From positions 60,069 through 80,068 of the forward strand of contig PS015295.1 of assembly GCA_048213135.1 (NCBI GenBank): a stretch of 20,000 bases of DNA, written 5' to 3'. This stretch comes from Reclinomonas americana ATCC 50394. Lineage: Eukaryota. Shown piece by piece: positions 1 to 20,000 of this stretch. The notes under the pieces are model-generated. The model was given only the letters and a program-made list of their open reading frames with translations, was not told where the DNA came from and searched no databases. The position numbers and the translations under genes were made by a program. Position 1 is the stretch's first letter. Every line of letters starts with the position of its first letter.

Positions 1-3000
1 CGGCTTCGATGCGACTGGTGGGTGAGTTCGCAGCGGTACGCCAATGTCTGGTTGGATCACGATGGATCGTTGGCTGGCTGGATCCAACGTTAGCGCTTGT
101 GCCTTGGGTCGGCGCACGCTGTCAGGTGCACGAGGAGATGACGACACTGGCGCCTGGTCGAGGGAAATGTGACGGTGTTGGCTGCGGGAGGAGAGCTGTT
201 GCAGCGAGCCTCGTTGTTGCGACTTGTCTTGTTGCTGTTGCTGGTCCTGTAGCCGTCGGAGGGAGCCAATCTCCTGCTGCCGCTGACGCGGTGAGGCTTG
301 TGGCGTAGCCAGTGGCGCCGGCTGCTCATCCGCTGGTGTCGAAGGCGGATGCACAGGCTGATCCTGCGATTGCCGCACTTCCGATGGCATCTGAGCAGCT
401 GCCTCGTCGCCAGGAGCCGCGTCGCCCTGTTGATGCTGACCGTGCTGGTGCTGCTGGCGTTCTTGTTGCTGCTGTTGTTGCTGCTGCTGCTGCTGCTGTT
501 GTGGTTGCTGTTGCTGCGGCTGTTGCTGCTGTTGTTGTTGTTGCTCCTGCTGCTGCTGCTGCTTCTGCTCTTGATGTGCTGACTGACCTATGCCGTCTGG
601 CGACGATGATTGGCTCGGGTGCGGTTGGAGGAGCTGCTCCAGAAGCGGGTCCGACGGCGACTGTGGGTATGCTGTGACTGCTGACGGCTGTTGTTGTTCC
701 TGCTGTTTATGTTCGCGCTGCAGTTGTTCCTTCGGTTCCAGTGGGTCCAGAATTGAGTGGATGCGGGACGACGCAGCCGGCGCAGTGTTTTGCTCCACAG
801 CAGCCGTCGTTCCGGCCGAGTCGTCCGCTGTTGACGCGAGTGTCGATGGTTCCTCACGCCGTGCAGAGGCCTGCTCCGGTGTTGCAGTCCGTCTACTTCC
901 TCCTCTGCCAGACGCAGGCCCAACGTCCAGCGCATTCGACGAGCTCTTGTGCAACACGAAGCTTGCACGCGGCGACACCGTTGATGAAATCGAACCACCG
1001 CGACTTGCTCGTCGGTGCAGTCGACCGCCGGTCGGTGTCGTTGCGGCGGCGAGGGAGCCACGTCGTGCATCGCCGTCGCCTTCCAGCTGCTTCAGGTCAC
1101 TGGCACCGTCGCTGCTCGCCAGCCGTCTCGCCTCGCGTCCATCGCCTGCTTCGTCACCGTAGCCGTCATCGTCTTGCCTTGCCGCAATGCTCACGCGCCT
1201 GTTGCGTCCAGGATGCGTCAAGGCCACTGACCGCCTGCGCAATTGCACAAACTGCTGCTGCGAGAGTGACGAGCGGCGGCGAATCAGTTTGCGGGATGAA
1301 GCTGCTGGGGTTCCACCGGCAATGTACGCCAGCGCAGCGTCGAGAGCACGAGTGATCTTGTCCACCACCTCGGGATTGGAGCCGTGTTTCTCAGTCGCCG
1401 TCTTTTGCCAGTATTTCTGTACACGCGCAGTCCACACATAGTGAGTGCACGGTAGCATGTTGCCTCTTTCCAGCTCCAGTGGCAGCATACCAGCATTGAG
1501 GCGACATTCTGGACGTTGACGGTGCGCATTGTTGACTGTGGTTTGTGAAACGAACAAGTCAGTCTGTGAACACCACTTCTGTCGCACTGCATGGTGCTGC
1601 ATACCAGCAGTTCGTGCAGGCCAGTGGCGAGCTCCGACACCTCATCAGTCGCCAGTTCGGACACTGCAGGCTGCTCACTGTGTGTGTGTTTGTGTTCCCC
1701 GTCCGCACGTCAGCAACAACTCTTGCCACAACAACGGAGGGTCAACAACACAACACACGTACCGGAGAGCATTGCTCTTCGCCAACAGGTCACCACACAG
1801 TCCGAGAAGGCGGGAGCTGTCGCCCATGACTGGTGCGAGAGTCTCGCGTGCCGCGGCGAGCATGGCGGTGGCACTGTCGTTGCAGTCGGTGACCAGTGTC
1901 CGCCGCTGACCCAATTCTGCTTTCAGTGCCACCAGTTGTTCGTGTGTTCGTGCCAATGCCCCGGCACACTCGACCACCGCCTGCTCCGCCACAGCTCGCG
2001 CCGCAAATGACTCCACCAGCAGGTCGTGCACTTCATCCAGAGTGGCCAACCGAAGCCCGAGACGGTCGGCAATCTCCTGTGCGCGCACCATGGAGTCGCG
2101 CTCCAGAGTCACTTGCAGCAGCCTCGACTCCAGTGTCTTGATATGTGCACTCTGCTGTGCGACCTGCTGCTCGAGTTCAGCATTGCTGGTGCGCAGCGAA
2201 GCACAGCTCTCACAAAGACGAGTCGCGAGAAGTCGGAGTGGCAGAATGCCGTCGGCTTGCACACCACACTCGACGGCGTCGTTCTCGTCGGGCACCTGCA
2301 CTCCGTTGTGCGCAAAGCTGCACGGTCGAGCCGGCAGCTGGTCCGCCTCACTGACTATCTGGTTGAGGGTTTCGTAGGATAGCGGCTGCAACGGGGCACG
2401 ATGTTGTTAAGTCACAAAACCGACCGACTTCTGATATTGATTGGTGAGCGCTCACCTCGTCGGTATCCGGTTGCAGAATCTTGTCTCGCAACCACAGGTA
2501 GCGCTCGCGGCTCTCACGGATACGTAGAGCCATGTCCTCGATGGAGATCATGTACGTGTGCACGGTTACGCGCTGTCCCTCTTGAATTCTGCAGTCACAG
2601 TCAGTACAGTGTATTTGCAGGGAGGGGAAAGAGACTACAGTGTGCACGCACTCGAGTTCCTCACGCCAGCTCTTGACGGGATTGTCGCGTAGCACGATAC
2701 CAGGGACATTCTATTCACACCGCCAGCGATGTATGTGTGTGTGAAGAGAGAGAAAGCTGGCAGTGATTGGCTGGCGCACAGCGGACGAACCAGCGATAGT
2801 CTCCGCCGGTCGCCCACTGGACCATCTTGATGTTGCCTGATCTGTTGAGTGTGTGTGTGTGTGGTGAGACACTGTGCACACACCAGCCCAATTGGCCTCC
2901 TCTCGCTCGCCAAACCTTGTCAATCGCGTTGGTGAATTCGGTCTGCAACTCTCGCATCAGTTGCTCCCGTTCCAGATCGCGTCGTGCGCTGGACTTTTCA

Positions 3001-4338
3001 AACTGCGCGCACGCAAACATGGTTGCCTTCAGCCATGGCAAACCCCCACCACAGGGAAAGAAATAAGGGCAACGCAACCTCGTCCAACAGGCCGCCCAGT
3101 TCAGCCTGCAAGGAGGCATACAGTTGCTGAAAGTGCCTTTCGGTTTCCGCAAACTGCATGCGGTGGCGATCATGTCACAATACATGCACATCATCATCAT
3201 CACCTCCCCGTTATCACTGTGTTCTGAACGTACCGCATCCTTGGTGCTTTGCACCTCTTCCGACGCCAAACGCAGTCGCTGCGTGAGCACGGCAATGGTC
3301 AAGTGCGCATCGTCCAGTTCCTGTTTCCGGGTCTTCCGTTGCGGAGTGGAACCGGCTGGCAGAGAAGCAGCAGCAGCGGCGGAAGTCGCAGCAGCAGTGA
3401 CGATTGTGGGTGTGGCAGTGGTAGCTGTCGCTTGATCCTTTCTGTGTGCCGGCGGTCGACGGCCATCACCGTTGGCAGGAGCCGCGTTTCCGGCACTTGT
3501 CTGCAACTGCAACAGCTGTGGTGTGTTCCGCAGTGCGTCAGTGAAAGGCACCGCGTTCCCTTCGCTCACACGTTGGTACCTTTTCGCGAGCATGCTTCAC
3601 ATTCTCAGCAATGGCGGTGGCCAGGTGATCAATGTGCGTCGAAATCGGCTCCATGAGCGTGATGAATGCCTCCACCGAGTCCGGCATTTGCATCATCTGT
3701 GGCCGCATCAGTGTTGAGTTTCGAGGTTTCGGCTCATCTGGCATGCGCCTTACCTCGTGGAACAGCAGTGGCCGCACGTCAGGCAGCGTCAGCAGTGGTG
3801 GCCGCGGACCGCCGAGTTGATGTGTCGCTCGTGCACACAACTCCAATCGCAACAGCACCTGCACGTGTTCGTGAGCGACACAGACACGTCTCGCAGCGCA
3901 CACACACACACACACAGTGCGTGTGCAGTGGTGCAGAGTACGTACCGCGTCTGTCCACCGCGACAAGAAGAGCGCCATGTGTGAGTACTCAACGTACTCA
4001 CGAACGCGTCGCTCCTCTTCGCATTCTGGTCGATGATACATTCCCCATTGTCGCTGACCGAGTTGCTCGACGGTGCGCTGCATCTTGGCCACCTGCGCCG
4101 CCTCGATCGCACCATCAGGCTCGTCGCCCACACTCGGAACGGTGTGCGCCCACGCCTTGGCTGACACTGAGGGGTGTTTGCTGGCGCCAGCGACGCACGC
4201 GCGGTAGCTGGCCACCACCTGACTGTACAGACTGCTGTTCTCCTCGGCATCAGTCGACGACGACGACGATGGCACTGGCTGCGAGTCGGTTGCGACCGAT
4301 GGCACGGCTGCGGCCACACCCACATCCGACACGGACAT
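1..4338 (-). CDS. Large coiled-coil, low-complexity/poly-Q protein of unknown family; ~12 introns; 3' end outside window
   Basis: ATG at 4338 (MSVSDVGV...). GT-AG introns (e.g. 3003-3078 and donors near 2916, 2790, 2651, 2455, 1762, 1604, 1490) join ORF-track fragments into one frame with heptad segments (NAELEQQVAQQSAHIKTLESRLLQVTLERD). The last exon is open from ~1416 to base 1 (KYWQKTATEKHG...poly-Q...VASKP) and is missing from the ORF track because it has no stop in the window. Confidence 0.75.
465..570 (-). repeat. CAG/CAA trinucleotide tract encoding poly-glutamine
   Basis: (TGC/TGT)n on the + strand, in frame as Gln codons in the last visible exon of the coiled-coil gene. Confidence 0.9.
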
Positions 4339-4408
4339 GCGTTTTCTCGCGATAATGAGAAAAAACGGTCGGCCGAGTTAATATTTACAGTAGGTCCTAA
4401 TGCAATTT

Positions 4409-6768
4409 TCACTCCCGATCATTAGCACTCTCCGCATGGTTGTCTTCCGCTTGCTCCGCTGCCGCCGGCTCCGGCTCCGACTCTGGCACCGGCAAGGCGA
4501 TCCCGTCTATCGATTTGGCGGCAGCCACCATCGTCTCGGGCAATATGGTGGTGATCACCGATACGATCGAGTTGCGCAAGTCAAAAAAGTCGTAACGCAC
4601 CAATGCGGGTAATTGCTGCGTGACAACTCGAACGGGCTCGGCCAGGAACAGATCCCGCTGGTTGGCGTAGGCCGCGTACGCATACAATCGTGAGGGGTCC
4701 TGGATGCTGGCCTGCTCGAGAGCCGCCATGGTGCTCCTCGTTAGATTCGAGTCGGAAAGCACCACGAGCACAAATACGGGGGCGCGAATCTGCACGGTGA
4801 GTGAGACGCAAGGCATGACTTTTGAGGAGCGGAAGTGAGCGATAATGAGTGGTGGGTGTGCACGCAACAGAGTCGCGGACAATATCCATCATCTCCCGAT
4901 TGAACTGTGGTGCAATCGGCAGCTGATGGTTGTGAATCCAGTTGCCGAGTTGCGTCTGTGGAATCACCACCACCACGTGATCAGAGTAACACAACAAGGA
5001 GAGGGCTGCAATCGCGGTGGTGGTGGTATGCGCAACTGGATCGGCAAGTGCACCCGCACAGTAAAAGTGCTCTCGATTACGATTGAGCAACAGTGTGCCG
5101 GCGTGCTTGCAATGCTTGGCCTCCTCTCGCACCTCGCCCTGTAGCCGCGCAACGCCTCGCAGCGACTGAATACGGAAGAACTGGACCGTCTCGCGCGTGG
5201 CAAATGCAAGAGAAGCATCGCGCAGGGCCACCTACGCGTGTCGTCGTCGACGATGAGTGAGCTCACAGACACAAGAAGTCGTTTCTTGATTCGCGTACAC
5301 TCACCGCCGATGCCGAATCCGCCTTGGGCGCCGTCATGATTACCACAGCCTCGTTGTGGTCCAACGGCAGCTCATTGATGCTCTCCGCTGTGGTGAAGGG
5401 CACGGGGGAGAAGGCGGAGACCACGAACTGAATGATGTGCAGCAGGTTGCGTTGTCCACTGTAGGCCGACAGCACACCGTGCGCTCGCCTGCGATCGAGA
5501 GAGGAAAAGGGGAAAGAACGCGGCGTGGTCTTGAGAAAGGAGAGGACAAGTGCACAGCAACAAAATCACAAGCACTGGGGAGCGCACCAGGCGAGATGCG
5601 GCACAGCGGCCAGCTGGAGGGAGATGCACTTTTGTCGCATGTTGCCGTTGCATTCAAAGGCGCCAAACTTGACCGACAGGTGCATGTTGGCCACATCAGC
5701 AGCCGCACTAGAGAAGACGTGCATCATCTTTTCACACGGCGGCGAGTGCTGCACAAAGCTGCGTGGCCGTTTAGTCCGTCCATCAGCTAACATACCGCAG
5801 CGAGTGCCAACAGACAACTGCACGCAACAAGAGGATGAACCACGTGCCGGTCTGCGTGAGGCGCTCAAAGTCTCGTATGCTACTGAATGTGGTCACCAGC
5901 GTCGCGTGCGAGCTTCCTCGCAGTCCTCTCGCGCGCTCCTCCTCACTTTCCTCCCAGCTCTCGTCCTCCCCTTCGTCATCTTCGTCTCCTCTCTCCTCTT
6001 CTCCCCTTGCATCGACTCCTGGCACAGCAGCGGGTGCTGCCGTCTCTCCCTGCTGCTGCTGCTGCTGCTGCGGCTGCTCCGGAGGCGGTGAAGTCGCCAG
6101 CAATGCATGCAGATCCTCAGCCGACGCAGGCGATGTGGTCACCGCCTCATTCTCGTGGCTTGCAGGCGCCTGGCGCAGCATGAGCAGTCAGTCGGCCCGC
6201 CTCAGTCATGTTTTTGTCTTCTCCCACTCGCTGCTGCACTCACCTCGTGCTCTGTCGCCGACGATGCAGTTTCTGTACTTGACAAGGCTGCGGCGGCCTC
6301 CTTGTCGACCCGCGAAGCATCTGCAGCCGGCACTGGCGGCACACTTGACTTGGTGCTCACACGTGTTGGTGTGTAGCTGGAGACAGACGAGCGACGGCCA
6401 CCACGCGAAGGCCACGCAATCTGCCCGCGAGGACCGAATCGCGGCTTATTGAATGGATCATCCAGCGGCACACCGCCGTTGCCGGCAGGTGGCAGCTGTG
6501 AGGAGGAGGATACACCCACTGGCTTGCCCAACAGCGAGGGGTAGTTGTGCGCCACAAATGCAGTGGACAACACGCCCGCCACAGTCAGGCCCAACACACA
6601 CAACACCACCATTCCAAATGTCACACGACCGCGACGAGCGGCCGATGCGAGGCTCTCTCTCTCGTCCTCACTGTCGCTCTCGTGCTCGAGCGCATGTCCC
6701 CGCGGCGCAGAGTGTGGCAGTGTCGGACCACCACCACCACCACCACCACCACGAGGAGCGCCCTTCAT
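4409..6768 (-). CDS. Type II membrane-anchored protein disulfide isomerase-like protein (thioredoxin a domain with SxxC, then probable b/b' domains); ~6 introns
   Basis: ATG 6768. One hydrophobic segment (VTFGMVVLCVLGLTVAGVLSTAFVA), then a low-complexity acidic stalk. Spliced WFILFFVQHSPPCEKMMHVFSSAAADV...VKFGAFEC...KC...VPHLAW...YSGQRNLLHIIQFV matches the PDI pattern WLVEFYAPWCGHC...YxGxR. LGNWIHNHQLP resembles the b-b' linker. Stop TGA at 4409-4411. Confidence 0.72.
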
Positions 6769-6792
6769 TGCGCTCTTCTCAATCTATTAGAA

Positions 6793-6808
6793 TTTTGCGC
6801 GGGAAAAA
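6793..6808. promoter_or_regulatory. E2F-consensus-like element (TTTCCCGC on - strand, overlapping TTTTGCGCG on + strand)
   Basis: GCGGGAAA at 6799-6806 matches TTTSSCGC and lies ~30 bp upstream of the ATG at 6768 in a 122-bp spacer. Motif match only. Confidence 0.3.
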
Positions 6809-6890
6809 TCGCGTGTCCTCTGACTCCTCCCGCGGCGACGTTACGTTATCGAGCTCCGTTCTGCAAGTGCGTCTCGTCGCAGTTTACTAT

Positions 6891-9099
<2,209 letters not shown>

Positions 9100-9146
9100 T
9101 CTCTCGGGCTCAGTGAGAGGGAGACGTCCTATCACGTCCTTTGCTC

Positions 9147-10265
9147 ATGATGCTTCGTGTTGCGCGACGAGCGTCGTCGCCTTTGCTGTCGCGATCGGTG
9201 GCGACAGCAGTGGTGAGTGATGTGTGGTGGCGTCGAGCGTTGGCGCCTGCGCAGGGGCAGGGCGGCGGTGAGGTGGTGATTCGGCGAGCGCGAGTGCGCG
9301 ATGTGTCAGAGTTGGTGCGCATGTACACGCACATGTGGGTGCATCACAACCCGGTGATCCAGGCGCTGCAGATCACGGAGAGCGATCTGCAACCGATGAC
9401 CTCCATGGGTGAGCGTCAATGCGTGTGGGAGCTTGCCTGCATGCATCGATCGATCGCTCATACGATCATGGTGTGTTGTGTCAGAGGTCCAAACGGCGAT
9501 CAAGAGTGGACTGGCGATGGTGGTGGAGCAGCAGCGAGTGGCGCACGCATCAAAGGTAGCTGCATTGTGCGATGCGACTGGCGACCACGACGACAACGAG
9601 AGTGACGCCTTTCGTGGATGCAGGTCGTCGGTTTCATGATTGGCGAAGACATGGTGCCGGACAAGTTTGAGGTCTCCCATCCGTACCGGCAGCTGGTGGA
9701 TGCCAATCCGAAGCTGCGTCGTCGTCTGGCGTTTTGGAGGGACATTGAGGAGCCGTGGATAAGGTGAACGCAACAAGAGAAAGTTGACACCGTGGTATCG
9801 CCATTGCTCATTCGCATCTGTGCAGCAAAGTAAAGGCGGCTGGCGACTGGCGGCCTGGTGTGACACTGCGGACGTTGGCCGGTGGCGTGCTGCCAGAAGT
9901 AAACGGCCTCGGCATCACCACTGACATGCTGAGACTGGCGGCAGAGGTACGCACGGATGTGTGTTGGGCGTGCGACTTGTCTCTCTCTCACGCACACAAC
10001 CTGTGGCGATGCAGTGGTGCCGCCAACACGAGTATCGGTACATGACAGATCTGGCGTCGAATGCAGCGTCAGCACGCGTGGCAGAAAAGTGCGGCATGGT
10101 CGAGGTGAATCGCGTGGTGTGGTCTGGTGAGTCCGCACATCCTCGCGTCGCAATGGTGCTCGCACAACTCATGCACGCCGCACAGACTGGGTGTTCGAGG
10201 ACGGAACGCGGCCGTACGATCAGTACCCGGGCCATGCGTTACTGTACGTGCAGACACTACGATAG
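9147..10265 (+). CDS. GNAT-family N-acetyltransferase (arylalkylamine N-acetyltransferase-like architecture), possible mitochondrial presequence; 5 introns
   Basis: Spliced product: VVIRRARVRDVSELVRM (beta1/alpha1), KVVGFMIGED (beta3), GGVLPEVNGLGITTDML (acetyl-CoA motif A), ASNAASARVAEKCGM (motif B), DWVFEDGTRPY. Stop TAG 10263-10265. N-terminus MMLRVARRASSPLLSRSVATA is Arg/Ser-rich and lacks acidic residues. Confidence 0.8.
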
Positions 10266-10296
10266 AGAATGGAGGAGAGTAGATTGTACATATCAT

Positions 10297-11465
10297 TTAC
10301 GGCGACACGGGCACTCTGTCGTGGTTCGGTGCCTCCGGAAGCGTCGCCTGTCGATCGCGGATCGATCTGGCTGTGCTCTGCGGTGCGTGCAGCGTGATGG
10401 GGTCCGCTGCTCGTGTCGCTGCCGCCGCTGCCAGTTCTGCTTTGCGGCGGACCGCCGTCTCAAAGGTCGACGCGACGCGCTGATGCGACACCAGCTGGAG
10501 GAAGATGAGTGGCTGCGGGCACGAGCAGCAGCACAGCGCTGGAGCGCAGCACCACCACAGCTGCTGGCGGAAACTGCACAGGGGACGCGCCTGGTCAGTG
10601 GCCAATGTCACACATGAAACTTGCTTCCTGTCATGCCATGGCATCACCTGGGCACGTGATAGGCCGCCGTCGTGTTGCTGTCGACAAACGAGGGACAGCA
10701 GGCGTCGAAGAATGGGCACACTGAATTGTTTGTACCGCAGCAGCGAGTGCGGATTCGAACTCGACTGCAGCGGACGATGAGTGAGGACAGGAGGAGAGAA
10801 GACCGCGGATGGATGCATGCTCACCGCCAGTGCACACCCATGGGGTGAAAGACGCCCTCGTTCCACTCATCCAGCACCTGCTGCACGCGGGCAAATGTAC
10901 TCGGAGCGCCACGCAAGCAGGCGCCACACCAACCAATGCAGCAGCACGCGCGGCAACTCTCGCAATCACGCAGACAGTCACAAGAACGAGCACCAGTGTA
11001 GTCGAGTCGTGAACGCACACGCAGTGCCTCGGCCGCACCCTCGACGGCCTCCAGGAACACCGAGGCGATGGCACGCGGATCGACAGCAGCCGCCGGTGAT
11101 GCTGTTGTTGCAGCAGTGCGACGCCACCCATCACTGTTCGACTGCATGATCAGTGGTCGGCCGCGCAGCACGCGCGCCAGAAACTCCACATCACGGTGCC
11201 TGTCTCACAAGCCGGTGAGAAGCTACAGGTGGAGGATGTAGCGCACGCACGCACTGACGCACCCGTACTCTGCTTTGCGCCACTCGTGCGTATCGCGGAA
11301 ACTCCCAAAACTGTCGGCCTCCCGAATCGTCGTCACCATGCGATGCGCCCATGGCCTCCGTGGCTTGTCGGCACGACCCACGGCCGAGTGACCGACATCG
11401 TTGAGACGCGCCACCTCAGCCTCAGCGGAGCAATCCACTCCACAGCAGCAGTGTGTGAGTGACAT
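10297..11465 (-). CDS. Cysteine-rich protein with a possible Erf4/GOLGA7/CHIC-type domain; ~3 introns
   Basis: ATG 11465 (MSLTHCCCGVDC). Introns with donors at ~11263 and ~10824 join to ...CRACCCIGWCGACL...ARVQQVLDEWNEGVFHPMGVHWR, which resembles the LxxxNxxxFxPxGLxW segment of Erf4/CHIC proteins. The last intron donor (~10654) is uncertain. Stop TAA 10297-10299. Confidence 0.55.
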
Positions 11466-11545
11466 TGCGACAACAACCCAAAACTGTAGACCAGCAGCTG
11501 CGATTCAAGATTTGTCCACACACGATTTACACAACAACACAAGTC

Positions 11546-12916
11546 TCACAAGTTTGGAAACAGGGAGATGATACCGCGCCGCTGCTCCAGTACACGGTAG
11601 CCTCCAGGTGGCGAGCGAACCTGCTCAATTCGCTGCAGCTGGTATCGCAGCAGCGTCGACTGGTGAATGAGTCTCTCCGTCAGTCTCTCATCGTACTCTG
11701 GCAGCGGATCCAGTGGTCGCAGCAACTCTGCAGGCAGAGGAGGGAAAGCAAATGAGATTCCTGGTGTGTGCGAATATTGACTGTGTGCGCGCACACGAAC
11801 CCGCGTGTGTCGCTGACGATACTTGTTGTTGTTGTTGTCGTTCGCGGTGCTTCCGGCGCACTCGCGATGAGCAGTGTTCTTCCATGTACTTGCGTCGCTG
11901 GAGGGTGGAGGTAGCCGGCATGCTTGCACTGTGAAGAGAGAGCTCGTGCGGTCAGCAACGGAGCTGTGCAGGGAGATGTATGACAGCAGCATGGAGATCA
12001 CGCAACGCGATAAACTCCTTCAGCGGATCGGCGCAGACACTGGAACCGGATCCAGAAGATACTGACGATGTGTCTGTGGTCGTCCTTGTGGAAACCGACG
12101 ATGAACTGGCACCACTGGAGCCGATGCTTGCAGTGCTGCGAGTGCCACCACCAAAGTGAACGAAGCTGTCTTTGTTCTCCTGTGCATGCTCGTCGTCATC
12201 ATCATCATCGTCAGTCCACCGCTGCTGCTTGGCCAGCTGCTTGAGTTCCTTGTGTCGCGCTCGCAGGTCTCGTGTCAAATGCGCCGAGTTCAACAACAAG
12301 TCTGGCGACGACCAGACAGAGAGAGCGTAAGGCGCAAGAAGAGCAGCAACAGCAGGCGTGTGTATGAACCATCAAAGTACGCCAGCGCAGCAATGTACGC
12401 CGTCTCCGCTCTCCCCAGTGCACTGCGCAACTCGCCTTGACACTGCCAACGACGCGTCAGCGCAAAACTACGCGACTCATGTTCACCCTCTTCATGTGGC
12501 ACCACTCAACTTGCAACAGGCGGCGATGATAAAACACCTGAGTGTCCTCCGGTAGTCTCTGCAGCTCCTGGAACCCCGCATCCAGCGCACGCAACAGCTG
12601 CTCGTGCTGCTCGGCGACCACAACAGGGATGAGGACACGAGAAAGAGAGAGAGAGATGGAGACGAGTTTGCCTCACCCGTGTCAGAAACACACTCCAGTC
12701 TGTCTGGATCTTGCCACCAAGGTCCGTCTTCTTGCTCTGTGGGCGTGTGAACGTGTGGATAAGCAAAACAGCACACGCCTTCTCTGTTGTTATCATGCGC
12801 GCAACTCCTCCACTCTCCACATGAAACGACACCCACGAGGAGAAGTACACCAGCCGCTCCACATGCCGCTCACACAGCTCCACCAGCTCACGCACTCGTG
12901 TCAGCGCATCCGACAT
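11546..12916 (-). CDS. Hypothetical protein: helical N-terminus, acidic/Ser-rich middle; several introns
   Basis: ATG 12916 (MSDALTRVRELVELCERHVERL). Exon fragments IQTDWSVFLTR/LLRALDAGFQELQ, AETAYIAALAYFD, DDDDDDDEH, FPPLPAELLRPLDPLPEYDERL...IISLFPNL*. Some junctions are unresolved and no family was recognised. Confidence 0.55.
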
Positions 12917-13015
12917 GCTCTTCTCTCGCCAGACACACACAAATCACAACGTTCTTGCAACCGTCAGCCTCGTCCTGCAGCTGTTCGTCGGAACATTGGC
13001 GCGGGCTTTGTGGCA

Positions 13016-15861
13016 ATGTGCGGAGGCAAGCGCGATCCGGTTCGTGTGCAGACAGAGAGAGCGAGACAGACAGACAAAGTGCAGAACATGCACGCTCATT
13101 CCGACAGGGCGCACAAGTGCCGATGCACATGCTCGTCTTTGCACACACACTGTTCTCCCCCTTTCCCTGCGCATCTCACATGCACACATGTGCATCTTAT
13201 GCTCTCTCCCTCTCTCTGTATGCGCGCGCTAATGTGTGTGACAGGAGCGATCGCTGCTGATTCGCAACCAAGTGGCCACCTTCTTCCTCGGTGCCATCAA
13301 CAACCTCACCTACGTGGTCGTCATTAGTGGCGCGCAGAACATTGTCAACACCTTCAATGTGCCCAACCTGATCGGGTCAGTGATGCATTCTCATTCACAT
13401 TTGCGTCGATCTCTCTCAAGATAAAAAGCAGACTGATTCCACTGGCCAACATTGCGCTTGGTCTCGTGGCCAAGTTCGTCAACACACTGTTCATGGAGAA
13501 GGTGTCGTACTCGCTGCGCATGTTCTTTGGCGGCTTTTTGTCGATTGCCGGCTGCGTTCTGGTCGCCTTCTCGCCGCACATGAACTTCCCGGTCGCTCTC
13601 ATTGGCATTCTTCTCATTGGTGCATTCTCCGCGTTCTGCGAGAGGTTTGCAGCTCTTCTTGTGCGGCGCTGCGAGGGGTTAGGTGGGATGCGTGCTGAAG
13701 TGGAGTTGCTGCGCAGTGTCTTCCTCGGCTACCTCAGCCTGTTTCCGCCGGCGTTGGTCGGTGGCTGGTCGAGTGGAACGGGTCTCGCTGGCGTCTTTGG
13801 CTCGGCGTACTATCTGCTGCTCAGTTGCGTCACACAAGGGGAGCAGTCGGTCGGTCATGCCGGTTTTTGCTCACGCTGCCGTGCATCACAATGCAGATGC
13901 GGCCGGTCTCAGCGACATGTGGATCTTCCTGTCGCAAGTGCCCTTTATCTTTGTGTATTGGATACTGTACTTTTTCGTGCTCTCCAAGCCGCAAGATCGA
14001 TATCACGCGTTGCCGAATGGTCCGCCGGCAGTGACCGATGCGGAGGGTGTCACCAGTTGCGTCGATGGGGAGTGGAGATGCCGTGTTTCTAGTCTCTGTC
14101 ATTCTCTTTTTCGAATCTCGGGTCTAATTTGTTGCTTGTGCGTGACTGCTCGCTCACCGCGTCGCCGTGTCTTTCCAGTAGCTTACGGGTCTGTGGAGCC
14201 ACGCAAGGACGAGCAGCACGTGCAGGAGGAGAAGGCTGGCTCTCCGAAAGACGAGGAGAGCATGCAGCTGGTGGACGGCGGAAAGCCGGCTGGTGAGGCG
14301 ACGGAACTGCAGCCTCCAACGCGCGCCGTGGTGGGGTGGACCGATATTAAGTTGGCCATGAGGCTTGTGTGGTGGTACTCGCTGCAGGTGAGTGACATTA
14401 GAGGGAGAGGGAGAGGGAGAGGGAGAGGGAGAGGGAGAGGGAGAGGGAGAGGGAGGGGGAGAGGGAAAGAGAAGGAGAGAGAGGGAGATTTAGAGGGAGG
14501 GAGATTGNNNNNNNNNNNNNNNNNNNNNNNNNNNNNNNNNNNNNNNNNNNNNNNNNNNNNNNNNNNNNNNNNNNNNNNNNNNNNNNNNNNNNNNNNNNNN
14601 NNNNNNNNNNNNNNNNNNNNNNNNNNNNNNNNNNNNNNNNNNNNNNNNNNNNNNNNNNNNNNNNNNNNNNNNNNNNNNNNNNNNNNNNNNNNNNNNNNNN
14701 NNNNNNNNNNNNNNNNNNNNNNNNNNNNNNNNNNNNNNNNNNNNNNNNNNNNNNNNNNNNNNNNNNNNNNNNNNNNNNNNNNNNNNNNNNNNNNNNNNNN
14801 NNNNNNNNNNNNNNNNNNNNNNNNNNNNNNNNNNNNNNNNNNNNNNNNNNNNNNNNNNNNNNNNNNNNNNNNNNNNNNNNNNNNNNNNNNNNNNNNNNNN
14901 NNNNNNNNNNNNNNNNNNNNNNNNNNNNNNNNNNNNNNNNNNNNNNNNNNNNNNNNNNNNNNNNNNNNNNNNNNNNNNNNNNNNNNNNNNNNNNNNNNNN
15001 NNNNNNNNNNNNNNNNNNNNNNNNNNNNNNNNNNNNNNNNNNNNNNNNNNNNNNNNNNNNNNNNNNNNNNNNNNNNNNNNNNNNNNNNNNNNNNNNNNNN
15101 NNNNNNNNNNNNGAGAGAGGGAGAGGACAGGTCGAGAGTAGAGAGAGAGAAGATGGAGAAGGAGGGAGAGAGAGAATGCAAGAAGTGTGTGTATGTGCGT
15201 GAGAGAGAGGATGGAGAAGGGCCCGAGACAGAGAGATTTAGAAGCAAAGTTGGGGATGGAGAGAAAACAAGAAGAGAGAGGGAGGGAGATCAGAGACTTC
15301 TATTATTCTTGGGTTGCTAACACAGGGGGAAAACAGCTCGGCCTGGTGTACTTTTTCGAGTACGTGGTCAGCGTGGGTGCTGCCGACAAGGCGAACCCGT
15401 CCACCGACGTCGGTTCATGGGAACGACAGCACGCATACACCATTTTGTCATTCTGCTACCAGTCCGGTGTACTGCTGTCGCGCTCATCGCTGCCGTTCTT
15501 CAAGATCAAGCGTGTCGACATTCTCACCATACTACAAGGCGCCAACTTTGTGTTCTGGATCATTTTGGCCAAGGTGCGTGTGTGCATAGATGTGCGTGTC
15601 GTGTGCGCCGCTGTTCTCACTCGTTGCGCGACCGTGCAGTACAAGTTTGTCAACGTGTGGGTCCAGTTCGTGCTCATGGTGTACGTGGGTCTCCTCGGCG
15701 GCGCCTCGTACGTCAACTGCTTCCACTTGGTGCTAAAGGATCCGAAGATCGACTTGCGGATACGAGATCTGGCCATGAACGTGTGCTCGTTCGTCTGCAA
15801 CGTAGGCATCCTCACGGCGTCGCTCTGGGACATTTTTATGGATCACACATTCCTGCAGTAG
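13016..15861 (+). CDS. CLN3: Battenin / CLN3 (BTN1) family lysosomal MFS-like transporter; ~7 introns
   Basis: Spliced motifs FFLGAINNLTYVVVISGAQ, GGWSSGTGLAGVFG, QLGLVYFFEY, YQSGVLLSRSS, GLLGGASYVNCF are diagnostic of CLN3/Btn1. Stop TAG 15859-15861. The first mini-exon MCGGKRDP (13016-13039) is inferred. Confidence 0.93.
14400..15295 (+). repeat. Polypurine (GGGAGA)n / GA-rich tract spanning a 604-N gap in a CLN3 intron
   Basis: About 10 GGGAGA-type units from 14400; purine-rich sequence on both sides of the gap at 14508-15111; intron 14388-15336. Confidence 0.9.
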
Positions 15862-15894
15862 TAGTAAGTAAAGAGTTTCGATGGTTGCGTTTAT

Positions 15895-16716
15895 TCAGGG
15901 AGAAGGAGGATTCCTCTGATCCAACTCACTTCGCAGATCGCTAACGATCCTGTTCAGGTGTGCGGATAATTCCTCCTCGCTTGAGAGCAGCGTGAGTTCC
16001 GGTGAATCATCCGGCAGGTTGCATGTGTGGCTGCAGATGGACACCAGCTCGTAGCTCCTGCGTTCGCACTTGAACTGCGTCTCCCGCTCCACAGGCGCCG
16101 CCTCGACCACCCACGTTTCGGCGGCAGAGGGGAATGGCTCGACGACAATCCACAGCCGTCCATTATTCGCACGCGTCACTTCGTCGACGCGCCAGAACTC
16201 GTCCAGCTGGTACAAGAAGCTCCTGAACAATTCAGCGTTCACCTCCAGGGCAGGATCGGCAGGCTGTCGGTTGTACGTCAGCTTCTGATGGTTTGTTGAA
16301 GGGATGCTGACAGCTGCGACGCACCTCGTCCAACAGCCAGACAAGATTCTCACGATCAAAGTGCGGCATCTCCCTGTGGGAGCGGAGCTGCATCGCCACC
16401 GTGCCTCTCTCGTCGATGACGTAGAAGCACACAAACTTGGTCACCTCGCCCGCGTCACTGAAGAGCGGAAATTGCATCTGCGGCAACGCTGGAATGAGAC
16501 TTGCTGTGATCGCCTTGCATCAACACAGCAGCATGGCTCTCCACGAACCGTGTGCATCAGCGCCCACAACTCAAGCCTGGTCCAGGGACGCGAAATGGCG
16601 AAACGGCAATACCTATCGACGTCGGGTAGCGAACACGCTGGCGGAGGCTCGGCGACATGCTCGCACAGCCACGCACGAAGCGCGCCATCATTCACCGCGT
16701 TGCCTTCTCGCGACAT
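15895..16716 (-). CDS. Hypothetical globular protein; ~2 introns
   Basis: ATG 16716 (MSREGNAVNDGALRAWLCEHV). Exon LPQMQFPLF...FVCFYVIDERG...LVWLLDE, intron (donor ~16324), then PADPALEVNAELFRSFLYQLDEFW...RNPPSP*. The stop TGA overlaps AATAAA. First intron boundaries are ambiguous. Confidence 0.6.
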
Positions 16717-16816
16717 TGTGTAAAAAACTTCGACGTCGACGTCGAGGCAAATCGGACACGAAGTCGACGACGTCGACCGTTTCGGTGATCTCAAACTGCG
16801 TCACACAGAGCCAACC
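16717..16816. promoter_or_regulatory. Probable bidirectional promoter with CGACGTCG/GTCGAC palindromes
   Basis: 100-bp spacer between divergent ATGs (16716 - and 16817 +). Perfect 16-bp palindrome TCGACGTCGACGTCGA at 16730-16745, plus GTCGACGACGTCGAC at 16763-16777. Confidence 0.5.
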
Positions 16817-19800
16817 ATGTCGCTGGCCGCACCCTCCAGCAACCTGGTGCTCTCCCAGAACTGCCTCACACTTCCACGGTTTGCGATCACACTCACTCTC
16901 ACACTCTCACTCTGACTCTCAGTCAGACATGGGACCAACGCGTGCTCTCTCTCTCTCTCAATNNNNNNNNNNNNNNNNNNNNNNNNNNNNNNNNNNNNNN
17001 NNNNNNNNNNNNNNNNNNNNNNNNNNNNNNNNNNNNNNNNNNNNNNNNNNNNNNNNNNNNNNNNNNNNNNNNNNNNNNNNNNNNNNNNNNNNNNNNNNNN
17101 NNNNNNNNNNNNNNNNNNNNNNNNNNNNNNNNNNNNNNNNNNNNNNNNNCTTCATCAGCGTGCACGTCGTGACGGGAAGTTTGTACAGTCGCGTATGCGA
17201 GCGCTGCAGCAGCAGTTGTTGGAGGAGCAGGAGCAGGAACAGGAGGAGAGGGGAGTGCAGTGGGCGGATCCACCGGCGTCCTCGTATGGAGGCGTGGCGG
17301 CGTCGAGTGAGGCCGATCCGGGCGCAGAGTTTGACGATCCGTTTCTCATGCAGCTGGAGCAGATGCGGCTGGCGCAGGCGGAGCGGCTGCGCGAGTTGGA
17401 GGAGCGCATGTATGGTCGACCGGTGATGCAGGATATGATGGCGGGCAATGGGAACGGCAATGGTGGTAATGTGGTCCGTGGAGAGCCGGAGTATGAGCTG
17501 GAGTCGGATCGGTGGAATGCGTTGCATCGGCGAGTGGGAGCGCGACGTGCCGACGCACTGCAAAAGCCGACCCGGCATGCGTGGCAGGAGGCGCGTATCA
17601 ACGACGGCGATCTGTTTGCGGATGAGTTGCCGAGTTTCGTCTTCCGTCGATGCGCGATGTCGTGTCGTATTTTTGCTGACCGATCATTCAGTCACGGTGC
17701 CGGTCGATGGCGGACAGCGTCGTGTTGCCGACAGCATGGTCTGTGGGGTGCGACTGTTCTCCGTGGAGGAGTTCACGCGCGTCGAGCTCACACTATATTT
17801 CTTCGTGACAGGACTCGGATGCCGGTGGCGAGAATCCGCTGTTCATGTCCACCATTCGCTCCATCAGTGGCATTGGTGGTCCGTCGAAGACGCGTCACGA
17901 TGATGGGACGGCGTTTGTGGATTACGACGATGAGTTGTCGCCACGGCCACGGTCACCATCGCGTCTGCCCAGACCATTGGCCCGACAAGTGGCCACTGCG
18001 GGCACCAATACCGGCGCCGGGACCGGTGGCAGTGGATCGGCGGCATCGTCGGGCACTCCATCGGCGCGCGAACTGATTCGACTCGCCGACGAAGAGGTGC
18101 AGCGTGATCCACTGGACAGGGCACCTCCGCCACCACGGTGGCAATCCAGCAAGGCCGACATGGACTTTGATGACACGGAGTCACCGCCAGTGGTGGCGCC
18201 GTCGGGTCCACGCTGGCAGAGCAGTGCCGTCGGTGGACAGCCAACTCGACACGCGGTGGGTGGCGGACGTGCCGCCGCTGTGGAGTCTGTGTTCCCGTCC
18301 TCGTCGGACGGAGGCGTCGACGGAGACGATCTCGTCAAGCCACGCGCTGCATCGGTGCCACCGCGATGGCAGAGTGCCGCCGAGGCCGATGTGAGTGGCG
18401 TGTGGAACAACAATACTCTCTTTTTTCGTCGTCATGTCACTCATTTCCTCTTCCCCATGATGCAGGACATGTTGGTGGAGGATTTCGAAGCGGCGACAGC
18501 GGGTGAAGACAACGCCTTTCAAGTTCCACGCTTGTCGGGTCGTACGAGCACGCAGCCCGAGTCGCAAGCCAGTGGACCGCTGCCGCCCCGGTCATCCTCC
18601 GCAACACGCTCCGGTGCCGCGAGTCCTTCACCGCTGCGGTCGGCCTCGCGACCCAGTGAGGGTACGGCGAGCGAGGGCGAGGGTGCTGCCAGTGGCGGTG
18701 ATGGGCACTACTACGGCGAGCACGACATGGCGGTGGAGGCGCGAGCTGCCGCTCGCAAGCGGCGCATCACCAAGTCGAACAAGAAGACCGAGGCAGCACC
18801 GTTTTCGTTCCACAGCCGTGCCGAGGAGAAGAAGGCCACCAAGACCATTGCGCAGCGCAAGTTTGAGGAGATGATGAAGGTGCGTACTCCGTGGGGAAAG
18901 AATAATGATTGGCGTGTGCTGATGCACTGACTGGATGGAACAGGAGCGAGAAAAGGAGTTGATGGGCAAACGGCAATTCAAGGCCAAGGACATTCCCGAT
19001 GCCGTGAAGAAGCCGCTGTTTGAGACAATCCTCAAGCGCAACACCGAGAGGAGAGAGGAGGCGAAGAGGAAGAGCATGGATTTGCTGAAGGAGCGCGAGG
19101 CCCCATTCACATTTTACGAGCGCGACGTGGCCAAGATGCGCGAGAGGAAGGCCATGGCGGAGCGCGAGCCGACACCCCCGCCACCAGTGGTGTACAAGGC
19201 CACGCCGATTCCCCCCGAGATCTCCGCGCCCATTTTCCGTCAGCAAGAGATGAAGGAGGAGGAGCGCAAGGCGCGCATCAACATTCGGGCCCAGAAGCTG
19301 CTGGAGAAGGCCAAGCTGCCGCCACGCATGGAAATGCACATGGCGCAGGGTGAGGGTGGTAGCGAGAAAGGTCAGGGCGAGCAGGGTGAACAGGACGGAT
19401 CGCGTCGTCAGTCGGATTATCCTCGTTGCGTGTTTTTTGTTGACATGTGCGATGTGAGCTTCTGTCGCTGTTGTCTGACTGTGCGCGCGCCCCACATGCA
19501 GCACCGTACACGTTCAAGCCGCAGATCAACACCAAGGTGCCGAACCACCAGCTCCTGCAATCGCGTTTCGAGGCCGCGCTTGAACGCGCTCGCGTCAGCA
19601 AGCAGCCGACCAAGCCGCAAGAGTTCCGTTTGGCCTCCTCGTCGGCGGGCACCGCAAGCCCCGCTCGATCCGCCAGAAGAGAAGTCAAGCCCGAGCCACC
19701 GGTGAGCTCTTTGGAAGGCGCGCTCATTGCTTTGTTTGTGTGTGCTCACTCTTGCGTGTCGCGTCAGCCCAAGCCCGTGGTCAGACCGCGACCAGCATAC

Positions 19801-20000
19801 CTGCCTCCGCCGACCGAAATCAAGGCCGGTCGCGAGGCACGCCTGAAGAAGAAGCAAGAGGAGGAGGAGGAGCGCAAGAAGAAAGAGGTGCAAGGCAACC
19901 TCGACGACGAGAAGGTCAAGGCGCGCAAGGCCATGGCCCGCAAGCTGGCGCAGGCCCTGCGCGACACCGGCTCGGCACGGCAGTCGGCCGACAGCGGCGA
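16817..20000 (+). CDS. FAM161: FAM161 family (UPF0564) centriole inner-scaffold/ciliary microtubule-binding protein; 3' end outside window
   Basis: KRQFKAKDIPDAVKKPLFETILKRNTERREEAKRKSMDLLKEREAPFTFYERD, YKATPIP, RINIRAQKLLEKAKLPPRM and FKPQINTKVPNHQLLQSRF...PTKPQEFRL match the FAM161A/B repeat pattern. The start ccaaccATG at 16817 is inferred, and an N-gap (16963-17149) lies in the first intron region. Confidence 0.85.

Follow-up and report, generated by a model that had tools for sequence, protein, structure and literature searches.

A GTTGCG class of predicted 5′ splice sites in Reclinomonas americana and its possible reading by a displaced U1

Genes and modeled introns of the window

The window analyzed here is a gene-dense stretch of 20 kb from the genome of Reclinomonas americana ATCC 50394, a GC-rich microbial eukaryote. 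Introns and junctions in this one window were modeled from genomic DNA alone, which gave a catalogue of 50 hand-placed introns, 13 of a class that begins with GTTGCG and 37 with ordinary donors. Removal of the hand-placed introns leaves complete open frames in gene B (627 aa), PIP5K (497 aa), gene D and the CLN3 and FAM161 parts. PIP5K is identified by homologues that carry PF01504 (best E=2.7e-55), CLN3/battenin by four exons that match Pfam CLN3 (PF02487), and FAM161 by Pfam FAM161A_B (PF10595, E=4.7e-29). The thioredoxin label that the initial annotation gave to gene B, and with which it fixed the junction at 5759-5828, found no support, as four exons, searched singly, gave no Pfam hit, and neither a PDB hit nor homologues were found. 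The ESM Atlas neighbors of gene B all belong to thioredoxin clusters (0.77-0.85), and a thioredoxin fold may be taken as a lead only.

The GTTGCG introns lie in six genes, and donor-blind gene finders also picked the donors of five of these introns. In gene A, which encodes a coiled-coil protein on the minus strand, these finders choose exactly the 76 nt intron at 3003..3078 (gag/GTTGCGTT...GCGCAG, with the slash at the cut), and retention leads to a stop 26 codons on. Gene B, also on the minus strand, has a 79 nt intron at 4790..4868 (tct/GTTGCGTG...GTGCAG) whose retention shifts the frame and whose removal is needed for the 627-aa open frame; branch-like CTCAC motifs stand at -16 and -12. 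A 70 nt intron at 5759..5828 (ctt/GTTGCGTG...ACGCAG) falls inside the thioredoxin-like motif of the same gene, where the frame requires its removal and retention brings a stop after 15 codons. Between the two, a candidate intron of 81 nt at 4956..5036 (minus strand, cca/GTTGCGCA...CCACAG) is a multiple of three with no in-frame stop, has C at +7, and has an intermediate codon score of -0.08 (exon mean +0.35, intron mean -0.38). Its status as an intron is unproven, the alternative being retained coding sequence.

Four introns of the class interrupt PIP5K on the minus strand. For the 69 nt intron at 7329..7397 (gca/GTTGCGTG...CTGCAG) the 3′ end had been placed at 7349, which puts the conserved PIP5K C-terminus out of frame, and we have moved it to 7329, the only acceptor that keeps the frame. 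For the 74 nt intron at 7552..7625 (gct/GTTGCGTC...CGTAG), the DCA/LLEVCNIMDYSLL junction that the initial annotation had proposed from frame and motif spacing is borne out, being gap-free against the 14 matches listed of 28 aligned homologues, and a shift of either boundary by one nucleotide leaves no GT-AG. The frame also requires removal of the 73 nt intron at 8697..8769 (tca/GTTGCGTG...ATGCAG), which lies about 8 residues upstream of a conserved block and is thus not residue-exact. In exon 2 of PIP5K, the sequence ahead of the kinase domain lacks an in-frame ATG; the model starts at MGVNHS, and a 71 nt segment at 9025..9095 would be an intron directly behind a first exon with only four coding nucleotides, ATGG.

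In gene D (minus strand), the 78 nt intron at 11929..12006 (cgc/GTTGCGTG...TTCACAG) has an in-frame length yet meets a stop 18 codons in, and carries CTGAC at -27. A thirteenth candidate, absent from the earlier list, is a 69 nt segment of the same gene at 12737..12805 (minus strand, gga/GTTGCGCG...CCACAG). Its donor reads GTTGCGC and it is in frame and stop-free; its codon score of -0.28 is intron-like, and a donor-blind finder chooses it. CLN3, on the plus strand, contains a 73 nt intron at 13824..13896 (tca/GTTGCGTC...ATGCAG) that the donor-blind finders choose. The upstream exon is matched by Pfam CLN3 (positions 103-136) through its last residue, and the spliced length equals that of 5/15 CLN3 homologues among the matches listed (24 aligned), with most others one residue longer. 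This junction and that at 7552-7625 are the two of the 13 fixed to the residue by homologue alignment. Farther into CLN3, a candidate intron of 123 nt with a GTTGCGT-class donor at 14056..14178 (plus strand) is a multiple of three and stop-free, with an intron-like codon score of -0.60 and CTCAC at -26. It falls in a variable loop at which the CLN3 homologues are uninformative, and its assignment as an intron is likewise unproven, with retained coding sequence as the alternative. In FAM161, finally, the 77 nt intron at 19425..19501 (plus strand, ctc/GTTGCGTG...ATGCAG) shifts the frame if retained and is chosen by the donor-blind finders. The flanking exons match FAM161A_B 41-181 and 191-237; the junction, which the initial annotation took to be fixed by frame and motif spacing, falls in the loop between these blocks and is not residue-exact.

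A recurrent GTTGCG donor

All 12 GTTGCG hexamers reported in the initial annotation were found at their coordinates and strands, and all 12 segments run from GT to AG with C or T before the AG; the thirteenth candidate likewise has GT and AG ends. The accompanying counts were reproduced as well, with T following the hexamer in 11/12 sites, G missing from the last exonic position (-1) in 10/12 and CA/ in 5/12. GTTGCG is the commonest donor hexamer of the catalogue, opening 13/50 introns against 6/50 for GTGCGT, frequencies that carry a curator bias because the catalogue was partly steered by that earlier list. The statement that the class makes up about a fifth of introns holds for the 20 kb window and extends no further than this window.

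Compared with 200 dinucleotide shuffles, the window holds 33 occurrences of GTTGCG where 19.7±4.0 are expected, a number that none of the 200 shuffles reaches, and the excess equals the number of inferred GTTGCG donors. For GTTGCGT the contrast is 17 occurrences with 4.5±2.3 in the shuffles (0/200 reach 17), while the ordinary GTGCGT is not enriched in the window (29 vs 24.8, with 45/200 shuffles reaching 29). The 17 copies of GTTGCGT comprise 11 inferred donors, one copy in an exon on the sense strand, one at 15884 and four antisense; that at 15884 lies on the sense strand just 3′ of CLN3. In a donor-blind gene finder whose training exons touch no intron of this class, GTTGCG is again the top donor hexamer, with 4/38 introns. 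The five class donors that these finders pick are those at 3078, 12805, 13824, 14056 and 19425, and the corresponding introns share the 3′ end of the hand model in at least one run.

If the class were an artefact of the gene models, other donors would be used or the in-frame segments would be coding, and the hexamer excess would have another cause. We consider this very unlikely, although several observations lean toward it. Retention breaks the frame or introduces a stop in 10/13 class introns, and the other three are in frame and stop-free; frame-compatible GT/GC-AG pairs are plentiful nearby (6 to 28 at the four class sites examined); and GTTGCG does occur in exons, for example at 2487, 3848, 5148, 12426 and 12590. 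The class introns are, moreover, known here from genomic sequence alone. Against an artefact stand the two residue-exact junctions, the five donors chosen blindly and the chance density of the hexamer of ~5e-4 per base per strand, and 11/13 sense-strand copies of GTTGCGT lie exactly at frame breaks that need a donor, with C or T before an AG 69-123 nt on. Five of the seven unused sense-strand GTTGCG sites have C at +7, as has the candidate at 4956-5036. We regard the GTTGCG class as confirmed among the predicted donors of the window, with splicing itself inferred.

A possible displaced register of U1

The exonic flank separates the two kinds of donor. A G at -1 precedes 2/13 class donors and 33/37 ordinary donors (Fisher p=2.3e-6, a contrast that shares the curator bias of the catalogue), in keeping with the original description of GTTGCG as the local GTGCGT with one extra T, here anticorrelated with exonic -1 G. 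Within the intron, TGCG fills positions +3 to +6 in 13/13 class donors, whereas the equivalent ordinary positions are conserved at 41-81%; T follows at +7 in 11/13 and G at +8 in 8/13, which mirrors the ordinary T-G-C-G-T-G at +2 to +7. A one-base shift brings the class consensus into agreement with the ordinary (A)G/GTGCGTG at all but a single position, such that CA/GTTGCGTG amounts to CAG/GTGCGTG with one substitution and a cut that lies one base upstream. At the exon end, the class has A at -1 in 6/13 and C at -2 in 7/13, and its -1 A resembles the A at -2 of ordinary donors (20/37, p=0.75). The class is discrete, with one GTTTCGT as its sole intermediate, and GTTGAG and GTTACG, the displaced forms of other common donors, are absent from the 50-intron catalogue.

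The explanation that we prefer, with a probability of about one half, is that these are GT-AG introns of the major spliceosome with a discrete second class of 5′ splice site, (C)A/GTTGCGT(G), at which the register of U1 pairing is displaced by one nucleotide. The TGCGTG block would be the one that follows the G in ordinary AG/GTGCGTG, placed one base farther from the cut. U1 snRNA would then pair one nucleotide out of register, with the first G of the intron taking the place of the exonic -1 G, the U at +2 mismatched, and +3 to +8 pairing as +2 to +7 do in ordinary sites; the later steps, with U6, U5 and Prp8, would still place the cut at the GU. With one pair fewer, a site would work only if the rest of its block were perfect, which would account both for the invariance at +3 to +6 and for the dispensable exonic -1 G. 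The 13/13 invariance fits such compensation for a mismatch. The absence of GTTGAG and GTTACG is explained by the displaced register only if this need for perfect pairing is assumed. Two further findings argue against the displaced register. CA/ ends the exon in 5/13 class introns while only 2/37 ordinary introns have CAG/, which is not what a simple one-base translation of the exonic preference would give, and a full GTTGCGTG lies unused within a gene D exon at 12589..12595 (minus strand), where examination of the reading frames by eye found no frame-compatible acceptor. A search of the 20 kb window for U1 and U6 genes found none.

A second way for the same U1 to read the same sites is a bulged register, in which G+1 and U+2 pair, GCGU takes the role of the ordinary +3 to +6, and one U, either that at +2 or that at +3, is left as a bulge. 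Bulges at +2/+3 have been validated in human cells and are described as commoner there than shifted registers (PMC4856993). Two GTTTGC donors, at 13645 and 16877, both keep the -1 G and resemble a two-base bulge. At the 8/13 sites without a CA exon end, the bulged and shifted registers would have similar pair counts, these having been made with the published motifs ACUUAC and ACGUAC in place of the host's own U1. With a bulge, however, -1 G would still pair with C and should have its ordinary frequency. The observed 2/13 does not fit such sites, in which -1 G pairs normally along with the GU at +1 and +2, and the excess of CA/ would also be unexpected. On balance we think the bulged register unlikely.

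The single-position difference between the block-aligned consensuses also means that a U1 with one altered base would suffice to read the class, for example one changed where the +1 G normally meets U1. A dedicated variant U1 (or U6) with a 5′ end fully complementary to CAGUUGCGU could thus serve these introns while the standard U1 serves the others. The discreteness of the class speaks for such a variant, and U1 5′ ends that match the donors are described for Entamoeba and Mastigamoeba, along with a mixture of standard and modified U1 genes in Physarum (bioRxiv 10.1101/2022.06.08.495308). The window gives no reason to postulate a second U1, and we consider the variant decidedly unlikely.

A CTNAY branch-like motif, as a simple motif match, is present in the last 45 nt of 11/13 class and 29/37 ordinary introns, and the lengths, 69-81 nt in 12/13 class introns, are similar in ordinary ones, so that the same type of spliceosome is likely for both. 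With a rigid, extended donor of 7-8 nt that asks little of the exon and does without -1 G, the GTTGCG class recalls U12-type introns, whose donor consensus is of the RTATCCTT kind. A transformed minor-spliceosome class with such an exon-independent donor has next to no probability in our view: GTTGCGT is unlike the U12-type consensus, the CTNAY motifs, mostly between -16 and -32, are the same and equally placed in ordinary introns, and a frequency of ~25% is far above that of the usual minor class. The U12-type assignment was rejected, as neither a donor of the RTATCCTT kind nor a branch site lying near the 3′ end was found.

The tight lengths also recall the introners of Micromonas and Aureococcus, which are likewise numerous, short, close to one another in length and alike in a terminal motif. 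An insertion process or mobile element could have brought TTGCGT and borrowed a G from the host, leaving the donor as a relic of intron birth. A point mutation would turn an ordinary donor into one of the class only with a frameshift, and insertion of a T would keep the -1 G; the lack of a simple mutational route from an ordinary donor is a hint of separate origin. Unlike in introners, similarity within the class ends after the first 8 bases. The mean local alignment score is 8.15 within the class, 8.24 between classes and 7.69 among other introns, shared 3′ ends are absent, and ordinary introns are equally long. An introner family was rejected, since the bodies of the class introns have no mutual similarity, and an introner-like origin, highly improbable here, would in any case leave the spliceosome still having to read the site.

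Known systems and related donors

Human cells are known to use shifted as well as bulged U1 registers, and all validated noncanonical registers together are put there at an estimated ~1.5% of 5′ splice sites (PMC4856993). In the mammalian shifted register, as summarized there, all pairs between the 5′ splice site and U1 move by one position (Roca and Krainer 2009, cited in PMC4856993). The GTTGCG class resembles these sites in its cut at GU, its U at +3, a block displaced by one base and a dispensable -1 G, and differs in that the displaced block is GCGU rather than AAGU. It also differs in abundance, as a single heptamer here accounts for 11-13 of 50 introns modeled from sequence. With bulged sites (Roca et al. 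2012; Tan et al. 2016, PMC4856993) it shares an extra intronic nucleotide between the GU and the +5 G-type block, and the GTTTGC donors could be a two-base version of these; the bulged model's ordinary -1 G sets it apart.

A further parallel comes from Amoebozoa. Entamoeba uses the donor GUUUGU with a U1 that reads ACAAAC, and Mastigamoeba GUGCGC with ACGUAC; in one GC-rich amoebozoan, a preference for C at +4 is reported to go together with a complementary G in U1 (ACGUAC; bioRxiv 10.1101/2022.06.08.495308). By analogy, an ACGUAC-type U1 would pair strongly with the displaced UGCGU block. Shared features are a GC-rich genome with a preference for C at +4, as in that amoebozoan, and tolerance of +3 U, and these lineages provide a precedent for U1 5′ ends that change with the donors. 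As described in the available text of that preprint, they show single consensus shifts that affect nearly all introns, while the window has two discrete classes within the same genes; a GUUGCG class goes unmentioned in that text.

A wider reading, which we hold more tentatively than the displaced register itself, is that two 5′ splice-site codes exist side by side in this organism, an exon-anchored AG/GTRNGT and an exon-independent A/GTTGCGTG read out of register, the latter in a fifth to a quarter of introns genome-wide. The reader of the second code may be a U1 with G opposite +4, or a second U1 variant. If this is true, R. americana would provide the first case in which shifted-register recognition, otherwise a rare exception, belongs to the routine of splicing, and confirmation by genome-wide data would establish a new and abundant form of what in mammals is a rare mechanism.

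Two donors related to the class are also unusual. A candidate intron of 58 nt in FAM161 at 17634..17691 (plus strand, cga/GTTTCGTC) is one of a pair that would enclose an exon of 56 nt; modeled in this way, the gene has an open frame and the introns have branch-like motifs. Alternatively, a single 173-nt intron could start from GTCTTC. In CLN3, a 72 nt intron at 13645..13716 (plus strand, gag/GTTTGCAG) is exact by continuity of the Pfam CLN3 match, in which one exon ends at ~100 and the next starts at ~102, and the junction is gap-free against homologues.

Gene models and the GTTGCG introns

The window holds densely packed eukaryotic genes with short introns, in DNA of 59% G+C that includes 812 N. 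All frames were read and the resulting models then tested for open frames, which placed nine genes. On the minus strand, gene A, encoding a coiled-coil protein, begins with an ATG at 4338 and runs past base 1; gene B (6768 to 4409) encodes 627 aa; PIP5K (9099 to 6894) encodes 497 aa, and its homologues carry PF01504; gene D extends from 12916 to 11546, gene D2, a rough model only, from about 11465 to 10300, and gene F from about 16715 to 15895. The plus strand carries gene C (9147-10265), CLN3/battenin (13245-15861), where PF02487 matches four exons and the 5' end was not found, and FAM161 (16817 to beyond 20000), which matches FAM161A_B PF10595 (E=4.7e-29) and is interrupted by an N gap.

The initial annotation listed 12 introns that begin with GTTGCG and proposed that they use a donor displaced by one base. 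All 12 hexamers are present at the positions listed, and each segment runs from GT to AG with C or T before the AG. We compiled a catalogue of 50 hand-modelled introns. Four rough introns of gene D2 were left out, as were the first FAM161 intron, which adjoins an N gap, and one possible intron of 48 nt in gene C. With the addition of 12737-12805 in gene D to the original 12, the class makes up 13 of these 50 introns (26%): 3003-3078, 4790-4868, 4956-5036, 5759-5828, 7329-7397, 7552-7625, 8697-8769, 9025-9095, 11929-12006, and 12737-12805 on the minus strand, and 13824-13896, 14056-14178, and 19425-19501 on the plus strand. One boundary had to be moved: the intron annotated as 7349-7397 must have its 3' end at 7329, for a length of 69 nt, as the C-terminal motifs of PIP5K are out of frame with 7349. 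GTTGCG is the commonest donor hexamer in the catalogue (13), followed by GTGCGT (6), GTGAGT (5), and GTACGT (3). A strict count, which requires GTTGCGT with its +7 T and removes introns that are ambiguous because they can be read in frame, gives 10 of 45 confident introns (22%), so the earlier estimate of about a fifth of introns is borne out within this window.

The motif is enriched in the window as a whole. Counting both strands, GTTGCG occurs 33 times, compared with 19.7±4.0 in 200 dinucleotide-preserving shuffles, none of which reaches 33, and because the 20 copies that are not donors equal the shuffle expectation, the whole excess consists of donors. GTTGCGT occurs 17 times versus 4.5±2.3 in shuffles (0/200 reach 17); no such excess is seen for the ordinary GTGCGT (29 versus 24.8). 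The 17 copies comprise 11 inferred donors, one sense exonic copy at 12589-12595 (GTTGCGTG) that is unused in the gene models, one sense copy just past the CLN3 stop (15884), and four antisense copies. Both class members with GTTGCGC belong to the in-frame ambiguous introns, and GTTGCGC is also the commonest form among unused sense-strand sites; the secure motif is therefore GTTGCGT.

Further donors with T at +3 are GTTTGC at 13645-13716 (+, proven by homology) and 16877 (+), GTTTCGT at 17634 (+), GTTCGT at 11800 (-), and GTTCAT at 12369 (-). Including the GTTGCG class brings the modelled donors with +3 T to 18 of 50, a share that seems far above that of most eukaryotes. Two sites had been named earlier as related candidates. 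For A|GTTTCGT at 17634 (the bar marks the cut) a two-intron model fits, with a single longer intron also possible; T|GTGAAG near 3600 is in frame, as is, equally, a competing AAG|GTACCA at 3579.

Support for the junctions

Frame alone is weak evidence for a junction in this G+C-rich DNA. At the four sites examined, between 6 and 28 alternative frame-keeping GT/GC-AG pairs lie within ±45 nt, and most junctions are not fixed by frame alone. The argument for the class is carried by the recurrence of one heptamer.

Two junctions are fixed to the residue by homologues. Splicing of PIP5K intron 7552-7625 yields ...IELDCA|LLEVCNIMDYSLL..., which aligns without gaps to all 14 homologues shown of 28 aligned, and moving both boundaries by one base leaves no GT-AG. 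Splicing of CLN3 intron 13824-13896 gives a local length shared by 5 of the 15 homologues displayed, while most of the remaining ones have one more residue, and the exon before it follows the Pfam CLN3 profile (positions 103-136) through to its last residue. The same homology tests validate odd donors outside the class, AAG|GTCTGT (8374-8445) and GAG|GTTTGC (13645-13716). The best PIP5K matches have 45-46% identity, and the best CLN3 matches, from diverse eukaryotes, have 60-73% identity over one exon. In FAM161, the intron at 19425-19501 had been presented as fixed by frame and motif spacing: the frame does fix it, but the homology is not residue-exact, with a loop of ~18 residues spanning Pfam positions 181 to 191.

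For eight further class introns, retention would cause a frame shift or a stop. Introns 4956-5036, 12737-12805, and 14056-14178 are multiples of three without an in-frame stop, and in-frame codon scoring gives them -0.08, -0.28, and -0.60, respectively, against reference means of +0.35±0.30 for exons and -0.38±0.26 for introns; the value is -0.06 for 8374-8445, an in-frame intron proven by homology. By this measure 12737-12805 and 14056-14178 look like introns and 4956-5036 is intermediate. Donor-blind gene finders, for which GT is all that is known of a donor, were too noisy for full models and provide a partial independent check only: among the 13 class donors they chose five (3078, 12805, 13824, 14056, and 19425), each paired at least once with the hand-modelled 3' end, though one run ended the 14056 intron at 14181. 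When the codon table was taken only from exons not touching class introns, the finder called GTTGCG more often than any other hexamer (4 of 38). Taken on its sequence evidence, the GTTGCG class very probably consists of real donors.

Class introns are otherwise like their neighbors. Twelve of the 13 are 69-81 nt long, lengths and acceptors do not set them apart from ordinary introns, and a branch-like CTNAY is found in 11 of 13 compared with 29 of 37 ordinary introns, which points to the same spliceosome. The tests applied to the class argue against U12-type introns. A recent introner family was also rejected, as the intron bodies have no sequence in common (local alignment scores average 8.15 within the class, 8.24 between classes, and 7.69 for other introns), and a proposed pairing of the donor with the intron 3' end, checked by eye, is inconsistent among introns.

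A metagenome scan found 12 loci with identity ≤63%, of which only one, L002, is rich in GTTGCGT. This 58% G+C contig of a distant organism (785-11302) has CLN3 at 38% identity and six GTTGCGT; the one within its CLN3 is exonic, and the gene is almost intron-free there.

A displaced donor and its proposed reading by U1

The 37 ordinary donors follow (A/G)AG|GT(G/A)(C/A)G(T/C), with -1 G in 33, -2 A in 20, +3 G in 20, +4 C in 15, +5 G in 30, +6 T in 21, and +7 G in 16. In the class, T, G, C, and G at +3 to +6 are found in 13 of 13 introns, +7 T in 11, and +8 G in 8. The exon ends differ as well: -1 G is present in 2 of 13 class donors versus 33 of 37 ordinary donors (Fisher p=2.3e-6; 2/10 versus 31/35 in the strict subsets, p=8e-5), with -1 A in 6, -2 C in 7, and CA| in 5 of the 13. 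When the class is placed one base out of step, CA|GTTGCGTG is CAG|GTGCGTG with a single change, a T where ordinary donors have +1 G, and with the cut moved upstream by one base. In this alignment the class -1 A is comparable to the ordinary -2 A (p=0.75), and the class shows 100% conservation at positions where ordinary donors reach 41-81%. Homopolymer sequencing error was rejected as a source of the extra T, since it would not remove the -1 G and GTGCGT donors coexist with the class. Moving both boundaries one base to the right (AG|TT...AGN|) was likewise rejected, as only 2 of 13 introns have G directly after the AG, and this base does not covary.

We propose a shifted U1 register for the class, in which pairing with the 5' splice site is displaced by one position, and put the probability of this reading at roughly 0.5. 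The G+1 of the intron would stand in for the exonic -1 G, U+2 would be mismatched, and UGCGUG would pair as the ordinary +2 to +7, with the exonic CA able to supply two further pairs. Full conservation in the class is expected if the lost pair needs compensation. Shifted and bulged registers have been described in human cells, where all validated noncanonical registers together are estimated to make up ~1.5% of donors (PMC4856993). Likened by sequence alone, the class has the geometry of the human shifted register, with all pairs displaced and the cut staying at GU, but it is abundant and discrete whereas the known sites are rare and scattered. A bulged register, with one U looped out, would keep the -1 G pair; the shifted register is favored over it because the class mostly lacks -1 G and has an excess of CA|, and we regard the bulge as unlikely. 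Counts are low, and CAG| precedes only 2 of 37 ordinary donors, where a pure translation of preferences would predict otherwise.

Donors with +4 C have been reported in GC-rich lineages (Mastigamoeba, Thecamonas, and Mamiellales), and the U1 pairing region of Mastigamoeba is ACGUAC, with G opposite +4, according to a preprint (bioRxiv 10.1101/2022.06.08.495308). Pairing of the displaced UGCGU with a U1 of this type would be strong, and such a U1 would account for the displaced donor being seen in its GCG version only. A variant snRNA, such as a second U1 changed at one base, would fit the class as well as a U1 with G opposite +4, and we consider it improbable. The window itself gave 0 Rfam matches, and so no snRNA gene. 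The accessible parts of that Entamoeba/Mastigamoeba preprint and of the Mastigamoeba genome paper (PMC8136499) do not mention a GUUGCG-like class, and among the 40 rows listed by full-text searches for the motif strings, where figure logos and supplements are outside reach, there were primers and unrelated matches but no description of a GTTGCG(T) donor class.

The origin of the class is puzzling, because an ordinary donor could not become a class donor by one substitution without a frame shift, and insertion of a T would keep the -1 G. To our knowledge, almost everything known about noncanonical U1 registers comes from human minigenes. If one displaced-register heptamer serves a large share of introns, the organism would provide a natural system for studying how U1, U6, and U5 uncouple site recognition from the choice of cut, and would show the trade-off between exon-side and intron-side contacts as well as how class sites arise without a one-substitution route. 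Gene finders trained on GTRNGT would then mis-model about every fourth intron of the genome, and about half of the genes would yield proteins that are truncated or out of frame; here, six of nine genes are involved.

Other features of the genes

Intergenic gaps are tiny. The stops of CLN3 and gene F lie tail to tail, 34 nt apart (15861-15895), the gene B stop is ~70 nt from the gene A start (4338-4409), and the gene D stop is ~80 nt from the next ATG (11465-11546); the untranslated regions in the window must therefore overlap or be minimal. The start codons of PIP5K (-, 9099) and gene C (+, 9147) are head to head, 47 nt apart (9096-9147). The first PIP5K coding exon would be ATGG alone, giving an MGxxxS N-terminus that we take to resemble a myristoylation signal.

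Several introns are unusual in length or content. PIP5K intron 7764-7989 (-) consists almost entirely of a (GT/CA) microsatellite of ~150 nt and a 20-N assembly gap, and its GTGTGT donor belongs to the repeat. CLN3 intron 14388-15336 (+) is 949 nt long, with GAGAGG-type repeats and a 605-N gap, where the norm in the window is 40-125 nt; its acceptor at 15336 is fixed by homology. Gene F intron 16285-16324 (-), GTGCGT...ATCAG, is required by the frame and at 40 nt is unusually short for the window, without a branch-like motif.

The thioredoxin label given earlier to gene B found no support: four exons have no Pfam match, there is no PDB match, and two exon queries found no homologues among 5.8 billion proteins. 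A language-model search with the 56-aa exon by itself placed it near thioredoxin clusters (0.77-0.85), a lead only. The thioredoxin-like motif (5590-5757, -) has SPPC in place of the expected CxxC. A membrane segment is predicted at the N-terminus of the protein, which also contains long acidic and Q-rich spacers. In gene A, the segment 2711-2915 (-) can be read as one 205-nt intron from AAG|GTTTGG or as two introns around a small exon (GNIKMVQWATGGDYRW in one frame), with 308 two-intron and 5 single-intron solutions that keep the frame. The C-terminal part of gene A (1-700, -) consists of a long low-complexity tract, rich in glutamine and based on CAG/CAA repeats.
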